Both the position numbers and the translations under genes were made by a program. This document shows, piece after piece, positions 1 through 64,000 of a DNA stretch of 64,000 nucleotides. The number at the start of each line of letters is the position of its first letter. Position 1 is the first letter of the stretch. The stretch covers positions 92,285 through 156,284 of the forward strand of contig CAZDBO010000001.1 of NCBI GenBank assembly GCA_964503755.1, in the 5' to 3' direction. The DNA comes from an uncultured Candidatus Saccharibacteria bacterium. GTDB taxonomy: Bacteria > Patescibacteriota > Dojkabacteria > JAOAGR01. Under the pieces are notes generated by a model. It was not told the DNA's origin. It made no database searches and saw nothing but the letters and a program-made list of their open reading frames with translations.

Positions 1-30
1 TCAAAAAGACAATTACAGAAGGGCTTTAAC

Positions 31-1234
31 TTAATATATATTTTCTCTTTTGTTAATTGAAATGTAGTCCTTTAGTCTTTTATCCATCACTTTTGGCACA
101 AAATAATCTCTACCAAATATTAGGTTTACGTTTGGATAAAGTTTTTTTAATTCGTCTGGTACTTCTTCTCGTGCCAGGTCTGCTAAAGCTTGGGACATCT
201 TTATTTTTAATTCCTTTGTAATCTTTTTTAATCTTTTATTCAGGGCAATGCGGAATATGTATGGAAAGGCTAATACGTTGTTGATTTGATTGGGATAATC
301 TGATCTACCAGTAGATATTATCACATCAGAACGTGTAGCTTTTGCTAATTGATAATTTATCTCTGGTCAGGGTTTGCTAAGGCAAAAATATCGGGTTTGA
401 AAGCATCGATCTAAGCATTTCTGGGGTTAAAATATCTTTTACAGATACACCGACAAATACATCAGCATCTTTTATTATTTCTTCTAAACTTGTTTTGTCT
501 GTATCTTGAACAAATTCTGACTTGTATTTATTTAAATTATCAGCTCTTTTAGTAGTTATTACTCCTTGTGAATCACATAGAAAAATATTTTCTTTTTTAG
601 CTCCAAGATCTATAAAATGTCGAGTACATGCTATACCTGCAGCCCCAGCACCATTTATGACTATTTTAACCTTTTCTATTCTTTTGTATGCGATTATTAA
701 TGCATTTATCAGGCCAGCACCAGCTACTATGGCAGTACCGTGTTGATCATCGTGAAAAACTGGGATATTCATTATTTCGTTTAATTTCTCTTCAATATAA
801 AAACATTCAGGTGCTTTTATATCCTCTAGATTTATTCCACCAAAAGTTGGTTCTAATAGTTTTACAGTGCGTATTATTTCATCTGGATCACTAGTGTTAA
901 TTTCTATATCGTACACATCAATGTCAGCAAATAGTTTAAAAAGCATAGCTTTGCATTCCATTACCGGTTTTGATGCCTGTGCACCCAAATTGCCCAAGCC
1001 TAATATCGCACTACCGTTAGAGATAACAGCTACCAGATTACCTTTGTTTGTCTATCTATAGGCGTTTTCTTCATCTTTTGATATTTCCAATACAGGATAA
1101 GCTACACCGGGACTATAAGCAAGAGCCAAATCTTCTTTTCTAGAAACATTTTTTTAAATTCTTATTTCTAATTTTCCTGGAGTTGGTTTTTCGTGATATT
1201 CTAAAGCTCTTTTGATTAATTCTTCTTTTGACAT
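31..1234 (-). pseudogene. NAD(P)-malic enzyme (malate dehydrogenase, decarboxylating), disrupted
   Basis: Minus-strand reading from ATG 1234 gives MSKEELIKRALEYHEKPTPGKLEIRI*. In-frame TAA falls at 1154-1156 and in-frame TAG at 1052-1054 ([12 protein letters not shown]). ORF 377-997 carries the FHDDQHGTA malic-enzyme signature. A stop at 377-379 and two single-nt deletions around 335-375 shift the frame into ORF 31-324 (IISTGRSDYPNQINNVLAFPYIFR). Confidence 0.75.
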
Positions 1235-1236
1235 AT

Positions 1237-1842
1237 TTATTTTTTATCACTTACATAAAAACAATCACCATGACCAGGATAGAGTAGAGTATCATCTGGT
1301 AATTCTAGTATTTTTTGAATTGATTTTCTCATATTAGTAGGTGAACTATAAGAAAAATCTGTTCTACCAATTCCATCTTCAAATATAGTATCACCAATAA
1401 AAGCGTATTTTTGATCTTTTATTATAAAAATACTTGATCCAGGTGTGTGACCAGGAGTCCATATAATTTCAAATTCAAAATTTCCAACACGAAATTTATC
1501 CGTATTTTCATCAAAAAACTTAATGTTTTTAGGTTTTAAATAATGCGGATCATAACCTAAAAAATACTCTGCAGTTTCTTTTAATCTTTCAATTAAAAAT
1601 TCATCTTTTTTATTAATGTAAAGTGGTACATCAAACGACAACTGAATTTCACCAGCTGCACCTATATGATCAAAATGACCGTGTGTCTCTAAAATTCCCA
1701 CTAGTTCCAAACGATTAGATAATATGAAATTTAATATAAAATCAGCTTCGTCCCCGGGATCAATCAAGACACATTGATCTTTTGCTTCAATAACATAACA
1801 GTTACTTTTTAGTGGCCCTAATACAAAATGGTATATTTTCAT
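1237..1842 (-). CDS. metallo-beta-lactamase-fold hydrolase (glyoxalase II-like)
   Basis: THGHFDH zinc-binding motif, 201 aa. Ends 2 nt before the malic-enzyme start and overlaps the ilvD stop by 4 nt. Confidence 0.7.
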
Positions 1843-3608
1843 TTATCCTTTTCTCTATTTATAGCTGCAAGAGTGTTGTCCATCACTGCACCATAGTTTG
1901 CACTCATCACATGTTGTGTATACCTTCCTAGCCATCCATTTTTTACTTTTGGCTCAAAAGGTGGAATATTTTCCATTCGTTCATTATATTCATCTTGAGA
2001 TATGAATAGATCAATTGTTCTTTTATATGCATCAATTTTTATTCTATCACCATTTTTTATAATTGCTATAGGTCCACCTGATGCTGCTTCTGGAGAAATG
2101 TGACCTACACAAAGTCCTCTAGTACCTCCAGAAAATCTACCATCAGTAATAAGTGCCGCTTTGACACCTATACCTTTTAATGCTGAAGTCGGAGATAACA
2201 TCTCTTGCATTGCTGGGCCTCCTTTTGGACCTTCGTACCTTATTACTACAACATCTCCATCTTTGATTTGTCTTTTCAAAATAGCATCCAGTGCATCCTC
2301 TTGAGAATCAAAACACACCGCGGTACCTTCAAATACCATCATATCTTCATCTACGCCTGCAGTCTTAACAACTGCACCATCAGGTGCGATATTTCCATAC
2401 AAAATAGCAAGTCCACCAGTTTTAGAAAACACATTATCTCCGCTTCTGACTACGTCTTCATCTGGTTCCATTGCATCAGCAATGTATTCTTCTAGTGTTT
2501 GTCCAATAATATTTTTACAATGCAAATTTAGTGGTGGGTTAGAAGATTTTTGTACTGCTTTTAATATAGTTTTAAGTCCACCAACTCTATTTACATCTTC
2601 GATATGTACATCTGGTCTTGATGGAGATACTTTGCATACATTTGGAGTCTGATCTGCTAATTCATTTATTCTTCTAAGATCGTAAGGTATACCAGCTTCA
2701 TAAGCTAACGCTAATGTGTGTAGAATAGTGTTTGTAGAACCACCCATCGCTAAATCTAGGATTATTGCGTTGTCTATAGACTCATAAGTAACTATATCTC
2801 TTGGTCTAATATTGTTTTGAAGTATATATTCTATAGCATCTGCCGCTCTTTCAAAGAGATTTATTCTTTCTGGATTGATTCTCCACGTGCCTTTTTCTTT
2901 ATCTATCCATTCAGCAGCAGGTACAGTACCATTGCCTGGCAATGCTAAGCCCAATACTTCAGCAAGACAATTCATAGAGTTGGCAGTGAACATACCCGCA
3001 CAACTTCCACAAGTACGACAAGCCTTTTCTGTAATTTTAATCAATTCATCTTCTGTTATTTTGTTGGCTGTGTATTTTCCTACACCTTCGAATACAGTTA
3101 TTAGATCTGTTTTGTCTTGACCTGCAAGCATTGGTCCGCCGGATATATAAAGAGCTGGTATATTTAGTCTTACCATAGCATTAAGGATTCCTGGTACTAT
3201 TTTGTCACAGTTACCGATACCTATCCAAGCGTCAGCAGGGTGGGCTCCTATTATTGTTTCTATCTGATCAGTAATTAGTTCTCTTGAAGGTAATGAATAC
3301 TTCATACCAAAATGCCCCATTGCGATGCCATCATCAACCAATCCACCGATGTTGCAGTACCAAACATTGAATCCCTTTTCTTTTAGTTTTTTTACGATAA
3401 TATCTCCAAGCTCGCGCAAATGGGCATGACCAGGAATGTGGTTTGTAAATGAATTTACAACAGTGATAAAAGGTCTATCTTTATCTTTTACGCTATCTAT
3501 TACTCCTGCTGCTATCATCAGAGATAGAGCAGGTAGCATATGAAGACTTTGAGTGAGTATTTTACTACCTTTTTGGTGGATTTGTTGGAATCCTGGATTT
3601 AATGCCAT
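1839..3608 (-). CDS. ilvD: dihydroxy-acid dehydratase
   Basis: 589 aa. IlvD/Edd-family motifs ([22 protein letters not shown]) and a conserved C-terminus. Confidence 0.9.
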
Positions 3609-3617
3609 TTTAATTTA

Positions 3618-4670
3618 TTATTCTTTTTGATTTTCCGGTCGGAGTTTCCTTACTTGTTCACCGGCTTGCCACATCTCTGAATTTCTCATTTTGGCAAGTT
3701 CAGCATTTAATTTCTCTCTATAGTTTTTTTGTTTATTCTTTCTAATTACTCTTTGAGCTTCTTTACCTGATGCTACTGATCTATAAAGCTCTTTAAAAAC
3801 TGGCATTACTGCTTTTTTGAATCTATCTTTCCAATCTAGAGCTCCCCTTTGTGCTGTTGTTGAACAGTTTGCAAACATCCAATCCATACCGTTTTCCGCA
3901 ATTAAAGGAATTAAACTTTGAGTAGCCTCCTCTACTGTTTCATTAAAAGCTTCAGACGGCGAATGGCCCATTTTTCTAAATAGTTCATACTGGGCCTCCA
4001 TGATGCCGGCCATCGCACCCATCAAAACACCTCTCTCCCCAACAAGATCCGAATATACTTCCTTCTCAAATGTTGTTGGGAAGAGATATCCTGTACCAAT
4101 TCCGATACCTATGCTGATAACCCTATCTCTCGCTTTTCCTTTAGCATCTTGATAGATTGCAAACGAAGCATTGATACCTTTACCTTCTAAAAAATTTTTT
4201 CTTACCGATCTTCCAGCGCCCTTTGGAGCTACTAAAATTACATCAATGTCTTTAGGAGGAATAATTTTTGTATATTTTGAAAATGTTATTCCAAAACCGT
4301 GAGAAAAACACAAAGCTTTTCCTGCTGTAAGGTATTTTTTAATCTTTGGCCATACTTCGATTTGTCCAGCGTCAGACAAAAGATAGCATATTATGGTACC
4401 TCTTTCAGCTGCCTCTTCTATTTCAAAAAGTGTTTTCCCCTCAACCCAGCCATCAGCTACTGCCTTGTCCCAAGATGCTGTTCCTTTTCTTTGACCGATA
4501 ATTACATTAAATCCATTGTCTCTCAGATTGAGAGCTTGGGCTGGACCCTGTACGCCATAGCCTATTATGGCTATTACTTCGTCTTTTAATGTTTGTTTTG
4601 CTTTTTCTAGTGGATATTCTTTTTTGGTGATGACTTCTTCTACGACACCACCGAAATTTATTTGTGTCAT
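3618..4670 (-). CDS. ilvC: ketol-acid reductoisomerase
   Basis: 350 aa. N-terminal Rossmann GYGVQGPAQALNLRDNG typical of class I KARI. Confidence 0.9.
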   Translation of the reverse strand: MTQINFGGVVEEVITKKEYPLEKAKQTLKDEVIAIIGYGVQGPAQALNLRDNGFNVIIGQRKGTASWDKAVADGWVEGKTLFEIEEAAERGTIICYLLSDAGQIEVWPKIKKYLTAGKALCFSHGFGITFSKYTKIIPPKDIDVILVAPKGAGRSVRKNFLEGKGINASFAIYQDAKGKARDRVISIGIGIGTGYLFPTTFEKEVYSDLVGERGVLMGAMAGIMEAQYELFRKMGHSPSEAFNETVEEATQSLIPLIAENGMDWMFANCSTTAQRGALDWKDRFKKAVMPVFKELYRSVASGKEAQRVIRKNKQKNYREKLNAELAKMRNSEMWQAGEQVRKLRPENQKE

Positions 4671-4791
4671 AGTAATTAACTAATAACATTTTTATTTATA
4701 TATATCAAGATACTTATATTGTTTTATCAACACATATTAATATATATCTAATCTGTTTGATTTAGGATATTTGGTAATACAATAGTAAAGT

Positions 4792-4820
4792 TTGTATTAG
4801 GAAAGATTTTGTTATAAAAT
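4792..4820 (+). promoter_or_regulatory. sigma70-like promoter candidate upstream of tRNA-Leu
   Basis: TTGTAT at 4792-4797 and TAAAAT at 4815-4820 with a 17-nt spacer, about 11 nt before the tRNA 5' end. Confidence 0.3.
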
Positions 4821-4831
4821 ATCTAACCACT

Positions 4832-4917
4832 GCCGGGGTGGCGGAATGGTAGACGCTACGGACTTAAAATCCGTTGCCTGCAAAGGCGTGAGGGTTCGAG
4901 TCCCTCCTCCGGCACCA
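4832..4917 (+). tRNA. tRNA-Leu (anticodon UAA), type II with long variable arm
   Basis: Cloverleaf folded by hand. Acceptor GCCGGGG/CTCCGGC (one G-U); anticodon loop CTTAAAA; variable arm GCCTGCAAAGGC; T-loop TTCGAGT; genomic CCA end. Confidence 0.85.
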
Positions 4918-5004
4918 CACTTCGTTTATAATTTATATTTATTATTCCATCATTTAGTTAGTAAAATTGTAGTTTGTACTATTATTTTCATAAGATGAAC
5001 GATT

Positions 5005-5484
5005 GTGATACTATTAATATATTTTATGCAATTTAGAGAAACAATTTCCAAGCTAAAAAGTATACAATTTTTAAAATATCTTTTGACAGGGGGAGAATCT
5101 TTTCTAGTAGATTATGGCGCTTATAATGCAGTGTTTTTTATTTTGATAAATTTTGATCTAAATAGAGAGATATCAAGTAGTATTGGTAATTTTGTTGGTA
5201 TGACGTTGGGATTGATTACTTCATTTATTGGTAATCAAAAGTTTGTTTTTAATAGATCTAAAGAAACTATGATGAGTAATTTTTCTAAATATCTTTTGTT
5301 ATTTTTGTTCAATTATTTTGCTTCTTCTGGCTTGATTATCTTATTATCATATTTTTTAAATCTTATTTTGGATTTAATCAATCTATCATCGACAGATTTA
5401 AGCTATTCTATATCAAAATTTGTAGTAATGTTTATTCTCATTTTTTGGAATTTTCTTATGTACAAAAAAGTAGTTTTTAAATAA
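5005..5484 (+). CDS. GtrA-family membrane protein (polyisoprenyl-phosphate sugar flippase-like)
   Basis: About 150 aa with 4 predicted TM helices. LKYLLTGG...VDY...NFxxNxxFVF pattern typical of GtrA. The true start may be the Met at about 5026. Confidence 0.55.
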   Translation: MILLIYFMQFRETISKLKSIQFLKYLLTGGESFLVDYGAYNAVFFILINFDLNREISSSIGNFVGMTLGLITSFIGNQKFVFNRSKETMMSNFSKYLLLFLFNYFASSGLIILLSYFLNLILDLINLSSTDLSYSISKFVVMFILIFWNFLMYKKVVFK

Positions 5485-5496
5485 AATCTAAGTATT

Positions 5497-6414
5497 ATGA
5501 AAAAAGTTTCTATCATAATACCAGCATACAACGAGTCAGGACAATTGGATATCACTATTGAAAATCTAGAGCAGGTTTTAGCTGATGCTGATTTTAAGAA
5601 AGAGATAATAATTGTAGATGATGGATCTACAGATGATACATGGGCTCGGATCAAACAACTAAAAGAAAAATATAAACATATTGTCGGTATAAGATTTAGT
5701 AAAAATTATGGAAAGGATAATGCAATATTTGCAGGATTAAAATCGGCTAGTGGCGATGCAGCTGTAGTTTATGATGCAGATATGCAGTTTCCAGCAAATA
5801 TGATATTAGATATGTATAAATATTGGACTACTGGATATAAAATTATTGAAGGAATCAAAGAAAATAATGATCCTGCAAAAGATAATGTTTATTTATTTTT
5901 TGCAAATGCCTTTTATTTTGTATTAAAACTTTTTACAGGTATCGATCTAAGAAGAAATTCAGATTTTAAGTTTTTGGATAGACAAGTTGTAGATGTTATT
6001 TTGCAGCATCAGGAAAGTAATGTATTTTTTCGAGGAATAATAGAGACTCTAGGTTTTCCAAAGCTTTCTTTGTCTTTCAAAGTACAAAATCGCATTGTAG
6101 GTACAAGTAAATGGAGTTTTCGTAACTATTTAAACATGGTTTACAATTCTATTATTCTCTTTACTACATTACCACTTCAGATAAGCTTAGTTTTTACTGT
6201 AATATTTTTTATGTTTTTGCTTTTTTTGTCGGTAGATACTTTCTTGAGATGGTTGCTTGGATTTTCTTTGGAAGGTTTTACAACAGTGATTTTATTGGTC
6301 ATCATAGCAACAATAGCAATCATGATAAATTTAAGTATTTTGGGGATTTATATAGCCAAGATTTATAATGAAATAAAACGCCGACCTAAATATATAATTT
6401 TAGAAAAGCTATAG
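5497..6414 (+). CDS. GT2 glycosyltransferase, GtrB/DPM1/CsbB-like polyprenyl-phosphate hexosyltransferase
   Basis: IIIPAYNE, IIVDDGSTDDT and DAD motifs of the GT-A fold. Two C-terminal TM helices as in GtrB. Confidence 0.8.
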   Translation: MKKVSIIIPAYNESGQLDITIENLEQVLADADFKKEIIIVDDGSTDDTWARIKQLKEKYKHIVGIRFSKNYGKDNAIFAGLKSASGDAAVVYDADMQFPANMILDMYKYWTTGYKIIEGIKENNDPAKDNVYLFFANAFYFVLKLFTGIDLRRNSDFKFLDRQVVDVILQHQESNVFFRGIIETLGFPKLSLSFKVQNRIVGTSKWSFRNYLNMVYNSIILFTTLPLQISLVFTVIFFMFLLFLSVDTFLRWLLGFSLEGFTTVILLVIIATIAIMINLSILGIYIAKIYNEIKRRPKYIILEKL

Positions 6415-6418
6415 ATTT

Positions 6419-8668
6419 ATGTTTGCTATTATTTTACTTACTTTATGGTTTTGGACAGGATATCTTATTGTAAAGAAAATATTAAAAGTTGATAGTTTTT
6501 TGAAAGGTTATTCTTTATTAAATGAAAAAGTAAGTATCAGACCTTGGTTTGTTATTTTTCCTGCAAGCTTTTTGGTTGGTATCTTGATTTCTAATTGGAT
6601 AGTTTATCTTTTAGCATACTTTTTACAAGATGTAGACAATAATATTTTGATTTCAAATGGAATTTTTATACTTTTTCTAATTGGTTTATCAATATTTTTA
6701 TATCGAGCTTACTTAATAAAATTGCTAGAAATTGGAAAAGTACAAAATTTAGCTTTAGTTAATATTAAACCAGTTCAAAATAAGCTAATTAGGTGCTTAA
6801 AAAATAATTTTTATGAAATACTATTAGTATTATTTTTCTTGTTTTTTTCTAGTTTTTTGATGTTTTATACATTTCGAATAGAAGATAACAAAATTTTAAT
6901 GGGGCCAGGGGTTTATTCGGACATGTCAGCTCATATCACTATGATTCGATCTTTGTCCTTTGGAGATAATATACCTACTAGATATCCATTTTTCTACGAA
7001 AATGATGTATCAATCAGATACCATTTTATGTTTCAGTTTATGGCTGCAAATTTGGAGATATCTGGTTTGCCTTTGGATTGGGCTATTAATGTGCCTAGCA
7101 TACTTTCTCTTGTTTCTTTTTTGATGCTTTTGTACGCCTTGTCTACTATTTTGTTTGGGAAGAAATTTATCTCTATTCTCGTTGTACTATTTTTTATTTT
7201 TAGGACAGGGCTTGGTGGATTTTATTATGTTTATGAGCTTTACCAGTATATTGAGGGAGGAGAACTGACACGAGGATTAGAAGTAAAAAATAAATCTAAT
7301 CCGTTGGTAATGAATGGAGAAGAAATCGACAGTGTTTTAGAAGGTATTATAAATACAGATTTTTATGTGGGAGAGACACAAAATGAAATATGGGGGCTAT
7401 ATAGCATAAATGTTTATGTAAATCAGCGCCATTTGGCTTTTGGTATGGGAATTATGTTATTGATATTGTTTTTTGTGATTAGAGATTTTTTGGTATTTTG
7501 GCGTAAATTAAGACATAAAATATACAATCTTAGTGTTTTTGAGAAAACGAAATTTTTTGTAAAAGAGATGTTTTTAACAAAATCAGCTTGGTTTCCAAAT
7601 AATCTATGGGTCTACTTGGGATTGGGTATAATTTTAGGGTTATCTGGCTTTTGGAATGGGGCTGTTTTGATATCAACTTTACTAATTTTATCTATATTGA
7701 CTTTGTTTTCTAGATATAAACTTAGGTTAGCAATTCTAATCTTCATAACTTGTGTATTGTTCTTTTGGCAAGTAAATTTTTTTATTGGCAGTAATGTTGA
7801 GACCAAAACAGAGACTATTATTAAATTTGGTTATTTGGCGGATATACCTTATCATATTCAATATAATCTTCATCAGCTAATAGTTAAAAAAGAATGGTTT
7901 GAGGCATTTTTGTATCTTTCAAATATCGTTCCTTATGTGATTCAGTTTATTTGGGATTTACTTGGAGTTTTTGCTTTGATAATTCTTGTTTTACTGATAT
8001 TTAAGGATGCGGCTTATAGGATTTTAATTATCTCTTTTCTAATGCCATTTATTTTTGCTTTTACAACTAACTTGACTGTAGATATGAATGTGAACCATAA
8101 ATATGTTTTGATATCGATTATTTTACTAAATATATTTATCGCTTATTTCTTTTACAAATTGTCTAAATCAAAATATGTAACAAAATTTATCTTTATAATG
8201 TTGATTTTGGCTTATATCTTTACTGGTATTTTAGATTTTATAGCGTTTGTTAATTCTAACAATTCAAAATTTGCAATTAAATTTGATTTGAATAATGAGT
8301 TTTATAAATGGGTGATAGAAAAGACTGAACCTAATTCTGTTTTTGTTACAGGATATGTAACAGTCTATCCTGTTGGTTATTCGGGTAGGTATTACTTTGC
8401 GGCATGGCCATATTTTGCTTGGTCAGCTGGATATGATACTGTTGGGAGAGAGAAAATTTTACAGTCGATTTATTCAGCTACAGATTTGGATAAATTAAAG
8501 CAGATTTTATATGCTAATAACATTGATTATGTAGTTATAGACTCGGCAGTGTTGAATGATAAATTGTTTAAAGTAAATGAAAAAATATTTAAGGAAAATT
8601 TCGAACTTGTTTATCAAGATTCCGATCCGGTATATGGCTCCGTTAGAATTTATGATGTCAGGGATTAG
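6419..8668 (+). CDS. GT-C fold polytopic membrane glycosyltransferase (GtrC/YfhO/ArnT-like)
   Basis: 749 aa with more than 12 predicted TM helices and a C-terminal soluble domain. Third gene of the GtrA-GtrB cassette. Confidence 0.45.
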   Translation: MFAIILLTLWFWTGYLIVKKILKVDSFLKGYSLLNEKVSIRPWFVIFPASFLVGILISNWIVYLLAYFLQDVDNNILISNGIFILFLIGLSIFLYRAYLIKLLEIGKVQNLALVNIKPVQNKLIRCLKNNFYEILLVLFFLFFSSFLMFYTFRIEDNKILMGPGVYSDMSAHITMIRSLSFGDNIPTRYPFFYENDVSIRYHFMFQFMAANLEISGLPLDWAINVPSILSLVSFLMLLYALSTILFGKKFISILVVLFFIFRTGLGGFYYVYELYQYIEGGELTRGLEVKNKSNPLVMNGEEIDSVLEGIINTDFYVGETQNEIWGLYSINVYVNQRHLAFGMGIMLLILFFVIRDFLVFWRKLRHKIYNLSVFEKTKFFVKEMFLTKSAWFPNNLWVYLGLGIILGLSGFWNGAVLISTLLILSILTLFSRYKLRLAILIFITCVLFFWQVNFFIGSNVETKTETIIKFGYLADIPYHIQYNLHQLIVKKEWFEAFLYLSNIVPYVIQFIWDLLGVFALIILVLLIFKDAAYRILIISFLMPFIFAFTTNLTVDMNVNHKYVLISIILLNIFIAYFFYKLSKSKYVTKFIFIMLILAYIFTGILDFIAFVNSNNSKFAIKFDLNNEFYKWVIEKTEPNSVFVTGYVTVYPVGYSGRYYFAAWPYFAWSAGYDTVGREKILQSIYSATDLDKLKQILYANNIDYVVIDSAVLNDKLFKVNEKIFKENFELVYQDSDPVYGSVRIYDVRD

Positions 8669-9675
8669 TAGATAATATTTACTTCAAATTCTAATTCTAT
8701 ATCAAATTTTCTTTTTACTTCTTCTTTTATGATGTTGGCTAATTCTAAAATATCTCTTCCTGTTGCGTTATTTTTGTTTATCAAAACCAATGCATGATTT
8801 TGATGCACAGAAGCACCTTTGTGCTGGTATCCTTTAAATCCGCATTGTTCGATTAACCATCCTGCGGGTATTTTGACACAAGATTCTTTATTAGTTGGGT
8901 AGGTGGGCATATTGGGGTATTCAATTAATAGTTTATTTATTAAATTCTTTTCGACCTCTGGATTTTTGAAAAAACTCCCAGCATTACCGATTTTATTTGG
9001 GTTTGGTAGTTTTTTGCGACGTATATAAGTAATAATATTTGCTAATAATTTTGGTGATAGTCTTTTTATTTTTCTTCTTTCTAGTTCCTCTTTGATCCCT
9101 GCATATTCTCGTTTGTAATTGTGTTTTTTTGTGGTTAGTTTTAGACTGATTTCTGTTATAAAAACTTTGTTTTTTAGTTCTTTTTTAAATATGCTGTCGC
9201 GATATCCAAAGTCGCATTCATTTTTTGTTAAGATAAAAAATTTTTTGTTAATCAGATCAAAACATTTTACGTATTCGATAGATTCTGCAATCTCCACGCC
9301 ATATGCTCCTATATTTTGTATAGGTGCACCGCCAACTGTACCTGGTATATAAGCAAGATTTTCTATACCTCCCCAATCATTTTGGGTGACAAACTTTACT
9401 AGATTGGTCCAAGATTCGCCGGAATTTATTGACAGATAAATATAATTATCAATTTCTTTAATAACTTTTATCCCTTTTATTTTGTTGTGAATTACTAATC
9501 CATCAAAATCGTCGACAAATAAAACATTTGAACCTCCACCTAGAATAAAATATTTATGATTGAGATTTAAAATTTCTAAATCTTTAATGTCATTAATAAT
9601 TATGTATTGATCAGCTTTTGTGTGTAAATGAAAAGTATTTATCTTGTAAAGATCTTTATTCTTGTAGTATCTCAT
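8665..9675 (-). CDS. murB: UDP-N-acetylenolpyruvoylglucosamine reductase
   Basis: 336 aa. FAD-binding ILGGGSNVLF. Conserved C-terminal MurB substrate domain (KNPxxxxAGWLIEQCGFKG). Confidence 0.85.
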   Translation of the reverse strand: MRYYKNKDLYKINTFHLHTKADQYIIINDIKDLEILNLNHKYFILGGGSNVLFVDDFDGLVIHNKIKGIKVIKEIDNYIYLSINSGESWTNLVKFVTQNDWGGIENLAYIPGTVGGAPIQNIGAYGVEIAESIEYVKCFDLINKKFFILTKNECDFGYRDSIFKKELKNKVFITEISLKLTTKKHNYKREYAGIKEELERRKIKRLSPKLLANIITYIRRKKLPNPNKIGNAGSFFKNPEVEKNLINKLLIEYPNMPTYPTNKESCVKIPAGWLIEQCGFKGYQHKGASVHQNHALVLINKNNATGRDILELANIIKEEVKRKFDIELEFEVNIIY

Positions 9676-10222
9676 TTTTATCTCTTTTCTTCCATTTTAC
9701 GTCTTCTTGGCTATTTAATAAATTTAGATACCGGGCTATAACAAAAAGAAAATCTGATAATCTATTGAAAAATATCAAGATCTCTTGTCTTATTAGTTTA
9801 TTTTTAGCATTGATCTTGACTATCTTTCTTTCTACTCTTCGACAAACGGCACGGCATATATGAGTATAGCAGGCACTTTCACAACCACCGGGTAAAATAA
9901 AATTTGTAAGTTTTGGTAGCTGTTGTTCTATTTTGTCAATACAGTTTTCTATGTATTTAATGTCTTCTTTATCGATGGATTCCTGATCTAACCCAGCTAC
10001 CTCAGCTCCTATATCAAAAAGAATATTTTGGATCCAAGAAATGATTGATTTTAGTTCATCATCAACTTTTTCTTTGGACAAAAGATGGGTTAGATAGCCA
10101 AGATGCGAATTAAACTCGTCTATTTCTCCGCAAAGTTCAATGCGGAAATTATTCTTTTTTACTCTTTTTCCACTGGCAAGTGATGTAAAACCACTATCGC
10201 CAGTGCGGGTGTAGATGGACAT
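9656..10222 (-). CDS. ATP:cob(I)alamin adenosyltransferase, PduO-type (Cob_adeno_trans domain)
   Basis: IYTRTGDSGFTSL N-terminus and LIFFNRLSDFLFVIARY closely match PduO N-domain motifs. Confidence 0.8.
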   Translation of the reverse strand: MSIYTRTGDSGFTSLASGKRVKKNNFRIELCGEIDEFNSHLGYLTHLLSKEKVDDELKSIISWIQNILFDIGAEVAGLDQESIDKEDIKYIENCIDKIEQQLPKLTNFILPGGCESACYTHICRAVCRRVERKIVKINAKNKLIRQEILIFFNRLSDFLFVIARYLNLLNSQEDVKWKKRDKNEILQE

Positions 10223-10319
10223 GAGATTTATTTTAGCTTATTAAAACATATGTTTCTTGATTTAGGTGCTTATTCATCTAGGTTTATCATGTTTGTATAT
10301 GAGTTAGTAGAATTCATTA

Positions 10320-11684
10320 TTATCTGCCAAATATAACTCCCTTTTCATCCTCCAAAACCCCCTTACTTGTCCCAAATCTTGGGTATAAATTTAGATTTTT
10401 AACAAAAATCTGGTTGTTTTTTATAGAAACATCTCTAAATTCTATAGCCACAGCAAATGTGCCAGAATGGATGTTGTTTGCCGGTTTGTCATCTAAAAAT
10501 CTTTCTGAAATCAATTTTACATAACATTCTGCCAAAATTGGGCTTAATTGATGTTTTTTTATTAGATTTTGTGCTATTTTTTCTAAGTTTTTTATTAATT
10601 TTGATTTTTGTTTGTGTATTTTTCGTAAGATATTTTTGTTGTTTTGATAATGAAGTATTTGCTTGTAAGTTGGTTTAAAGATCAATGCAAATTTTGTCAG
10701 ATTTTTTGCGATTTGAATCAGTTCATTTTGAGATAAATTTATACCAAATGATAAGAGTTTTTCTACTACCGACAAAATAATTTTTTCTTTTATTTTCTTT
10801 GATGAAATATGATATTCTAAGCATCCAGACATCAGTATCTCATATATTTCAGAAAATATCTTTACTATATTGATGATTTCTATAATAGCTTGGTCGATAG
10901 ATATTGGAATAGAATAGTGTATATTGATTTTTTGAGTAAAACTTAAATGACGGTTATCACAGATTATATTTCTAATAAATTTGGTTTTTTCATTTGTTAT
11001 ATTTCGAGTTAGATTTGTTATGCTATCCCTGTTTGTTTCATAAAATAACTCGTTGAATACACCAATATGTTTAAGTATTTCATCAGACGTTGGTATCTTG
11101 TAGAAGGCATGTTTGTCAATTGTATTTTGACTAATATACGTTACATGAAAATGTCCATCAGATGCACTTTGACATCCTCTTGATAGGCCATACTTATCTC
11201 TGGTTGCTTGATCTGTATGTCCCATCATCCCATAAATATGCAGATTTTGATAAATAGAATCTTTATGATATTCATACATTATTCTTACTGCCTCAATAAT
11301 CTGTGTTGATATCATCTCGGCACAAGATTTGATTTGTTCTTGATTTTTTAGTGATAGATCTAATATATTGCATCTTTTAGGATTCGAATCTGCATTTTCA
11401 AACCACCAGATGATGAACTGTGAAGGTATTAGATTACCTTGATATTCCATCATATCAAGTGTATGTGGAGATGCCGCTAGTGTATTTATACCGACAAACT
11501 CTTGATTTCTATAGAGTTTGCCTATTTGTGTATTGAGTAAACTATTAAAAAAATTTGTATTTGTATTATCAGTTCTTGGTACAAATGAAGGTATTTTTAT
11601 AAAAGGTAATTGATATTCTATTTTCTTTAGCTTTTTATCAATCTTTTTAATTATGTTTATTAAATTGATTTGCTTTTTCACCAA
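10320..11684 (-). CDS. hypothetical protein (454 aa) with possible HIT-like His motif
   Basis: No clear family. GMMGHTDQ...SASDGHFHVTYI recalls the HxHx(H/Q) nucleotide-binding motif of the HIT/GalT superfamily. Very Lys/Asn/Ile-rich. Confidence 0.3.
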   Translation of the reverse strand: MVKKQINLINIIKKIDKKLKKIEYQLPFIKIPSFVPRTDNTNTNFFNSLLNTQIGKLYRNQEFVGINTLAASPHTLDMMEYQGNLIPSQFIIWWFENADSNPKRCNILDLSLKNQEQIKSCAEMISTQIIEAVRIMYEYHKDSIYQNLHIYGMMGHTDQATRDKYGLSRGCQSASDGHFHVTYISQNTIDKHAFYKIPTSDEILKHIGVFNELFYETNRDSITNLTRNITNEKTKFIRNIICDNRHLSFTQKINIHYSIPISIDQAIIEIINIVKIFSEIYEILMSGCLEYHISSKKIKEKIILSVVEKLLSFGINLSQNELIQIAKNLTKFALIFKPTYKQILHYQNNKNILRKIHKQKSKLIKNLEKIAQNLIKKHQLSPILAECYVKLISERFLDDKPANNIHSGTFAVAIEFRDVSIKNNQIFVKNLNLYPRFGTSKGVLEDEKGVIFGR

Positions 11685-11809
11685 GTTATTATACTGAGTT
11701 CAAAACGTTTATAACAATTCATGGGTATATATACAAATATATTGCAAATAAATAAATTTTATGATAAAAAGATATTTATCCTCAAAATTTAATTCATTTA
11801 CTAAACACT

Positions 11810-13528
11810 ATGTCAAACGATTCTGAAGAAGTAAAAACGGGTGCTGAATTGGTGGCTCAAACTATTGTTGACCTTGGTATAGATATGATCTTTGGTTATC
11901 CTGGTGGTGCTATCATGCCAGTACATGATGCTCTTTATGTATATGAATTGCAAGGAAAAATGAAACATTATGTCCCAAGACATGAACAAGGTGGTATACA
12001 TGCTTTAGAAGGGTATGCAAGAGCGAGTGGAAAAGTTGGGGTTATATTTGTGACGTCTGGTCCTGGTGCTACTAATTTGGTAACAGGTATTGCTGATGCT
12101 CTTATGGATTCTGTACCAGTTATATGTATTACAGGACAGGTAGCAACACATTTGATAGGCACAGAAGCTTTTCAGGAAACAGATATTATAAATGTTACTA
12201 AACCTATCACCAAATGGAATTATCAAATCAGAGATCCAAGAGAGATACCATATGTTTTGGAAAAAGCTTATTATATAGCAACGACTGGGCGACCAGGTCC
12301 TGTACTAATAGATATACCTAAAGATATGCAGACAGCAAAAGTAGATCTGTCTGAAGTGCAACATTTTGAAATTCCTAAAGAACAATATGACTTAGATGAA
12401 AGTTTGATAAAAGAAGCAGCAGAGTTGATTAATTCATCACAAAGACCACTTGTATTGGTGGGGCATGGAGCTATTATTTCTAATGCACATGATGAAATAA
12501 AAGAATTGTTAGAAAAAGGACATCTGCCATTTGCTTGTACTTTACATGGATTATCTACATTGCCCAAGACTCATCCAAGTTATGTAGGTTTTTTGGGAAT
12601 GCATGGTAATTATGCACCAAATAAGCTTACAAATGAGGCTGATTTGCTAATTGCTCTAGGTATGCGTTTTGATGATAGAGTCACTGGTAATCTTAAAAAA
12701 TATGCACCAAATGCTAGGGTAATTCATATTGATGTAGAGAAATCTAAGATTAACCGTAATGTAAAAGCAACAATTGGTATTAATGCAGACTTGAAAGTTG
12801 CGTTATCAAAATTGAATAAGTATATCAAATTTGTAGATAGAAATTCTTGGTTTGATAGGTTTAGCGAATTGCATTCCATCGAAACAGAAAAAGTTATTAA
12901 AGATCAAATTAATCCAACAAGTGACAACATTTTAATGGCAGAAGTTGTTAAACTACTTTCGGATATCACCAATGGTAGTGCAAATATAGTAGCAGATGTC
13001 GGCCAACATCAAATGATAGCAGCAAGATATTATGAATTTCAAAGATTAAATAGCTTCTTTTCATCTGGTGGATTGGGAACTATGGGATTTGCTCTTCCTG
13101 CTGCGATTGGTGTTAAATTAGCAAGGCCTCATGAAGAAGTTATAGCTATTATTGGTGATGGAGGATTTCAGATGACCATGCAAGAACTTGCTCTGATATC
13201 CTATGAAAATATACCTGTAAAAATAATAATTTTGAATAATGGATTTTTGGGTATGGTCAGACAATGGCAAGAGATGTTTTTTGATAAGAGATATGCCTAT
13301 ACAAATATGAGTAATCCAGACTTTGTAAAACTAACAGAGGCTTATGGAATAAAAAGTAGGCGTGTTGATTCTAGATCTCAGCTAAAAGAAGGTTTGATTG
13401 AGTTAGTAAGGTCTGAGAGAGGATATTTATTAGAAATTATTGTACAAAAAGAAGATATGGTATTTCCTATGGTGCCTCCAGGTGCATCTATAGAAGAAGT
13501 TGTTTTGGAATCACCTAATCTAGAATAA
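11810..13528 (+). CDS. ilvB: acetolactate synthase / acetohydroxy-acid synthase large subunit
   Basis: 572 aa ThDP enzyme. GYPGGAIMPVHDAL; GDGGFQM...NNGFLGMVRQWQ ThDP-binding motif. Confidence 0.85.
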   Translation: MSNDSEEVKTGAELVAQTIVDLGIDMIFGYPGGAIMPVHDALYVYELQGKMKHYVPRHEQGGIHALEGYARASGKVGVIFVTSGPGATNLVTGIADALMDSVPVICITGQVATHLIGTEAFQETDIINVTKPITKWNYQIRDPREIPYVLEKAYYIATTGRPGPVLIDIPKDMQTAKVDLSEVQHFEIPKEQYDLDESLIKEAAELINSSQRPLVLVGHGAIISNAHDEIKELLEKGHLPFACTLHGLSTLPKTHPSYVGFLGMHGNYAPNKLTNEADLLIALGMRFDDRVTGNLKKYAPNARVIHIDVEKSKINRNVKATIGINADLKVALSKLNKYIKFVDRNSWFDRFSELHSIETEKVIKDQINPTSDNILMAEVVKLLSDITNGSANIVADVGQHQMIAARYYEFQRLNSFFSSGGLGTMGFALPAAIGVKLARPHEEVIAIIGDGGFQMTMQELALISYENIPVKIIILNNGFLGMVRQWQEMFFDKRYAYTNMSNPDFVKLTEAYGIKSRRVDSRSQLKEGLIELVRSERGYLLEIIVQKEDMVFPMVPPGASIEEVVLESPNLE

Positions 13529-13972
13529 GATATTTATTGGATTCTCACACATTATTGGTTTGTTGGATAATTATCTTGTTGCATTTAATGATGCTTTTAG
13601 CATTTAGAGTGATTAGAAATTTGAATAATTTTTTTGAATCAATTCTCTTGTAAATATATAAAAATTAAGTATTACACGTTTTAATTATGAAAATTTCATT
13701 GATAAAATTTACAACCACATTTAAATTTATTATTTGTAATTAATGTAATCTTGTGAGAAACTCTCTTTTGTTAGAACAGGTTAAATTAGTTATAATAAAT
13801 TGCAGATTTTTATTGATTAGAATATTCTTTAATTTTCTATTAAACTGAGATTAATAATGTAATCAAAGATTAGTCTTTAATTGTTTTGATTGTGTTGTCA
13901 TCCATTCTTTGTAGTACAATTTGCTAATTTAAAATTGAGAACTCATAAGTACTAGACAAAATATAATTTATC

Positions 13973-14001
13973 TTGTATATTCACGAGGATTACTATAAAA
14001 T
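13973..14001 (+). promoter_or_regulatory. promoter candidate for tuf-ribosomal operon
   Basis: TTGTAT at 13973-13978 and TAAAAT at 13996-14001 with a 17-nt spacer. The -10 ends 8 nt before the tuf ATG at 14010, leaving no room for an SD. Confidence 0.3.
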
Positions 14002-14009
14002 AAAAAGCT

Positions 14010-15194
14010 ATGGCAACATTTCAAAGAACAAAACCACACGTAAATGTGGGTACAATAGGTCACGTAGACCACGGAAAAACTACATTGACAGCTGCAATTC
14101 TGGCAGTTTTGGCACGAGCTGGTTATTCAGCAGAAAATTTAGGAGTCGACCAAATAGATAAAGCCCCAGAAGAAAAAGCTAGAGGTATTACTATTAACGC
14201 AACCCACGTAGAATACGAAACTGCTAATAGGCACTATGCACATGTTGATTGTCCGGGACATGCTGATTACATAAAAAACATGATCACAGGTGCTGCTCAG
14301 ATGGATGGTGCTATCTTGGTAGTTGCAGCAACTGACGGTCCAATGCCTCAAACAAGAGAACATATCCTTTTAGCAAGGCAAGTTGGTGTTCCAAGAATTG
14401 TTGTATTCTTAAACAAATGCGATATGGTAGATGATCCAGAAATGATTGATCTTGTTGAAGAAGAGGTTACAGAATTGCTTAAGAAATATGGGTATAATTC
14501 TGAAGAAACAAGATTTGTACGGGGTTCGGCTCTAAAAGCTCTTGAAGAGACAACAATCGGTGAATGGTCACAAAAAATCCTTGAGCTCATGGAAGCGGTC
14601 GATGCCGTTATTCCAACTCCAGAAAGAGCTGTTGATCAACCTTTTTTGATGCCTATTGAGGATGTATTTCAAATACAAGGTCGGGGAACTGTAGTAACTG
14701 GACGTATTGAAAGAGGAGTTGTAAAGGTTGGTGACGCTGTAGAGCTTATCGGTCTTGGTAAGGATAATAAATCTGTTGTAACAGGAGTTGAGATGTTTAG
14801 AAAACAATTAGATGAGGGAGTTGCAGGCGATAATGTAGGAGTACTTTTGAGAGGTATTGAAAAAGATCACGTGATGAGAGGGATGGTTCTTGCAAAACCA
14901 GGTAGCATCACTCCTCACAAAAAATTTGTAGCTGAAGTTTATGTATTAAAGAAAGAAGAAGGTGGAAGACATACAGCGTTTATAACTGGTTATCGACCAC
15001 AGTTCTATATTAGAACAACTGATGTTACAGGAGAAGTCAAATTGGTAAATTCTGAAATGGCAATGCCTGGTGACAATGTAACTATGGAGATAACATTGAT
15101 CGAGCCTGTGGCTATGGAACAAGGGATGAGATTTGCTATTCGTGAAGGCGGAAAGACGGTTGGTGCTGGTATAGTAAACAAAATTATTGAATAA
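14010..15194 (+). CDS. tuf: elongation factor Tu
   Basis: 394 aa. [22 protein letters not shown] GTPase motifs. Confidence 0.97.
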
Positions 15195-15196
15195 TA

Positions 15197-15511
15197 ATGC
15201 AGATACTTCGTATAAAACTTAAGGCTTACGATCCTGGATTGATTGAATCTGCTTGTAAAAAAATTTCTGAAACTGTGATAAGGACAGGAGCAAAGGTTAG
15301 GGGGCCTGTACCTCTGCCAACCAGAATTAAGAGGTGGACAGTAATCAGGTCTCCTTTTGTAGATAAAAGATCACAGGAAGCTTTCGAGCAAAGAATTTCT
15401 TCTAGATTGATAGATATAATTGATTCTAATTCAAAAACCGTATCAAGCTTGCAAAGTCTTGTTTTACCGACAGGAGTATCTGTAGATATAAAAGTGATAA
15501 ATTCAAATTAA
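15197..15511 (+). CDS. rpsJ: 30S ribosomal protein S10
   Basis: 104 aa. IRIKLKAYD...PLPTRIKRWTVIRSPFVDKRSQE. Confidence 0.95.
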   Translation: MQILRIKLKAYDPGLIESACKKISETVIRTGAKVRGPVPLPTRIKRWTVIRSPFVDKRSQEAFEQRISSRLIDIIDSNSKTVSSLQSLVLPTGVSVDIKVINSN

Positions 15512-15524
15512 TTTAACAATTCTT

Positions 15525-16070
15525 ATGTACATCGGGATTAAAAAAGGAATGACGCAAGTATTTGATGAAAAAGGCAATGTTGTACCCGTCACTATAATTG
15601 ATGTTTCTGCGAAGGTTTATCAAGGATTAAAAAACTCTGGATTGTTTTTAGGGATAGGTAAGAAAAAGCATTCAAAAAAAACTGAAAAGGGTATATTTGG
15701 TGATCAAGTGCCCCAATATTACATACGGATAAAAAATGAAAGTGACGCTTGTATCCCTGAAGTAAATTCTACTGTAAAGATAGCTGCAAAATCAAAGGGT
15801 AGGGGGTTTATGGGAGTTGTAAAGTTGTGGGGATTTGATGGAGGACCAAAAACTCACGGACAGAGTAACAAACATAGATCACCTGGATCCATAGGAACAG
15901 GCACTACTTTTGGAAGGGTTTTACCTGGCCTCAAGATGGCTAAAAAAGCTGGTAACGAGACAGTTACTATACGCAGTGTTAAAGTAATTGATTACGACAA
16001 AGAAAATGATTTGTTGTTAGTAAAAGGATCTGTTCCGGGTTCCTATGGTACACTAGTTAAAATAATCTAA
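15525..16070 (+). CDS. rplC: 50S ribosomal protein L3
   Basis: 181 aa. GIKKGMTQVFDEKGNVVPVTII. Confidence 0.93.
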   Translation: MYIGIKKGMTQVFDEKGNVVPVTIIDVSAKVYQGLKNSGLFLGIGKKKHSKKTEKGIFGDQVPQYYIRIKNESDACIPEVNSTVKIAAKSKGRGFMGVVKLWGFDGGPKTHGQSNKHRSPGSIGTGTTFGRVLPGLKMAKKAGNETVTIRSVKVIDYDKENDLLLVKGSVPGSYGTLVKII

Positions 16071-16078
16071 TAAATTTT

Positions 16079-16651
16079 ATGGAAATCAAAATAATGACAA
16101 TTGATAATGAGCAGGTTGATAGTCTATCTTTTGATAACGGTGATGTTGATGTAGATTATCTTTTATCAAAATATGTAAGGGTGCATTCTATTAATTCTGC
16201 TCAATACACTAAAAGTACTAAGGGGGTTTCTGATGTAAAAGGTCATTCTAAAAAGCCCTATAGGCAGAAAGGTACGGGTTATGCTAGACAAGGTTCTGCA
16301 AAAACACCACATCATAGAGGAGGTGGAGTAGCACATGGACCCAAGCCTACGCAAAGGTCGGCAAGACTAAATAAAAAAGAAAGAGAAATATTGAGAAAAT
16401 ATATGCTATACTCTTTTTTTTCTAATGATAGAGTATATATAAATGATAAAGGTGATATTGATAAAAATTTTGTCTCAAAGTTTAGAAAAATTGTTTATTT
16501 GATTAATCAAGAGCCGCCTCTGTCGTATAAAAAATTTCCAAATATTACTTTTTCTGATACCAATTCTTTATCACCTTTACTAATTAGTACTTCAGATGTT
16601 ATTATTGTCGACAAATCTAGCTTAGAGGAATTGAAAAAAATGTTAAGTTGA
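16079..16651 (+). CDS. rplD: 50S ribosomal protein L4
   Basis: 190 aa. KPYRQKGTGYARQGS motif. Confidence 0.9.
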   Translation: MEIKIMTIDNEQVDSLSFDNGDVDVDYLLSKYVRVHSINSAQYTKSTKGVSDVKGHSKKPYRQKGTGYARQGSAKTPHHRGGGVAHGPKPTQRSARLNKKEREILRKYMLYSFFSNDRVYINDKGDIDKNFVSKFRKIVYLINQEPPLSYKKFPNITFSDTNSLSPLLISTSDVIIVDKSSLEELKKMLS

Positions 16652-16956
16652 TTATGAAACAAGTAATTATAAAACCTTTAATTACAGAAAAAACATATAA
16701 GCTTTATAAAGATAATAGAGTCGTTACATTTATTGTTGATAGAAAAGCAACCAAAAAAAATATTTCTTATTATTTTAATAAAATATATGGTATTAATCCA
16801 ACGAGTGTTCGTGTAGTGTCATCAAGAAAGGAAAATACAGGTCTTGTAACAAAAAGTGGAAGATTAATTAGTAGAACGCATAATAGAATTAAATATAAAA
16901 AAGCATATATAAATATAGGAGAAAATAAATTAGAAATTTTTGAAAATATTGGATAA
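16648..16956 (+). CDS. rplW: 50S ribosomal protein L23
   Basis: 102 aa. IIKPLITEKT...VTFIVDRKATK. Confidence 0.9.
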   Translation: MIMKQVIIKPLITEKTYKLYKDNRVVTFIVDRKATKKNISYYFNKIYGINPTSVRVVSSRKENTGLVTKSGRLISRTHNRIKYKKAYINIGENKLEIFENIG

Positions 16957-16958
16957 GT

Positions 16959-17798
16959 ATGGCATTAAAAGTATTAAAACCTACGACGCCCGGACAACGA
17001 GGAACTGTTTTAGTGGATAGGACAGTATTAACTGCTGACAAGCCGTTCAAGTCCTTAACTGTAACGATAAAAGGATCTACTGGAAGGAGTAGAGGAAAAA
17101 TTACTACTAGACACAAAGGAGGAAGGTTAATCCGTAAATATAGAATTATTGATTTTAAACGGTCAGTAAGAAATGTGTATGGTACCATAACTACTATAGA
17201 ATACGATCCGTTTAGAAATGCTTTTATATCTCTAGTTGTTTATGATAATGGACAGAAACGCTATGTAATAACACCACATAATGTAAGTATGGGACATAGA
17301 ATAATAGCCGCAGAGAATGCTAGCCCTGATATAGGCAATTCCATGCCTTTAAAAAATATACCGGTAGGTCAACAGATTTATAATATTGAACTTACACCAA
17401 ATAGTAAAGGAACAATTGTTCGCTCCGCTGGTACAAGTGCAGTACTTCTCGGTTTTGATGGAGATTATGCACAAGTTCGATTGCCTTCAAAAGAGGTAAG
17501 GCTTTTTAAAAAAGATTGTTATGCAACTATAGGATCTGTTTCCAATCCGGATGCGAAAAACGAAGTTTTAGGAAAAGCAGGAAGAAACAGGTGGCGTGGT
17601 GTAAGACCAACAGTAAGAGGTATGGTGATGCCTCCAAACGCACATCCTCATGGTGGTGGTGAAGCTAAAGGTGTTATTGGACATATACCTAGAGACCCTT
17701 GGGGAAATGTTAGGGGTAAACTTACAAGGCGAAAGCGAAACAGATTTTCTAAATTTATTATTACTAACAGAAAGGGAAGAAAGTATATTAAAAAATAA
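16959..17798 (+). CDS. rplB: 50S ribosomal protein L2
   Basis: 279 aa. Conserved GRNxxGxITxRHKGGG-like motif and C-terminal PHGGGEAKG. Confidence 0.95.
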
Positions 17799-17800
17799 TT

Positions 17801-18109
17801 ATGTCAAGATCGCTTAAAAAAGGACCATATGTAGATCAAAAACTGCTTAAAAAAGTTTTGATTGCAAAGCAAAATGGAGATAAAAAGCCTATAAAAACTT
17901 GGGCACGTAGAAGTGATATATCTCCAGATTTTATTGGCATGACTATTGCTGTACATGATGGTAGAAAACATGTGCCTATTTTTATTACAGAGGATATGGT
18001 TGGGCATAAATTAGGAGAATTTGTTCCAACACGTACATTTAGGGGGCATGCTTCCAAGGGTAAAGTTGCAAAAACACTTGGAAGTGTTGGTAGGGTAAAT
18101 AAAGATTAA
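17801..18109 (+). CDS. rpsS: 30S ribosomal protein S19
   Basis: 102 aa. SLKKGPYVD...[29 protein letters not shown]. Confidence 0.95.
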
Positions 18110-18111
18110 GT

Positions 18112-18435
18112 ATGAAAGCATCTGTAAAAAAAATAAATTATACGCCGCGAAAACTTAGATTAGTAGTTGCCTTGGTTAAAGGTATGAATGTAGATTATGC
18201 TATGCAGTATTTGTCGAATGTAAACAAAAAAGGTGCTCCTATTATTTTAAAGACACTAAAATCCGCTGTAGCCAATGCAAATATTGATCCTAAAAATTTG
18301 ATGATAGATAAAATATATGTAAATGAATCATCTTTAAAGTTAAAACGAATTTTGTATGCTAATAGAGGTCGTGGTAAAATCCGAACCAAAAGATACTGTG
18401 ACTTACATATTGAATTAAAAACGAATAATGGCTAA
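18112..18435 (+). CDS. rplV: 50S ribosomal protein L22
   Basis: 107 aa. Position in operon; RKLRLVVALVKGMNVDYAMQYL. Confidence 0.9.
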   Translation: MKASVKKINYTPRKLRLVVALVKGMNVDYAMQYLSNVNKKGAPIILKTLKSAVANANIDPKNLMIDKIYVNESSLKLKRILYANRGRGKIRTKRYCDLHIELKTNNG

Positions 18436-19051
18436 AAAAGTTATACCACAAATATATAGAATTGGACTTAATGAAAGGCATTTATCTTCTTGGTTTGCTA
18501 CTGGATCAAAGTTTGCAAAATATCTACATGATGATTTGAAAATTAGAAAGATAATAAGAGATTATGCTTATATAGCGGGTATAGATAAAATTTTTATTTC
18601 ACGCAATGATGGTAATGTTACGGTGGATTTATACGTTGGAAGGCCTGGCTTAGCAATTGGTAAAAATGGTGGGGGTATTGAACAAATGGAAAAAGAAATT
18701 AAATCCAAAGTAGGAGTTGATGCTAAGATTAATGTGTATGAAGTTAAACAACCATATTTATCAGCGAATATTGTTGCTCAGAATATAGTAGATTCTTTGA
18801 AGAAAGGCGTTCCTGTCAAAGTTGCTATGAAACAACAATTAGATAGGATTGAAGCGTCTGGGGCTAAAGGTGCTCGAATTATGGTAAAAGGACTTGGTCC
18901 TATCAAACAAGCACGAGCTGAAATATTAGAAATAAAGGGTGGTAGATTGCCGTTAACTACGTTGAGGGCAAAGATTGATTATGCGTTCCAACAAGTTCTA
19001 GTAGATAGAATGTATGGGGTGAAAGTTTGGATTTATAAAGGAGAAATATAA
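18428..19051 (+). CDS. rpsC: 30S ribosomal protein S3
   Basis: 207 aa. KH domain. IxQIYRIGLNE; GRPGLAIGKNGGGIEQ. Confidence 0.93.
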   Translation: MAKKVIPQIYRIGLNERHLSSWFATGSKFAKYLHDDLKIRKIIRDYAYIAGIDKIFISRNDGNVTVDLYVGRPGLAIGKNGGGIEQMEKEIKSKVGVDAKINVYEVKQPYLSANIVAQNIVDSLKKGVPVKVAMKQQLDRIEASGAKGARIMVKGLGPIKQARAEILEIKGGRLPLTTLRAKIDYAFQQVLVDRMYGVKVWIYKGEI

Positions 19052-19057
19052 ATTATT

Positions 19058-19465
19058 ATGATTGCACCAAGAAAAACAAAATATAGAGTTAGTCATTTAA
19101 GAAAACTTAAAGGGGATTCTACATCTGGAGTAAATATAGAATATGGTGATATGGCTTTGGTTGCTTTGGAAAATGAGTACATCACTCCAAATCAACTTGA
19201 AGCAGTAAGAAGAGTAATTGCCAATACTACAAAAAGAGCAGCAAAAGTATGGATAAGAGTTTTCCCAGATCAACCTATTACAGCAAAAGGAGCAGGTACT
19301 CGCATGGGTAGTGGAAAAGGTCCAGTCAAGGCCTATGTGGCACCAGTAAAGGCTGGTAGAGTTCTTGTTGAGATAGGTGGAGTTAGTAGCGAATTAGGTA
19401 TGAAAGCGCTTACGCTTGCACAGTCTAAGTTGGGAGTAAAAACTAAAATTCTAGTAAAGTCATAA
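19058..19465 (+). CDS. rplP: 50S ribosomal protein L16
   Basis: 135 aa. PRKTKYRVSH...RMGSGKG. Confidence 0.93.
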   Translation: MIAPRKTKYRVSHLRKLKGDSTSGVNIEYGDMALVALENEYITPNQLEAVRRVIANTTKRAAKVWIRVFPDQPITAKGAGTRMGSGKGPVKAYVAPVKAGRVLVEIGGVSSELGMKALTLAQSKLGVKTKILVKS

Positions 19466-19468
19466 ACT

Positions 19469-19675
19469 ATGTATAAGGTAAACGAGTTAAGAAAGATGCC
19501 AAAAGATGAACTACTCTCTCTTTTAAATTCGGAGAGAGCGCATCTTATGAAGTTGCGTATACAATTAAAATTTGGAGCCACTAATGCTGATAATGTAAAT
19601 AATTATAGGAATAAACGCAAATTGATTGCTAGAATAAAAACTGTTCTAAAAGAATTAAAATTGATTAATAAGTAG
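19469..19675 (+). CDS. rpmC: 50S ribosomal protein L29
   Basis: 68 aa, helical, position in operon. Confidence 0.85.
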   Translation: MYKVNELRKMPKDELLSLLNSERAHLMKLRIQLKFGATNADNVNNYRNKRKLIARIKTVLKELKLINK

Positions 19676-19677
19676 AT

Positions 19678-19923
19678 ATGAATAACGAAAAAAAAAGAAA
19701 ACGATTTGAATGTGTAGTTGTTTCAAATAAAATGACTAAAGCTGTTGTTGTAAGAGTAGAACGTAAAGTACCTCATCCTAAATATAAAAAGATAATCACC
19801 AAATATACTAAATTGTATGCAAGAAATGAAATAGATGGTGTAAAAGTAGGTGATGTTGTTGTGGTAGAGGAATGTAGACCTTTGACAAAATTAATTAGGT
19901 TTAAAGTAATACACAAAAAGTAA
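19678..19923 (+). CDS. rpsQ: 30S ribosomal protein S17
   Basis: 81 aa. [18 protein letters not shown]...HPKYKK. Confidence 0.9.
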
Positions 19924-19930
19924 AGAGTCT

Positions 19931-20299
19931 ATGGTTCAATTAAATACAATATTAAAAGTTGCTGATAATTCTGGAGCAAAATACTTTAAAGTGATAACTG
20001 TATTAGGAGGGTCAAATAAAAAGTTTGGTAAAATTGGAGATAGGGTATCAGGAGTTGTAAAGGGTGCAAATCCAGATGGTAATGTAAAAGATCATCAAAA
20101 ATGTCATGCGGTGATAGTTCGTACTAAGAAAGAATTCAGAAGAAAAGATGGTACTTACATAAAATTTGATGATAATGCAGTTGTACTTATTAACAAGGCG
20201 GGTGAGCCTATAGGAACGGCTGTTTTTGGACCAGTTGCTAGGGAAATAAAAGATAAAGGATACAATAAGATTGCTAGTTTAGCACCAGAATTATTATAA
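19931..20299 (+). CDS. rplN: 50S ribosomal protein L14
   Basis: 122 aa. [17 protein letters not shown]. Confidence 0.95.
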
Positions 20300-20309
20300 G
20301 AATGTAGCT

Positions 20310-20600
20310 ATGGCAGCAAAAATTAAAAAAGGTGATTCTGTAAAAGTTATGAGTGGAGCTTATAAAGGTAAAGTTGGTATAGTCAGTCGTGTCGATCGAA
20401 AAAACAATCTTGTATACATTGATGGTATAAATGTGAAAAAAAGAGCGGTTAAAAAGGGAGAGAATTCTAATGACAATTTTGTATATATAGTACATCCTAT
20501 ACATTATTCAAATGTAAAAAAAATTGAACCATTATCTGATACTCACAATTCAGAAAAAAGTTTAAACGGTGGTGATTTCTCAAACCGCGAGACTGAATAA
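20310..20600 (+). CDS. rplX: 50S ribosomal protein L24
   Basis: 96 aa. KOW motif IKKGDSVKVMSGAYKGKVG. Confidence 0.92.
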   Translation: MAAKIKKGDSVKVMSGAYKGKVGIVSRVDRKNNLVYIDGINVKKRAVKKGENSNDNFVYIVHPIHYSNVKKIEPLSDTHNSEKSLNGGDFSNRETE

Positions 20601-21406
20601 TGAAATCTTTAAATAATTCTATTTCTCTTTCGGAAATCGATTCTTTGATAGATTCCAATTGCGTTATTGTTGGTAATAATGCTATTCATGATAATCTTTT
20701 CGTATTTCTGAAATATATATATTTTGTTGTTTTGTCAGATAATATCAAGTCACCTAAGGTAAAAAATTCCATTGATTTCTTGAAGAAAAATAATGTATTC
20801 ATAATTTATTCATCGAAACTAGTAAAGTATATAAATACAAAACTGCATTTACAAAAAAAAAATGTTAAGTTTTTTTTGTTTATAGATTCAAAGCTAAGAA
20901 ATATTGTTAGTCTAAATTATTTCATTGAGGATTCTGTTAAATTAAAATATAGTACTGTTGTTGCTTTTCCCAGTTTGGATTACGAATACAATGTTGGATC
21001 AATGATTAGAACATCATATGCCTTCGGGGTCGATGCTATTTTAATACCTAAAAATTTCAAAAATTTTTACTCACCAGCTGTAACAAAGATATCAACAGGA
21101 TATAATTACCAAATAAGGGTTATACAAGATAAATTTGTTGATTCATTGCGTAGACTTAAAGATGCCGGTTTTTGTTTATACTGTTTCGATTCTTTAGGTG
21201 GTGAAAATATATCAAAAGTAGTGTATAATCCAAAAGCTTGTTTTGTATTTGGCGATGAAGCCAAAGGAATTGAAAAATATATAATGAGAGAATGTGATTA
21301 TACTATTGCCATACCGATGCAAAATGGTGTAGAATCACTCAATGTATCGGTAAGCTTGGGAATAGCACTGTATGACAGAAAATATAAGCAGGATATATGT
21401 CTTTAA
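20600..21406 (+). CDS. SPOUT-class RNA 2'-O-methyltransferase (TrmH/SpoU family) with ~120-aa N-terminal extension
   Basis: All three SpoU motifs are present: YNVGSMIRTSYAFGVD (motif 1), FVFGDEAKGI (motif 2), IAIPMQNGVESLNVSVSLGIALYD (motif 3). The start overlaps the rplX stop by 1 nt (TAATGA). The stop overlaps the rplE start by 10 nt. Confidence 0.8.
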   Translation: MKSLNNSISLSEIDSLIDSNCVIVGNNAIHDNLFVFLKYIYFVVLSDNIKSPKVKNSIDFLKKNNVFIIYSSKLVKYINTKLHLQKKNVKFFLFIDSKLRNIVSLNYFIEDSVKLKYSTVVAFPSLDYEYNVGSMIRTSYAFGVDAILIPKNFKNFYSPAVTKISTGYNYQIRVIQDKFVDSLRRLKDAGFCLYCFDSLGGENISKVVYNPKACFVFGDEAKGIEKYIMRECDYTIAIPMQNGVESLNVSVSLGIALYDRKYKQDICL

Positions 21407-21936
21407 AGGAAAAATATAAAAATCAAATAATAAAAGAATTAATGGACGAATTGGGTATTTCTAATCCCATGCGTGTTCCTCGACTTGTTAAGATAACTGT
21501 TAACTCGGGTGTAGGTAAGGCTCTAGAAGATTCGAGACTTATAGATATTATGGTTGAAGATATGACTTCATTTACGGGGCAGAAGGCTTTGCCAACTTTA
21601 GCAAAAAAAGATATATCAGGTTTCGGTCGACTTAAGAAAGGCGATAAAATTGGGGTTTTTGTTACGTTAAGAGGTAATAAAATGTGGAACTTTTTAGAGA
21701 AATTAATAAATGTTGTATTGCCTGGAATACGAAACTTCAAGGGACTATCTCCTAAATCCTTTGATGGAAAAGGAAATTATTCTTTTGGAGTCAAACAGCA
21801 CACTGTGTTTCCAGAATCTAATCAAAACCGACTAGAAAAGGCTATGGGGGTACAGATAAACATAACTACTAGTGCTCAATCTGATAAAGAAGCATTGATG
21901 TTACTTAAAAAAATTGGATTACCAATAATGAATTAA
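21397..21936 (+). CDS. rplE: 50S ribosomal protein L5
   Basis: 179 aa. [13 protein letters not shown]...[18 protein letters not shown]. Confidence 0.95.
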
Positions 21937-21943
21937 AACTTTT

Positions 21944-22138
21944 ATGGCAAGTAAATCAAAAGTAGTAAAATATTTAAAACAGTTAAAAAAAACAAAATAT
22001 GCTGTAAGAATAAAAAGAAGGTGTGCTATATGTGGACGCCCTCGAGGTTATATGAGAGATTTTGATATGTGTAGAATTTGTTTTAGAATACATGCTAGAA
22101 ACGCGCTTATACCAGGAGTTAAAAAATCAAGTTGGTAA
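21944..22138 (+). CDS. rpsN: 30S ribosomal protein S14, type Z (zinc-binding)
   Basis: 64 aa. CAICGRPRG...CRICFR Cys4 zinc ribbon. Confidence 0.93.
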
Positions 22139-22140
22139 TT

Positions 22141-22545
22141 ATGAAAGATAATAATTATATGAAATCAACAAATGATATTGTAGCTGATACTTTAACTAGG
22201 ATTCGAAATGCAATTAAATCAAAAAAAGCTACAGTAATAGTACCTTTATCGAAATTAGTACTTGAGATATTGAAAGTAATGCACAACTATAAATTTATAG
22301 GTGATTATCAAGTTGTAGGTAAAAATGCTATAGAAGTAAGCTTGCTTGTTGACGGACAATATAAAATAAGTGAATTAGTTAGGGTTTCGAAACCTGGTTT
22401 GAGAGTTTACGTAAAATCAAAAGATATAAAACCAGTAAAATATGGTTATGGAATAGGAATATACTCTACATCGCAAGGTGTAGTATCACATGTAAAAGCT
22501 AAGAAAATGGGTATTGGTGGAGAATATATATGTTATATTTGGTAA
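22141..22545 (+). CDS. rpsH: 30S ribosomal protein S8
   Basis: DIVADTLTRIRNA motif. The track ORF begins at 22132 but the start is more likely 22141 or 22159. Confidence 0.9.
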   Translation: MKDNNYMKSTNDIVADTLTRIRNAIKSKKATVIVPLSKLVLEILKVMHNYKFIGDYQVVGKNAIEVSLLVDGQYKISELVRVSKPGLRVYVKSKDIKPVKYGYGIGIYSTSQGVVSHVKAKKMGIGGEYICYIW

Positions 22546-22560
22546 TAAATTAAATAACTA

Positions 22561-23094
22561 TTGGTTATGGCAAAAAGTTTTGAAAAAACAATTGAGATTC
22601 CTTCGCAAGTTAAAGTATCTTTAGATTCAAGAACACTTGTTTTTGTAGGGCCAAAAGGGACTAATAAACTCGATGTTTTAAGAGAAGAAATTGTTGTTGA
22701 ATTGTCAGAAAGTGAAATTAAAATAGAACAAACAAATCAAAAAAGAGATTATTTAAACTTATATTATAGATTAATTCTAAATTGCATACAAGGAGTTACT
22801 GAAGGATTTACCAAATCGCTTGAATTGGTGGGTGTAGGTTATAAGGCTTCTATGAATGGACAAGATATAGTTCTTAATGTAGGATATTCTCATCCTGTAG
22901 TCATTAAGAAAATGAATGGTATAGAATTTTCGATAGTTGATAATGCAATAAATGTTAGTGGTATTGATAAAGTCAGGGTTGGGGATGTGGCTGCAAAGAT
23001 AAGGTCTGTAAGACCTCCAGAACCATACAAAGGAAAAGGTATTCGGTATAAAGGTGAACAGGTATATAGAAAAGAATATAAATCATTGAAATAG
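22561..23094 (+). CDS. rplF: 50S ribosomal protein L6
   Basis: 177 aa, position and two-domain L6 pattern. Confidence 0.9.
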   Translation: MVMAKSFEKTIEIPSQVKVSLDSRTLVFVGPKGTNKLDVLREEIVVELSESEIKIEQTNQKRDYLNLYYRLILNCIQGVTEGFTKSLELVGVGYKASMNGQDIVLNVGYSHPVVIKKMNGIEFSIVDNAINVSGIDKVRVGDVAAKIRSVRPPEPYKGKGIRYKGEQVYRKEYKSLK

Positions 23095-23100
23095 TAGTTT

Positions 23101-23457
23101 ATGTCCAATATCAGATTACAAAAGAGAGTTAAAAGACATCTAAGAGTACGAAAAAGAGTCTTTGGTACCAATGAACGTCCTCGAATAAGTGTTTATAGAA
23201 GTAACAAAAATTTTCAGGTGCAATTAGTTGTTGACAGCAAGGTTGGTGCATCAACTACATTATTTGGTTTGACTACAAGCATATTGCGTGAAAAAACATC
23301 GAAGAAAGAAAAAATCGATCAACTAGCAAAGATTTTTGTTGAAAAAGCAAAAGAGAAAAAGATAGAAAACGTTGTATTTGATAAAGGAGGATATGCATAT
23401 AAGGGGAATGTTAAGTTTTTAGCTGATAAATTAAGAGAATACGGATTGAATTTTTAA
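23101..23457 (+). CDS. rplR: 50S ribosomal protein L18
   Basis: 118 aa. PRISVYRSNKNFQVQLV...FDKGGYAYKGNVKFLADKLREYGLNF. Confidence 0.92.
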   Translation: MSNIRLQKRVKRHLRVRKRVFGTNERPRISVYRSNKNFQVQLVVDSKVGASTTLFGLTTSILREKTSKKEKIDQLAKIFVEKAKEKKIENVVFDKGGYAYKGNVKFLADKLREYGLNF

Positions 23458-23463
23458 TAAATT

Positions 23464-23922
23464 ATGGAAACAAACAACAAACAACAAAATAGTACAGAAT
23501 TTGAGTCTTATGTACTTTATACTAATAGAGTGACTAAGGTTGTAAAGGGAGGGAAGCGATTAAAATTTCAAGCGTTGGTGGTTGTTGGTAATAGAAAAAA
23601 TAAAGTAGGGTTGGGCTTTGCTAAGGGAGTCGATCCTAAGTCAGCTATAGAGAAGGCAACAAGAAAGGCCAAGAAAAACTTGAAACACGTTGTGGTGCGC
23701 GGCACGACGGTTCCTTATGATGTTATGAGTAAGTTTAAAGCAGCACGTATTTTTGTAAAGCCCGCAAAGCCGGGTACGGGTCTTATTGCAAGCAAGTCTA
23801 TTAGACCTGTATTAGAATTGGGTGGGATACAAGATGTTTATTCAAAAGTTTATGGTACTAAAAACAAGATAGCTAATGCCTATTGTATTTTTAATATTAT
23901 TACGAATTTTAAAGCTAAATAA
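23464..23922 (+). CDS. rpsE: 30S ribosomal protein S5
   Basis: 152 aa. VTKVVKGGKRLKFQALVVVGN. Confidence 0.95.
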   Translation: METNNKQQNSTEFESYVLYTNRVTKVVKGGKRLKFQALVVVGNRKNKVGLGFAKGVDPKSAIEKATRKAKKNLKHVVVRGTTVPYDVMSKFKAARIFVKPAKPGTGLIASKSIRPVLELGGIQDVYSKVYGTKNKIANAYCIFNIITNFKAK

Positions 23923-23932
23923 TTAGTAGGTT

Positions 23933-24361
23933 ATGTTGAATAATTTAATAAAAATAAAACAGAAGTCAAAAAAGAGAATTGGTAGAGGTGGAGGTTCCGG
24001 GAAAGGTTTTCATACAGCCACACGAGGCCAAAAAGGCCAGAAATCTAGGGCAGGTTATTTTAGAAGAAAAGATTTTCAAGGTGGACAAAAGCCATTAAGC
24101 AATAAACTTCCAAGAATAAGAAAATCATTTACTGTAGTTAAAAAACAAAAGCCAAAGACTATAAAAATTGATTTCTTTTATAACATAGGTATTACAGAAA
24201 TTAATCCTGAAGTAGTTTCTAAATATTTTCCAACTAAGAACTACATAATTACTGGTTCGTCTAGTTCAGACATAGAATATTCTAAATTTGTATTATCAGG
24301 CGTAAAATTAACAAATAAATTAAAAGAACAAATAATAGCATCTGGTGGTAAGGTAGAATAA
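23933..24361 (+). CDS. rplO: 50S ribosomal protein L15
   Basis: 142 aa. RIGRGGGSGKGFHTATRGQKGQKSR. Directly follows rpsE with no rpmD between them. Confidence 0.92.
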   Translation: MLNNLIKIKQKSKKRIGRGGGSGKGFHTATRGQKGQKSRAGYFRRKDFQGGQKPLSNKLPRIRKSFTVVKKQKPKTIKIDFFYNIGITEINPEVVSKYFPTKNYIITGSSSSDIEYSKFVLSGVKLTNKLKEQIIASGGKVE

Positions 24362-24377
24362 GTGCTATATTTCGTAT

Positions 24378-26015
24378 ATGAAATTTATTGAATTATTAAA
24401 GTCTTTTTTATCAAATAAAGACATTTTGGTACGTTTGTCTATTACTTTTATAATTATAGTAATATATAGATTTTTATCTAAAATACCTGTTCCCGGCATA
24501 GAAAGAGATGCATTGGCGACTTTTTTTTCAAATCAACAAGGAGAAACCATTGGGCTTTTTAATGTAGCAAATATCCTTTCTGGGGATTCTTTATCAAATT
24601 TTTCTATTATTTCATTTGGAGTTGTGGCATATGTTAGTGCATCTATAATAATGCAATTACTCGGTGTGATTATTCCTAAAATAGAAGAAATCCGAAAAAT
24701 GGGTGCTGTTGGAACTAAAATACTGGATCAGTGGACACGTATACTAACAGTGCCTTTAGTTTGTCTTCAGGGGGTAGGAATGTATCTCGCACTAAGTTCA
24801 AGTAACAACCCTTTAGGAAGACCAATATTGGATCCAATTGAATTTAACACCTTGCGTGTTATTAGTACTATTGCAGTTTTAGTAGCTGGTACGATGCTTT
24901 TGATGTGGCTTGCTGAGATTTTGACAGAGTCTGGAATCAGTGGTGCTAAGAGAGGAGGTGGATTTAGTGTTATTATCACGGCTGGTATATTATCATCATT
25001 ACCTGCGGCTATCGTGAATGATTTTTCAAACATACAACTCAGTCGTTTTTTACAAAATATGTGGATTGCATTATTGATTCAATTCGTAATCTTTTTAATT
25101 TTATTAATCCTGTTTGTTGGATATGTGAAATTAGTAAAGTATGTATTTAATTTAAAGACAAAAGCATATAAGATTATTGGTGGGATGTTTTTGTCTTTTG
25201 TTTTGTTGTCAATACCTATTATTATTACGTTTGTAGTTAGATCACAAGATCCGACTTCTCTTTATATAAAGGATTTTATACAATTGAATTTGGCTAGATT
25301 AAATGATTTTGAGGTTAAGTTCGGATTTTTTATTGGTATACTTTTACAAGTAATAGGAATAATAGTTTATTTTAATGAATCTGTTAGAAAAATACCCATT
25401 AGGTTTGTATCACAAATCACGGTACGAACGAATTATGTTGCAGAAAAAAGTTCTTTTATTCCTGTTAAATTTTTCATCATAGGTATTATTCCAACAATAT
25501 TTTCTATGTCTTTTTTAGCTATGCCAGAATTCGTCTATCGATTTTTTGGAAATTCTATAAATGACTGGAATCCAGCTGTTGGTGAATTTGTAAGATATAT
25601 GTCGCAAGGTTGGTTTAATCAATTTAATAGTGAGTATTATTACATAGTTTCTTTTATGTTAACAGTATTTTTTTCTCTGTTTTATGTTAATGCTGTGATA
25701 AAGCCCGAAGATATAGCAGAAAACTTATCAAATATGAACTCATTTATACCAGGTTTAAGACCGGGTAAAGACTCTCTCGAATATATATCAAGAATTTTTA
25801 ACTATATGGCGTTTTGGGGCGGTATTATTTTGGCATTTTCTACTGTAGCTCCATTCTTGTTAGGTGTTTATTCTCAAACAACCATATCCTCTGTTGAAAG
25901 ACTTTTAGCTGGTGGTACAAGCCTTCTTATTTTGGTACCAACATTTTTGTCCATAAAGGATCAAGTTCTGTCAATGATACTTACTAAAAACTACGATAAA
26001 TATCGAGAAATATAA
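24378..26015 (+). CDS. secY: preprotein translocase subunit SecY (extended, 545 aa)
   Basis: Position after rplO. 10 TM pattern. About 100 aa longer than typical SecY. Confidence 0.85.
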   Translation: MKFIELLKSFLSNKDILVRLSITFIIIVIYRFLSKIPVPGIERDALATFFSNQQGETIGLFNVANILSGDSLSNFSIISFGVVAYVSASIIMQLLGVIIPKIEEIRKMGAVGTKILDQWTRILTVPLVCLQGVGMYLALSSSNNPLGRPILDPIEFNTLRVISTIAVLVAGTMLLMWLAEILTESGISGAKRGGGFSVIITAGILSSLPAAIVNDFSNIQLSRFLQNMWIALLIQFVIFLILLILFVGYVKLVKYVFNLKTKAYKIIGGMFLSFVLLSIPIIITFVVRSQDPTSLYIKDFIQLNLARLNDFEVKFGFFIGILLQVIGIIVYFNESVRKIPIRFVSQITVRTNYVAEKSSFIPVKFFIIGIIPTIFSMSFLAMPEFVYRFFGNSINDWNPAVGEFVRYMSQGWFNQFNSEYYYIVSFMLTVFFSLFYVNAVIKPEDIAENLSNMNSFIPGLRPGKDSLEYISRIFNYMAFWGGIILAFSTVAPFLLGVYSQTTISSVERLLAGGTSLLILVPTFLSIKDQVLSMILTKNYDKYREI

Positions 26016-26761
26016 TGCCAAAAACAAATTCTGAGATCGAATATATACGAGAGTCATCCAAAATTTTAGCATTGATTTTCAGTGAATTAGAAAAAATAAT
26101 TTCGCCTGGTATAAGTACTTTAGATATAGATAAGTATGCCAGTTTTTTGTGTAAGAAATATAAGGTAAAGCCTGCATTTAAAGGTTATAAAGGATACAGA
26201 TATACTATATGTGCCAATGTTAATGATGTTGTTGTTCATGGTATTCCGAATAGTCGTAAGTTGAAAAATGCCGATATAATAGGACTAGATATGGGAGTTA
26301 TATATCACGGTTATTACTCTGATATGTCAAAAACTATTTGTATAGGAGATGTAAATGATGATATAAAGAGCTTTGTTGACAAAACTTATAAATCTATGAT
26401 GCAGGGTATTTCTGTTTTGAGAGATGGAATTAGAGTAGGAGATATTAGTTATGCTATGCGAGATGACCTTTATGATAACCAGTTTATTCTTATGGAGGAT
26501 TTTGTGGGACACGGTATAGGAAGAAATCTTCATGAAAATCCAAACATACCTGGACATGGTTTAAATAAAGGTGAAGGTGAAGAGATAAAGAAAAATATGG
26601 TATTGGCAGTTGAATCAATTTCGGTTATGTCGGATAGTAATGAATATTTTATAGAGGATGATCAATGGACGGTTAGAACAAAAAACGGAGCTCTGTCAGC
26701 GCTCTTCGAACATACAGTTTTGGTAACTAAAAATGGTTACGAAATTCTTACTTTATCGTGA
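26015..26761 (+). CDS. map: methionine aminopeptidase type I
   Basis: 248 aa pita-bread fold. DxxD/H/E/E metal ligands (GHGIGRNLHE, VLAVESI). No adk between secY and map. Confidence 0.9.
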   Translation: MPKTNSEIEYIRESSKILALIFSELEKIISPGISTLDIDKYASFLCKKYKVKPAFKGYKGYRYTICANVNDVVVHGIPNSRKLKNADIIGLDMGVIYHGYYSDMSKTICIGDVNDDIKSFVDKTYKSMMQGISVLRDGIRVGDISYAMRDDLYDNQFILMEDFVGHGIGRNLHENPNIPGHGLNKGEGEEIKKNMVLAVESISVMSDSNEYFIEDDQWTVRTKNGALSALFEHTVLVTKNGYEILTLS

Positions 26762-26823
26762 TATATATTGCATTTTATCCATTCTATGATTATAATGCCC
26801 TAGATGTTTACAAATTTGAAGTT

Positions 26824-27051
26824 ATGAGTAATAATACGAAAGTTACTGTAGAAGGCAAAGTAATAGAATGTTTAAGGGGAACTGAATTTATGGTAAGAAT
26901 AGATTTGGGAGATAATATGTATGAAGACATAGTAGGTTATATTTGTGGTAATTTGAGGAAAAAGTATATAAAAGTTGATGTTGGTGATAAGGTTATGATA
27001 GAAATAAGTAAATACGATTTAAATCGTGGTAGAATAATTAAAAAATTATGA
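26824..27051 (+). CDS. infA: translation initiation factor IF-1
   Basis: S1-like OB fold. [21 protein letters not shown]...[18 protein letters not shown]. The track ORF starts at 26758; the Met at 26824 gives a typical 75-aa IF-1. Confidence 0.88.
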
Positions 27052-27209
27052 AAGTACAAACAAGTGTAAGAAAAAGATGTTCAGACTGCTATATTGTTAA
27101 AAGAGAAGGTGTGTTGCGTGTATACTGTAAAAAAAATCCTCGACATAAACAAAAACAGGGGAAAAAGAAAATGGGACAACTTAAAAAAACTAGAAGATCT
27201 AAGAAATAA
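27048..27209 (+). CDS. rpmJ: 50S ribosomal protein L36 with Lys/Arg-rich C-terminal tail
   Basis: Missing from the ORF track (<60 aa). Hand translation gives [38 protein letters not shown] (zinc-ribbon L36 core) plus about 15 extra basic residues. The ATG overlaps the infA TGA. Confidence 0.8.
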
Positions 27210-27607
27210 TGGCTACTAACACAAAAATATTAGGAGTAAATTTAAATCCCAAAAAATATGTACTTTATGCTTTACAAGATATTTATGGGATAGGAATGTC
27301 TCTTTCAAAGAAGATACTAAATTCGGTTGACTTAGATCCATACGTAAAAGTGGCTGACATGTCAGATGAGGATTTGAACAAAGTAAGATCGGAAATTGAA
27401 TCAGGAAAATATCTGTTAGAAGGTGATTTAAGGCAAAAGGTTTTTAAGGATATTGCTAGATTAAAGGTTATAAAGTGTTATAGAGGTATAAGGCATAAGT
27501 TGGGACTTCCTGTACGTGGTCAAAATACAAGACGTAATGCACGTACTAGAAAAGGGAAAGCTAAAATTCCAGTTGGTGGATTAAAGAAAGTGTTGCAGAA
27601 AAAATAG
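27209..27607 (+). CDS. rpsM: 30S ribosomal protein S13
   Basis: 132 aa. ILGVNLNPKKYVLYALQDIYGIG. Confidence 0.95.
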   Translation: MATNTKILGVNLNPKKYVLYALQDIYGIGMSLSKKILNSVDLDPYVKVADMSDEDLNKVRSEIESGKYLLEGDLRQKVFKDIARLKVIKCYRGIRHKLGLPVRGQNTRRNARTRKGKAKIPVGGLKKVLQKK

Positions 27608-27625
27608 CGTACAATATCTTTATTT

Positions 27626-28018
27626 ATGGCTAAGAAAAAAGAAAAAAAATCTACAACAAAAATGCCAAGCGTAAAATCTGGTAGGATATATATTTATAGT
27701 AATTATAACAATTGCTTACTTACTTTTACTGATAATAATGGTAATGTAATTGCTTGGTCTTCTCCGGGCAAAGTAGGATTTAAGGGAGCTAGAAAATCTA
27801 CACCTTATGCCAGTCAAAAAGCGGCAGCAGAATTAAATAATATGCTTAAAAGAATTGGGGTTGAAGAGGTTGATATTTATTTAAGAGGGCCCGGCATTCC
27901 GAGTAAACACCTTGTTATTAGAGAATTAGCATCGGGAGGATACAGAATCAATGCATTTGTTGATAACAATAGATTTCCCCATGGTGGAGTAACTCCAAGA
28001 AAAAAACCTAGAAAATAA
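27626..28018 (+). CDS. rpsK: 30S ribosomal protein S11
   Basis: 130 aa. GRIYIYSNYNNCLLTFTDNNGNVIAWSSPG. Confidence 0.95.
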   Translation: MAKKKEKKSTTKMPSVKSGRIYIYSNYNNCLLTFTDNNGNVIAWSSPGKVGFKGARKSTPYASQKAAAELNNMLKRIGVEEVDIYLRGPGIPSKHLVIRELASGGYRINAFVDNNRFPHGGVTPRKKPRK

Positions 28019-28021
28019 ACT

Positions 28022-28639
28022 ATGTCGAGATATACAGGACCAAAAACAAAAATCTGTCGCAGAGAGAGAACGGATGTTTATCCTAGAGTGGGTGAACTTG
28101 TGCAAGTGCCGAAAAGAATGAAAAAGAGGACTGCGCCTGGAGAGCATCCTATGTATCCTAGATTAAGTCAGTTTGGAATTCAATTTAGAGAGAAACAAAA
28201 GGTCAAGAGAATGTATGGAATGACAGAAAAGCAATTTAAAAGGTTTTTTGAAATGGCACTACGAAAAGAAGGAAATACTGGATTATTATTTTTGCAGTTA
28301 TTAGAAATGCGTTTAGATAATGTTGTTTTTAGAGCAGGATTAGCAAAAACTAGAAATCAGGCAAGGCAGTTTGTGAACCATGGGCATATTTTAGTTAATG
28401 GTAAAAGGGTGGATATACCATCTTATATAGTGAAAATTGGTGATGAACTTGAGTTGAAGGTTAATATTACAAATTCAGATTGGTATACCAGTTGGTATAA
28501 TAGTATATCTAGTTATATGCCACCATCATGGATCCAAAGAATGGATGCTTATAAAGTAAAAATTTTGAGAACTCCTGATAGACAAGATATTGAATTAACA
28601 ATAAATGAACAAAATATAGTCGAATATTATTCAAGATAA
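28022..28639 (+). CDS. rpsD: 30S ribosomal protein S4
   Basis: 205 aa. SRYTGPKTKICRRE N-terminus and S4 domain. Confidence 0.93.
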   Translation: MSRYTGPKTKICRRERTDVYPRVGELVQVPKRMKKRTAPGEHPMYPRLSQFGIQFREKQKVKRMYGMTEKQFKRFFEMALRKEGNTGLLFLQLLEMRLDNVVFRAGLAKTRNQARQFVNHGHILVNGKRVDIPSYIVKIGDELELKVNITNSDWYTSWYNSISSYMPPSWIQRMDAYKVKILRTPDRQDIELTINEQNIVEYYSR

Positions 28640-28646
28640 AAGTAAG

Positions 28647-29324
28647 ATGTCAAACTTAACAATACAAAAAAAAGAAATAGAAAAAAATAAATATTCTTAT
28701 ATTATTGGTCCTTTCCCTAAAACATGGGGAAATACGTTTGCTGCACCTATTCGTAGATCATTATTAAATAGTATACCAGGTGCTGCTATAACAAAAGTAC
28801 GTATAAAAGCTGTTGATCATGAATTTACAGGTTATGATGGAATGAAAGAAGATGTTTTGTACTTTGTATTAAATCTTCAAAAAGTAGTTATCAGAATGGA
28901 CTCTAGTGATAGTGAAAAGTTAAAACTAAAAGTAAAGGGACCAGGAGAGATAAAAGCGGGCGATATAGATTGTCCGTCAAATGTTGTGATAGTTAATCAA
29001 GACTTGGTTATTGCTACATTAACAGCTGATGTTGTATTAGAAGCAGAAATGACAGTAGAAAAGGGCGAAGGTTTCAGGTTGGCTGATGATGATATACGTA
29101 ACGTGGAACCTGGTGTCATACCGGTTAGTGCCAATTTTAATCCAGTACTTAGAGTGGGGGTTTCTGTAGAAGCGGATCGTGTAGGTCAGAGTACTGATTA
29201 TGAAAAGATTGTCTTAGAGGTAGAGACTAATGGAGCTATACACCCAGATGATGCACTGCGTGAAGCTTTGTCAAATCTTGATTCAAAACTTCAAAATATA
29301 ATAAATCAGGCAAATCAATTATAA
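28647..29324 (+). CDS. rpoA: DNA-directed RNA polymerase alpha subunit, N-terminal domain only (225 aa)
   Basis: Aligns to the alpha-NTD (GNTFAAPIRRSLLNSIPGAAITKVRIKAVDHEF). Stops at 29324 and rplQ starts at 29332, so no alpha-CTD is encoded here. Confidence 0.85.
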   Translation: MSNLTIQKKEIEKNKYSYIIGPFPKTWGNTFAAPIRRSLLNSIPGAAITKVRIKAVDHEFTGYDGMKEDVLYFVLNLQKVVIRMDSSDSEKLKLKVKGPGEIKAGDIDCPSNVVIVNQDLVIATLTADVVLEAEMTVEKGEGFRLADDDIRNVEPGVIPVSANFNPVLRVGVSVEADRVGQSTDYEKIVLEVETNGAIHPDDALREALSNLDSKLQNIINQANQL

Positions 29325-29331
29325 GATTGTT

Positions 29332-29667
29332 ATGTATAAAAAAAGGAGTGTTGTAAAATTAGGCAGGCCTAGAAAAGAGAGAAAACTCATGGTAAAGTCG
29401 CTTCTTAAGGATTTGATAGTACATGGTTATATTCGCACAACAAAGATGCGGGCTTGGGTCGTAGCTAAGGAGTTTGATGCTCTCATGAATGATGTTGTAA
29501 ATAACAATTTAAGATCAGCCTATCTAAAATTAAATGATGAAAAAATGCTTGAGAAACTAAAGCAAATGAATATTAATGATAAAAAAACAGGATTTAGTAG
29601 AATTATTAAAATTGGTAATCGTAGGGGAGACGGTGCAGAATTAGTCTTATTAGAAATTATAAAGTAA
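29332..29667 (+). CDS. rplQ: 50S ribosomal protein L17
   Basis: 111 aa. GRPRKERKLMVKSLLKDLIVHGYIRTT. Confidence 0.92.
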   Translation: MYKKRSVVKLGRPRKERKLMVKSLLKDLIVHGYIRTTKMRAWVVAKEFDALMNDVVNNNLRSAYLKLNDEKMLEKLKQMNINDKKTGFSRIIKIGNRRGDGAELVLLEIIK

Positions 29668-29678
29668 TTAAATGAATT

Positions 29679-30110
29679 ATGAAAAAAACAACATCGCTAA
29701 AAAAATCTGATGTAAGTAAAAATTGGCTTCTTGTTGATGCTTCCGATCAAATACTTGGCAGGCTTGCTTCTAAGATTTCTCTTATTTTGCAAGGCAAGAA
29801 TAAGCCAAACTATGCACCAAATTTGGATTGTGGTGATTATGTAGTTGTGATTAATGCAGAAAAGATAAAAGTAACAGGTGATAAACTGAATTCAAAAATA
29901 TATCGAAAGCATTCCGGATATATTGGTGGATTAAAAGAAAAGACATTAGAACAATTAATGACTAAAAATCCTACTGTCGTTTTACGTAATGCAGTATATA
30001 GGATGTTACCCAAAAATAGAATGCGAGATGTGTATATATCTAAATTAAAAATTTATGCTGGATCAGAACATCCGCATGTTGCACAAAAACCAGAAATGAT
30101 AGAGATATAA
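29679..30110 (+). CDS. rplM: 50S ribosomal protein L13
   Basis: 143 aa. WLLVDASDQILGRLASKISLILQGK. Confidence 0.95.
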   Translation: MKKTTSLKKSDVSKNWLLVDASDQILGRLASKISLILQGKNKPNYAPNLDCGDYVVVINAEKIKVTGDKLNSKIYRKHSGYIGGLKEKTLEQLMTKNPTVVLRNAVYRMLPKNRMRDVYISKLKIYAGSEHPHVAQKPEMIEI

Positions 30111-30122
30111 TAAAACATCGTT

Positions 30123-30539
30123 ATGAAAGCAATTGAAAATACAAACGAAAAAAAACACATTCAGTACGCAGTAGGTAGAAGAAAAAGAGCTTCCGCTCGT
30201 GTAAGAATGTACGAAGGAGAAGGAAAGGTAACTATCAATGGAAAAAGTTTAGAGAAATTGGGAGTATCAAAGATAAAAATAAAAGAGGTTTTTGATGTTA
30301 TTTTTAATACGGAATTATTCAAAAATTATGATTTTTCTGTAAAAGTAGTAGGAGGTGGAGTATATGCTCAGTTAGAAGCTGCAAGGCATGGTATAGCAAG
30401 ATGTATAGCAAAACTTAGTGATGATGCTAAACAAACAATGAGAAAATTAGGTCTTTTGACAAGAGATCCTAGAGAAAAGGAAAGAAAAAAAGTTTACCTT
30501 GTAAGAGCTCGCAAAGCTCCACAATATTCGAAGCGTTAG
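30123..30539 (+). CDS. rpsI: 30S ribosomal protein S9
   Basis: 138 aa. C-terminal DPREKERKKVYLVRARKAPQYSKR. Confidence 0.95.
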   Translation: MKAIENTNEKKHIQYAVGRRKRASARVRMYEGEGKVTINGKSLEKLGVSKIKIKEVFDVIFNTELFKNYDFSVKVVGGGVYAQLEAARHGIARCIAKLSDDAKQTMRKLGLLTRDPREKERKKVYLVRARKAPQYSKR

Positions 30540-30566
30540 TGTATTTGTGATACAATTATTTACCAT

Positions 30567-30642
30567 GTCGAGGTAGCTCAGTTGGTAGAGCGAGGGACTG
30601 AAAATCCCTGCGTCGCGGGTTCAAGTCCCGCCCTTGACACCA
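30567..30642 (+). tRNA. tRNA-Phe (anticodon GAA)
   Basis: Hand-folded. Acceptor GTCGAGG/CCTTGAC; D-loop AGTTGGTA; anticodon loop CTGAAAA; T-loop TTCAAGT; encoded CCA. Confidence 0.85.
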
Positions 30643-30659
30643 TTTAATTATATTTATTT

Positions 30660-30736
30660 GAGTGCTTAGCTCAGCTGGCTAGAGCATCTCGTTTACACCG
30701 AGAAGGTCGGGGGTTCAAGTCCCTCAGCACTCACCA
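30660..30736 (+). tRNA. tRNA-Val (anticodon UAC)
   Basis: Hand-folded. Acceptor GAGTGCT/AGCACTC; anticodon loop TTTACAC; T-loop TTCAAGT; encoded CCA. Confidence 0.85.
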
Positions 30737-31136
30737 CTATAGAATTTCTTGTTTATGTTATACATTTACTTATATTTAAATCTAATAAAATCATTTTAAG
30801 TAGTTAAATTATAATTTAGGTTCAATTTTAAATTTTTAGCATATGCAAAACTAAGGTTTTTAAATTGAGTTCTTGGTTGTAAGTAGTTATTATTTTTGAA
30901 CAGGAGATAAATCATTACGATTTGATGTATAGGTTATCTAAATTAATTTGTTTTTCAATAAATCTGATATTTTAAGATCTAGTGTAATTATTAACTAAGT
31001 TTTCAGAAGATTAAAATAATATGCGTATTTTTCTTAATAATAATTTATTTAGTTCGTTCGATTTTTGATAATATTATTTGATTTTCTATTATGATATAAA
31101 TTTTGTAACTTTTCCTATAAAATTTATTAGTTTTGC

Positions 31137-33428
31137 ATGGCTAAGAAAAAGCAAATAACAATAAAAGATCCGGAGACTAGAGGTATATTTGGCATTATTT
31201 GTCTAGCTTTATCATTACTTTTAGGAGCTAGTATTTTTTTTCAATCGCCTATCATTCATTTTATAAAACGTTATTTCGGTATAGGGGTTTTGGTGATGAC
31301 TATTTTTTTGTTTTTGTTATCTTTGCGATTGCTTGGAGCCAAGAAAAAATATAATACACCAAAAGTTTTGTTTTTTATATTGTTATTTTTATTTAGTTTG
31401 CTTCCTTTAGTCCATATATTCGCAGATCCTTTGCGTACCTTCGAGATAGCTAACTCAGGAGATTTTGGTGGATTAATTGGTTATTATTTATTGCAACAAC
31501 TCAGAGTTTTAGGGCTTGAAGTAAGTTTTATTTTGCTTGCACTATCAACAATATTATCTTTATTGATGGCATTAAATATTTCATTTGAGCAGATAGGTAA
31601 TTTCCTTTCTTGGTCTTTTGAACTTTTTATTAAAATAATCAATTTTTTTGTACAAATATCAATAAAAGTAATATTATTTTTCCAAAAGGTTTTAGAAAAA
31701 AAGAAAGGTCTTGAAGTTAATGTTTCTATTCAAAAAAATGAGAAAACTAAAAAAATTGATAGTAAGAATGCGGATGAATCGAAATCTGAAGAAGTTGCTA
31801 TCAATCTATCACCGATAAAAATGGTAAGTGATATTTCTACTGCTGTTAAATCTTTTACAGAGCCTAAACCAGAGGTTGAGATTAAAATTAAGGATGATAA
31901 AACAAACCCAGAAAATCTTATAAAAAAAACAAATTTACAACCTGTGCCCCTAGATTTGTCATTAAGACAGTACCCTAATTGGCAATTACCCCCTTTGGAT
32001 ATATTAGATCCTATAAAACCAAAACAACAAGATACCAAAGAGGTAATAGAAAGAAAAGCAAGAGCGATTATAGAAACCTTAAATAGTTTTAATATTAAAG
32101 CGGAAATTTTAGGTTATTCTATAGGACCTACTGTTACACAATTTTTTATTGATCCAGCTGCTGGTATTAAATTTTCGAAGATTGCTAATTTATCAAAAGA
32201 TTTAGCATTGACGCTAGCATCGCCATCAGATCTACGTATAGAGCTTGTACCTGGTAAATCATATATTGGTATTGATGTACCAAATGATATTAGACAAACA
32301 ACACAATTACGTGAAGCCATAAAACCCATTTATGATAATCCAAACAAATATACTCTTGGATTGGCTGTAGGTATAGATATACAAGGCAATCCTGTATGTA
32401 GGGATCTAGCATCAGCCCCTCATCTTTTAGTTGCTGGTGCTACTGGGCAAGGAAAATCCGTTCTAGTTAATGCGTTTATTATTAGCTTACTGATGAGAAA
32501 AACACCTGATGAATTAAAGTTTATTTTGATCGATCCCAAGATGGTGGAAATGGCACCATACGATGGGATTCCTCACCTGCTTACTCCACCCATAACAGAC
32601 ATGTCAAAAGCCTCCTCAGCTCTCAAATGGGCTGTCAATGAGATGGAAGAACGCTATAAGATATTAAAAGAAGCTGGAGTGAGAAATATTGCAGATTATA
32701 TCGCAATAACAGGTAAATTGATGCCTTATATAGTAATCATTGTTGATGAGTTTTCTGATTTGATGATGCAATATAGACAAGATGTGGAGACTTCTATCAT
32801 TCGTCTTGCTCAGAAGTCACGTGCGGTTGGAATACATTTGATAATTGCTACACAGAGACCTACTGCTGATGTAATTACCGGACTTATTAAATCAAATATA
32901 CCTGCACGTATTGCACTTGCTGTTGCTTCTTCTGTGGATTCGCGAGTGATTTTGGATTCTATTGGTGCTGAGACACTTCTTGGGAAAGGAGACCTTTTGG
33001 TAAAAACAGCAGATGATCTCAAACCCAGTAGAGTACAGGGAGTATTTATTGACGATAAAGGAGAAAATAGTGAATTTTATCGAATTTTAAATTTTATTAA
33101 GAAGCAAGCTCCAAATGTCGTATACAATGACGAAAGTATCTTAAAGGCTGGAGTAGAGGCTGACACCATAAATGGCGAAGTAATGTCAGACGATCCATTA
33201 TTTAGACAGGCAGCTGAGATTGTGGTATCAGCACAAAAAGGTTCCGCATCTCTCTTGCAAACAAAAATGAAAATTGGATATGCTCGTGCTGCAAGATTGA
33301 TTGATGAATTAGAAATGGCTGGTATTGTCGGACCACAAGACGGACCAAGGCCTAGAGAGGTTTTGATATCCTCACTAGAAGCTTTAGATGCGTTTTTTAA
33401 TCAAAGAGATGAAGTAGCAAATAATTGA
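31137..33428 (+). CDS. ftsK: DNA translocase FtsK/SpoIIIE
   Basis: 763 aa. N-terminal TM segments. Walker A GATGQGKSV. C-terminal gamma (winged-helix) domain. Confidence 0.9.
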   Translation: MAKKKQITIKDPETRGIFGIICLALSLLLGASIFFQSPIIHFIKRYFGIGVLVMTIFLFLLSLRLLGAKKKYNTPKVLFFILLFLFSLLPLVHIFADPLRTFEIANSGDFGGLIGYYLLQQLRVLGLEVSFILLALSTILSLLMALNISFEQIGNFLSWSFELFIKIINFFVQISIKVILFFQKVLEKKKGLEVNVSIQKNEKTKKIDSKNADESKSEEVAINLSPIKMVSDISTAVKSFTEPKPEVEIKIKDDKTNPENLIKKTNLQPVPLDLSLRQYPNWQLPPLDILDPIKPKQQDTKEVIERKARAIIETLNSFNIKAEILGYSIGPTVTQFFIDPAAGIKFSKIANLSKDLALTLASPSDLRIELVPGKSYIGIDVPNDIRQTTQLREAIKPIYDNPNKYTLGLAVGIDIQGNPVCRDLASAPHLLVAGATGQGKSVLVNAFIISLLMRKTPDELKFILIDPKMVEMAPYDGIPHLLTPPITDMSKASSALKWAVNEMEERYKILKEAGVRNIADYIAITGKLMPYIVIIVDEFSDLMMQYRQDVETSIIRLAQKSRAVGIHLIIATQRPTADVITGLIKSNIPARIALAVASSVDSRVILDSIGAETLLGKGDLLVKTADDLKPSRVQGVFIDDKGENSEFYRILNFIKKQAPNVVYNDESILKAGVEADTINGEVMSDDPLFRQAAEIVVSAQKGSASLLQTKMKIGYARAARLIDELEMAGIVGPQDGPRPREVLISSLEALDAFFNQRDEVANN

Positions 33429-33450
33429 TAGGCAGATTATAATTTTCGAT

Positions 33451-34041
33451 ATGAAAGAAGGTAAAAAAAATCAAAAAATAAAAAAATTGGATAAACAATT
33501 CGATGGTGCTACAAACGAAGAAAAGTTTAATGAAAAGCCGTTGAATAATGATAATGATTTAGACGAACACGGAATAAATGATTCTAAGGTAGATCAAAAT
33601 TTTCAAGAACATACTCAGGAACAAATAGAAGATTATAAAGATAAATATATTCGACTGCAGGCAGAATTTGCTAATTTTGCTCGACAAAAGGAACAAGAGA
33701 TTTTATCAGCTACTAATTTTGCCAAAAATAATATATTACTTAGGGTTTTAGAAGTTATAGATGACATCGAAGCCTATCTAACACAGGAAAATATAAATGA
33801 AGAAGTAAAGAATATTTTAAGTATTTTACTAGCTAAACTGAATCTTCTTATAACTCTTGAGGGAGTAACTGTAGTAGAAATTAATCCTGGTGATGATTTT
33901 GACTATACAATAGCCGAGGTTGTAGATACCACTCCATCTCAAGATGAATCCCAAAAAGGTAAAGTAGCTTATGTGATCAAGAAATGCTATAAAATTTATG
34001 ACAAAGTTTTAAGAACGGCAAAAATCATCGTTTTTAAATAA
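33451..34041 (+). CDS. grpE: nucleotide exchange factor GrpE
   Basis: 196 aa. YIRLQAEFANFARQ coiled coil and C-terminal beta domain (VAYVIKKCYKIYDKVLRTAKIIV). Confidence 0.8.
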   Translation: MKEGKKNQKIKKLDKQFDGATNEEKFNEKPLNNDNDLDEHGINDSKVDQNFQEHTQEQIEDYKDKYIRLQAEFANFARQKEQEILSATNFAKNNILLRVLEVIDDIEAYLTQENINEEVKNILSILLAKLNLLITLEGVTVVEINPGDDFDYTIAEVVDTTPSQDESQKGKVAYVIKKCYKIYDKVLRTAKIIVFK

Positions 34042-34925
34042 TGAAAAAATATATCAGGAAACGTATACTGCGTATAAAATATACTGATCTTATACAGCCA
34101 TTAGTGACTTTAATAATTGTTGGTTTGATAGGATTTCTAGTATTTAACATGTTCACTGGTGGTCAAGAGCAGGAGCAAAGAGTTATAAAAGAAATTTATA
34201 AAATATTTACTTTCGATGAAATGGTTCAAAATATGACCACCGGCAAACTACAAATACTTACCAATGGAGTCATATATTTTTATACTGATAACAACTCTGC
34301 TTCTGCTCAGACAGCGAATACACAAAATACAAGCACAGTTACTCTAACTCAGGTACAATCTACACCTTCTCAAAATAAAGACACTTTGATAGAAAGAAAA
34401 TTAGATAATCACTATTTTTATATTGATAACGGAAAATTGATCAGAGTAGAGGATAGAAATTTCGGTGCCAATAATACAATTTTCATTGATAGGGATGGTT
34501 CAGTTGTTGTTGCTTCTGGATTGACAGGTAAATATATTAGGTATCCTGAACCGGCTGATGATGAAAGTGATGAAATAAAATCAATTTTCTTCGGAGTGAA
34601 GAACTTCGTTACAAGTATTTATCCAATAGGCGCATTGATTGATGATTATAAAAATGAGAGATTTTTCCCAGTGGAAAGAGCTAATAACATATTTAGTGGA
34701 AAATGGAGACATCCTCTTTTTACATCAGATAAAGTATTAAATATAATTATAAGTATAGATGGTGCTACAGGTTTTGTTGATACAATGAAGATAGCTACAG
34801 TGCCAGAAACTTCGATTACATTTCAGGTTAGAAAATTAACTGAAAATCATGATTTGTATTTTTTACCACAAGGATATAAAGAACAAGAATTGGATTACAA
34901 ATATCGAACAAAAAATAATACATAG
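34041..34925 (+). CDS. hypothetical membrane-anchored (N-terminal TM) extracytoplasmic protein
   Basis: 294 aa. One N-terminal TM helix (LVTLIIVGLIGFLVF). No recognisable domain. Confidence 0.4.
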   Translation: MKKYIRKRILRIKYTDLIQPLVTLIIVGLIGFLVFNMFTGGQEQEQRVIKEIYKIFTFDEMVQNMTTGKLQILTNGVIYFYTDNNSASAQTANTQNTSTVTLTQVQSTPSQNKDTLIERKLDNHYFYIDNGKLIRVEDRNFGANNTIFIDRDGSVVVASGLTGKYIRYPEPADDESDEIKSIFFGVKNFVTSIYPIGALIDDYKNERFFPVERANNIFSGKWRHPLFTSDKVLNIIISIDGATGFVDTMKIATVPETSITFQVRKLTENHDLYFLPQGYKEQELDYKYRTKNNT

Positions 34926-34928
34926 AAA

Positions 34929-36869
34929 TTATTTTATCCATCTACAGTTAAGTTTTTGGTTATTTTCTAGATTAACTATATTTGGACATACAGATCTGTG
35001 TATTTTGATGCCACTAAATCGTGTAACAACTGCAATAATTTCATCGCCAAAAATCGGCTTACAGCATTTTCCAAAGTTATATTCACAATTTTCCAGTCCA
35101 TCAATAATTATAGTTTTGTTAGTTTTGTTTGTAACGGATGTTGATTTCTTATTTTGTTTAGAGAATTTAACGATATTGTTATTATCTTTATATATTATTA
35201 TCTCTTTAATTATAGATTCTAATGTTCGACTTTTGATCCATCCCTGGGCTGTACGGACAAATAAAGTTTCCTCGCTATCCAAATTTAGTTTTTGTATTAT
35301 TTTTTCTTTATTTTCACTTGTAATTTTTTTCCATGAAAGACTAAAGTGTTCATTTAACAAAAAATCTAATTTTATTTTTCCTATATTGATGAGTTCTTCC
35401 TTTTGTGCAAATTTACGATATTCAGTTCTGATTTTATCTTTTGTAGATTTCATTTTGGCTATTTCAAGCCATAATAAGGAAGGTTTTTTGTTTGTTTTAG
35501 AAGTAATAATCTCTACAATATCCCCATTATTCAAAATATGATCCATTTTTACATGAGCATTGTTTACTTTTGCACGGATAAAATTGTTACCAACTGCAGT
35601 ATGGATTGCATATGCGAAATCTATTGGGGTTGACCCTTTTTCTAATTCGATGATTTTGCCTTTTGGGGTGATTACAAAAATCCTGTCATCAAACAGATTT
35701 ATGCTATAGTCAATTCCTTGAGACCATTTATTTAAATCTTCGGTCCAACTGTATTCGCTATTAGCAAGTGCATGTTTGCGATTTGCCAATTTATAAGCTA
35801 TGTGTGAAGCCGGTCCAAATTCGTTATAATGATGCATGTCGTCAGTTTTGATTTGTATTTCTACAAAATGATGACCATATTGGATCGTGGTTTGTAAAGA
35901 TTTATACCCGTTTGGCTTCGGTTTGGCTATATAATCATCAAATTCGCCTGGTAAGTAGTCTAAGTTTTGATGAACAATGCCAAGTATTGTATAACAATCT
36001 TTAGGTTCCCCAGTTATAACTACAGATATTGCTATAAGATCCTTTATTCTGTTAATTTTGTCTAGGTCAAATTCCTTTATTTTACCCTCGCGAATATATT
36101 TATGTATTTTATTGTAAATTGAATAAACGGATTTAATCCTACCGAATATTCGATAAGGAAATGATATATTATTAATTTTAATCAGTTCATCAACTTTTTT
36201 AATTATTTTGTCTAAAGTAGAAGGATTAATTTTGATCTTTTCCTGAACTACACGTTTTATATTGTTATAAAGTATTGGATCTTTCTTAAAAAATGCTATA
36301 TCTTCAAGCTCTCTTTTCCAAGAGTGTATACCTATATATTCGCAAAGTTGTACATATACATTGAGAGTTTCTACTCCATACCTTTGTTGTTTTTCTGGTT
36401 TTAATGCGTCAATAGTACGCATATTATCAAGTCGATCAGCAAGTTTTATAAGTAAAATTCTTATATCCTGTACCGATCTAACAATTAGCTTTCTTAAATT
36501 ATCAAATTCTGCATATCTTTCTAGTGATTTATCTGCTATAGCATCTACTTTTGTGACTCCATCGACAAGTGTTGCTATTTCCCAGCCAAATCTTTCAGCA
36601 ATATACTTTTTGTCAACATTACAATATTCAATAGTGTCATGAAGTAGGGAAGCACAAACTGCTTCTTCACTAATGCCAAGTTTTGCTGTATCAATAGCTA
36701 CTCTTAAAGGATGAACTATATACGGATCACCACTTTTACGGATTTGTCCTTCGTGTAATTTGTATGCCTCTTTAAATGAGTTTAAAATAAGGTTCGTATC
36801 ATATCCTTTCTCCGAACATATATTTAACAATTCTTCTTTAAGTGATGGAATGTCGTTATTAACTTTCAT
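34929..36869 (-). CDS. rel: bifunctional (p)ppGpp synthetase/hydrolase Rel (no C-terminal ACT/RRM domain)
   Basis: 646 aa. HD hydrolase (HPLRVAI, LLHDTIE), RelA/SpoT synthetase, TGS (DFAYAIHTAVGN) and zinc-finger domain (CxxxxxCCKPIFGDEIIAVVTRFSGIKIHRSVCPN). Ends right after the zinc-finger domain. Confidence 0.85.
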   Translation of the reverse strand: MKVNNDIPSLKEELLNICSEKGYDTNLILNSFKEAYKLHEGQIRKSGDPYIVHPLRVAIDTAKLGISEEAVCASLLHDTIEYCNVDKKYIAERFGWEIATLVDGVTKVDAIADKSLERYAEFDNLRKLIVRSVQDIRILLIKLADRLDNMRTIDALKPEKQQRYGVETLNVYVQLCEYIGIHSWKRELEDIAFFKKDPILYNNIKRVVQEKIKINPSTLDKIIKKVDELIKINNISFPYRIFGRIKSVYSIYNKIHKYIREGKIKEFDLDKINRIKDLIAISVVITGEPKDCYTILGIVHQNLDYLPGEFDDYIAKPKPNGYKSLQTTIQYGHHFVEIQIKTDDMHHYNEFGPASHIAYKLANRKHALANSEYSWTEDLNKWSQGIDYSINLFDDRIFVITPKGKIIELEKGSTPIDFAYAIHTAVGNNFIRAKVNNAHVKMDHILNNGDIVEIITSKTNKKPSLLWLEIAKMKSTKDKIRTEYRKFAQKEELINIGKIKLDFLLNEHFSLSWKKITSENKEKIIQKLNLDSEETLFVRTAQGWIKSRTLESIIKEIIIYKDNNNIVKFSKQNKKSTSVTNKTNKTIIIDGLENCEYNFGKCCKPIFGDEIIAVVTRFSGIKIHRSVCPNIVNLENNQKLNCRWIK

Positions 36870-37875
36870 AGTTTATAAAATATTTTGTACTTTTTCCGTT
36901 TCCTTCCGACTTTAATATACCCTTATCAGATAAGTATATTAAGTCTCGATAAGCTGTCATTGGAGATACTTTAAATAATTTGCAATATTCATTGCGGTTA
37001 ATATAAACTTTTTTTCTTAAAATATTAATTAGATTAATCTGTCTTTCATTGAGATCTAAATTTTTTAGTTTGTTTTCAAATACAGCATATGAAGTTCTAT
37101 TTTTTGATTCAAGTATGTTATAAAATTCTTTTGATATGAGGTTTATTAGTTCTGTTACAAAGTTTTCCGAATTAATATTTTTTTTAATAAAATTATTTAA
37201 ATTTGTTATCTGTAAAATAGAGGATGCTGTTGGAATTGTACCGTCTAGATCATATTGATAATTATGTAGTACTAGTTTAAATAGCAATAATCCTACAATG
37301 AAATTAAATGCATAAAATGGAGCGGTGCTAATTATTAGTGAAAATATTATTATAGACTTAATGAGTGGGTGAGTTTCTTTTTTTACGGAAGCGTAATTTA
37401 TTGCTTCTATGATTATATTATTTATATTATCAATCTTTGGGTATTGCAAAAAATCTGGATCATAAGCTTCTTTATGATTTATCTTATCAAATATATTTCT
37501 TGTTCGACTAATATATATCTCGCTTATGATGTTTTTTTGTATCAATCTTAATATCTGTTGTAAGTCATAAAAATTTATTTCTGTTGTAGTACTTTTGTTT
37601 AATAAATACTGATTGGCATCAAAATAATTTTTTACTATCCATTCTTCTTTGGTCTTGGATATACCAGTGTTAATAATTTTTCTTATATCACATTTATTTC
37701 TTTGTATTTTAATCAAATCACAAATATATGATATTTCTTCTTCTACAGATATGTTTTGTAGATCTTCTAATCTTTTTTTATTATTTTTTGTTATTTTATT
37801 TATATAATATATAAGAGCTTCTATTTTAGATATATAAATTAGAGCAGAATCACTTATCGTATACAAGATATCCAT
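36859..37875 (-). CDS. Fic-fold protein with degenerate active-site motif and C-terminal winged-HTH
   Basis: 338 aa. Fic-like helical core (HPLIKS...STAPFYAFNFIVGLLL where HPFxDGNGRxxR is expected). C-terminal KLFKVSPMTAYRDLIYLSDKGIL HTH. The stop overlaps the rel start by 11 nt. Confidence 0.45.
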   Translation of the reverse strand: MDILYTISDSALIYISKIEALIYYINKITKNNKKRLEDLQNISVEEEISYICDLIKIQRNKCDIRKIINTGISKTKEEWIVKNYFDANQYLLNKSTTTEINFYDLQQILRLIQKNIISEIYISRTRNIFDKINHKEAYDPDFLQYPKIDNINNIIIEAINYASVKKETHPLIKSIIIFSLIISTAPFYAFNFIVGLLLFKLVLHNYQYDLDGTIPTASSILQITNLNNFIKKNINSENFVTELINLISKEFYNILESKNRTSYAVFENKLKNLDLNERQINLINILRKKVYINRNEYCKLFKVSPMTAYRDLIYLSDKGILKSEGNGKSTKYFINYES

Positions 37876-37931
37876 TATAAATAAATTATAACATCACACA
37901 TACAGTTCTAACTTTGTCACAATATATCTTT

Positions 37932-40220
37932 TTATTCTGACGTTTGATTATTCGAATTTTGTTCTTCACAAAATTTTATATCATTATCTATATCCCAAAT
38001 AATATATAATTCTTTATTGGAAAGCTTGTCTTTTGATTCTTTGAATAAATTATAAATCTTCAAAGCTTCGGTACATTGATTACTGAGTTTGTATAAATCA
38101 GCTAATCCTTCATTATATTCGTCTAAAATCGGTAAATATATCAAAGCTTCCTGAATGTAGCGTGATGCTTGGTTTGCATTGTTGGTATCCAATAATATTC
38201 TTCCAATTCTAAATAATGTATCGGGATGACGATTGTAAAGATTTAATACATTTTGAAAGTATGCTAGAGCAGTATTGTAAGAATCAAAATTAGTATTTTT
38301 ACTGTTTGAAAATGCATTTTGTAGTCTGCCAATTTCATAGTAATAATATCCCATCAAATAGTGGTTTTTATATTCGTAAGGATTATTAGAGATTGCTCGA
38401 TTAAGAATTGTTATATTATTGTTTACTATATTATTAATAAAATTTTGATCTCCTTCAGAAATTTCATAATTTGGATCAACTCTTTTATTTACAATTAGTT
38501 CATTGATTTTATTGGTTAATATATTTAGCTGTGCAGTTGCAAATTCTCTTAGATAAATGTCATTATATGGCTGCCAAGAGATTGCGTTTAATATATGATT
38601 TGTATATTCAGAAAATAATTTTTCATCGTTAGAGCTTCTAGAATATTCAATTAAATATTTCTTTCCAGCGTTGATATAATAGTTACCAACTCCTATAATG
38701 AATAAGTTGTAAATAGAAAATCCAATTATTATCATTATTATTGTTGGTACAACGTAATTAAACCCAACTATTGGTTTGGAAAATCTACCTTTTGCAAAAA
38801 GTAAAATTTTTGATGCTGGATTTTCTATATTCATAAATGAAACAAGTAATATATTAACAAAGAATGCAAGCATCAATGCTGTAGTATCCAGTCTATAAAG
38901 AAGCATAAAGAAAACTACAAATGCATTAGTTGCACCCAAAAATACAGTAGTAATATCATAATTGTAGATACCATTTTGGATCATTCTAAGTATTGGCCAC
39001 AAAAATATCAATAATATTAACAATATACCTATCACGCCTAAATCGTGAATTATTTGAAATATAAATGTAGATGCATGTATAGCTCGTAGTTCATAAACAG
39101 ATGGTGCTTGAGCGTTGATGGTAAGAGGAGTTTGAATTTGTCCATTAATATTTGCAGGGTTTTGCAGGCCAGATGGCTTGTATACATCAAAAGTATACAT
39201 ATAAGATCCAAACCCATTTCCAAGAAGAATAGAATTAATGTTAGATTGAGAATATTTTGACAATATTACTCGCCATGATAAATCAGGGCTTTGAGCACGT
39301 ACTGAGGGTAAGAGTATTCCTAATTGGACCAAAATTATGTAAGAAATAATACCAACTAACCATGGAATTACCACGATTAGATGAAATATTGTTGGCTTAA
39401 ATTTAATTGATGTGCGTATTATCGAATACATAAATGTAATAAAGACAAAAATCAAACTGGTTTCAAAAATAGGTATAGGTAGTGAAATAATTTTTGTTAC
39501 TAAAAAAAATGATAGTATATTAACAAGAGTTGTAAATAGATCAATCATTAAAATAATCTGATTTTTTCTACTGGAGATTTCTGAGTTTAAGATACGAATA
39601 ATGTTTATATATCCTAAACATACTGCAATAAAGAATACAAATGCAGCTGATCTTAGATCGCCACTAGGATAAAAATTTACATTATTTATGAAATTGCCTA
39701 TTGATGGATTAGAGATGATAAATTCTGTACTTAATCTTATAACTAAATACAATCCGGATAAACTAATACCCGTATATATCGCTCTTAATAATGGAAAGAA
39801 ATTCGCTCTATTTTCAATAATATTTAATGATAAAAATGCGAAAATAATTAGATTAATAAACTCGATAAATGAATTATCAATAGTGTAAAAATTACCAAAC
39901 ATGTTATTTAGATAGAAAGCAGAATAAAATATAGAAAATATACTCAACAGGCCAAGAACAATTAGAAATATATTGTGTGATGTAAATATAAACCTTATTT
40001 CCTTCTCTTTGTATATCTTATAAAACCAATACGCAATCAAAGATAAATTGATAATCGAAAGGATCAAAACTTTAGAAAAAGCTATTGATCCAAAGTATCC
40101 TAATGAATCAAAATATATGTTTGGGTTGATATAAGGATTTAGAAAGAAGAAAAATGAAGCAATTAAAACATAAAATATATTCTTTAGTGCTATTTTTTTT
40201 AATGCCGATTTAATATTCAT
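37932..40220 (-). CDS. polytopic membrane protein with C-terminal TPR repeats (O-antigen ligase/Wzy_C-like)
   Basis: 762 aa. About 12 predicted TM helices in the N-terminal 480 aa, then TPR-like repeats (YKNHYLMGYYYYEIGRLQNA...). Confidence 0.4.
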   Translation of the reverse strand: MNIKSALKKIALKNIFYVLIASFFFFLNPYINPNIYFDSLGYFGSIAFSKVLILSIINLSLIAYWFYKIYKEKEIRFIFTSHNIFLIVLGLLSIFSIFYSAFYLNNMFGNFYTIDNSFIEFINLIIFAFLSLNIIENRANFFPLLRAIYTGISLSGLYLVIRLSTEFIISNPSIGNFINNVNFYPSGDLRSAAFVFFIAVCLGYINIIRILNSEISSRKNQIILMIDLFTTLVNILSFFLVTKIISLPIPIFETSLIFVFITFMYSIIRTSIKFKPTIFHLIVVIPWLVGIISYIILVQLGILLPSVRAQSPDLSWRVILSKYSQSNINSILLGNGFGSYMYTFDVYKPSGLQNPANINGQIQTPLTINAQAPSVYELRAIHASTFIFQIIHDLGVIGILLILLIFLWPILRMIQNGIYNYDITTVFLGATNAFVVFFMLLYRLDTTALMLAFFVNILLVSFMNIENPASKILLFAKGRFSKPIVGFNYVVPTIIMIIIGFSIYNLFIIGVGNYYINAGKKYLIEYSRSSNDEKLFSEYTNHILNAISWQPYNDIYLREFATAQLNILTNKINELIVNKRVDPNYEISEGDQNFINNIVNNNITILNRAISNNPYEYKNHYLMGYYYYEIGRLQNAFSNSKNTNFDSYNTALAYFQNVLNLYNRHPDTLFRIGRILLDTNNANQASRYIQEALIYLPILDEYNEGLADLYKLSNQCTEALKIYNLFKESKDKLSNKELYIIWDIDNDIKFCEEQNSNNQTSE

Positions 40221-40420
40221 AATAATTTATGCTTATTATTTAACATTTATTAAACCGTATTGCAATTATTAAAAAAATTGGTAAATTCAAATGGTATAAT
40301 TAGATGTTTTTATGTTAAATAGAAAAAGTTTGATTCATAAATATTCTAAAAAAGTGATAGACATCCAGGTCTGTTAAATTAAGCCATATAAAAAAAGATT
40401 GTATAATCAATCAAAAGAAA

Positions 40421-41770
40421 TTGATTTCGATGGAAAAAAAAACAAACTTTAAAAAGCAGATCATAAAATCTTTATTTAAAATAATAGGATTGATTTTGCT
40501 TTTTTTTATACCAGTTTTACAAATATTAAATAAATTGGTTCAACGTATTTTTAATTTTAATAAGATAAGATTATATTCTAATTATATTAATGGAGTCTAC
40601 AAAAAGTATTTATTATCCTTATCCTTAGTACTTTTATTCATTGTTAGCATATTTTTTTATTTGTTTACAGGTAATAATAAACTTGAACTTTTATCAAAAT
40701 ATTCAGACTATAATAATCATGGGAGACTTTATGAGATAATGTCTAGTCGTTCGGTAGATGTTGGTATGTTTTCGACTAGACAATTAAGAATTATTCAGCA
40801 TATTGTCAAAGAAGGTGATACTTTAGAAAGTATTGCAAACAAATATAGCACAGAAGACAATAAAATAAGTGTTGATTCTATAGTTTGGACTAACGGTCTC
40901 AATCCGAATCAGATACTCAAGCCGGGAATGATGCTAGAAATACCACCGGTGAATGGAATAATACATACTGTAAAAAATGGAGAAAATATTATCAGTATTG
41001 CAAAAAAATATAATCTATTGGCAGATAATGCTTCTAATGAACAGATTTTAGGTATAACACAGCAGATTGTGGATATAAATTTACTTGATGTTGTAACTAG
41101 ATTAAATGAAAATGGCGAAGAATATAAAGAGATAATTATTGTTGAGGGACAAAAACTGATCATACCGGGAGGTTATATCAAACCAACTCCGACACCCACT
41201 CCAAGACCGCGCCAACCTGTATATGCTAATAACACTAGTAATAATCAAAATACTAATGTTTCTGTTTCTGATAGTTATTTGAGATGGATACTCACATCTA
41301 ACTCAACAAATGGAACTTATGCACTCTGTCGAGAAGAACCACCAGTATCCGGCGTAGAGGAAGATGGGTGGACATGGCCTGTATATGAAGGAATTGGAGT
41401 TATCACAAACTACTTCAATAGGTATTATCATAAAGGATTAGATATAGCTTACGGATCAAGTAATTATGGACCGTATTTGGTTTCGATGGCGAATGGGTAT
41501 ATATTTTCAATGCGATGGGAAAATGGTGGAGGAGCATATGTTGCACGAGTTATGACTGATTCAGGGTATATTCTTGGTTACGCTCATATGGCTTGTTTTA
41601 GAAAAGATATGTATGAGGCACTGTTGCGAGGTGAAAAAGTACGTGTCAAAAAGGGAGAAATAATCGGAAGAATGGGAAATACCGGTAATAGTACTGGTCC
41701 ACATGTACATTTAGAAGTTATTCAGGGTGGAGTTTATGTAGATCCTTGTATAGTTGTTGATAGATGTTAA
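40421..41770 (+). CDS. LysM-domain M23 family peptidoglycan endopeptidase
   Basis: N-terminal TM anchor. Two LysM repeats (HIVKEGDTLESIANKY; HTVKNGENIISIAKKY). PT/PR linker. C-terminal M23 motifs (HKGLDIA; GNTGNSTGPHVHLEV). Confidence 0.8.
   Translation: MISMEKKTNFKKQIIKSLFKIIGLILLFFIPVLQILNKLVQRIFNFNKIRLYSNYINGVYKKYLLSLSLVLLFIVSIFFYLFTGNNKLELLSKYSDYNNHGRLYEIMSSRSVDVGMFSTRQLRIIQHIVKEGDTLESIANKYSTEDNKISVDSIVWTNGLNPNQILKPGMMLEIPPVNGIIHTVKNGENIISIAKKYNLLADNASNEQILGITQQIVDINLLDVVTRLNENGEEYKEIIIVEGQKLIIPGGYIKPTPTPTPRPRQPVYANNTSNNQNTNVSVSDSYLRWILTSNSTNGTYALCREEPPVSGVEEDGWTWPVYEGIGVITNYFNRYYHKGLDIAYGSSNYGPYLVSMANGYIFSMRWENGGGAYVARVMTDSGYILGYAHMACFRKDMYEALLRGEKVRVKKGEIIGRMGNTGNSTGPHVHLEVIQGGVYVDPCIVVDRC
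41180..41218 (+). repeat. Pro-Thr/Pro-Arg low-complexity linker (KPTPTPTPRPRQP) inside LysM-M23 gene
   Basis: Dinucleotide-codon repeat visible in the DNA. Confidence 0.6.
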
Positions 41771-41791
41771 TCTTAATATTAAAATTTACTC

Positions 41792-43324
41792 GTGTATAGT
41801 AAGGTATGTAGTGCCATTACTTATGGCTTATCAGCTCAGCTTGTTAGTATAGAAGTGGATATAATTAATTCACAACTTCCGGGTTTTTCTATTGTGGGTT
41901 TGCCTGATAAATCCGTACAAGAATCTAAAGATAGAGTTATATCGGCTATAAAAAATTCTGGTTTTGACTTTCCTAGAAAAAAAATAGTTATAAATTTAGC
42001 TCCTGCTGATAAACTAAAAGTCGGTGCATTTTATGATCTACCAATTGCGATTTCTATACTAAAAGCAACAAATCAAGTAGATACATCGGTTGATCTTGAT
42101 AAACTAATATTTTTGGGTGAACTTTCCTTGGATGGTACTTTACGTGCAACAGATGGGGTATTGCCAATAAGTCTTCACTTAAAAGAGTTAGGGAATTTTG
42201 ATGGCATAGTCTTGCCGTATGATTCAGCAAATGAGGCTGCTATTGTTAGGACACATAATGTCTATGGTTTTAAACATATAAGAGATCTAATAGAATCAAT
42301 AAATAATAATGAATTAAACAAACATAAACATATATACAAAGAAACTGAAGAGCAGGAGAGTTATCAATATCTTTTTGAGCATATTGTAGGTCAGGAAGAT
42401 ATGAAGAGAGCGTGTCTTATAGGTGTTGCGGGGAATCATAATATGCTATTTGTTGGTAGTCCTGGAGCTGGTAAAACAATGGTTGCAAAATGTATTCCAT
42501 CAATTTTGCCAGATATGACCGAGGAAGAAATGATTGAGGTAACGAAGATTTATTCATCAGCTGGACTTTTAGAAAATAAGTCTTTGATTAAAAAAAGACC
42601 TTTTAGATCACCTCATCATACTTCTTCTGTTGTTTCTATTATTGGTGGTGGACGTATACCAAAACCTGGAGAATTAACACTTGCACATCGTGGTGTTTTA
42701 TTTTTTGATGAACTAACTGAGTTTCCTGTATCTGCAATAGAAGCATTGCGCCAACCGTTAGAAGATAGATGCGTGACTATATCGAGAGTCAATGCAACAT
42801 TTAAGTTCCCTGCAAACTTTATTTTTGTTGGAGCAATGAATCCTTGTAAATGCGGATGGTATGGCGATGCTGAAAAACAATGTACTTGTTCACCAGTTGA
42901 GATAGAGAGGCATAGGAAAAAGATATCCGGTCCTATTATGGATAGAATTGATCTGCAAGTATGGGTAAGAAGAGTTCCTACGCAAACTATTGCCTCATCT
43001 CAAAATAATATAAATACTAAATATACTTCTGCAAACATGCTTGATATAGTACGACGTGTTAGAAAAATGCAATTAGAAAGATACAATAAAGAAACTTTTA
43101 AAACGAATTCTGAGATACCAAGTAGTAAAGTAGACAAATATTGTAAAATGAATGATGATGCTAAAAGTATTTTATTAAACTTTATGAATAAAAATAATTT
43201 GTCTATGCGTTCATATTTTAAAATTTTGAAAGTTGCTTTGACTATAAATATGATAGAAAATAGGCGAGAGATTATAAATAAAGAATCTGTCCTAGAGGCT
43301 ATAAAATATAGAATAACTATATGA
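41792..43324 (+). CDS. comM: YifB/ComM family Mg-chelatase-like AAA+ ATPase
   Basis: 510 aa. ChlI-like AAA+ Walker A GSPGAGKTM. Typical YifB N-terminal Lon-like domain (DIINSQLPGFSIVGLPD). Confidence 0.85.
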   Translation: MYSKVCSAITYGLSAQLVSIEVDIINSQLPGFSIVGLPDKSVQESKDRVISAIKNSGFDFPRKKIVINLAPADKLKVGAFYDLPIAISILKATNQVDTSVDLDKLIFLGELSLDGTLRATDGVLPISLHLKELGNFDGIVLPYDSANEAAIVRTHNVYGFKHIRDLIESINNNELNKHKHIYKETEEQESYQYLFEHIVGQEDMKRACLIGVAGNHNMLFVGSPGAGKTMVAKCIPSILPDMTEEEMIEVTKIYSSAGLLENKSLIKKRPFRSPHHTSSVVSIIGGGRIPKPGELTLAHRGVLFFDELTEFPVSAIEALRQPLEDRCVTISRVNATFKFPANFIFVGAMNPCKCGWYGDAEKQCTCSPVEIERHRKKISGPIMDRIDLQVWVRRVPTQTIASSQNNINTKYTSANMLDIVRRVRKMQLERYNKETFKTNSEIPSSKVDKYCKMNDDAKSILLNFMNKNNLSMRSYFKILKVALTINMIENRREIINKESVLEAIKYRITI

Positions 43325-46248
43325 AGCTTAGAAATAAAAAAATAAAACAGAACAATAACTTGATTGCCAAATGGTTAGATTTAGTTTCTAAAAGAAATAA
43401 GATTTTGAATAGAAATATTGGAAGAATAAGATTATCGAAAACTCAAGATACAAATAGAAAGATGTTAAAAAGAAAAATATTGAATATATTGGGTAAATTT
43501 ATGATTTTTTTTACGGTATTCGTTTTGTTAGGTTTATTATCTGTTGTTCTTGGCGTTTTAACAATTATTAGTGCATATTCTAGAGATTTACCTGATGTTG
43601 ATCAGTACTTAGCTAATATAAATAAAACTCTTGGTAAAGAAACTATTATAGTGGATCGTAATGGCACCGAAGTTTATCGTTTAAGAGGAGATATCGTTTC
43701 AGAGAGGTTTACTTTAGATGAAACGCCACCTCTTTTACACTGGGTGTTTAAAGCGGCTGAAGATAAATATTTTGATGATCATAATGGATTAGATGTATTT
43801 GGATTAACAAGGGCTTTATTATGTATAGGCGAAAATTATTTGAATGGAAAAAGAAGTTATGATGGATGTCCTGGAGGTAGTACTATTACCCAACAGTTGA
43901 TTAAAAATGTTACGGGTAATAATACAACCACTGTTCAACGCAAAGTGCAAGAAGCTGTACTTGCTATGAATTTAGAAAGGAAATTTGGTTCTGAGGGGAA
44001 AAATAAGATTTTGGAATACTATATGAATATTGTTTCGATGGGAGGTGTTTACATTGGGGTAAAAGTAGGGGCAAAGAATTTATTTGGTAAAGAAATGAAG
44101 GATTTAACTCTGGCGGAAATGTGCTTTATTGCTGGTATTCCTCAACGGCCTAATGTGCTTTCTCCACGTGGTAGTGGTTACAATATTGAACGGTCAAAAA
44201 ATAGAGCAAAGTATGTTTTAAATAATTTGTATGAAATTAGAGATAAAGTGAAAAGATATACTGGTGTTGAATTGACCGATGAGTTATATAAACAGACCTT
44301 ACAGGAGATTGAAAATGTACAATTTCAACCGGATCAAAAAATAGATATTAAAGCACCTCATTATGTAAATACCGCTCTTGAAGATATAGAAGAGAAAAAG
44401 ATATTTGCTGATAGATCACCTGACGGATCAAGTATTACATTTTTGAAAAATTCTGGATATAAAATAGTTCTAGCATTGGACCTACCAACACAAGATTTGT
44501 TACAAAAATATATATATGACGGTGTATCCAACCCAGAGTTTCAAGAAGCAACATATGCTCAAAATGCTGCTGGTGTGATCATGGATCCAAATACTGGTGA
44601 AGTTCTGGCAATGGTTGGATCTAAAGATTTTTTTGCCAAGAGTGATGATAAAAGATTTGCACCCGAATTTAATGCTGCAACAGCTTATAGACAACCGGGA
44701 TCTTCACTAAAACCTATTTTGTATGGTGCTATGTTTACAAAAAGATTTAATCCTAGTTCTGTACTGCCCGATATACCGATGAATCTTTCAGGTAACAGAA
44801 ATGCTACAGGTGTTTGGCCATATAATTATAATCGTAGATTTGGATCATATATTGATACTATAAATACAGGAAAGGCTGATTTTATCAGTGTAAGACATGC
44901 TCTCAAATTTTCTCTGAACATGCCCGCCGCTGCGGCTTATCATATTGCTGGTAGCGATACAATGGTCGATTTATATACTAAACTTTCAGGCAATCCTGTT
45001 GCTGGCGCAAATTTTGGTAATCCTGCATCGGTTATTGGTGCAGCATCTGTACGTGTGATAGATCAAGCACAGGCCTATTCCACAATTGCAGCTGGTGGTA
45101 TTTATAGAGAGAGAAAATACATTTTAGAGATATATGATGACAAAGGAAATTTAGTTTATGATAACAAAGAAGTCGTTGATAAAAGAGTACTAGACGAAAG
45201 ATATGCTTTTTTGATTAATGATATTTCAAAAGAACCAATACATCTTTCAAGACCTTTTTATGTACAACTAAGAAATGAAGGTATAGACTTCAGATCAAAA
45301 ACTGGTACATCAGACGGTGAAAAAGGACCGCCAGATATTTATATTTATGGTTATACTCCAGATCGTACTATAGTTCTGTGGGGAGGAAATAGTTGTTCTG
45401 GTTATGAATGTCCGCTAAAACCAACTGCCCTTTCTGATCATCTAAACAGATATATTCTTGAACCTTTTTTAGCTGCTTACAAAAATCAGCTTGGTAAAAG
45501 AAAATTTACTCCACCTAGTGGTGTAACAAAAGTATCATTATGTTCTTTAACTGGTAACATAATGACAGAAGAATGCTTGTTGGCTGGAGGAAAAGAAGTC
45601 CAAGATTATGTTGTTGGTAAGCCACGGGATGAATATATGATTGATGTAGCTATGGTTGTACCATGCCCAGTTAATTATAAATTAGCTCGACAGGTTGATA
45701 TGGATCTAGGTATAGCAGAAAGAAAAGGTTATGTTAATTTCCACAAAATGTTTCCACAAAAATTTATTTCTGATCAGATTTTATCCTATTTACAATCCAA
45801 AGGTATGGTTAAGCCAGAACAAGAATGTGATATAGAAAGAACTATAAATCCAACACAAATAAATATAATAAGTCCTACTGAAAATGCGGTATTTGTAAAG
45901 GGAACAAATATTAACTTGAACTATAGTATTACATCTGATATACCATTACAGAAAAAAGAATTGTTTATTAATTCAATTCTCTATACCAATCTTGATAACC
46001 TTTCTGGAACTGTTGATATATCGACAGAGGATTTACCTTTGGGAAGCAATACTATAACAATAGTTGTGACAGAAAAAGATGAAAAAGAAGTGGAAAAGTC
46101 AGTAAATATAATTATACAGTCTAACAATATAACGCCGCCTACCACAACACCTACTCCTACTCCAACTCCTACTCCCCCTGTTACCGTATTATTGCCTTCA
46201 GAAAGGTACTTTGATCAGTTGGTACTTTCGTATAGAGTTCATTCTTAA
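43321..46248 (+). CDS. class A penicillin-binding protein (bifunctional transglycosylase/transpeptidase) with long C-terminal extension
   Basis: 975 aa. N-terminal TM. GT51 motif GGSTITQQLIKN. Transpeptidase SxxK (GSSLKP). About 250-aa C-terminal tail ending in a PTTTPTPTPTPTPP linker. Confidence 0.85.
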   Translation: MKLRNKKIKQNNNLIAKWLDLVSKRNKILNRNIGRIRLSKTQDTNRKMLKRKILNILGKFMIFFTVFVLLGLLSVVLGVLTIISAYSRDLPDVDQYLANINKTLGKETIIVDRNGTEVYRLRGDIVSERFTLDETPPLLHWVFKAAEDKYFDDHNGLDVFGLTRALLCIGENYLNGKRSYDGCPGGSTITQQLIKNVTGNNTTTVQRKVQEAVLAMNLERKFGSEGKNKILEYYMNIVSMGGVYIGVKVGAKNLFGKEMKDLTLAEMCFIAGIPQRPNVLSPRGSGYNIERSKNRAKYVLNNLYEIRDKVKRYTGVELTDELYKQTLQEIENVQFQPDQKIDIKAPHYVNTALEDIEEKKIFADRSPDGSSITFLKNSGYKIVLALDLPTQDLLQKYIYDGVSNPEFQEATYAQNAAGVIMDPNTGEVLAMVGSKDFFAKSDDKRFAPEFNAATAYRQPGSSLKPILYGAMFTKRFNPSSVLPDIPMNLSGNRNATGVWPYNYNRRFGSYIDTINTGKADFISVRHALKFSLNMPAAAAYHIAGSDTMVDLYTKLSGNPVAGANFGNPASVIGAASVRVIDQAQAYSTIAAGGIYRERKYILEIYDDKGNLVYDNKEVVDKRVLDERYAFLINDISKEPIHLSRPFYVQLRNEGIDFRSKTGTSDGEKGPPDIYIYGYTPDRTIVLWGGNSCSGYECPLKPTALSDHLNRYILEPFLAAYKNQLGKRKFTPPSGVTKVSLCSLTGNIMTEECLLAGGKEVQDYVVGKPRDEYMIDVAMVVPCPVNYKLARQVDMDLGIAERKGYVNFHKMFPQKFISDQILSYLQSKGMVKPEQECDIERTINPTQINIISPTENAVFVKGTNINLNYSITSDIPLQKKELFINSILYTNLDNLSGTVDISTEDLPLGSNTITIVVTEKDEKEVEKSVNIIIQSNNITPPTTTPTPTPTPTPPVTVLLPSERYFDQLVLSYRVHS
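46132..46190 (+). repeat. Pro-Thr linker repeat (ACTCCT-type hexanucleotide repeats) in PBP C-terminus
   Basis: ITPPTTTPTPTPTPTPPVTV; the DNA shows tandem actcct/actcca units. Confidence 0.6.
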
Positions 46249-46259
46249 ATTATTCTCAG

Positions 46260-47201
46260 ATGTTAAGCGAAATAGACATAGAAGAGTATAAACAAAAATC
46301 TAGTCCTAATACGTTTTTACAAGAGTATTATTGGGCAAAATTAAAATCTTTATATGGTTATCAAGCAAAATTTTTTGAGTACACTGATCATAAAAATAAA
46401 TTTTACTTTTTTTGTTTAATAAGATATAGATTTGGATTTGCATTGGCTTATATACCAAGAGTTTCTATTTCATTTTCTATGGAGGAAGAATTTAAGCAAT
46501 TTTTAAGTGCTGTTAAGCACAAATTTTTTATTAGCTATATTGAATTTGATGCATTACCAGAAGAACTTTCAAAATTTATTAACTTTTCTAAAAAAGACAT
46601 ACAGCCATCTAGTACGTTTATTACACCGATTGATAAAGATTTTGGTATCAATTGTATAAAAAACAAAGTAACACGAAAAAATATTAGAAGATCAATTGAA
46701 AATGCAGAAAAATTTGGATGGAGATTTGAAGTCAAAAAAAAGCTAAATGATAAAGATCTCGATGCTTTTTATAGACTCTATTTTAATATGACAAGTTTGA
46801 AAAATTATGATAGGAGAGAAATAGAATATTTTCAAAGATTGCAAGAAATCATAGATGAAAGTTTTTGGTATGTTTTGTATGATAGTGAAAATAATTTGAT
46901 TATGGCTAATTATGCCATTCTACACGACAGAACAAAAACAAATTATTTACTATATGTGGCAAGAGATATGAGTCTTGATAAGTATGAAATATCTTATTTT
47001 TTAATGTATCAAATTTTTTTATATTTAAAAGATAATGGTTATCAATATTGTGATCACTGGGGATATGATCTGAAAGATCCTAGGAAATATGGCTATAGTA
47101 AATTTAAAGAACAATTTGGAGGGATAGTAAAAAACTATCCTAAACCAATAGTTGTTAGTAAATTTGATATATTAATCAAATTGTTATCTATACTAATGTG
47201 A
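46260..47201 (+). CDS. FemAB/FemX-family (GNAT-fold) peptidoglycan branch aminoacyl-transferase-like protein
   Basis: 313 aa. C-terminal YGYSKFKEQFGG resembles the conserved FemAB-family GL.RFK.GFGG end. Sits immediately downstream of the PBP. Confidence 0.45.
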   Translation: MLSEIDIEEYKQKSSPNTFLQEYYWAKLKSLYGYQAKFFEYTDHKNKFYFFCLIRYRFGFALAYIPRVSISFSMEEEFKQFLSAVKHKFFISYIEFDALPEELSKFINFSKKDIQPSSTFITPIDKDFGINCIKNKVTRKNIRRSIENAEKFGWRFEVKKKLNDKDLDAFYRLYFNMTSLKNYDRREIEYFQRLQEIIDESFWYVLYDSENNLIMANYAILHDRTKTNYLLYVARDMSLDKYEISYFLMYQIFLYLKDNGYQYCDHWGYDLKDPRKYGYSKFKEQFGGIVKNYPKPIVVSKFDILIKLLSILM

Positions 47202-47210
47202 TAAAATATA

Positions 47211-47768
47211 TTGGTTGTGAAAAAATATAAAGATTACAAAGACGATTTAGATAAAAAATTTAGAAAAAATAGAGAAATTAAATCGAGTTACGTCAGGTTG
47301 ATAGATGAAGAAGGAAATTTCGTCGGTGAGTTTTCTCTTTCTGATGCTTTAAGTAAGGCAGAGGAGGTAGGTTTAGATTTGGTAGAAGTGGCACCAAATT
47401 CAAATCCACCTGTATGTAAGATAATCGACTGGAATAAGTTTAAGTACGAATATAATAAAAAACAGAAAAATGTTCAGAAATCGGCTGGTACAAAAGTGAA
47501 AGAGGTTAGATTCAAATTAGGTACAGGTAAGGCAGAAATTGATATGAAAATTAAGAATATAAATAAATTTTTACAGGAAAAAAATAGAGTGAAAATAGTT
47601 TTGCAGTTACGAGGAAAGCAACAGTATGTTCCAGGTAATATCGAAATTGCAAAGCAGAAAGTAAATGATATAATAAATCAGATTACAGTTAATCACCAAT
47701 TAGAAAATGAGATAAAAGTGGAAGGTAAAAATATTTGTGCTATAATAAGGCCATTACTAAGAAAATGA
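47211..47768 (+). CDS. infC: translation initiation factor IF-3
   Basis: 185 aa. VRLIDEEGNFVGEFSLSDALSKAEEVGLDLVEVAPNSNPPVCKIID. Likely non-AUG (TTG) start, as expected for autoregulated infC. Confidence 0.88.
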   Translation: MVVKKYKDYKDDLDKKFRKNREIKSSYVRLIDEEGNFVGEFSLSDALSKAEEVGLDLVEVAPNSNPPVCKIIDWNKFKYEYNKKQKNVQKSAGTKVKEVRFKLGTGKAEIDMKIKNINKFLQEKNRVKIVLQLRGKQQYVPGNIEIAKQKVNDIINQITVNHQLENEIKVEGKNICAIIRPLLRK

Positions 47769-47771
47769 TTT

Positions 47772-47975
47772 ATGGGAAAGATAAGAGTACACAAAGCTAG
47801 TGCAAAGCGATTTAAAGTAACTTCAAATGGTAAATTAAAATATAAGCCATCAGGATGGGGTCATCTAAAGGCTAAAAAAGATGCAAGAATAAAATATAGA
47901 AAAACTAAGCGAAGAATATTGTCTAATGATTCAGAAAAGAGATTAAAAGAATTAATGCAAATTTCAACTAAATAA
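47772..47975 (+). CDS. rpmI: 50S ribosomal protein L35
   Basis: 67 aa. MGKIRVHKASAKRFKVTSNGKLKY. Confidence 0.9.
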   Translation: MGKIRVHKASAKRFKVTSNGKLKYKPSGWGHLKAKKDARIKYRKTKRRILSNDSEKRLKELMQISTK

Positions 47976-47989
47976 AATAATTAGTAGTT

Positions 47990-48337
47990 ATGAGAGTTAA
48001 AGCTGGTACAAACACACGAAGACGACACAAAAAAATATTAAAAGCTGTAAAAGGATATGTCCGTGCTCGGTCAAAACTTTATAAGGTAGCTAGAGAAAGT
48101 TATCTACATGCTGGCCAATATTCTTTTGCAGGAAGGAAGAAAAGAAAGTCTGATATGCGTAGTTTGTGGATTATGCGTCTCAACGCAGCTTTGAGAATTC
48201 ATGGTATTTCTTATTCGTCTTTTATTAACTCACTAAAAAAACATAACATTGAACTTAATAGGAAAAGTCTTTCTGAACTGGCTATAAATGAGCCTAATGT
48301 TTTTTCTCAACTAGTTTCCCAAGTAACTGCAAAATAA
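47990..48337 (+). CDS. rplT: 50S ribosomal protein L20
   Basis: 115 aa. RVKAGTNTRRRHKKILKAVKGY...MRLNAALRIHG. Confidence 0.93.
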   Translation: MRVKAGTNTRRRHKKILKAVKGYVRARSKLYKVARESYLHAGQYSFAGRKKRKSDMRSLWIMRLNAALRIHGISYSSFINSLKKHNIELNRKSLSELAINEPNVFSQLVSQVTAK

Positions 48338-48352
48338 CATAAATAAATCTTT

Positions 48353-48838
48353 ATGGATAACGCGACTAATAATAGATATACTTTTACACAAGAAGGTTAT
48401 GATAAATTAAAAGCCGAATTAGAGTATTTAAAGACGGTCGTCCGTGAAGAAATTACAAAAAAGCTTAATGAAGCCGTCTCATATGGTGATCTTTCAGAGA
48501 ATGCTGCTTATGCTGTTGCGGTAGAAGCTAGAGATGTTAATGAATCAAGAATTGCTGAATTGGAAGAGATACTTGCTAATGCAGTTATTGTTAATTCTCT
48601 TTCTAATTCTAAAAATGATATAGATATTGGTTCTGTAGTAACTTTGGAGGATTTATCAAATGGAGAAGTAATACAATTTACTGTTGTTGGAACAGGAGAG
48701 ACAGATTTTACACAAAGAAAATTTGGAGTAGATAGTCCCATGGTATCACAAATAATTGGTAAGAAAAAAGGTGATGAAGTAGAGATCAATACACCAGCTG
48801 GTGTAAAACGATTTCTAGTTAAAAATGTGGAAAATTAG
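48353..48838 (+). CDS. greA: transcription elongation factor GreA
   Basis: 161 aa. N-terminal coiled coil with acidic tip (YGDLSENAAY). C-terminal FKBP-like domain. Confidence 0.88.
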   Translation: MDNATNNRYTFTQEGYDKLKAELEYLKTVVREEITKKLNEAVSYGDLSENAAYAVAVEARDVNESRIAELEEILANAVIVNSLSNSKNDIDIGSVVTLEDLSNGEVIQFTVVGTGETDFTQRKFGVDSPMVSQIIGKKKGDEVEINTPAGVKRFLVKNVEN

Positions 48839-49230
48839 TTCTAAGTCTTATTAAATTTATAAATTTACCTAATTTCGAATTTAGTTTTATCTTTATTTTT
48901 TCAACCTATACGTATCGTATATTTTTTACTATTTAAAATTTAATATTGGATTATGTTTCGTATAAAGTAGAATCTAAGTTTAACTAAGAGTATTGGTAAA
49001 TTTCTAAAATTTATTTTTAGATAAGTAAATTTGTTTATACTATGAAGATTTGTTAGATTAATTCAATTTTATTTTACAGAACTTAAAATAAGCAATACTT
49101 TTAAGGTTTAGATAGAAAAAGCAAACAATATATTAACTAAATTTTATTTGTTCTTCAAATTCAGGTAGATTAATCTCATCAGTCGAGTTTTATCAAAATA
49201 TTTTCAGGAAATAATAGAAAGAGATTATGT

Positions 49231-50592
49231 TTAGTTTCTGGAAATATACTCTTTTCCCATGTATTTCACTAGAGCTTTTGGTATTCTAATGCTACCATCT
49301 TTTTGCTGATAATTTTCCACAATAGCAATTATCATTCGTCCAAATGCTATACCGGTGTCGTTTACAGTGTGACAATATTCTTTTTCTCCATTTATTTTTT
49401 TTCTGTATTTTATATTTAATCTTCTAGCTTGATAGTCTGTGGTATTCGTATTTGTACCAACTTCCATAAATGTCTGTTGACCTGGCAACCAAACTTCGAC
49501 ATCTGCCTGTTTTGCTGATGCACTGTATCCCATGTCACCCGTACATTTTTCTATAATATGGAAAGGTAGTTCTAAATTTTGTAGCAACCATTTATTAATA
49601 TCTAATAGTTCTTCATATATTTTTTCGCTCTGTTCTGGAGTACAGATTACATCTAATTCTAATTTGTCAAATTGATGCATTCTTTTTAATCCTCTAGTAT
49701 CTCTTCCCCAACTACCAACCTCAGTTCGAAAACAAACAGTACTAGCTACTAATTTTAGAGGTAGTTCATCTTCATTAAGTATTTTATCCATTGCATAAGC
49801 AAAGTTTGGGGGTTCAGAACTACCAACTAGAAATAGAGAATCTTTTTCTTCTAAATAATCAGATTTGATTTCATAGGCTTGATCTCGACCTTCGGGAAAA
49901 TGACTTGTACCAAAAAGGACACGTTCTTTTACTAATAATGGAGGATTGATTGGTGTGAATCCCCTCTTATATAACTCCTCAAGCATTAAGTTTTGTAATG
50001 CAAATTGTAGCTTTACTATATCACCTATAAGATAAGTAAATCGAGCACCGGATACTTTTGCTCCCTGTTTAAAATCACACAATCCTAATTCTTCTAAAAT
50101 ATCTAGGTGATGTCTACCTTCAAATTGAATCTCCGAATGTGGTGGTGTTTTGGGCATGTATTTGACCGAATCCATATAACCACCTATTTGATCTTTTCCT
50201 AATTCACCCAAGGTTGGGGTCCAAGCATATATCTCTGTATTTTCAGTATCGTCTTTACCAATCTTTACCCCCTCCAGAGGAATATTTGGAATCCATGATA
50301 GTATTTCAAACCATTCTTTTTCTATAGTTTCAAGAGCTTTAGATAGTTCCTGTTCTTTCTTTTTTAAGGCCTTTCCACGTTCTATAAGAGTTTCATCCTT
50401 TTTTGTGGATAGTATATTTGCAATTTTATTTCTTTCTTGATTTACGGTACTAATTTCTGATAGTAGTTCATTTCTTTGTTTATCTAACGATAATAAGCGG
50501 TCTACATCTGCTTTTTGAGAGTTTACTTTTCTTAATTTAATAATCTCTTTTACTCTTTCAGGATTATTTCGTATATAGTTTATATCTATCAT
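49231..50592 (-). CDS. serS: seryl-tRNA synthetase
   Basis: 453 aa. N-terminal coiled-coil arm. Class II motifs (FRTEVGSWGRDTRGLKRMHQFDKLE). Confidence 0.9.
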   Translation of the reverse strand: MIDINYIRNNPERVKEIIKLRKVNSQKADVDRLLSLDKQRNELLSEISTVNQERNKIANILSTKKDETLIERGKALKKKEQELSKALETIEKEWFEILSWIPNIPLEGVKIGKDDTENTEIYAWTPTLGELGKDQIGGYMDSVKYMPKTPPHSEIQFEGRHHLDILEELGLCDFKQGAKVSGARFTYLIGDIVKLQFALQNLMLEELYKRGFTPINPPLLVKERVLFGTSHFPEGRDQAYEIKSDYLEEKDSLFLVGSSEPPNFAYAMDKILNEDELPLKLVASTVCFRTEVGSWGRDTRGLKRMHQFDKLELDVICTPEQSEKIYEELLDINKWLLQNLELPFHIIEKCTGDMGYSASAKQADVEVWLPGQQTFMEVGTNTNTTDYQARRLNIKYRKKINGEKEYCHTVNDTGIAFGRMIIAIVENYQQKDGSIRIPKALVKYMGKEYISRN

Positions 50593-50602
50593 AAATGCTT
50601 AT

Positions 50603-51190
50603 TTATTCTGAAGAGTTTAATTCTTCTAAATATTTTTGATATTCTATATCTTTTGACATGATTGTTTCAAGAGCTTGTCGAGTCACGTCAGCTTTACTTA
50701 AACCATTTCTTTTAACATTCCATTCCAGATACTGATCTATATGTGGCGGTAATATCAACAAAAATTTTGTTTGCATAAGACTACGTGCTTCTTCTAGAGC
50801 TTCTGATAATCTTATTTCTAAGGTGCTTGTTGTATATTTTTTAACTAATAGATATTTTGAAGGATGATTTTGTAAAGTTTTTATTTGACTATGCGATTTT
50901 GAAATAAAATCAGTATTATAAATCACTATAACAGGCTTTTTATTTGCTATAGATATAGATGCTTCATACAAAATATACGTACTCTTTTTGGTATATTCGA
51001 TTACTACCAAATCAGATTTTAAAATATTATCTTCATTAGACTGTATTATTTTTTTAATTTCTTGCTTATTATTTTCTAATTGTATAGGCTTTCTTTCTAC
51101 AATGCTAAAACGACGAATTTTTAATATGTCTCTAATCCGATTTATAGTTTCTGAATGAGACTTATAACTATAAGATAAGTATATTTTCAT
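50603..51190 (-). CDS. Rossmannoid nucleoside 2-deoxyribosyltransferase/SLOG-like domain fused to C-terminal ribbon-helix-helix domain
   Basis: 195 aa. N-terminal MKIYLSYSY...DLVVIEYTKKSTYILYEASISIANKKPVIVIY fits the NDT-like fold pattern. C-terminal LILPPHIDQYLEWNVKRNGLSKADVTRQALETIM fits the RHH (CopG/Arc) pattern. Confidence 0.4.
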   Translation of the reverse strand: MKIYLSYSYKSHSETINRIRDILKIRRFSIVERKPIQLENNKQEIKKIIQSNEDNILKSDLVVIEYTKKSTYILYEASISIANKKPVIVIYNTDFISKSHSQIKTLQNHPSKYLLVKKYTTSTLEIRLSEALEEARSLMQTKFLLILPPHIDQYLEWNVKRNGLSKADVTRQALETIMSKDIEYQKYLEELNSSE

Positions 51191-51263
51191 TGGTAAAGTA
51201 TATAATATAAATCACAAAATTCAAAAATTATTAAAATATTCTTAATTGATTAAATTTTAAAAT

Positions 51264-52556
51264 TTATGGGTGTAATCGATTAATCATTCTTGGAAAAGGA
51301 ATTGTGGTTCTTACATGCTTGACACCTGCAATGTATTTCACAAGTCTTTCTAGACCTAGGCCAAATCCACTATGAGGTACAGTTCCATATCTTCTCAAAT
51401 CAAAATACCAATCAAATACTTTTGGATCTAAACCATATTCTCTAATTCGTTTTTCTAACAAATCTAAATCATGAATTCTTTGACTTCCACCTATTATTTC
51501 TCCACATCCTTCGGGCGCTAAAAGATCATTGCATAGTACTCTATTATCACCTTCTTCAAGATCAGGCTGCATATAAAATGCTTTGATCTCTGCAGGCATA
51601 TGATGCAATACTATAAATTCATCATACATGCTTGTTAACACTGCCTCCTCATCAGCGCCTATATCAGCACGTTCATCTAATGAATAACCATGTTTATTTA
51701 ACTCTTTTACTGCGTCACGATGATGCATCCATATAAAAGGTTTTAGAGCATTCTCTAGTTTTTTAAGATCTCGTCCGAGTATTTCAAGTTCATATGTACA
51801 ATTTTCTAAACAATATTTAACAACATATTTAATCATTCTTTCTTGAAGTGCAATATTATCTTTCCAATCATAAAAAGAAACTTCGGGTTCTAACATCCAA
51901 AACTCAGTAAGATGTCTTCGTGTTTTTGATTTTTCAGCACGAAATGTAGGACCAAATGTGTATATTTTCCCAAAAGCCATAGCTCCTGCTTCGCCGTGCA
52001 ATTGTGCACTTTGAGTAAGGTATGCACTTCTGCCAAAATATTCAACTTCAAATAATGTAGAACCTCCTTCAACTTCATTTGCTGTAAACATCGGACCGTC
52101 AAATTTGATAAAACCCTCGTTATGAAAAAATTCATGTAAAGCCCAGATTATTTCCGATCTTATTTTCAAAGTGGCAAATTGACTTTTAGATCTTAACCAT
52201 AAATGTCTTCTATCTAATAAAAATTTAACACCATGTTTTTTAGGTGCTATTGGATAATTATTTGATACACCAATGACATCTAAACTATTCAAATTTAACT
52301 CCACACCCATTGGAGAACGTGCATCTTCTTTTACAACACCTATGACTTCTACTGAAGATTCTATACCTAGTTTATCTATTTCAGAAAATTTATCAGCACC
52401 TAATTTATTTTTTTCTAATACAGCTTGAACAAAACCAGTACCATCTCTCAATATTAGAAATATGATTGACCCTGATGATCTTTTATTAGCTATCCATCCT
52501 TTTATTTTTACTTCTTGCCCCAGACGGTTTTTTAATTTGCTTATATTAGTTTCCAT
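51264..52556 (-). CDS. asnS: asparaginyl-tRNA synthetase (class IIb; archaeal-type AspRS not excluded)
   Basis: 430 aa. N-terminal OB anticodon-binding domain. Motif 2 FRAEKSKTRRHLTEFWMLEPEVSF is close to the AsnRS consensus. Confidence 0.6.
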   Translation of the reverse strand: METNISKLKNRLGQEVKIKGWIANKRSSGSIIFLILRDGTGFVQAVLEKNKLGADKFSEIDKLGIESSVEVIGVVKEDARSPMGVELNLNSLDVIGVSNNYPIAPKKHGVKFLLDRRHLWLRSKSQFATLKIRSEIIWALHEFFHNEGFIKFDGPMFTANEVEGGSTLFEVEYFGRSAYLTQSAQLHGEAGAMAFGKIYTFGPTFRAEKSKTRRHLTEFWMLEPEVSFYDWKDNIALQERMIKYVVKYCLENCTYELEILGRDLKKLENALKPFIWMHHRDAVKELNKHGYSLDERADIGADEEAVLTSMYDEFIVLHHMPAEIKAFYMQPDLEEGDNRVLCNDLLAPEGCGEIIGGSQRIHDLDLLEKRIREYGLDPKVFDWYFDLRRYGTVPHSGFGLGLERLVKYIAGVKHVRTTIPFPRMINRLHP

Positions 52557-52573
52557 AGTTTTTCGACTTAGTT

Positions 52574-52987
52574 TTAAAATGGCAAATCATCGTCCTCTTC
52601 AATGTCATCTATATTCGCTTCGTTTAAAGCTTCATTTGATTGTGAAGAGGAGTCTTTTTTATCTAAAATAACTATATTTTCGGCACGGATTTTGTATTTG
52701 ATTCTTGTTTTTCCTGTGTCGGCATCTGTCCATGAATCTGTCCTTATAGTGCCTTCGACATATACTTTTGAACCTTTACTTAGATATTGACCTGCAATTT
52801 TAGCAAGACCACCCCAAGCTTCTATATCTAGATAAGTTACTATCTCTTGGATAGTTCCGTCTTGTTTTTTGTAGGATTCATTTATAGCTATTGAAAACTT
52901 TGCTACCTCAGTTGATGAATTCACAATCGTTACTTCTGGATTTCTAACAAGATTACCTATTAATATTACTTTATTTACACATCTCAT
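52574..52987 (-). CDS. ssb: single-stranded DNA-binding protein
   Basis: 137 aa. OB fold. Acidic C-terminal tail ending DDDLPF. Confidence 0.9.
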   Translation of the reverse strand: MRCVNKVILIGNLVRNPEVTIVNSSTEVAKFSIAINESYKKQDGTIQEIVTYLDIEAWGGLAKIAGQYLSKGSKVYVEGTIRTDSWTDADTGKTRIKYKIRAENIVILDKKDSSSQSNEALNEANIDDIEEDDDLPF

Positions 52988-53033
52988 AAATCATTTCGAT
53001 TCTAGCATGTTTATGTTTTAAAAAACAGATTTT

Positions 53034-54320
53034 TTATTTGATTTCATAAATTTGAGCTCCTAAAGAAACTAATTTTTGTATTAAATCAGGATATCTACGA
53101 TATAACGGATCAATATTTTCAATTATTGTATCGCCGTTCGCAGTAAGAGCTGATATTAAAATGGAATGAGCGCACTGTATTATGTTTGGCGATTGCACTT
53201 TTGTACCTTTTAATTTACTAGGTCCAAAAGTAATCACCATATGTGGGTGAGCAATTATAATTGAGGCACCAAGTTTTTGTAACTCTTCAACAAAATATAA
53301 TTGGCTTTCGTACATGTTTGAGTATATTTTTATACTACTTTCTGCTTGTATTGCTAACGCTATTGCTTGAGGGATTAGATCTACAGGAAATCCGGGCCAA
53401 GGTTGATCCTGAATCTTGTCTATATCACCGCGAATATTTTTTCTACAGATCAAATTTTGGCTTGATGGAACTAATATATCATCTGCATCTATCTGATAAT
53501 TAAGATTTAATTTAGAGAAATAATTCAATATCTGTGTTAGGTTTTGTGGTTTTGTATTTTTGATTCTTAGTTCTCCTCTAGTTATTGCGGCTGCAACTAT
53601 CCATCCTCCTACATCAATATGATCAGGTTCTATAGTCCATTCACCGCCTTTTAATCTATCTACACCAGTAATTATTAGTTTATTCGTGCTAATGCCTTCT
53701 ATCTTAGCACCAATGCTATTTAGAAATCGACATAACTCTTGTGTGTGTGGTTCACATGCAGCGTTATATATAATAGTTGTTCCTTTGGCTTTTACGGCAG
53801 CAAGAATTAGATTTTCAGTTCCTGTAACAGACGCTTCGAGAAGCCAGATTGGTTCTAGCAAAGGTTTTAACTTAGTTGTTTCTAATCGATAATAATTTTC
53901 TTTAGAAACCGTTACATTCATGCTTTGCAGACCTTGGAATAATGTATCCAGAGGTCTATTTCCCAATTTGCATCCTCCGGGATTGTTTATCTCAGCTTTG
54001 CCAAATCTTGAGAGTAAAGGTCCTAAAAATACAAAAGTAGCCCTTTCTTTATCTGCTAATTTATCATCAATTTTGTAACTATTAATGCTTGATGAATCAA
54101 ATCTATAAGAATTATCTCCGATTTTTTCTACCTTACCACCGAGCTGTTTAAATACTTCAATAAATATATTTACAGATGAAGTATTAGGTACATTGTGTAA
54201 AATAACAGGTTCATCAGCTAATATAATAGCTGGTATTATTTTTATTACAGAATTTTTATTAGGAACTGGTGTTACTGTACCATTTAATGTGCTTCCACCT
54301 TTTACTAATATTGTTTTCAT
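53034..54320 (-). CDS. murA: UDP-N-acetylglucosamine 1-carboxyvinyltransferase
   Basis: 428 aa. EPT family. N-terminal VKGGSTLNGTVTPVPNKNS. Its position after cell-envelope genes favours MurA over AroA. Confidence 0.8.
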   Translation of the reverse strand: MKTILVKGGSTLNGTVTPVPNKNSVIKIIPAIILADEPVILHNVPNTSSVNIFIEVFKQLGGKVEKIGDNSYRFDSSSINSYKIDDKLADKERATFVFLGPLLSRFGKAEINNPGGCKLGNRPLDTLFQGLQSMNVTVSKENYYRLETTKLKPLLEPIWLLEASVTGTENLILAAVKAKGTTIIYNAACEPHTQELCRFLNSIGAKIEGISTNKLIITGVDRLKGGEWTIEPDHIDVGGWIVAAAITRGELRIKNTKPQNLTQILNYFSKLNLNYQIDADDILVPSSQNLICRKNIRGDIDKIQDQPWPGFPVDLIPQAIALAIQAESSIKIYSNMYESQLYFVEELQKLGASIIIAHPHMVITFGPSKLKGTKVQSPNIIQCAHSILISALTANGDTIIENIDPLYRRYPDLIQKLVSLGAQIYEIK

Positions 54321-54925
54321 TATTTTTCAATAAAAGATAAAAATATACGCATAGGTACAAGGATTAAGATTATTATTCCAATAGTAAATGGTATAAATAA
54401 CCAGGTTTTATACACAAATGAAATAGCACCTACTATCAACATAACAATCCAAAATATATGCGCATTTTTTTGAAAAAATAAAAATAAAGAATTCGGAATA
54501 TCTTGTTTATTGCTTATCCTTCCTATACTTTCTGTCGAGAATATGAAAAATAAAAACATTAGTACAAAGAAAACATAAAAGTACAAATAATTACCGTAAA
54601 CTGTACCATTATAATATAGACTTAATATTTTAATAGTAATGAAAAATAAAATATAACTAATAATCAGAGATGCAGAAAGTGCAATATGTGAATTTATAGA
54701 AGTGTTTTTGGTTAATTTTCTTGTTACACTTGTGTATAAAAAAACATTAATAATTACTAATAAAAAAATTGGAATGTACCAAGAATATTTAATTTCGTTT
54801 ATTAAAAAAAAATAATTTGATTCAAAATACATTGTTCCAATTATTAACAAAGTGAAAATACTTAAATAACTAAAAAAATATACACTTGGTCTGTCAAGTT
54901 TGATATTTAAATTTATTTTTTTCAT
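54320..54925 (-). CDS. hypothetical integral membrane protein (about 6 TM)
   Basis: 201 aa, hydrophobic throughout. Start overlaps the upstream gene by 4 nt. Confidence 0.4.
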   Translation of the reverse strand: MKKINLNIKLDRPSVYFFSYLSIFTLLIIGTMYFESNYFFLINEIKYSWYIPIFLLVIINVFLYTSVTRKLTKNTSINSHIALSASLIISYILFFITIKILSLYYNGTVYGNYLYFYVFFVLMFLFFIFSTESIGRISNKQDIPNSLFLFFQKNAHIFWIVMLIVGAISFVYKTWLFIPFTIGIIILILVPMRIFLSFIEK

Positions 54926-56151
54926 AACCGTAAAGAATAATTTTGTATTTGATTATATAAATTTATTGCCAAATATATTAGATAACTAATTATTACATTA
55001 GTTATGCCAGATATAATGCCAGTTTGGGTGTATACAATAACAAATATTGATGTAATTAGTGTGATACCAGTATAAATCAGATATCTTTTATCTATCTCAA
55101 AAAGATGAGACATACCTACAAATGCTATAACAATAGCGTCCATCATTGTGATGGGTAATACAAATAGTTTTGTTATTGCTAGAGTCAATACTATGATTGC
55201 TAGTGATTCTACTATTTTACTTAACGACCTATTTCTATCTTTAATTAATCTATAAATTATTGAGATTAGAAAGATGGTGAAAATTGGAGATATGTTTTTC
55301 ACTATTTCTGTCTGTGTAGTTTGATCATAAATTTTTCCGCTAATTCTTTTATATTCGCTACTTAGACTTGGAGTATTAAACAGTGTTTTTATGCTTTCAG
55401 CTTCTAAGGGATTATTAGTTGTCGTGATTACTAATCTTTCAGGAACAAAATCAACCGCAAACTGATTTGAACTAGTAATTCGAGCATTAGAATATTCACG
55501 TGTACCATGTTTCACTGTTAAGACCTGATATTGTTGATTTTTTAGTATTTCTAATTTTTCTTTACTTATAAAAAGTGAAGGTTCTAAATATACGATGTAT
55601 CCCTGCGAATTTTGATCAAAAGCTACTTTTGCTGGACCAAAATCTGATCTAGATAAATTTAATGATTTTACAATTGTTGTTTCTGTGGGTGTTTCTGCGT
55701 CACCGTTTGTTTCGGAATTACTCTGAGTTATTTCTTTTACTAATATATCAAAGTTGTTTGTATCTTTTGTTATGATAATATCTTGTTCAATAGCTATTGG
55801 GGATTTAATATGAAGTTGAATTTTGTTGTCTTTTGTTTTGACTGTATTTAGAAAATAAAAGTTACCGAGTAATTCATACATTCGTTGTGAAATTATATGC
55901 ATATCGTCTGATGCGGCTTCGTTCCATATAGCTGGTGCATCAAAACTATTGACACTTTCAAATACATAGACGTATTGTTTGCTAAATGTAAATTCATCAT
56001 ATGCAAAATTAAAAAAATTAAAATCTGATAAAGAAGGTAATCCTTTGTAAGAAATTATTTTATTGTCAAATCTGAAGGCAAACTGTGGTAATAAATATAT
56101 AACAGATACAAATGCGAATATTATTAAAAATATCTTTAAAACATGTTTCAT
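54922..56151 (-). CDS. hypothetical membrane protein (N-terminal TM, large extracytoplasmic domain, C-terminal 5-TM bundle)
   Basis: 409 aa. Topology inferred from hydrophobic segments. Confidence 0.4.
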   Translation of the reverse strand: MKHVLKIFLIIFAFVSVIYLLPQFAFRFDNKIISYKGLPSLSDFNFFNFAYDEFTFSKQYVYVFESVNSFDAPAIWNEAASDDMHIISQRMYELLGNFYFLNTVKTKDNKIQLHIKSPIAIEQDIIITKDTNNFDILVKEITQSNSETNGDAETPTETTIVKSLNLSRSDFGPAKVAFDQNSQGYIVYLEPSLFISKEKLEILKNQQYQVLTVKHGTREYSNARITSSNQFAVDFVPERLVITTTNNPLEAESIKTLFNTPSLSSEYKRISGKIYDQTTQTEIVKNISPIFTIFLISIIYRLIKDRNRSLSKIVESLAIIVLTLAITKLFVLPITMMDAIVIAFVGMSHLFEIDKRYLIYTGITLITSIFVIVYTQTGIISGITNVIISYLIYLAINLYNQIQNYSLRL

Positions 56152-56198
56152 CGCTTTTAGATTATACAGATGTTCATTATTTTAGCAAATAATAAAAA

Positions 56199-56843
56199 TC
56201 AAAATTTAAGTTTATCTTTAGATATTCCAGTAATTTGACATAGTATATTTTTGTAATAATTTTTAATAAATTCTTGATCTACAATTTTTGATTCAAAATC
56301 GGGAGAAATATATTGTTCGTTTTTGATAATGATATTTTTTTTAGGATTAAAAAAAATATTCGAATTAATTTTGACTTTTTCGCCTGATATATGACATCGT
56401 ATTGATATATCTTCATTTAATATTTTCAATAATCTACGCATAAATTTGATATAGAGTGTAATAAGTGTTTCTTCTTCTGGAGGATTTATGAATAAATCAT
56501 ATACTAAATTGAAGAGATCTTTGTCTTTGTATTGGTTGCTTGTAGTATAAGTTATTTTTAATATATCAAAAACAAATAGTAAGTATTTTTCGTCATAATT
56601 TTGTGTAGTGACAATAGATTTAATAACTTGTGCTTCCTTAATATAAGAAAAATTTTTCCCTTCTCTATAAACGATTTCTAAAATATTACCCAGTGAAAAA
56701 TAATTTGATTCATTTTTATTTCTGACTAAAAACTTCCTTAGAGCGCCATCATTACACAGTGCTTCTAGAATAAATGTATTATCACTGTATTTAAATTTAT
56801 TTAAAGTTATTGTTTTGGCTTTTTTGTCTAAAATTTTTGTCAT
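56199..56843 (-). CDS. RecO-like DNA repair protein (divergent)
   Basis: 214 aa. N-terminal OB-like segment (NTFILEALCNDGALRKFLVRN). Central helical region and a degenerate Zn-finger-like CHISGEKV. Confidence 0.35.
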   Translation of the reverse strand: MTKILDKKAKTITLNKFKYSDNTFILEALCNDGALRKFLVRNKNESNYFSLGNILEIVYREGKNFSYIKEAQVIKSIVTTQNYDEKYLLFVFDILKITYTTSNQYKDKDLFNLVYDLFINPPEEETLITLYIKFMRRLLKILNEDISIRCHISGEKVKINSNIFFNPKKNIIIKNEQYISPDFESKIVDQEFIKNYYKNILCQITGISKDKLKF

Positions 56844-56869
56844 TACAGGTAAAATAGTATACTTGGTCT

Positions 56870-59692
56870 ATGAAAAATTTCATCTTAATCAAGCAATTAA
56901 AAAGTCAATTAGTCAATTCTGATGTTTTGTTGTATCAACATAAAAAAACAGGAGCTTATCTCATTTGTTTAAAAAATGACGAAAAGGAATGTACTTTTCA
57001 CATAGGATTCCAGACTCCACCATATTCAAATAACGGTGTTGCACATGTCTTAGAACATATGGTGCTTGCAGGGAGTAAAAAATATCCAGATGATAAAATA
57101 TTTGAAAAGGTTTCAAACAAAACTTTAGCGACATCTTTAAATGCTTATACCTCTTCTAATCACACAGTTTATCATTTTGCCACAGCGAACACAAAGGATT
57201 ATGAAAATTTACTTGATTTTTATTTATCTTCGGTATTTGAGCCAACACTTACATATGATGTTTTTTTACGTGAAGGTGTAAATCTAAATATTAACGAAAA
57301 TTCAGAAATTGGAGGCATAGTTTTTAATGAGATGAATGGTGCTTATTTAAATCCTGATGTTTATGTGTATAATCATACTAAGACATATTTACTAAAAGGT
57401 ACACCTTTAGGTTTTCATTCAGGTGGATATCCGTTAGACATTTTGGATCTCGACTATAATGAAGTCATTCGTTTCTATAAAAAATATTATCATCCATCAA
57501 ATTCATTAACGATTATCAGTGGAGATTTAGACATCAAAAAAGTCTTGAAAGAGTTAGATGAGTATTTTGCCAGGTTTCAATATTGCAAATATGATGATCT
57601 AGTTTCTGAAAATATAAAAATCAACAATTTGTCAAAAGAAAAAACTCTTACCTTCGAAACGCCTAGTCAATCGGAAGAGGGTGAGGCAAAGATTGTTTAT
57701 AACTATGTTAATTATGACCTTACTATAGAGGAAAAAACTTTGCAAAATATGCTGTTTTCCTATCTATCGAACTATCCTGCAAGTCCACTAGTCACACAAA
57801 TATTAGATACACGATTAGCAGCTAATGTCGATCAAAATTTTATAACTTATCGAAACATTAAGACATACTCATGGATTTTAAGTAGAGTAACAGAAGAGTC
57901 ATTTCCTCATATAGATCAGAAATTTTTTTCTATAATAAAGTATTTACAAAGTATACAATACAACGAGATCAAACCGTTTTTGGAAAATCAGGAATTTCAA
58001 TTAAAAATACAAAATAATGCTTCATCTTATGCTGATGTTATTTTAAATAATTATTTTTTGAGAAATCTTGAATTAGACCAATGCATTGATCTGGATCTAA
58101 ATCTGACTATTTTTGAAAAAGTTTGTATAGCTATAGAAAATAAAAATGATCTTTTTGAGGTATGTAAGAAAAAATTTTTCTCAATGAATAATTTTCATTC
58201 TAAATTTGTTTATTTACCAAATAAAGAATTTGCACAACAATTGAATATAAAAATAAATCAAAAATTGGCTAATTATTCTAAATCAATTCAGAATTTTAAA
58301 AAACTAGAAGATAAATCATTAAATGGAATAGAGTATCCTTTGATATCAAGAAAATATTTAAGGTCAAATGTAAATGATATCATTGATCTTCGGGAGAAAG
58401 TTAATAGTTATAAATATATTTTTACCGGTCTTCCTGTTGTTGATATTATAGAAATAAGAATATTTTTTGATACACGTGATTTAACTATAGATGAATTAAG
58501 AACATTATCATTTTTGTATGATACACTGATAAAAAGTCCAACACAAAAATATTCTGCGGATAAAGTCAGTGAGCTATTATACCAATATCTTGGCTACTTT
58601 AATATATACGAAGTTTTAAGCAATAGTTATAAAACAGGTGATGATATTGTTGGCCAGATCTTATATTTTACTTGTTTAGAGAAAAATCTAGATGTTGCTT
58701 TGGATATACTGACAGAGATCTTATTAAACAGCAATTTCGATTATGAAAAGTTTAAATCGGCTATCAACTCAAGCTTAGATTCGTTTGAGCAAGATATTGT
58801 TTATTATGGTACCAAATATATGATTTTCGAATCCACTGCTTTAATCTCATATTCTTTAGATCTCCGCAATAATTTACAGGGAATACCTATGCTTATGTAT
58901 TTACGTGAGTTGTATAAATCTGAGGAAAAAATCAAGACCTTCTTTGATACACTAAAGTCAGCTTATAGAAAACTTTTTAGTAAAGATCGTATTAAATTGA
59001 TTGGTATTGGTGCGAAATCAAATTATGAAATTATAAAGAAAAAAGTTGAGAGCTTCACTTCAAGATTGAGAAATGCAAATAACTTTTATTCAATAGATAA
59101 ACCAGATTGTGGAATAGAGAATGTTGTTTATGTAACAAACACTTCAGTATCATATACAAGTGTTTTGTATGGAATAAAATCACAGAATAAAGGTGAACTT
59201 TTTTTGATATCTAATTTTTTAAACACAGACTATGCAGCACAAAAAATCAGATTAGAAAACAATGCATATGGTGGTTATTGCTATGTAATTTTCTTCCCAC
59301 CTGATAATGTGTATGTAATATCTGCCAGTTATAGAGATCCCGATCCTCTTAAAACACTTCAAATATTCGAAGATTTACCAAATTTTTTACAAGAATTTAG
59401 GTTTAAACGAAAAACAATAGATAATTATCTTTTATCATCTATTATTGAGGTAGATCCATATATTAGTCTACGTTACAGACCATATATAGGATTCATGAAT
59501 GAACTAAAAGAGTTATATTGTAATGATATTAACAGAATAAAAAACGAAATATTAGAAGCAAGCGCAAGTTCGGTAAATGAACAAATAAAAATATTATCTA
59601 ATATTCAAATGCGTAAATTTAGCATTTTGACAAACCAATCAGTTGTAGATGTATTAAAAGATAAGAATAACACAAAATTAGTGAAAATATGA
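56870..59692 (+). CDS. M16 family zinc metallopeptidase (pitrilysin/PreP-like, M16C)
   Basis: 940 aa. Inverted zinc motif HVLEHMV near the N-terminus and downstream glutamate (E in VFNEMNGAY). Confidence 0.75.
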   Translation: MKNFILIKQLKSQLVNSDVLLYQHKKTGAYLICLKNDEKECTFHIGFQTPPYSNNGVAHVLEHMVLAGSKKYPDDKIFEKVSNKTLATSLNAYTSSNHTVYHFATANTKDYENLLDFYLSSVFEPTLTYDVFLREGVNLNINENSEIGGIVFNEMNGAYLNPDVYVYNHTKTYLLKGTPLGFHSGGYPLDILDLDYNEVIRFYKKYYHPSNSLTIISGDLDIKKVLKELDEYFARFQYCKYDDLVSENIKINNLSKEKTLTFETPSQSEEGEAKIVYNYVNYDLTIEEKTLQNMLFSYLSNYPASPLVTQILDTRLAANVDQNFITYRNIKTYSWILSRVTEESFPHIDQKFFSIIKYLQSIQYNEIKPFLENQEFQLKIQNNASSYADVILNNYFLRNLELDQCIDLDLNLTIFEKVCIAIENKNDLFEVCKKKFFSMNNFHSKFVYLPNKEFAQQLNIKINQKLANYSKSIQNFKKLEDKSLNGIEYPLISRKYLRSNVNDIIDLREKVNSYKYIFTGLPVVDIIEIRIFFDTRDLTIDELRTLSFLYDTLIKSPTQKYSADKVSELLYQYLGYFNIYEVLSNSYKTGDDIVGQILYFTCLEKNLDVALDILTEILLNSNFDYEKFKSAINSSLDSFEQDIVYYGTKYMIFESTALISYSLDLRNNLQGIPMLMYLRELYKSEEKIKTFFDTLKSAYRKLFSKDRIKLIGIGAKSNYEIIKKKVESFTSRLRNANNFYSIDKPDCGIENVVYVTNTSVSYTSVLYGIKSQNKGELFLISNFLNTDYAAQKIRLENNAYGGYCYVIFFPPDNVYVISASYRDPDPLKTLQIFEDLPNFLQEFRFKRKTIDNYLLSSIIEVDPYISLRYRPYIGFMNELKELYCNDINRIKNEILEASASSVNEQIKILSNIQMRKFSILTNQSVVDVLKDKNNTKLVKI

Positions 59693-60249
59693 ACCAGAAT
59701 TCTAAATCTCCTGTTATCTTGGCATTTGATTATGGTACAAAAAGGATTGGCGTAGCTGTTACTAGTGAAGATGGTAAATACATTAAACCACTGAATGTTA
59801 TAAAAAATAATTTTGACATCATTGATGTTGAGATAGAAAATTTGAAAAAAAAATCCGATGAATCTACGCATAAACAAATAAAATTATTAAAAAAACAAAA
59901 AGAAAAGAAATTATTTATATTTTTGAATAAAGTTTTTGACTTGGTAAGTAGATATTACCCACAGATTATATTGATTGGCATGCCCTCAACAGCTGATAAA
60001 GTATATAAGAAAAAAATTCTTAAATTTGCAAATCAGATAGAAAAGTTTTTGAATAAGAAAAAAGTTTTAATCGAGATAAAAATAATAAATGAGGATCTAA
60101 CATCGTATGATGGTCTAAAAGAATTAAATATGCTTGGGTTTACAAAGAAAAACATTGATGCAGTAATTGATAGTTATTCGGCAATGCAAATAATCAGGAC
60201 TTATAATGAAAGATACAGTTATGGTACAAGTAAAGAAACAGATAAATAA
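59689..60249 (+). CDS. ruvX: YqgF/RuvX Holliday-junction resolvase-like putative pre-16S rRNA nuclease with Lys-rich insertion
   Basis: VILAFDYGTKRIGVAVT RNase H-like start. C-terminal DAVIDSYSAMQII. A roughly 40-aa Lys-rich insert sits mid-protein. Confidence 0.75.
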   Translation: MNQNSKSPVILAFDYGTKRIGVAVTSEDGKYIKPLNVIKNNFDIIDVEIENLKKKSDESTHKQIKLLKKQKEKKLFIFLNKVFDLVSRYYPQIILIGMPSTADKVYKKKILKFANQIEKFLNKKKVLIEIKIINEDLTSYDGLKELNMLGFTKKNIDAVIDSYSAMQIIRTYNERYSYGTSKETDK

Positions 60250-60556
60250 ATCTATTGATAATATTGATAAAGTATTTGAACTTGAGGATTATGGATTGTA
60301 CTACAGTTCCGATAAGATAACTTTTGTTTTGTTTAAATTCATCAAACTAAATTTTTATAAGGTAGAAAAATATTTGTTTATTAATAGAGGAATAGGTCTA
60401 CAAATTAATATTGATTTTTATAAGGTTACACCAAAAAAGACTAGTTTAGAAATAGAGTTGAAGGCAGTAAATTTTGTAGGAACAATATATTTGTTTTTGT
60501 TTAAAAGATACTTTTCAAAAAGAATTAGTTTATTTGCTGATAGAATACTAACGTAA
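60206..60556 (+). CDS. hypothetical small protein
   Basis: 116-aa ORF overlapping the ruvX 3' end by 44 nt. No domain recognised. Could be spurious. Confidence 0.25.
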   Translation: MKDTVMVQVKKQINKSIDNIDKVFELEDYGLYYSSDKITFVLFKFIKLNFYKVEKYLFINRGIGLQINIDFYKVTPKKTSLEIELKAVNFVGTIYLFLFKRYFSKRISLFADRILT

Positions 60557-60604
60557 CATTAGATTCGTTGATTTTATTAAAAATTTTTCATATCTTAGAT
60601 TATC

Positions 60605-62770
60605 ATGATGAGAGATCTGAAAAATTTTTTTTATCCAAGAAGTATAGCAATATACGGTATTTCTCGAGATGAAAAAGCTCTAGGAAATAGTATTTTACGT
60701 AATATTATTGAATCCGGCTATAAAGGAAAAATTTATCCTATTCACAAAAATTTGGAAAATATATATAGTCTTCCTGTTTATAAAAATATCAGAGATATAA
60801 GAGATGTAATCGACTTAGTTTTGATTTCTGTACGAGCTGATTTTGTATTAGATATCTTACAACAATGTACTTTTGCAGGAATAAACAATTTTTGCATTTA
60901 CAGTGCGGGATTCGGAGAAATGGGAAGTGAGGGAGATGAAAGAGAGAGCTTGCTTTTAGATTTTGCAAATAAACATCAGTTAAATATCATAGGCCCCAAC
61001 TGTTTAGGATTTGTCAATAATGATATAAAACTCAATGCAACATTTGCTTGGGCTAATAATAAAACAGGAAACTTAAGATTTATTACACAATCTGGTGCTA
61101 TAGCTTCTAGTTTTTTTGATTGGGCATCTTATAACAAAATTGATTTTTCTCATTTTGTTACATTAGGAAATAAAACAGTATTAAATGAAGTAGACATATT
61201 ACGTTATTTTGATTCAACAGATCGAAATGAAGCCCTCACAGATATAGAATTGGCTTCTTTTCGTCCTATTGGACTTTATCTTGAGTCAATAAATGATGGT
61301 GTGGATTTTGTTGATATCGCATCAAAGATTTCATTAAAGCATCCTATTTTTTTATTGAAGCCAGGGAGGAGTACAACAGCTCAAAAAGCTATTTCGTCTC
61401 ATACTGGTTCTATGGCCAATGATGATCGTGTTTTGGATACAGCCATTAGAGAGGCTGGAATTTTAAGGTGTGATGGGATAGAGGATCTTTTTGATTTAGC
61501 AAAGGCATTTGCCTGGGAAGATGCTCCTTTAGGACCAAATGTAGTGGTGCTTACTAATGCTGGAGGACCAGCAGTGGTACTGTCTGATGCTATTGAGCAA
61601 CATGGACTAAAACTAGTTGATATTGACGAAAAAAAGAAGCAAAGACTTCAAAGCATATTACCCCCATCAGCTAGTGTCAATAATCCTATTGATGTACTTG
61701 GTGATGCGCCAGCACTTAGGTATATAGAAGCTTTAGATATTGTTTTATCACAAAACAATGTTCATGCCGCAATACTTATTCTTACTCCTCAAATAATGAC
61801 CGAAATTTCTAAAACAGCAGAAATGATAGCAAGGATAGCTGCTATTCACAAAAAGACTGTGATCTGTTCTTTTATAGGTAGTAGTCAAATTATCCATGGA
61901 GAAGAAATTTTAAATATTCATAAGATACCAAACTTCAGATATCCAGAAAGAGCAGCAAAAGTGCTTGGTATGATGTATAGATGGAGACAATATGTTATTG
62001 ATTCTTTTCACGAAGTAAAGTCACCTATTTTATTTGCAGAAGAAATGACACCAAACAACGATGTTTTACATCTTTTCGATAATCTTAAGCTACATGCACA
62101 AATATCACAAAATAATCACAATAATATGAATCTTTCTAACTATGAAGTTAATGAGATATTTATGCTTCATAATATAAATGTGCCGGCAAGTAGGGTTGTT
62201 ACTACTTTTGAAGATTGTTTGAATTTTGTAGATTCACATGGATTTCCTGTTGTAATGAAGATTATTTCAAGAAATCTTGTACATAAATTTGATGTTGGAG
62301 GTGTTATAACAGGGATAAATACAAAAAGAAAGTTGAGAAAAATATTTGATAAAATGAGCAAGACTTTAAAAGATCTTAGTTTAGCAGAAGCCTCCATACA
62401 AATTCAGAAACAATGTAAAGCAGGAGTAGAGCTAATAGTGGGATTAAAGCGAGATCAATCTTTTGGTGATGTTATGCTTTTCGGTATGGGGGGTACTTAT
62501 GCAGAATTAATCTCTGATATAAATTTAGCATTGTTGCCTTTAGACTATCACAAAATTAAAAATCTAGTTCAAACATCAAAAACATTCAGATTATTAAATG
62601 GTTATCGTAATCGAGAAGTTTATGATTTAGAAATTCTTTATGATTTCCTTTTCAGATTTTCACAGCTATTAGAATTATATCCTCAAATACGGGAAATAGA
62701 GGTTAATCCATTAATTGTGAATACTGGTGGTATTTGGGCAGTTGATGGAAAAGCGGTATTGAGTCTTTAA
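60605..62770 (+). CDS. ADP-forming acetyl-CoA synthetase (acetate--CoA ligase, fused alpha/beta; NDP-forming acyl-CoA synthetase family)
   Basis: 721 aa. N-terminal CoA-binding domain (YPRSIAIYGISRD...GKIYPIHKN), succinyl-CoA-synthetase-like flavodoxin domain, C-terminal ATP-grasp. Confidence 0.65.
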   Translation: MMRDLKNFFYPRSIAIYGISRDEKALGNSILRNIIESGYKGKIYPIHKNLENIYSLPVYKNIRDIRDVIDLVLISVRADFVLDILQQCTFAGINNFCIYSAGFGEMGSEGDERESLLLDFANKHQLNIIGPNCLGFVNNDIKLNATFAWANNKTGNLRFITQSGAIASSFFDWASYNKIDFSHFVTLGNKTVLNEVDILRYFDSTDRNEALTDIELASFRPIGLYLESINDGVDFVDIASKISLKHPIFLLKPGRSTTAQKAISSHTGSMANDDRVLDTAIREAGILRCDGIEDLFDLAKAFAWEDAPLGPNVVVLTNAGGPAVVLSDAIEQHGLKLVDIDEKKKQRLQSILPPSASVNNPIDVLGDAPALRYIEALDIVLSQNNVHAAILILTPQIMTEISKTAEMIARIAAIHKKTVICSFIGSSQIIHGEEILNIHKIPNFRYPERAAKVLGMMYRWRQYVIDSFHEVKSPILFAEEMTPNNDVLHLFDNLKLHAQISQNNHNNMNLSNYEVNEIFMLHNINVPASRVVTTFEDCLNFVDSHGFPVVMKIISRNLVHKFDVGGVITGINTKRKLRKIFDKMSKTLKDLSLAEASIQIQKQCKAGVELIVGLKRDQSFGDVMLFGMGGTYAELISDINLALLPLDYHKIKNLVQTSKTFRLLNGYRNREVYDLEILYDFLFRFSQLLELYPQIREIEVNPLIVNTGGIWAVDGKAVLSL

Positions 62771-62778
62771 GCAATTAT

Positions 62779-63480
62779 TTGTTAGAATCCTCTAACATGA
62801 CATTATATTTTTTAGAAAATTTACAATTTATAATACTATTAATACTTTCAACATCTCTTATTTCAACTATATTTCGCAATATAATCGGAATCAAAACATT
62901 GAATATTTATATAGTATTGGTTTATACATTAATTTTTTTTGTTAATGCTTATTATGTCTTTTTTATAAATACAGATTACGATTATTGGGTAATTTTATTA
63001 AGCTTACTACATATTCTTTTGATATTTATAGTACATTACATCACTCTCATTTTTTATAAAAAAGAAGTATCTGGATTAAATATTCATTATTATGCAAAAG
63101 TTTCTATGGCAATAATTTCTTTTTTGCTAGTAGTATATAGTATCTCTATGATATTTGATTTAACGGGCGTTTACGCAAATAAATCCAAATTAGCATTAGT
63201 ATTGACTATTTTACTGCTTTCATTTAGTTTAGAACCTTTATTATCATTACTTATGCAGAAAGGATTAAAAACTTTTAAGGAAATATACAAGAATACACTT
63301 TTTGCCTCTTTAATCATATCAATAATTCTTATTTTATTTGTTCAGTATTTGCATAATATTTTAAATATTTGGTTATTTTTTGTATTCGTGTTATTAGCAG
63401 TTATTTATTTAGGAAGGTTCACTGGTCTTAGATTAACAGAGATATATAGATTTAAAGAGATTATTAAAAAAGATGATTAA
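62779..63480 (+). CDS. hypothetical integral membrane protein (about 6 TM)
   Basis: 233 aa, hydrophobic helices throughout. Confidence 0.4.
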   Translation: MLESSNMTLYFLENLQFIILLILSTSLISTIFRNIIGIKTLNIYIVLVYTLIFFVNAYYVFFINTDYDYWVILLSLLHILLIFIVHYITLIFYKKEVSGLNIHYYAKVSMAIISFLLVVYSISMIFDLTGVYANKSKLALVLTILLLSFSLEPLLSLLMQKGLKTFKEIYKNTLFASLIISIILILFVQYLHNILNIWLFFVFVLLAVIYLGRFTGLRLTEIYRFKEIIKKDD

Positions 63481-63482
63481 AT

Positions 63483-64000
63483 ATGTTTTTTTTATCAAGG
63501 CTCAAAACAATTCTTGGTATTAATGAGAGAAATCGAAAATATATTAGACCATATAATCCTATCAAATACAGAAAATATGCTGATAATAAATTACTAACAA
63601 AAAGACTATTATTACAAAATAATATTCCTACTCCCAAATTGATTTCTATCATAAAAAATTATGAACAGCTTGAAAAATTCAATTTTAATAAATTACCAGA
63701 TAGTATTGTGGTAAAGCCACAAAAAGGGTTTGGTGGTGAAGGAATATTAATATTTTTTTCAAAAGACAAAAATGGAAATTGGTTAAAAGCAGATAAAACC
63801 AGATATTCTGTAGATGATTTGAAAAAGCACATAAGAAATATTCTGGATGGTAATTTCTCTTTAAAAAATGAACCAGATATTGCGTTTTTTGAAGAGAGGG
63901 TGATGCTACATCCTGATTTAAAAAAATATGCGTCTAGGGGTATGCCTGATATACGCGTTATTGTTTTTAATCAAGTACCTATCATGGCGCAGTTGCGATT
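63483..64000 (+). CDS. ATP-grasp (RimK/alpha-L-glutamate ligase-like) protein, 5' part only (runs off window)
   Basis: Not in the track (no stop in window). Hand translation from ATG 63483 gives MFFLSRLKTILGINERNRKY...IVVKPQKGFGGEGILIF, the ATP-grasp B-domain signature. Confidence 0.55.
   Translation, partial: MFFLSRLKTILGINERNRKYIRPYNPIKYRKYADNKLLTKRLLLQNNIPTPKLISIIKNYEQLEKFNFNKLPDSIVVKPQKGFGGEGILIFFSKDKNGNWLKADKTRYSVDDLKKHIRNILDGNFSLKNEPDIAFFEERVMLHPDLKKYASRGMPDIRVIVFNQVPIMAQLR

Follow-up and report, generated by a model that had tools for sequence, protein, structure and literature searches.

Proteins that fuse a Fic domain to a helix-turn-helix (HTH) are known (PMC2686095), and active members of this class are DNA-binding (auto)regulators (PMC9755527, PMC10628234, bioRxiv 10.64898/2026.07.09.737422). 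CccR represses its own promoter through its HTH as an α1-mediated dimer, independently of AMPylation (PMC9755527). SoFic must dimerise to bind its own promoter, and the winged HTH (wHTH) of CbFic2 is of the DeoR type and binds DNA, rather unspecifically. In CccR, CbFic2 and SoFic, the dimer interface is made by helix α1 (PMC9755527, PMC10628234). An inactive protein of this kind has also been described: MMSYN1_0805 of JCVI-syn3.0 combines an inactive Doc/Fic domain (His to Ser) with an HTH and is essential (PMC13621843).

Here, we analyse a 338-aa protein with a degenerate Fic fold and a wHTH, which we label FicL, encoded within a 64,000-nucleotide stretch of DNA (the window) from Dojkabacteria, a lineage of the candidate phyla radiation (CPR). 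The original prediction for this gene was a Fic pseudo-AMPylase regulator attached to the stringent-response enzyme Rel, an arrangement thought to be undescribed. That claim of novelty needs revising, since Fic–HTH fusions, active DNA-binding (auto)regulators and an inactive, essential Fic–HTH protein are already known. We lean, with modest confidence, towards FicL being a regulator that binds DNA as a dimer and uses a non-catalytic SoFic/CccR-type Fic domain as its scaffold. The overlap of FicL with rel is lineage-specific.

Results

The FicL gene runs from an ATG start on the minus strand (36859..37875) and is supported by its open reading frame, its homologues, its dN/dS and its Fic fold; public annotation lists it as a hypothetical protein. 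Its reading frame is intact in all relatives, and orthologues at ~30% identity are retained in syntenic position. The dN/dS of FicL against the relative L001 is 0.11, within a range of 0.04–0.18 for neighbouring genes. FicL is under purifying selection, and on this dN/dS we reject a pseudogene. As originally predicted, the frame ends 11 nt inside the start region of rel (34929..36869, minus strand), so that the TAA stop of FicL and the ATG of rel lie in a shared segment (ATGAAAGTTAA, 36859..36869, minus strand) that can be read directly from the sequence. The same 11-nt overlap is present in L001 and L006, which are 80%-identical relatives. No Shine–Dalgarno-like sequence lies within 15 nt 5′ of the rel ATG, which makes termination–reinitiation coupling plausible, and a scan finds no terminator-like site between the two genes.

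Direct single-sequence searches of Pfam, NCBIfam and the PDB with FicL return the HTH only, with no Fic match in the Pfam scan, and a family profile was needed to reveal the Fic domain. The PADLOC SoFic model matches residues 79–337 (E = 3.3e-7), and a 7-sequence family profile matches the PDB entries 4rgl over the Fic core (E = 1.7e-3) and 8cil over the wHTH (E = 4.4e-5). When run against 1.84 billion representatives, this profile reaches canonical Fic proteins over their full length (E = 1e-23 to 1e-12); one of them, P0057, carries the motif HPFIDGNGRTGR (E = 2.2e-23). Pfam Fic (PF02661) is matched directly by 20 of the 71 degenerate FicL relatives. With an all-helical Fic core (residues ~60–265; 37081..37698, minus strand), retained groove-lining helices and profile similarity to bona fide Fic proteins, FicL is homologous to Fic proteins, shares their fold and belongs to the Fic/Fido superfamily. 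The predicted Fic fold thus finds support in the PADLOC SoFic match, the PDB profile matches and the full-length alignments to canonical Fic proteins.

The active site, by contrast with the fold, is lost. When 131 full-length relatives are aligned with MAFFT, the FicL segment APFYAFNFIVGL aligns column by column with HPFxDGNGRxxR, and the degenerate motif A185-PFYAFNFIVG-L196 (37288..37323, minus strand) replaces the canonical HPFx[D/E]GNGRxxR. The substitutions are His to Ala, Asp/Glu to Ala, Gly to Phe at both glycines, Arg to Ile and Arg to Leu, leaving only P186, F187 and N191; counted over the eight key motif residues, two (Phe and Asn) are kept, plus the Pro. The AMP-transferase signature HxFx(D/E)GNGRxxR is therefore absent from FicL, and the alignment bears out the initial reading that the His, Asp/Glu, Gly and Arg are all replaced. 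The same catalytic residues are missing in all FicL orthologues. An intact HPFxxGNGR in relatives would have pointed to a sequencing error in the window; every orthologue is degenerate too (for example SPFVGLNYISS), which excludes that explanation. The class II inhibitory helix survives only as a remnant (37702..37734, minus strand), in which I51-C-D-L-I55-K-I57 stands in place of the canonical S-[ST]-x-I-E-G-N. The inhibitory Glu is Ile55 and the class II motif (S/T)xxxE(G/N) is gone; this Glu is missing in all 87 locus-encoded family members with an alignable region.

The remaining motif residues vary between sub-clades (APFYAFNFIVG, SPFVGLNYISS and APFLAGNQITA). Two intermediates, P0154 (SPFSDGNGRIAR) and P0144 (APFSRGNGRTAR), have lost the His and keep the GNGR..R anion hole, indicating that in this family the His was lost first and the anion hole later. 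Their sequences suggest that, earlier in the decay, nucleotide could still be bound although catalysis had ceased. FicL has lost its general base (the His), the acid that binds Mg, the GNGR anion hole, the second Arg and the Glu responsible for autoinhibition. Since the whole catalytic apparatus is gone, the Fic domain of FicL should be unable to bind or transfer nucleotide and would survive as a structural scaffold.

Flanking the core, the N-terminal helix (residues ~5–29; 37789..37863, minus strand) aligns with α1 of canonical SoFic-type proteins and is modelled as a helix over residues 9–29. Residues Y5, I7, D9, L12, I15 and E19 are invariant among FicL orthologues, and the motif Y.IT..L..I..IE is common to FicL and canonical members in the alignment. 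By analogy with these proteins, we infer that FicL dimerises through this helix. Within the protein, conservation and model confidence are both lowest in the flap (residues ~118–144), which has pLDDT <50 and no strands in the model; the canonical PP of the YxPP segment after the hairpin is lost (ISRTRNIF...), and a G-K-x-R element at the start of the flap is conserved in most family members. In this poorly modelled region, FicL may have retained peptide docking.

The C-terminal DeoR-type wHTH (residues ~270–338; 36862..37068, minus strand) has a pI of 9.6, the recognition helix VSPMTAYRDL and an H-H-H-β-β topology in the model. Pfam HTH_DeoR matches residues 278–322 (E = 2.2e-7, 31 bits against a cut-off of 21), and together with the match to the C-terminal domain of 8cil this supports the predicted DeoR-type HTH. 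A winged HTH C-terminal to a Fic core is the SoFic-like architecture, and PF21248 (SoFic-like_C) is matched by two of 71 FicL relatives scanned. Conservation in the family peaks in the wHTH: among the 71 relatives, at ~20–25% identity, the near-invariant or invariant columns fall almost entirely within it (R278, Q279, S304, T307, A308, R310, D311, L312, G325, G327 and Y332), joined by the structural residues N83, P186 and N191. Outside the HTH, these relatives share no clade-specific conserved surface motif. Judged from sequence, the conserved DeoR signature indicates that the wHTH is functional. The conserved residues are those of the generic DeoR signature, which enzymatically active relatives also carry, and do not indicate a binding target.

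In Dojkabacteria, the most constant neighbour of FicL (37932..40220, minus strand) encodes a polytopic membrane protein of 762 aa whose C-terminal part carries TPR repeats. This gene sits immediately upstream of FicL, in the same direction, in the window and in 10 other loci (~8 independent lineages), is absent upstream of FicL in L004, and in the rearranged locus L009 has moved together with FicL as a pair. Searches of Pfam (the whole protein, nine orthologues and the central loop), NCBIfam and the PDB (sequence and profile) find no domain in it other than TPR. A homologue search returned two sequences only, and a structure modelled from these is unusable (pLDDT 39.9). An O-antigen-ligase-like identity is a possible lead for this protein. 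Between the two genes, a candidate extended −10 element (TGTTATAAT, 37885..37893, minus strand) lies 9 nt 5′ of the FicL ATG and is conserved in the alignment with L001 and L006. As a promoter element it is weak evidence, the genome being AT-rich and a generic scan finding no more sites than in shuffled sequence. Inverted-repeat scans and alignment with an 80%-identical relative reveal no palindrome that is convincingly conserved, either 5′ of FicL or 5′ of the membrane/TPR gene; those seen in the two upstream intergenic regions are AT-rich and unconvincing.

On the other side, rel encodes a long RelA/SpoT homologue by Pfam and NCBIfam, with HD hydrolase, synthetase, TGS and helical/zinc-finger regions and without a C-terminal ACT/RRM domain; it matches TIGR00691 over positions 2–598 of 687. 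Its linkage to FicL is narrow. A co-directional rel overlapping FicL occurs only in the window and in L001/L006; rel is convergent with FicL in L007, lies upstream of and divergent from the membrane/TPR gene in L009, and is absent from the FicL locus in L003, L005/L008, L010, L011, L012 and the P0007 contig. It was also not found in any of the ~65 wider-family metagenome loci with a readable family gene, ~20 of which carry nearly 8 kb of flank on both sides. In a rough neighbour-joining (NJ) tree, lineages with and without rel are interspersed, and the sequence features of FicL are alike whether or not rel is at the locus. In three separate lineages of Dojkabacteria (the window clade, L007 and L009), one or two genes at most separate rel from the FicL–membrane/TPR pair; this proximity carries some weight, although inheritance of an ancestral gene order accounts for it. 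The FicL–rel gene pair, whose conservation was proposed as a check on a regulator attached to Rel, is not conserved beyond the window and L001/L006. The FicL–rel overlap is a lineage-specific accident of gene order and no conserved functional module. Co-transcription and translational coupling with rel, the other element of the original prediction, is plausible for this genome given the 11-nt overlap; in the window lineage, rel is probably co-transcribed with FicL and, as far as the junction allows us to judge, probably coupled to it in translation.

FicL is a member of a large clade of Fic-wHTH proteins that are degenerate and of low GC; the family has hundreds of clusters in a representative library, and its proteins are annotated in public data as "hypothetical" or only as "HTH_DeoR". 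An NJ tree suggests several groups of such degenerate proteins. Taxonomic breadth was taken from record titles, GC content and the representative library, a word-indexed search with a 71-sequence profile having given few matches, and on this basis the low-GC radiation looks CPR-like. Wider-family members sit amid housekeeping genes (UvrC, ParA/ParB, GatB, LepB, RNase HII and UvrD), and no toxin–antitoxin or defence context was seen around them.

Discussion

In the reading we favour, FicL would be a pseudoenzyme derived from a class II Fic AMP-transferase of the SoFic/CccR/CbFic2 type, which carries a dimerisation helix at its N-terminus, then a Fic core and, C-terminally, a DeoR-type wHTH. Selection has retained two elements, the N-terminal helix and, above all, the wHTH. 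Their retention makes a dimeric DNA-binding transcription regulator the most likely role for FicL, which would carry on the regulatory side of a double role that has been shown in CccR and proposed in SoFic. DNA binding and regulatory targets we infer rather than observe; FicL is probably expressed with the upstream membrane/TPR gene, its conserved partner, and may control it. In the window lineage, rel would then have come to adjoin FicL downstream with the 11-nt overlap. A bolder extension, which we regard as a long shot, has the dead Fic domain of this Dojkabacteria lineage docking a protein of translation or the stringent response, either Rel (produced 1:1 from the overlapping frames) or EF-Tu, so that the wHTH couples (p)ppGpp metabolism to promoter binding, and makes the low-GC dead Fic-wHTH clade, with MMSYN1_0805, a pseudoenzyme regulator that belongs to the core of reduced genomes and may be essential in them.

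Other roles can be proposed for a Fic domain without catalysis. It could be an adaptor or substrate trap that uses the flap and groove to tether or sequester the ancestral target, perhaps on DNA. That target might be EF-Tu, as for SoFic, FtsZ, as for CccR, or a topoisomerase. The retained fold, groove-lining helices and G-K-x-R element are consistent with this, as are two precedents: the degenerate Fic domain of BepC acts by binding and not by catalysis (PMC7842960), and inactive VopS binds its target more tightly (PMC2686095). The poor conservation and modelling of the flap, the loss of its canonical PP and the lack of a clade-specific surface motif outside the HTH nevertheless make such an adaptor unlikely, if the least so of the alternatives. 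Somewhat more doubtful is a one-component regulator in which the Fic pocket senses a small molecule, or has a non-canonical activity, and acts allosterically on the wHTH. Pairing a ligand-type domain with an HTH matches one-component architecture, the pocket is lined by hydrophobic A, F, F, I and L, and P0154 and P0144 keep the anion hole without the His; yet every phosphate-binding residue is gone in the window clade, and the differences in motif residues between sub-clades argue against one conserved ligand site.

The originally favoured role, a pseudo-AMPylase that binds and regulates Rel at a stoichiometry fixed by translational coupling and so ties FicL to the stringent response, now appears improbable. 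It draws on the overlap conserved in the window and L001/L006, on the junction that lacks both a terminator-like site and an obvious Shine–Dalgarno sequence, and on the presence of rel within two genes of FicL in L007 and L009 also. Against it, co-directional linkage is confined to one shallow clade, rel being convergent in L007 and beyond the membrane/TPR gene in L009; rel is missing in at least six other orthologous lineages and all ~65 readable wider-family loci; and FicL keeps its features across interspersed lineages irrespective of rel. We give very little credence to a SoFic-type single-gene anti-phage defence or toxin module. The PADLOC SoFic match and the architecture shared with Sofic defence proteins (PMC12249575) speak for it, but the same source has Sofic defence working by AMPylation, which is impossible in FicL. 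Across deep lineages the gene also keeps its place in a conserved order of housekeeping genes, outside any variable island, with no small antitoxin-like neighbour seen; the lost active site and this synteny effectively refute a toxin–antitoxin or Sofic module, and FicL does not classify as FicTA or Sofic. Least probable of all is a functionless decaying gene, or an annotation or sequencing artefact: a destroyed catalytic motif and a hypothetical annotation would fit, but the conservation data refute it, with the frame intact and dN/dS at 0.11, ~30%-identity orthologues that keep length, architecture and a highly conserved HTH, and hundreds of family clusters.

FicL shows that the SoFic/CccR type of bifunctional enzyme–regulator has lost its enzymatic side across a large radiation of low GC, with intermediates visible. 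This radiation is a natural experiment supporting the idea of a DNA-binding role that is independent and sufficient. If FicL is a DNA-binding regulator as we favour, recognising its members would add a family of transcription factors to genomes in which regulators are very scarce. Dead copies that match the PADLOC SoFic model could be miscounted as Sofic defence genes in automated surveys. A function for the inactive Fic–HTH class would also address an open gene of the minimal cell JCVI-syn3.0 (PMC13621843). The rel overlap alone carries less weight than the original prediction gave it.

Several known systems share features with FicL. DUF1612 proteins of the Rhizobium Y4cF type have a remote Fic-like N-terminal region and a C-terminal winged helix (PMC2686095), but form a different Pfam family that none of 71 FicL relatives matches in a Pfam scan. 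DeoR-family regulators share the HTH_DeoR signature (a VSxMTxRRDL-like recognition helix), but carry it N-terminally ahead of a sugar-phosphate-binding DeoRC domain, whereas the HTH of FicL is C-terminal; with this domain order and no DeoRC match, we reject FicL as a DeoR-family regulator. Bartonella BepC and AvrB, like FicL, have a Fic/Fido fold without the canonical catalytic motif, and both function by binding. MMSYN1_0805, likened here by description only, is a Fic–HTH protein of a reduced genome with its catalytic His replaced and no toxin–antitoxin context; its His to Ser change is that of most Dojkabacteria FicL orthologues (SPF...), and only this substitution is reported for it, whereas FicL has lost the whole motif and the inhibitory helix.

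The closest counterparts are those of the SoFic type. SoFic (Shewanella oneidensis SO_4266; PDB 3eqx/3zcn) and CbFic2 (8cil) are among the best matches to FicL over the full length, in structure as well as by profile, wHTH included; both bind DNA, have a DeoR-type wHTH and dimerise through the N-terminal helix. They are active (de)AMPylases regulated by the inhibitory Glu, with EF-Tu and histone H3 as respective targets, whereas FicL has neither active site nor Glu. CccR of Yersinia pseudotuberculosis, unlike FicL, has an intact HPFxDGNGR and an inhibitory S59ARIEG, AMPylates FtsZ and is a T6SS effector (PMC9755527), while FicL resides in a CPR genome amid housekeeping genes. Both proteins nevertheless consist of an α1 helix, a Fic core and a C-terminal HTH, and the CccR HTH binds palindromes in its own promoter (PMC9755527), which is the half that we propose FicL has retained.

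Fold and gene structure of FicL

FicL (window 36859-37875, minus strand), the degenerate Fic-wHTH protein, opens with an ATG and spans 338 codons. The next gene downstream, rel (34929-36869, minus strand), encodes a 646-aa RelA/SpoT homologue of the long type, with HD_4, RelA_SpoT and TGS domains (Pfam, NCBIfam; TIGR00691, 519 bits). As predicted originally, the two frames have 11 nt in common, read from the sequence as ...TAT GAA AGT TAA at the end of FicL and ATG AAA GTT AA at the start of rel. Upstream, across a 56-nt gap, lies the gene for a polytopic membrane protein of 762 aa whose C-terminal part carries TPR repeats (membrane/TPR; 37932-40220, minus strand).

A single-sequence Pfam scan placed HTH_DeoR at residues 278-322 (E 2.2e-7, passing the cut-off), bearing out the predicted DeoR/MarR-like C-terminal HTH, and returned no Fic domain, so the Fic claim required a profile. 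Built from an alignment of seven homologues, the FicL profile matches two solved Fic proteins: 4rgl, in the region of the catalytic core (E 1.7e-3; paired stretch hPlikaivfmalinsksPfvglnyiss), and, in the wHTH, CbFic2 of Coxiella (8cil; E 4.4e-5). When 1.84 billion representatives were searched exhaustively with HMMER, 1576 matched at E <= 1e-3, 172 of them at E <= 1e-10. Canonical Fic proteins, aligned end to end, appear among these matches from rank 57 downward; one of them, P0057, with the motif HPFIDGNGRTGR, covers profile positions 6-339 at E 2.2e-23. PF02661 is matched directly by 20 of 71 degenerate FicL relatives, and the PADLOC SoFic model aligns to FicL residues 79-337 (E 3.3e-7, 28 bits). 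The Fic-fold assignment is secure, and FicL belongs to the Fic superfamily both in its fold and in its descent.

Loss of the catalytic motif

In Fic enzymes the motif His serves as the general base and the acidic residue as the Mg2+ ligand; the alpha and beta phosphates sit in an anion hole made by the GNGR backbone, and the final Arg is the binding partner of the gamma phosphate and of the inhibitory Glu. When 131 full-length relatives are aligned with MAFFT, A185-P-F-Y-A-F-N-F-I-V-G-L196 occupies the H-P-F-x-(D/E)-G-N-G-R-x-x-R columns, and the His, the Asp/Glu, both Gly and both Arg are all replaced (by Ala, Ala, Phe, Phe, Ile and Leu), with only Pro, Phe and Asn kept. This pattern fits a loop remnant whose role is purely structural. 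I51-C-D-L-I-K-I57 stands where class II proteins have the inhibitory motif S-[ST]-x-I-E-G-N, and the Glu is gone; the flap, for which the model has a pLDDT below 50, has lost its canonical ...Y-x-P-P. Every Dojkabacteria orthologue is equally degenerate, the motif reading mostly SPFVGLNYISS, which excludes sequencing error. Judged by its sequence, FicL does not qualify as a Fic enzyme: the motif that defines these enzymes was looked for and is absent.

For the wider family, 80 metagenome loci were found through the HTH pattern. All alignable loci are degenerate, with at most four of the eight key residues (Pro, Phe and Asn typically kept) and no inhibitory Glu. Their GC content (27-45%) fits small, low-GC CPR-type genomes, with taxonomy confirmed for the Dojkabacteria set only. 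The loci form several synteny groups with housekeeping genes on their flanks: UvrC, ParA/ParB, GatB, signal peptidase I, RNase HII, an MraY-like GT4 and UvrD. Of the top 131 full-length representatives, 97 retain at most four of the eight residues and 31 are canonical (at least seven); in an NJ tree the canonical sequences group together, with some degenerate groups nested close by. Three intermediates, P0148 (LPFLDGNGRIAR), P0154 (SPFSDGNGRIAR) and P0144 (APFSRGNGRTAR), have lost the His only, or His and Asp, and keep GNGR..R. P0102 and P0141 too lack the catalytic His (with or without the Asp) and retain the GNGR..R anion hole. To go by their motifs, all five look like steps in the decay from enzyme to pseudoenzyme. 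FicL-family proteins are publicly labelled "hypothetical protein", with PF08220 the sole precomputed domain; the pseudoenzyme observation was correct, and opens a large unannotated family.

Genomic context and the link to rel

The original prediction read FicL as a regulator attached to Rel. In the window and its two 80%-identical relatives (L001 and L006; together the window clade), an M23 peptidase gene on the opposite strand is followed by co-directional membrane/TPR, FicL and rel, and then, on the opposite strand, by p294 (a 294-aa protein), GrpE and FtsK. The same order without rel is found in L003, L005/L008, L010, L012 and the P0007 contig. L011 covers only the FicL-p294 junction, with no rel there, and the same is probably true of L069, where the scoring did not take in the family gene. 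In L007 rel follows FicL convergently; in L009 it lies upstream, divergent from the membrane/TPR gene, and the membrane/TPR-FicL pair appears inverted as one unit. L004 lacks the membrane/TPR gene upstream of FicL, and its contig stops just past FicL. A phmmer search with window Rel found rel among the ORFs of only L001, L006, L007 and L009 in 89 fetched loci, and in none of the ~65 wider-family loci with a readable family gene, of which ~20 have close to 8 kb of flank on each side. Lineages with and without rel are interspersed in a rough NJ tree, where the window clade forms a long separate branch. The simplest reading is a gene order inherited from a common ancestor and since altered by local inversions and by losses.

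Co-directional linkage is thus confined to a single shallow lineage, and the coupling to Rel, the striking part of the hypothesis, does not survive comparison with relatives. Within the window clade, co-transcription and termination-reinitiation coupling are plausible from the gene arrangement, and are not required of the FicL family; neither a terminator-like site between FicL and rel nor an SD-like sequence ahead of the rel ATG was found. An extended -10-like element, TGTTATAAT, lies 8-9 nt before the FicL ATG (37885-37893, minus strand) and at about 5987-5995 in L001, two genomes with a dS of about 0.9. Its retention weakly suggests an additional internal, near-leaderless candidate promoter, which would drive rel too.

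In 10 fetched loci from Dojkabacteria, FicL is immediately preceded by the membrane/TPR gene. The product of this gene has about 12 predicted membrane helices; the membrane domain is recognised by no database, with no O-antigen-ligase/Wzy_C match in Pfam, and an AF2 model from only two sequences was unusable (pLDDT 39.9). Its loop motifs (LLGNGFGSY ... AIHASTFIFQIIHDLGVIG) presumably resemble those of O-antigen-ligase/Wzy_C-type proteins. Rel ends past the zinc-finger/helical region (TIGR00691 positions 2-598 of 687), without the ACT/RRM domain that long RSH enzymes typically carry at the C-terminus; several synthetase-motif residues (YKSLQTT, EIQIKT) look non-canonical to us, and the L009 orthologue is nearly equal in length (645 aa). 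The p294 protein (34041-34925, plus strand) has an N-terminal membrane helix, a start overlapping the GrpE stop, and no match in any family library; its gene adjoins GrpE in the Dojkabacteria loci covering that flank, and rel in L009. The L005/L008 contig (CAZVIJ010000032.1, 49.6% GC), labelled "uncultured Candidatus Saccharibacteria bacterium", has the membrane/TPR-FicL-p294-GrpE-FtsK order of Dojkabacteria contigs, with FicL 50-63% identical to theirs; either a wrong label or a synteny that reaches outside Dojkabacteria could explain this.

A putative dimeric regulator

Across 71 relatives only about 17-30% identical to FicL, (near-)invariant columns lie almost wholly in the wHTH (L275, R278, Q279, S304, T307, A308, R310, D311, L312, G325, G327, Y332), with only N83, P186 and N191 beyond it; the C-terminal domain is basic (pI 9.6). 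The N-terminal helix, invariant among orthologues at Y5, I7, D9, L12, I15 and E19, aligns with the canonical Y.IT..L..I..IE helix, whose equivalent is the dimer interface in CccR (PMC9755527), CbFic2 (PMC10628234) and SoFic (bioRxiv 10.64898/2026.07.09.737422). Because FicL keeps both elements of a DNA-binding role and has lost all that catalysis requires, we favour, with modest confidence, a transcription regulator that dimerises and binds DNA through its wHTH, with the Fic domain as a non-catalytic scaffold, probably acting on the operon common to FicL and the membrane/TPR gene.

Other roles seem less probable. FicL could be a non-catalytic adaptor that docks a target, which we think unlikely; Bartonella effectors are known whose degenerate Fic domains work by binding (PMC7842960). 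A ligand sensor is more doubtful still, and a partner of Rel, for which the overlap in the window clade would speak and the gene order elsewhere does not, slightly more so. A Sofic-type defence gene, despite the PADLOC match, is very improbable, and FicL-type pseudoenzymes might be counted as Sofic systems in automated defence surveys of CPR genomes. Least credible is a pseudogene: the gene is not decaying, with a dN/dS of 0.11 against the L001 orthologue (neighbours: Rel 0.06, membrane/TPR 0.09, GrpE 0.18).

Comparison with known Fic-wHTH proteins

The claim of novelty needs qualifying. Our literature search found no paper on this CPR clade of Fic-wHTH proteins, but the literature already listed Fic-HTH fusions and remote Fic-like+wHTH proteins (DUF1612) in 2009 (PMC2686095) and considered possibly inactive Fic clades in 2015 (PMC4454073). 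More recently, MMSYN1_0805 of JCVI-syn3.0, a Fic+HTH protein made inactive by a His-to-Ser change, was flagged as essential, its role unassigned (PMC13621843). The His-to-Ser change reported for MMSYN1_0805 parallels the His-lost intermediates of the FicL family. CccR represses its own promoter, its HTH binding palindromes as an alpha1-mediated dimer, and does so independently of the toxicity that comes from AMPylating FtsZ (PMC9755527); SoFic must be dimeric to bind its own promoter (bioRxiv 10.64898/2026.07.09.737422); and CbFic2, with a DeoR-type wHTH, is controlled by DNA binding (PMC10628234). FicL has the same architecture as these active enzymes, which are known DNA binders, and is a variant of the SoFic-like Fic-wHTH design without the Fic enzyme motif.

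Follow-up and report, generated by a model that had tools for sequence, protein, structure and literature searches.

A degenerate DNPH1-like domain fused to a predicted ribbon-helix-helix module: a candidate nucleotide-responsive regulator of the Patescibacteria

Several ribbon-helix-helix (RHH) regulators, including NikR, MetJ and PutA, couple DNA binding to a small-molecule-binding or enzymatic domain, and the PurR protein of Bacillus subtilis carries a catalytically inactive PRTase-like domain, a sensor of nucleotide precursors, alongside its DNA-binding domain. To our knowledge, a sensor of the nucleoside 2-deoxyribosyltransferase (NDT) or DNPH1 fold is found in none of NikR, MetJ and PutA, and we know of no characterised DNPH1 or NDT that bears a C-terminal RHH. 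In the CPR/Patescibacteria, whose tiny genomes encode few recognisable transcription factors and which cannot make nucleotides de novo, we know of no mechanism for sensing nucleotides taken from the host. The fold of DNPH1 is a current drug target. The catalytic triad of this enzyme consists of Tyr24, Asp80 (the general acid) and Glu104 (the nucleophile), with the 5'-phosphate coordinated by Ser98 and by Ser128' of the partner subunit (PMC10603095). Its D80N and E104Q variants serve as substrate traps (PMC10603095; also PDB titles).

The gene described here, designated X, lies in a window of 64,000 nucleotides (the whole stretch of DNA that was analysed) originating from an ultra-small, Dojkabacteria-like CPR bacterium. 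Translation of the window confirmed an open reading frame with an ATG start and a TAA stop, flanked by two aminoacyl-tRNA synthetase genes:

51264-52556, minus strand: asnS, asparagine--tRNA ligase, upstream of X (NF003037, 534.7 bits; cutoff 414)
50603-51190, minus strand: X, fusion of a DNPH1/NDT-like domain and a C-terminal RHH, complete open reading frame of 195 aa plus stop
49231-50592, minus strand: serS, serine--tRNA ligase, downstream of X (TIGR00414, 408.9 bits; cutoff 301.65)

The strings quoted in an earlier sequence-only reading of this gene were all present in the translation, namely DLVVIEY (residues 60-66), YEASISIANKKPVIVIY (75-91), LILPPHIDQYL (145-155) and GLSKADVTRQALE (163-175). 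As X is separated from asnS by only 73 nt (51191-51263) and from serS by 10 nt, there is no space for a partner open reading frame beside it. X is probably transcribed together with serS. Further neighbours include ssb, murA, greA, rplT, rpmI and infC. The GC content of X (0.26) falls inside the local range of 0.235-0.357, and with this native composition a recent horizontal acquisition was rejected. Around asnS, X and serS, neither Rfam nor tRNA scans revealed a T-box or any other RNA element.

An exhaustive HMMER search retrieved 373 cluster representatives (50% identity) at E<=1e-3, of which 74 also passed E<=1e-10; with few exceptions these were 180-205 aa long and aligned over both halves of X, which excludes a chance reading frame. 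A word-indexed homolog search was less sensitive, returning 2 matches from the single query and 8 from a profile. All assignable family loci belonged to the CPR/Patescibacteria, and tblastn searches of 50,697 phage and 72,556 plasmid records yielded no homologs. The asnS-X-serS order was common to orthologs of 94% and 87% identity, and adjacency of X to serS was retained at L076, where X is 37% identical; this was the sole informative locus from a metagenome scan for the window subtype, which mostly recovered the other subtype. The aminoacyl-tRNA synthetase setting, judged odd in the earlier reading, is hence real and conserved in the window subtype, but atypical of the family, the usual setting of which is a solitary gene with the ftsA-groESL operon on one side and the yidC-L25-lon operon on the other. 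This syntenic position was retained in approximately 46-48 of 67 loci. Of 74 loci, 66 had just one copy of the gene; one locus carried six tandem paralogs. The 63 genome loci were found with an alignment of the KFILII subfamily and, because of this choice of query, are skewed towards the major subtype.

The fold of X was modelled with AF2, for which a shallow alignment of 3 sequences gave a pLDDT of only 41.7, whilst an alignment of 135 sequences gave a monomer model with a pLDDT of 95 and a pTM of 0.80. In this model the Rossmannoid domain gives way to an extended strand and then to three successive helices:

50777-51190, minus strand: N-terminal Rossmannoid domain, residues 1-138 (AF2 model, profile and fold matches)
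strands of this domain (AF2 model): b1 2-7, b2 29-32, b3 61-65, b4 87-92, b5 114-119
helices of this domain (AF2 model): a1 13-25, a2 42-58, a3 71-82, a4 101-107, a5 124-138
51179-51181, 51035-51037 and 50963-50965, minus strand: Y4, N52 and E76, equivalents of the DNPH1 triad
50651-50776, minus strand: RHH module, residues 139-180 (AF2 model and profile alignments)
50747-50770, minus strand: RHH ribbon TKFLLILP, residues 141-148
helices of the RHH: A, residues 149-162; NGLSK turn; B, residues 166-180
50606-50650, minus strand: third C-terminal helix, residues 181-195, with conserved D181, Y184 and Y187-L188

The five parallel strands of the N-terminal half form the flavodoxin-like/Rossmannoid alpha/beta arrangement of the NDT/DNPH1 fold, so that the Rossmannoid half proposed previously was borne out, with no sign of a single non-Rossmann fold across the protein. 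The family profile matched rat and human DNPH1/Rcl over positions 3-132 (E=3e-17 to 2e-14), and DNPH1/Rcl structures accounted for all of the best 50 Foldseek matches of the X model. The Pfam family PF05014 (Nuc_deoxyrib_tr) was matched by 65 of 135 members at E<0.01, X alone scoring 20.8 bits, under the cutoff of 28.8. Profiles and model together place the N-terminal domain in the nucleoside 2-deoxyribosyltransferase superfamily, nearest to DNPH1/Rcl. The NDT part of the earlier 'NDT/SLOG-like' assignment can thereby be sharpened to DNPH1/Rcl-like, but its SLOG part fell away: no SLOG (LOG-like) model matched, and the best fold match lay elsewhere, with DNPH1/Rcl.

In X the triad reads Y4/N52/E76, with Asn in place of the general-acid Asp, and so resembles the substrate trap D80N of DNPH1. 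Among 135 family members the general-acid position was acidic in 7 and non-acidic in the other 128, the nucleophile position was acidic in 53 and lacked the nucleophile in 82, and a complete triad occurred in a single member. The sugar-phosphate side of the pocket fared differently, with D60, E65, S70 and G74 kept family-wide; S70 is the equivalent of Ser98 (Ser in 86 of 135 members, Thr in 12), whilst the equivalent of Ser128' is Ile in X and unconserved in the family. This combination of triad loss with conserved residues on the sugar-phosphate side led us to propose binding without efficient turnover.

A rival explanation is that X remains an active nucleotide N-glycosidase of salvage or pool sanitation, which would convert dNMPs or modified dNMPs to base and deoxyribose-5-phosphate in a nucleotide-auxotrophic CPR cell, with the RHH serving as a dimerisation clamp or as part of a PutA-like 'trigger enzyme'. 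Y4, S70 and E76 are kept in the window subtype, and as the nucleophile Glu is invariant there (7/7), residual catalysis is possible; the conserved residues beside the pocket are likewise compatible with an enzyme, and some members are labelled DNPH1 or NDT in IMG and NCBI. Genes for Maf, UDG family 4, NUDIX, HAD, GTP cyclohydrolase II, LOG-like and PfkB proteins were also found as occasional neighbours, but these associations were sporadic and showed no operon arrangement. Against catalysis stand the frequent loss of both the general acid and the nucleophile, the use of the matching DNPH1 changes as substrate traps, and a selection that is strongest on the RHH rather than on the pocket, and we regard an active enzyme as somewhat unlikely.

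That selection was evident in several ways. All of the differences between X and its close orthologs (26/26 and 11/11) fell within residues 1-137 (P ~1e-4), column entropy was 2.10 bits in the C-terminal part against 2.91, and the most conserved residues of the family, K142, F143, Y154, L155, W157, K166 and R171, all lie in the RHH. By these sequence comparisons, constraint in the family is highest in the C-terminal module.

The C-terminal RHH predicted earlier was supported by the modelled succession of an extended segment (139-148) and two helices (149-162 and 166-180), inter-chain strand pairing being visible only in dimers, and by hhalign, in which the C-terminal profile aligned in register with CopG (E=7.7e-5 over 37 columns), Arc (1.4e-3) and NikR (9e-3). 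The non-RHH controls Cro (E=0.62) and Rop (0.34) aligned over one column each. The two best matches of this profile in a PDB search were RHH proteins, 7by2 (CopG family, 0.07) and 5ytp (0.078), and Pfam RHH families were matched by 14 of 42 members (RHH_3 in 9, best 4e-5; RHH_1 in 3; NikA-like in 2). The C-terminal 57-68 aa of X searched alone gave no significant Pfam match, and a PDB match that was spurious. The turn of X reads N-G-L-S-K-A-D-V-T-R, in keeping with an RHH, with K166 present in 117 and R171 in 132 of the 135 members. The third C-terminal helix possibly has a role in oligomerisation or in packing against the N-terminal domain.

By register with Q9/N11/R13 of Arc, the DNA-facing ribbon positions of X are K142/L144/I146. 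Among the 135 members, position 142 was Lys or Arg in 133, position 144 was Ile in 60, Asn in 36 and Thr in 17, and position 146 was Ile in 89 and Arg in 12. The ribbon of X is therefore unusually hydrophobic for an RHH DNA reader, and hydrophobic outward ribbon residues also occur in some 45% of the family (KFILII in 50 of 135 members), whilst Arc-like N/T/R residues occupy these positions in about 40% of relatives.

This hydrophobic ribbon argues for a second rival, in which the RHH-like fold does not bind DNA and instead acts as a protein-protein, RNA-binding or oligomerisation domain in a role outside transcription, such as one connected with cell division/chaperone loci or with tRNA and aminoacylation. 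The conserved neighbours, ftsA-like and Lon-like AAA+ genes or serS, would suit such a role. The conserved basic residues (K142/R, K166 and R171) and the G-x-S turn typical of DNA-binding RHH proteins speak for DNA binding instead, as does a spacing-specific repeat tied to the promoters of X transcription units, and we find this rival distinctly doubtful. The candidate promoter elements at X itself were as follows:

51191-51263, minus strand: asnS-X spacer, 73 nt, with a promoter-like site judged by consensus match
51219-51224 and 51197-51202, minus strand: TTGAAT and TATACT, separated by 16 nt, the predicted promoter of X
51198-51209, minus strand: TATATTATATAC block, possible -10 box, lone operator half-site, or both

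Between the predicted -10 element of X and the ATG lie 6 nt (TTTACC), a distance that points to a leaderless transcript or one with a very short leader. The TATATTATATAC block was unchanged in both close orthologs (94% and 87%), whereas the remainder of the spacer had diverged in the 87% one, and the copy of the block at X was the only exact one in the window. Scans of the window found no regulon signal, either for TATATTATATAC (3 matches against 2.3 expected) or for the pair TATATA-N11-TATATA (4 against 2.3, none near X). In the major subtype, this pair was found in 14 of 64 X-upstream regions, compared with a mean of 0.3 and a maximum of 2 in shuffles, though the orthologous loci behind these counts are not statistically independent. 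At the same loci it also preceded 4 of the 25 genes that lie immediately upstream of X on the same strand, 3 of 188 other adjacent genes or genes 2-3 positions away, and none of 155 genes at least 4 positions away, and it was seen in 2 of 14 independent metagenome loci. As far as its placement indicates, the pair marks the promoters of X-containing transcription units in the major subtype, and the enrichment of single TATATA elements may in large part come from a TGnTATATAAT-type -10 box. The X of the window has a single TATATTATATAC element in place of the pair, and this element may just be a -10 box.

The degenerate triad, the conservation peak in the RHH and the promoter-associated repeat of the major subtype lend indirect support to our best hypothesis, that X is a nucleotide-sensing RHH autoregulator, a one-component, ligand-responsive DNA-binding protein specific to the CPR/Patescibacteria, which we consider about evenly balanced between true and false. 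How X would bind ligand and DNA, regulate itself and oligomerise is inferred as follows. The N-terminal domain would derive from DNPH1/NDT-type nucleotide N-glycosidases by loss of the general-acid Asp and, family-wide, usually of the nucleophile Glu as well, and would bind a nucleoside or deoxynucleoside 5'-monophosphate-like ligand through its retained sugar-phosphate side. The RHH would dimerise through its beta-ribbon and contact AT-rich DNA at the promoter of X itself, the N-terminal domains would likely be dimeric as in DNPH1, whose active sites are each built from both subunits, and ligand occupancy would modulate DNA binding. The copy in the window would thus control X and the co-transcribed serS.

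A broader version, which we hold to be rather doubtful, would make the whole family a lineage-wide nucleotide-pool sensor of nucleotide-scavenging CPR, with a pseudoenzyme reader coupled to transcription through a NikR-like tetramer of two RHH dimers set about 17 bp apart. Candidate signals would be (deoxy)nucleoside monophosphates or nucleotides that carry damage or a modification. The targets would be serS/translation genes in the window subtype and, in the major subtype, the transcription unit of the family gene itself, next to the divergently oriented ftsA-groESL operon of cell division and chaperone genes. X would then belong to the few dedicated metabolic transcription factors of reduced genomes.

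A third rival, very improbable in our estimation, in which X is a TIR-type (ThsB-like) NAD-processing defence/signalling protein, or a toxin-antitoxin-like module with the RHH as antitoxin or autoregulator, draws on a Pfam ThsB_TIR match of X (23.5 bits, cutoff 21.2), PADLOC ThsB models (E=2e-5), the NCBI name 'TIR domain-containing protein' of the 87% ortholog, the frequency of RHH domains among antitoxins and the tandem paralogs, but ThsB_TIR was matched by just 3 of 135 members against 65 for Nuc_deoxyrib_tr, the family profile matched a TIR (8fz9) at E=0.38 against 3e-17 for DNPH1, no ThsA or toxin partner lies between the asnS and serS flanks, the core-genome position is conserved across Dojkabacteria and relatives, and no homologs turned up in the phage and plasmid records searched. 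Identity with Thoeris ThsB was accordingly rejected, TIR not being the best match and neither ThsA (SIR2/SLOG or Macro) nor a defence island accompanying these housekeeping genes. A type II toxin-antitoxin module was likewise set aside, as was the antitoxin-like alternative of the sequence-only reading, given the lack of an adjacent toxin or other partner gene and of mobile-element copies, and the conserved, core-genome-like synteny. NCBIfam, PHROGs and PADLOC provided no decisive match to X.

Literature searches found nothing relevant on an NDT/DNPH1-RHH fusion. Of the roles considered, neither enzyme nor defence protein is as likely for X as that of a nucleotide-sensing gene regulator of a previously undescribed sort. 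If the autoregulator reading is correct, the X family, conserved and mostly single-copy, would be a concrete and testable candidate for nucleotide sensing in CPR, and would add a new class of effector/sensor domain to the RHH regulators. Its degenerate pocket would show how an enzyme can evolve naturally into a binding protein. The inconsistent database labels would also be corrected, because members currently carry conflicting names ('TIR domain-containing protein', 'nucleoside 2-deoxyribosyltransferase', 'DNPH1' and 'hypothetical').

Compared with DNPH1/Rcl and the remainder of the NDT superfamily (PF05014, including the MilB/BcmB CMP hydrolases and the NDTs), X is without the general-acid Asp, and the second phosphate Ser (S128') is unconserved in its family. 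Like NikR, MetJ and PutA, X is predicted to carry on a single chain both an RHH, which dimerises, and a domain that binds a ligand or derives from an enzyme. The RHH of NikR aligns in register with that of the X family, and candidate half-sites 17 bp apart, centre to centre, would be compatible with a NikR-like arrangement of two RHH dimers and a second oligomerisation domain; unlike in NikR and PutA, where the RHH is N-terminal, that of X is C-terminal. The alignment with CopG is in register from the ribbon through helix A and the G-x-S turn to helix B (KFLLILPPHIDQYLEWNVKRNGLSKADVTRQALE against RLTITLSESVLENLEKMAREMGLSKSAMISVALE in CopG), and the ribbons FNLIx and FTLRI seen among family members are similar to FNLRW of Arc. 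However, CopG, Arc and Mnt are stand-alone proteins of 45-80 aa from mobile elements, whereas X is a chromosomal, core fusion to a 138-aa sensor-like domain and has two hydrophobic residues at DNA-facing ribbon positions. HicB antitoxins share the order of a globular domain followed by a C-terminal RHH (one member has a weak Pfam HicB match), and ThsB TIR proteins share the marginal Pfam match and an FxSYS-like beta1 motif, but X differs from both in having no adjacent toxin or ThsA, in lying off mobile elements and in its NDT/DNPH1 N-terminal domain. A parallel in concept is PurR, in which, as proposed for X, a nucleotide-metabolism enzyme fold has lost catalysis and been reused as an effector-binding domain; the two share no homology, the sensor being of NDT rather than PRTase type and the DNA-binding domain an RHH rather than a winged helix.

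The sequence-only reading had placed a two-domain gene, termed X here, between asnS and serS, and this open reading frame was found to be genuine, with all of the sequence strings quoted from its product present in the 195-residue protein and both flanking genes scoring above NCBIfam equivalog cutoffs:

51264-52556, minus strand, asnS, upstream of X, above the equivalog cutoff
50603-51190, minus strand, X, encoding 195 amino acids, ATG start and TAA stop
49231-50592, minus strand, serS, downstream of X, above the equivalog cutoff

X is separated from asnS by 73 nt and from serS by 10 nt, and its GC content (0.26) lies inside the local range. Scans for tRNAs and Rfam families, T-box included, returned none in the asnS/X/serS surroundings, and within positions 49231-52556 of the window neither asnS nor serS is preceded by a T-box leader or any other Rfam element; regulation of these two genes in the window is not by a Firmicute-type riboswitch. 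Convergent greA and serS are separated by a 392-nt AT-rich gap (48839-49230, GC approximately 0.24) that yielded neither a tRNA nor an Rfam family nor a called terminator.

A word-indexed search retrieved only two close relatives, with 94% and 87% identity, both in the same asnS-X-serS position; the latter, from a Candidatus Dojkabacteria MAG, is named 'TIR domain-containing protein' by NCBI. The search for homologous fusions suggested by the sequence-only reading was more productive when conducted exhaustively with HMMER against 1.84 billion cluster representatives, yielding 373 proteins at E<=1e-3, of which 74 reached E<=1e-10; almost all were 180-205 amino acids long and aligned over both halves of the query. 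X is therefore no orphan, and instead represents a sizeable family whose two-part architecture is fixed. Database names of its members are inconsistent, and no description of a fusion between a DNPH1-like domain and a ribbon-helix-helix (RHH) was found in the literature searched. We give about an even chance to X being a ligand-responsive RHH regulator, with an effector domain that derives from DNPH1 and would bind nucleotides largely without catalysis. Repression would act on the promoter of X itself and, in the window, extend to serS, taken as co-transcribed with X.

Queried alone against Pfam, X matched ThsB_TIR marginally (23.5 bits, cutoff 21.2), and Nuc_deoxyrib_tr with 20.8 bits (cutoff 28.8). 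A profile of the 135-sequence family alignment matched DNPH1/Rcl over positions 3-132 (E=3e-17), followed in rank by NDTs and the MilB/BcmB CMP hydrolases, but reached only E=0.38 against a TIR structure (8fz9). Per-member scans recovered Nuc_deoxyrib_tr in 65 of the 135 sequences and ThsB_TIR in three. The Rossmannoid fold anticipated for this half was evident in an AF2 model built on the same alignment (pLDDT 95, pTM 0.80), where residues 2-138 form a five-stranded beta/alpha domain, and the best 50 Foldseek matches in the PDB were all DNPH1/Rcl. On the basis of profile, per-member, fold and structural matches, the N-terminal domain belongs to the NDT superfamily and is DNPH1-like; the earlier NDT/SLOG-like label is thus supported for NDT and not for SLOG (LDcluster4, 13.8 bits, cutoff 26.3). 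The TIR label carried by the 87% ortholog is likewise unsupported, given the 8fz9 value and the three ThsB_TIR matches.

DNPH1 employs the triad Y24/D80/E104, with phosphate held by S98 and S128' (PMC10603095). When rat Rcl was aligned to the family HMM, the equivalents in X were Y4, N52 and E76, and S98 corresponded to S70, so that X lacks the DNPH1 triad, its general-acid Asp being replaced by Asn. The same Asp to Asn change is the substrate-trapping one in DNPH1 crystals (D80N and D69N PDB entries among the profile and Foldseek matches). An acidic residue occupies the general-acid position in 7/135 members and the nucleophile position in 53/135, whilst other pocket residues are kept: D60 in 126/135, E65 (as E or D) in 130/135, G74 in 112/135, and Ser (86/135) or Thr (12/135) at the S70 position. 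This pattern fits a pocket that would still bind a sugar-phosphate-type ligand, with catalysis generally gone. That X is an active N-glycosidase in which the RHH acts as a clamp, or a trigger enzyme of the PutA kind, appears unlikely, at perhaps half the weight of a regulator: E76 is kept in all seven members of the serS-linked subtype found in the window, making residual activity of the window copy possible, but the complete triad occurs in one of the 135 members and X itself carries N52. In three loci with two copies each (L018, L042 and L051), tandem paralogs have the same ribbon (TKFILIIS) and the same helix B (RMHKAQ.VR) and differ at triad-equivalent positions, for example Y/M/D versus Y/I/E, which would fit different ligands acting on one DNA site, or heterodimers.

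The AF2 model is consistent with the predicted C-terminal RHH, showing an extended segment (139-148), a helix (149-162), an NGLSK turn and a second helix (166-180), followed by a third (182-194); coil at the strand position is expected in a monomer model, since the RHH strand pairs only in a dimer, the presumed state of X. As a single query the C-terminal fragment matched nothing, whereas a profile of 42 C-terminal sequences aligned with CopG (E=7.7e-5 over 37 columns), Arc (1.4e-3) and NikR (9e-3), its strand and helices falling on theirs, and over one column each with the non-RHH controls Cro (0.62) and Rop (0.34). Its best two PDB profile matches were RHH proteins (7by2, of the CopG family, and 5ytp), and Pfam assigned RHH_3 to nine of the 42 members (best 4e-5), RHH_1 to three and a NikA-like family to two. 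Profile and motif evidence thus places the module in the RHH superfamily. The family's most invariant residues lie here (K142, F143, Y154, L155, W157, K166, R171 and D181), and in the two close orthologs 26/26 and 11/11 substitutions fall within residues 1-137, with zero in 138-195.

Two of the three ribbon residues predicted to face DNA, K142/L144/I146 in register with Arc, are hydrophobic; KFILII is the most frequent ribbon (50/135), and Arc-like N/T/R occurs in approximately 40% of members. Some RHH proteins read thymine methyl groups with hydrophobic residues, and such a ribbon would suit an all-AT site. The hydrophobic positions nonetheless remain a weakness of the DNA-binding reading, and L144/I146 speak for an RHH-like module with some other role, which we regard as improbable.

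Scanning genomes with the alignment of one subfamily, which selected for the KFILII ribbon, gave 63 loci, of which the named ones were all CPR/Patescibacteria (Dojkabacteria/WS6, MAGs labelled Saccharibacteria, and Doudnabacteria) except for one weak Oscillospiraceae match. Further members came from WWE3 and 'Patescibacteria group' records, and tblastn found no homologs in phage and plasmid collections. X is single-copy in 66 of 74 loci examined (the 64-kb window and others of approximately 4-13 kb) and present twice in six. A striking local expansion amid nucleotide-metabolism genes was seen in L010 (JGI metagenome 3300047548), where six tandem paralogs within 6.6 kb (3806-10374; four KFNLIx and two KFILII ribbons, one paralog N-terminally truncated to 137 aa) adjoin two NUDIX genes and CYTH, LOG-like SLOG, PfkB, HAD and GTP cyclohydrolase II genes; the same locus recurs in shorter form as L011, with four of these paralogs.

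In approximately 46-48 of 67 non-redundant loci X stands alone on its strand, between a divergent operon of ftsA-like, 676-aa membrane protein, groES and groEL genes and a convergent yidC/jag/L25/Lon-like AAA+ operon. This Dojkabacteria-type synteny is highly conserved in L012-L074 (e.g. L047, L052, L060 and L063); the 'Lon-like' protein (approximately 401 aa) has only Pfam AAA and Lon_lid, without the protease domain. Occasional insertions beside X encode SAM methyltransferases, DUF3182, Maf, UDG family 4 or GTP cyclohydrolase II, so that its neighbours are loosely nucleotide-flavoured without a fixed operon. The window subtype, with helix B ...EWNV+E+G.SKAE.TR.AIE rather than ...RMHKAQ.VR..., is repeatedly tied to asnS and/or serS (the window, L001, L075, L016, L013 and L014). 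A further locus, L076 (898-5994), keeps the gene order with serS immediately after X and a 501-aa gene inserted between asnS and X; identities to the window are 72% for AsnRS, 39% for SerRS and 37% for X, and the SerRS/X pair has therefore either diverged much faster than AsnRS or been replaced. X behaves as a core gene, unlike a defence island or TA module, and the suggested antitoxin-like role is not supported, given this synteny, the mostly single copy and the lack of tblastn hits in phage and plasmid collections. A TIR, defence or TA module is accordingly very improbable, the profile also preferring DNPH1/Rcl (3e-17) to TIR (0.38).

For the preferred regulator, a candidate operator was sought by setting the 100 nt ahead of each family gene against the other upstream regions of the same loci. 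TATATA occurred in 46/64 family regions, against 63/377 other regions and 31/130 promoter-bearing (divergent) controls, and TATATA-N11-TATATA in 14/64 (dinucleotide shuffles: mean 0.30, maximum 2), counts drawn from AT-rich genomes and orthologous, non-independent loci, the genome loci being picked for the KFILII ribbon. The spacing of successive TATATA copies had a sharp peak at 17 bp centre to centre (12/32 pairs, with 16/32 at 16-18 bp). All seven 'background' occurrences of the N11 pair lay at most three genes from X: 4/25 directly upstream on the same strand (putative operon leaders), 1/74 at other adjacent genes, 2/114 at genes 2-3 away and 0/155 at genes four or more away. The first TATATA usually falls on an extended -10 box (TGnTATATAAT), with the second 14-23 nt ahead of the ATG, a geometry that would suit an autorepressor over -10 and +1. 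Independent metagenome loci had TATATA in 13/14 regions and the N11 pair in 2/14; a single TATATA may be merely a -10 variant. The window's X upstream region lacks the N11 pair and contains one block:

51198-51209, minus strand, single TATATTATATAC block, sole exact copy in the 64 kb

This block is unchanged in the 94% and 87% orthologs, the remaining spacer having diverged in the latter, and overlaps a promoter-like TTGAAT-16-TATACT site ending 6 nt ahead of the ATG, which suggests a leaderless transcript or one with a very short leader. Since the pair is absent and the lone block overlaps this site, operator evidence for the window copy is minimal.

X belongs to none of the NikR, MetJ, PutA or PurR families, yet its proposed logic is like that of NikR, MetJ and PutA, in which an RHH is coupled to ligand binding or enzymology. 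X shares the NDT-superfamily fold and profile of DNPH1 and differs in the catalytic triad. As proposed, it would also resemble B. subtilis PurR, which senses through a nucleotide-enzyme fold that has lost its activity.
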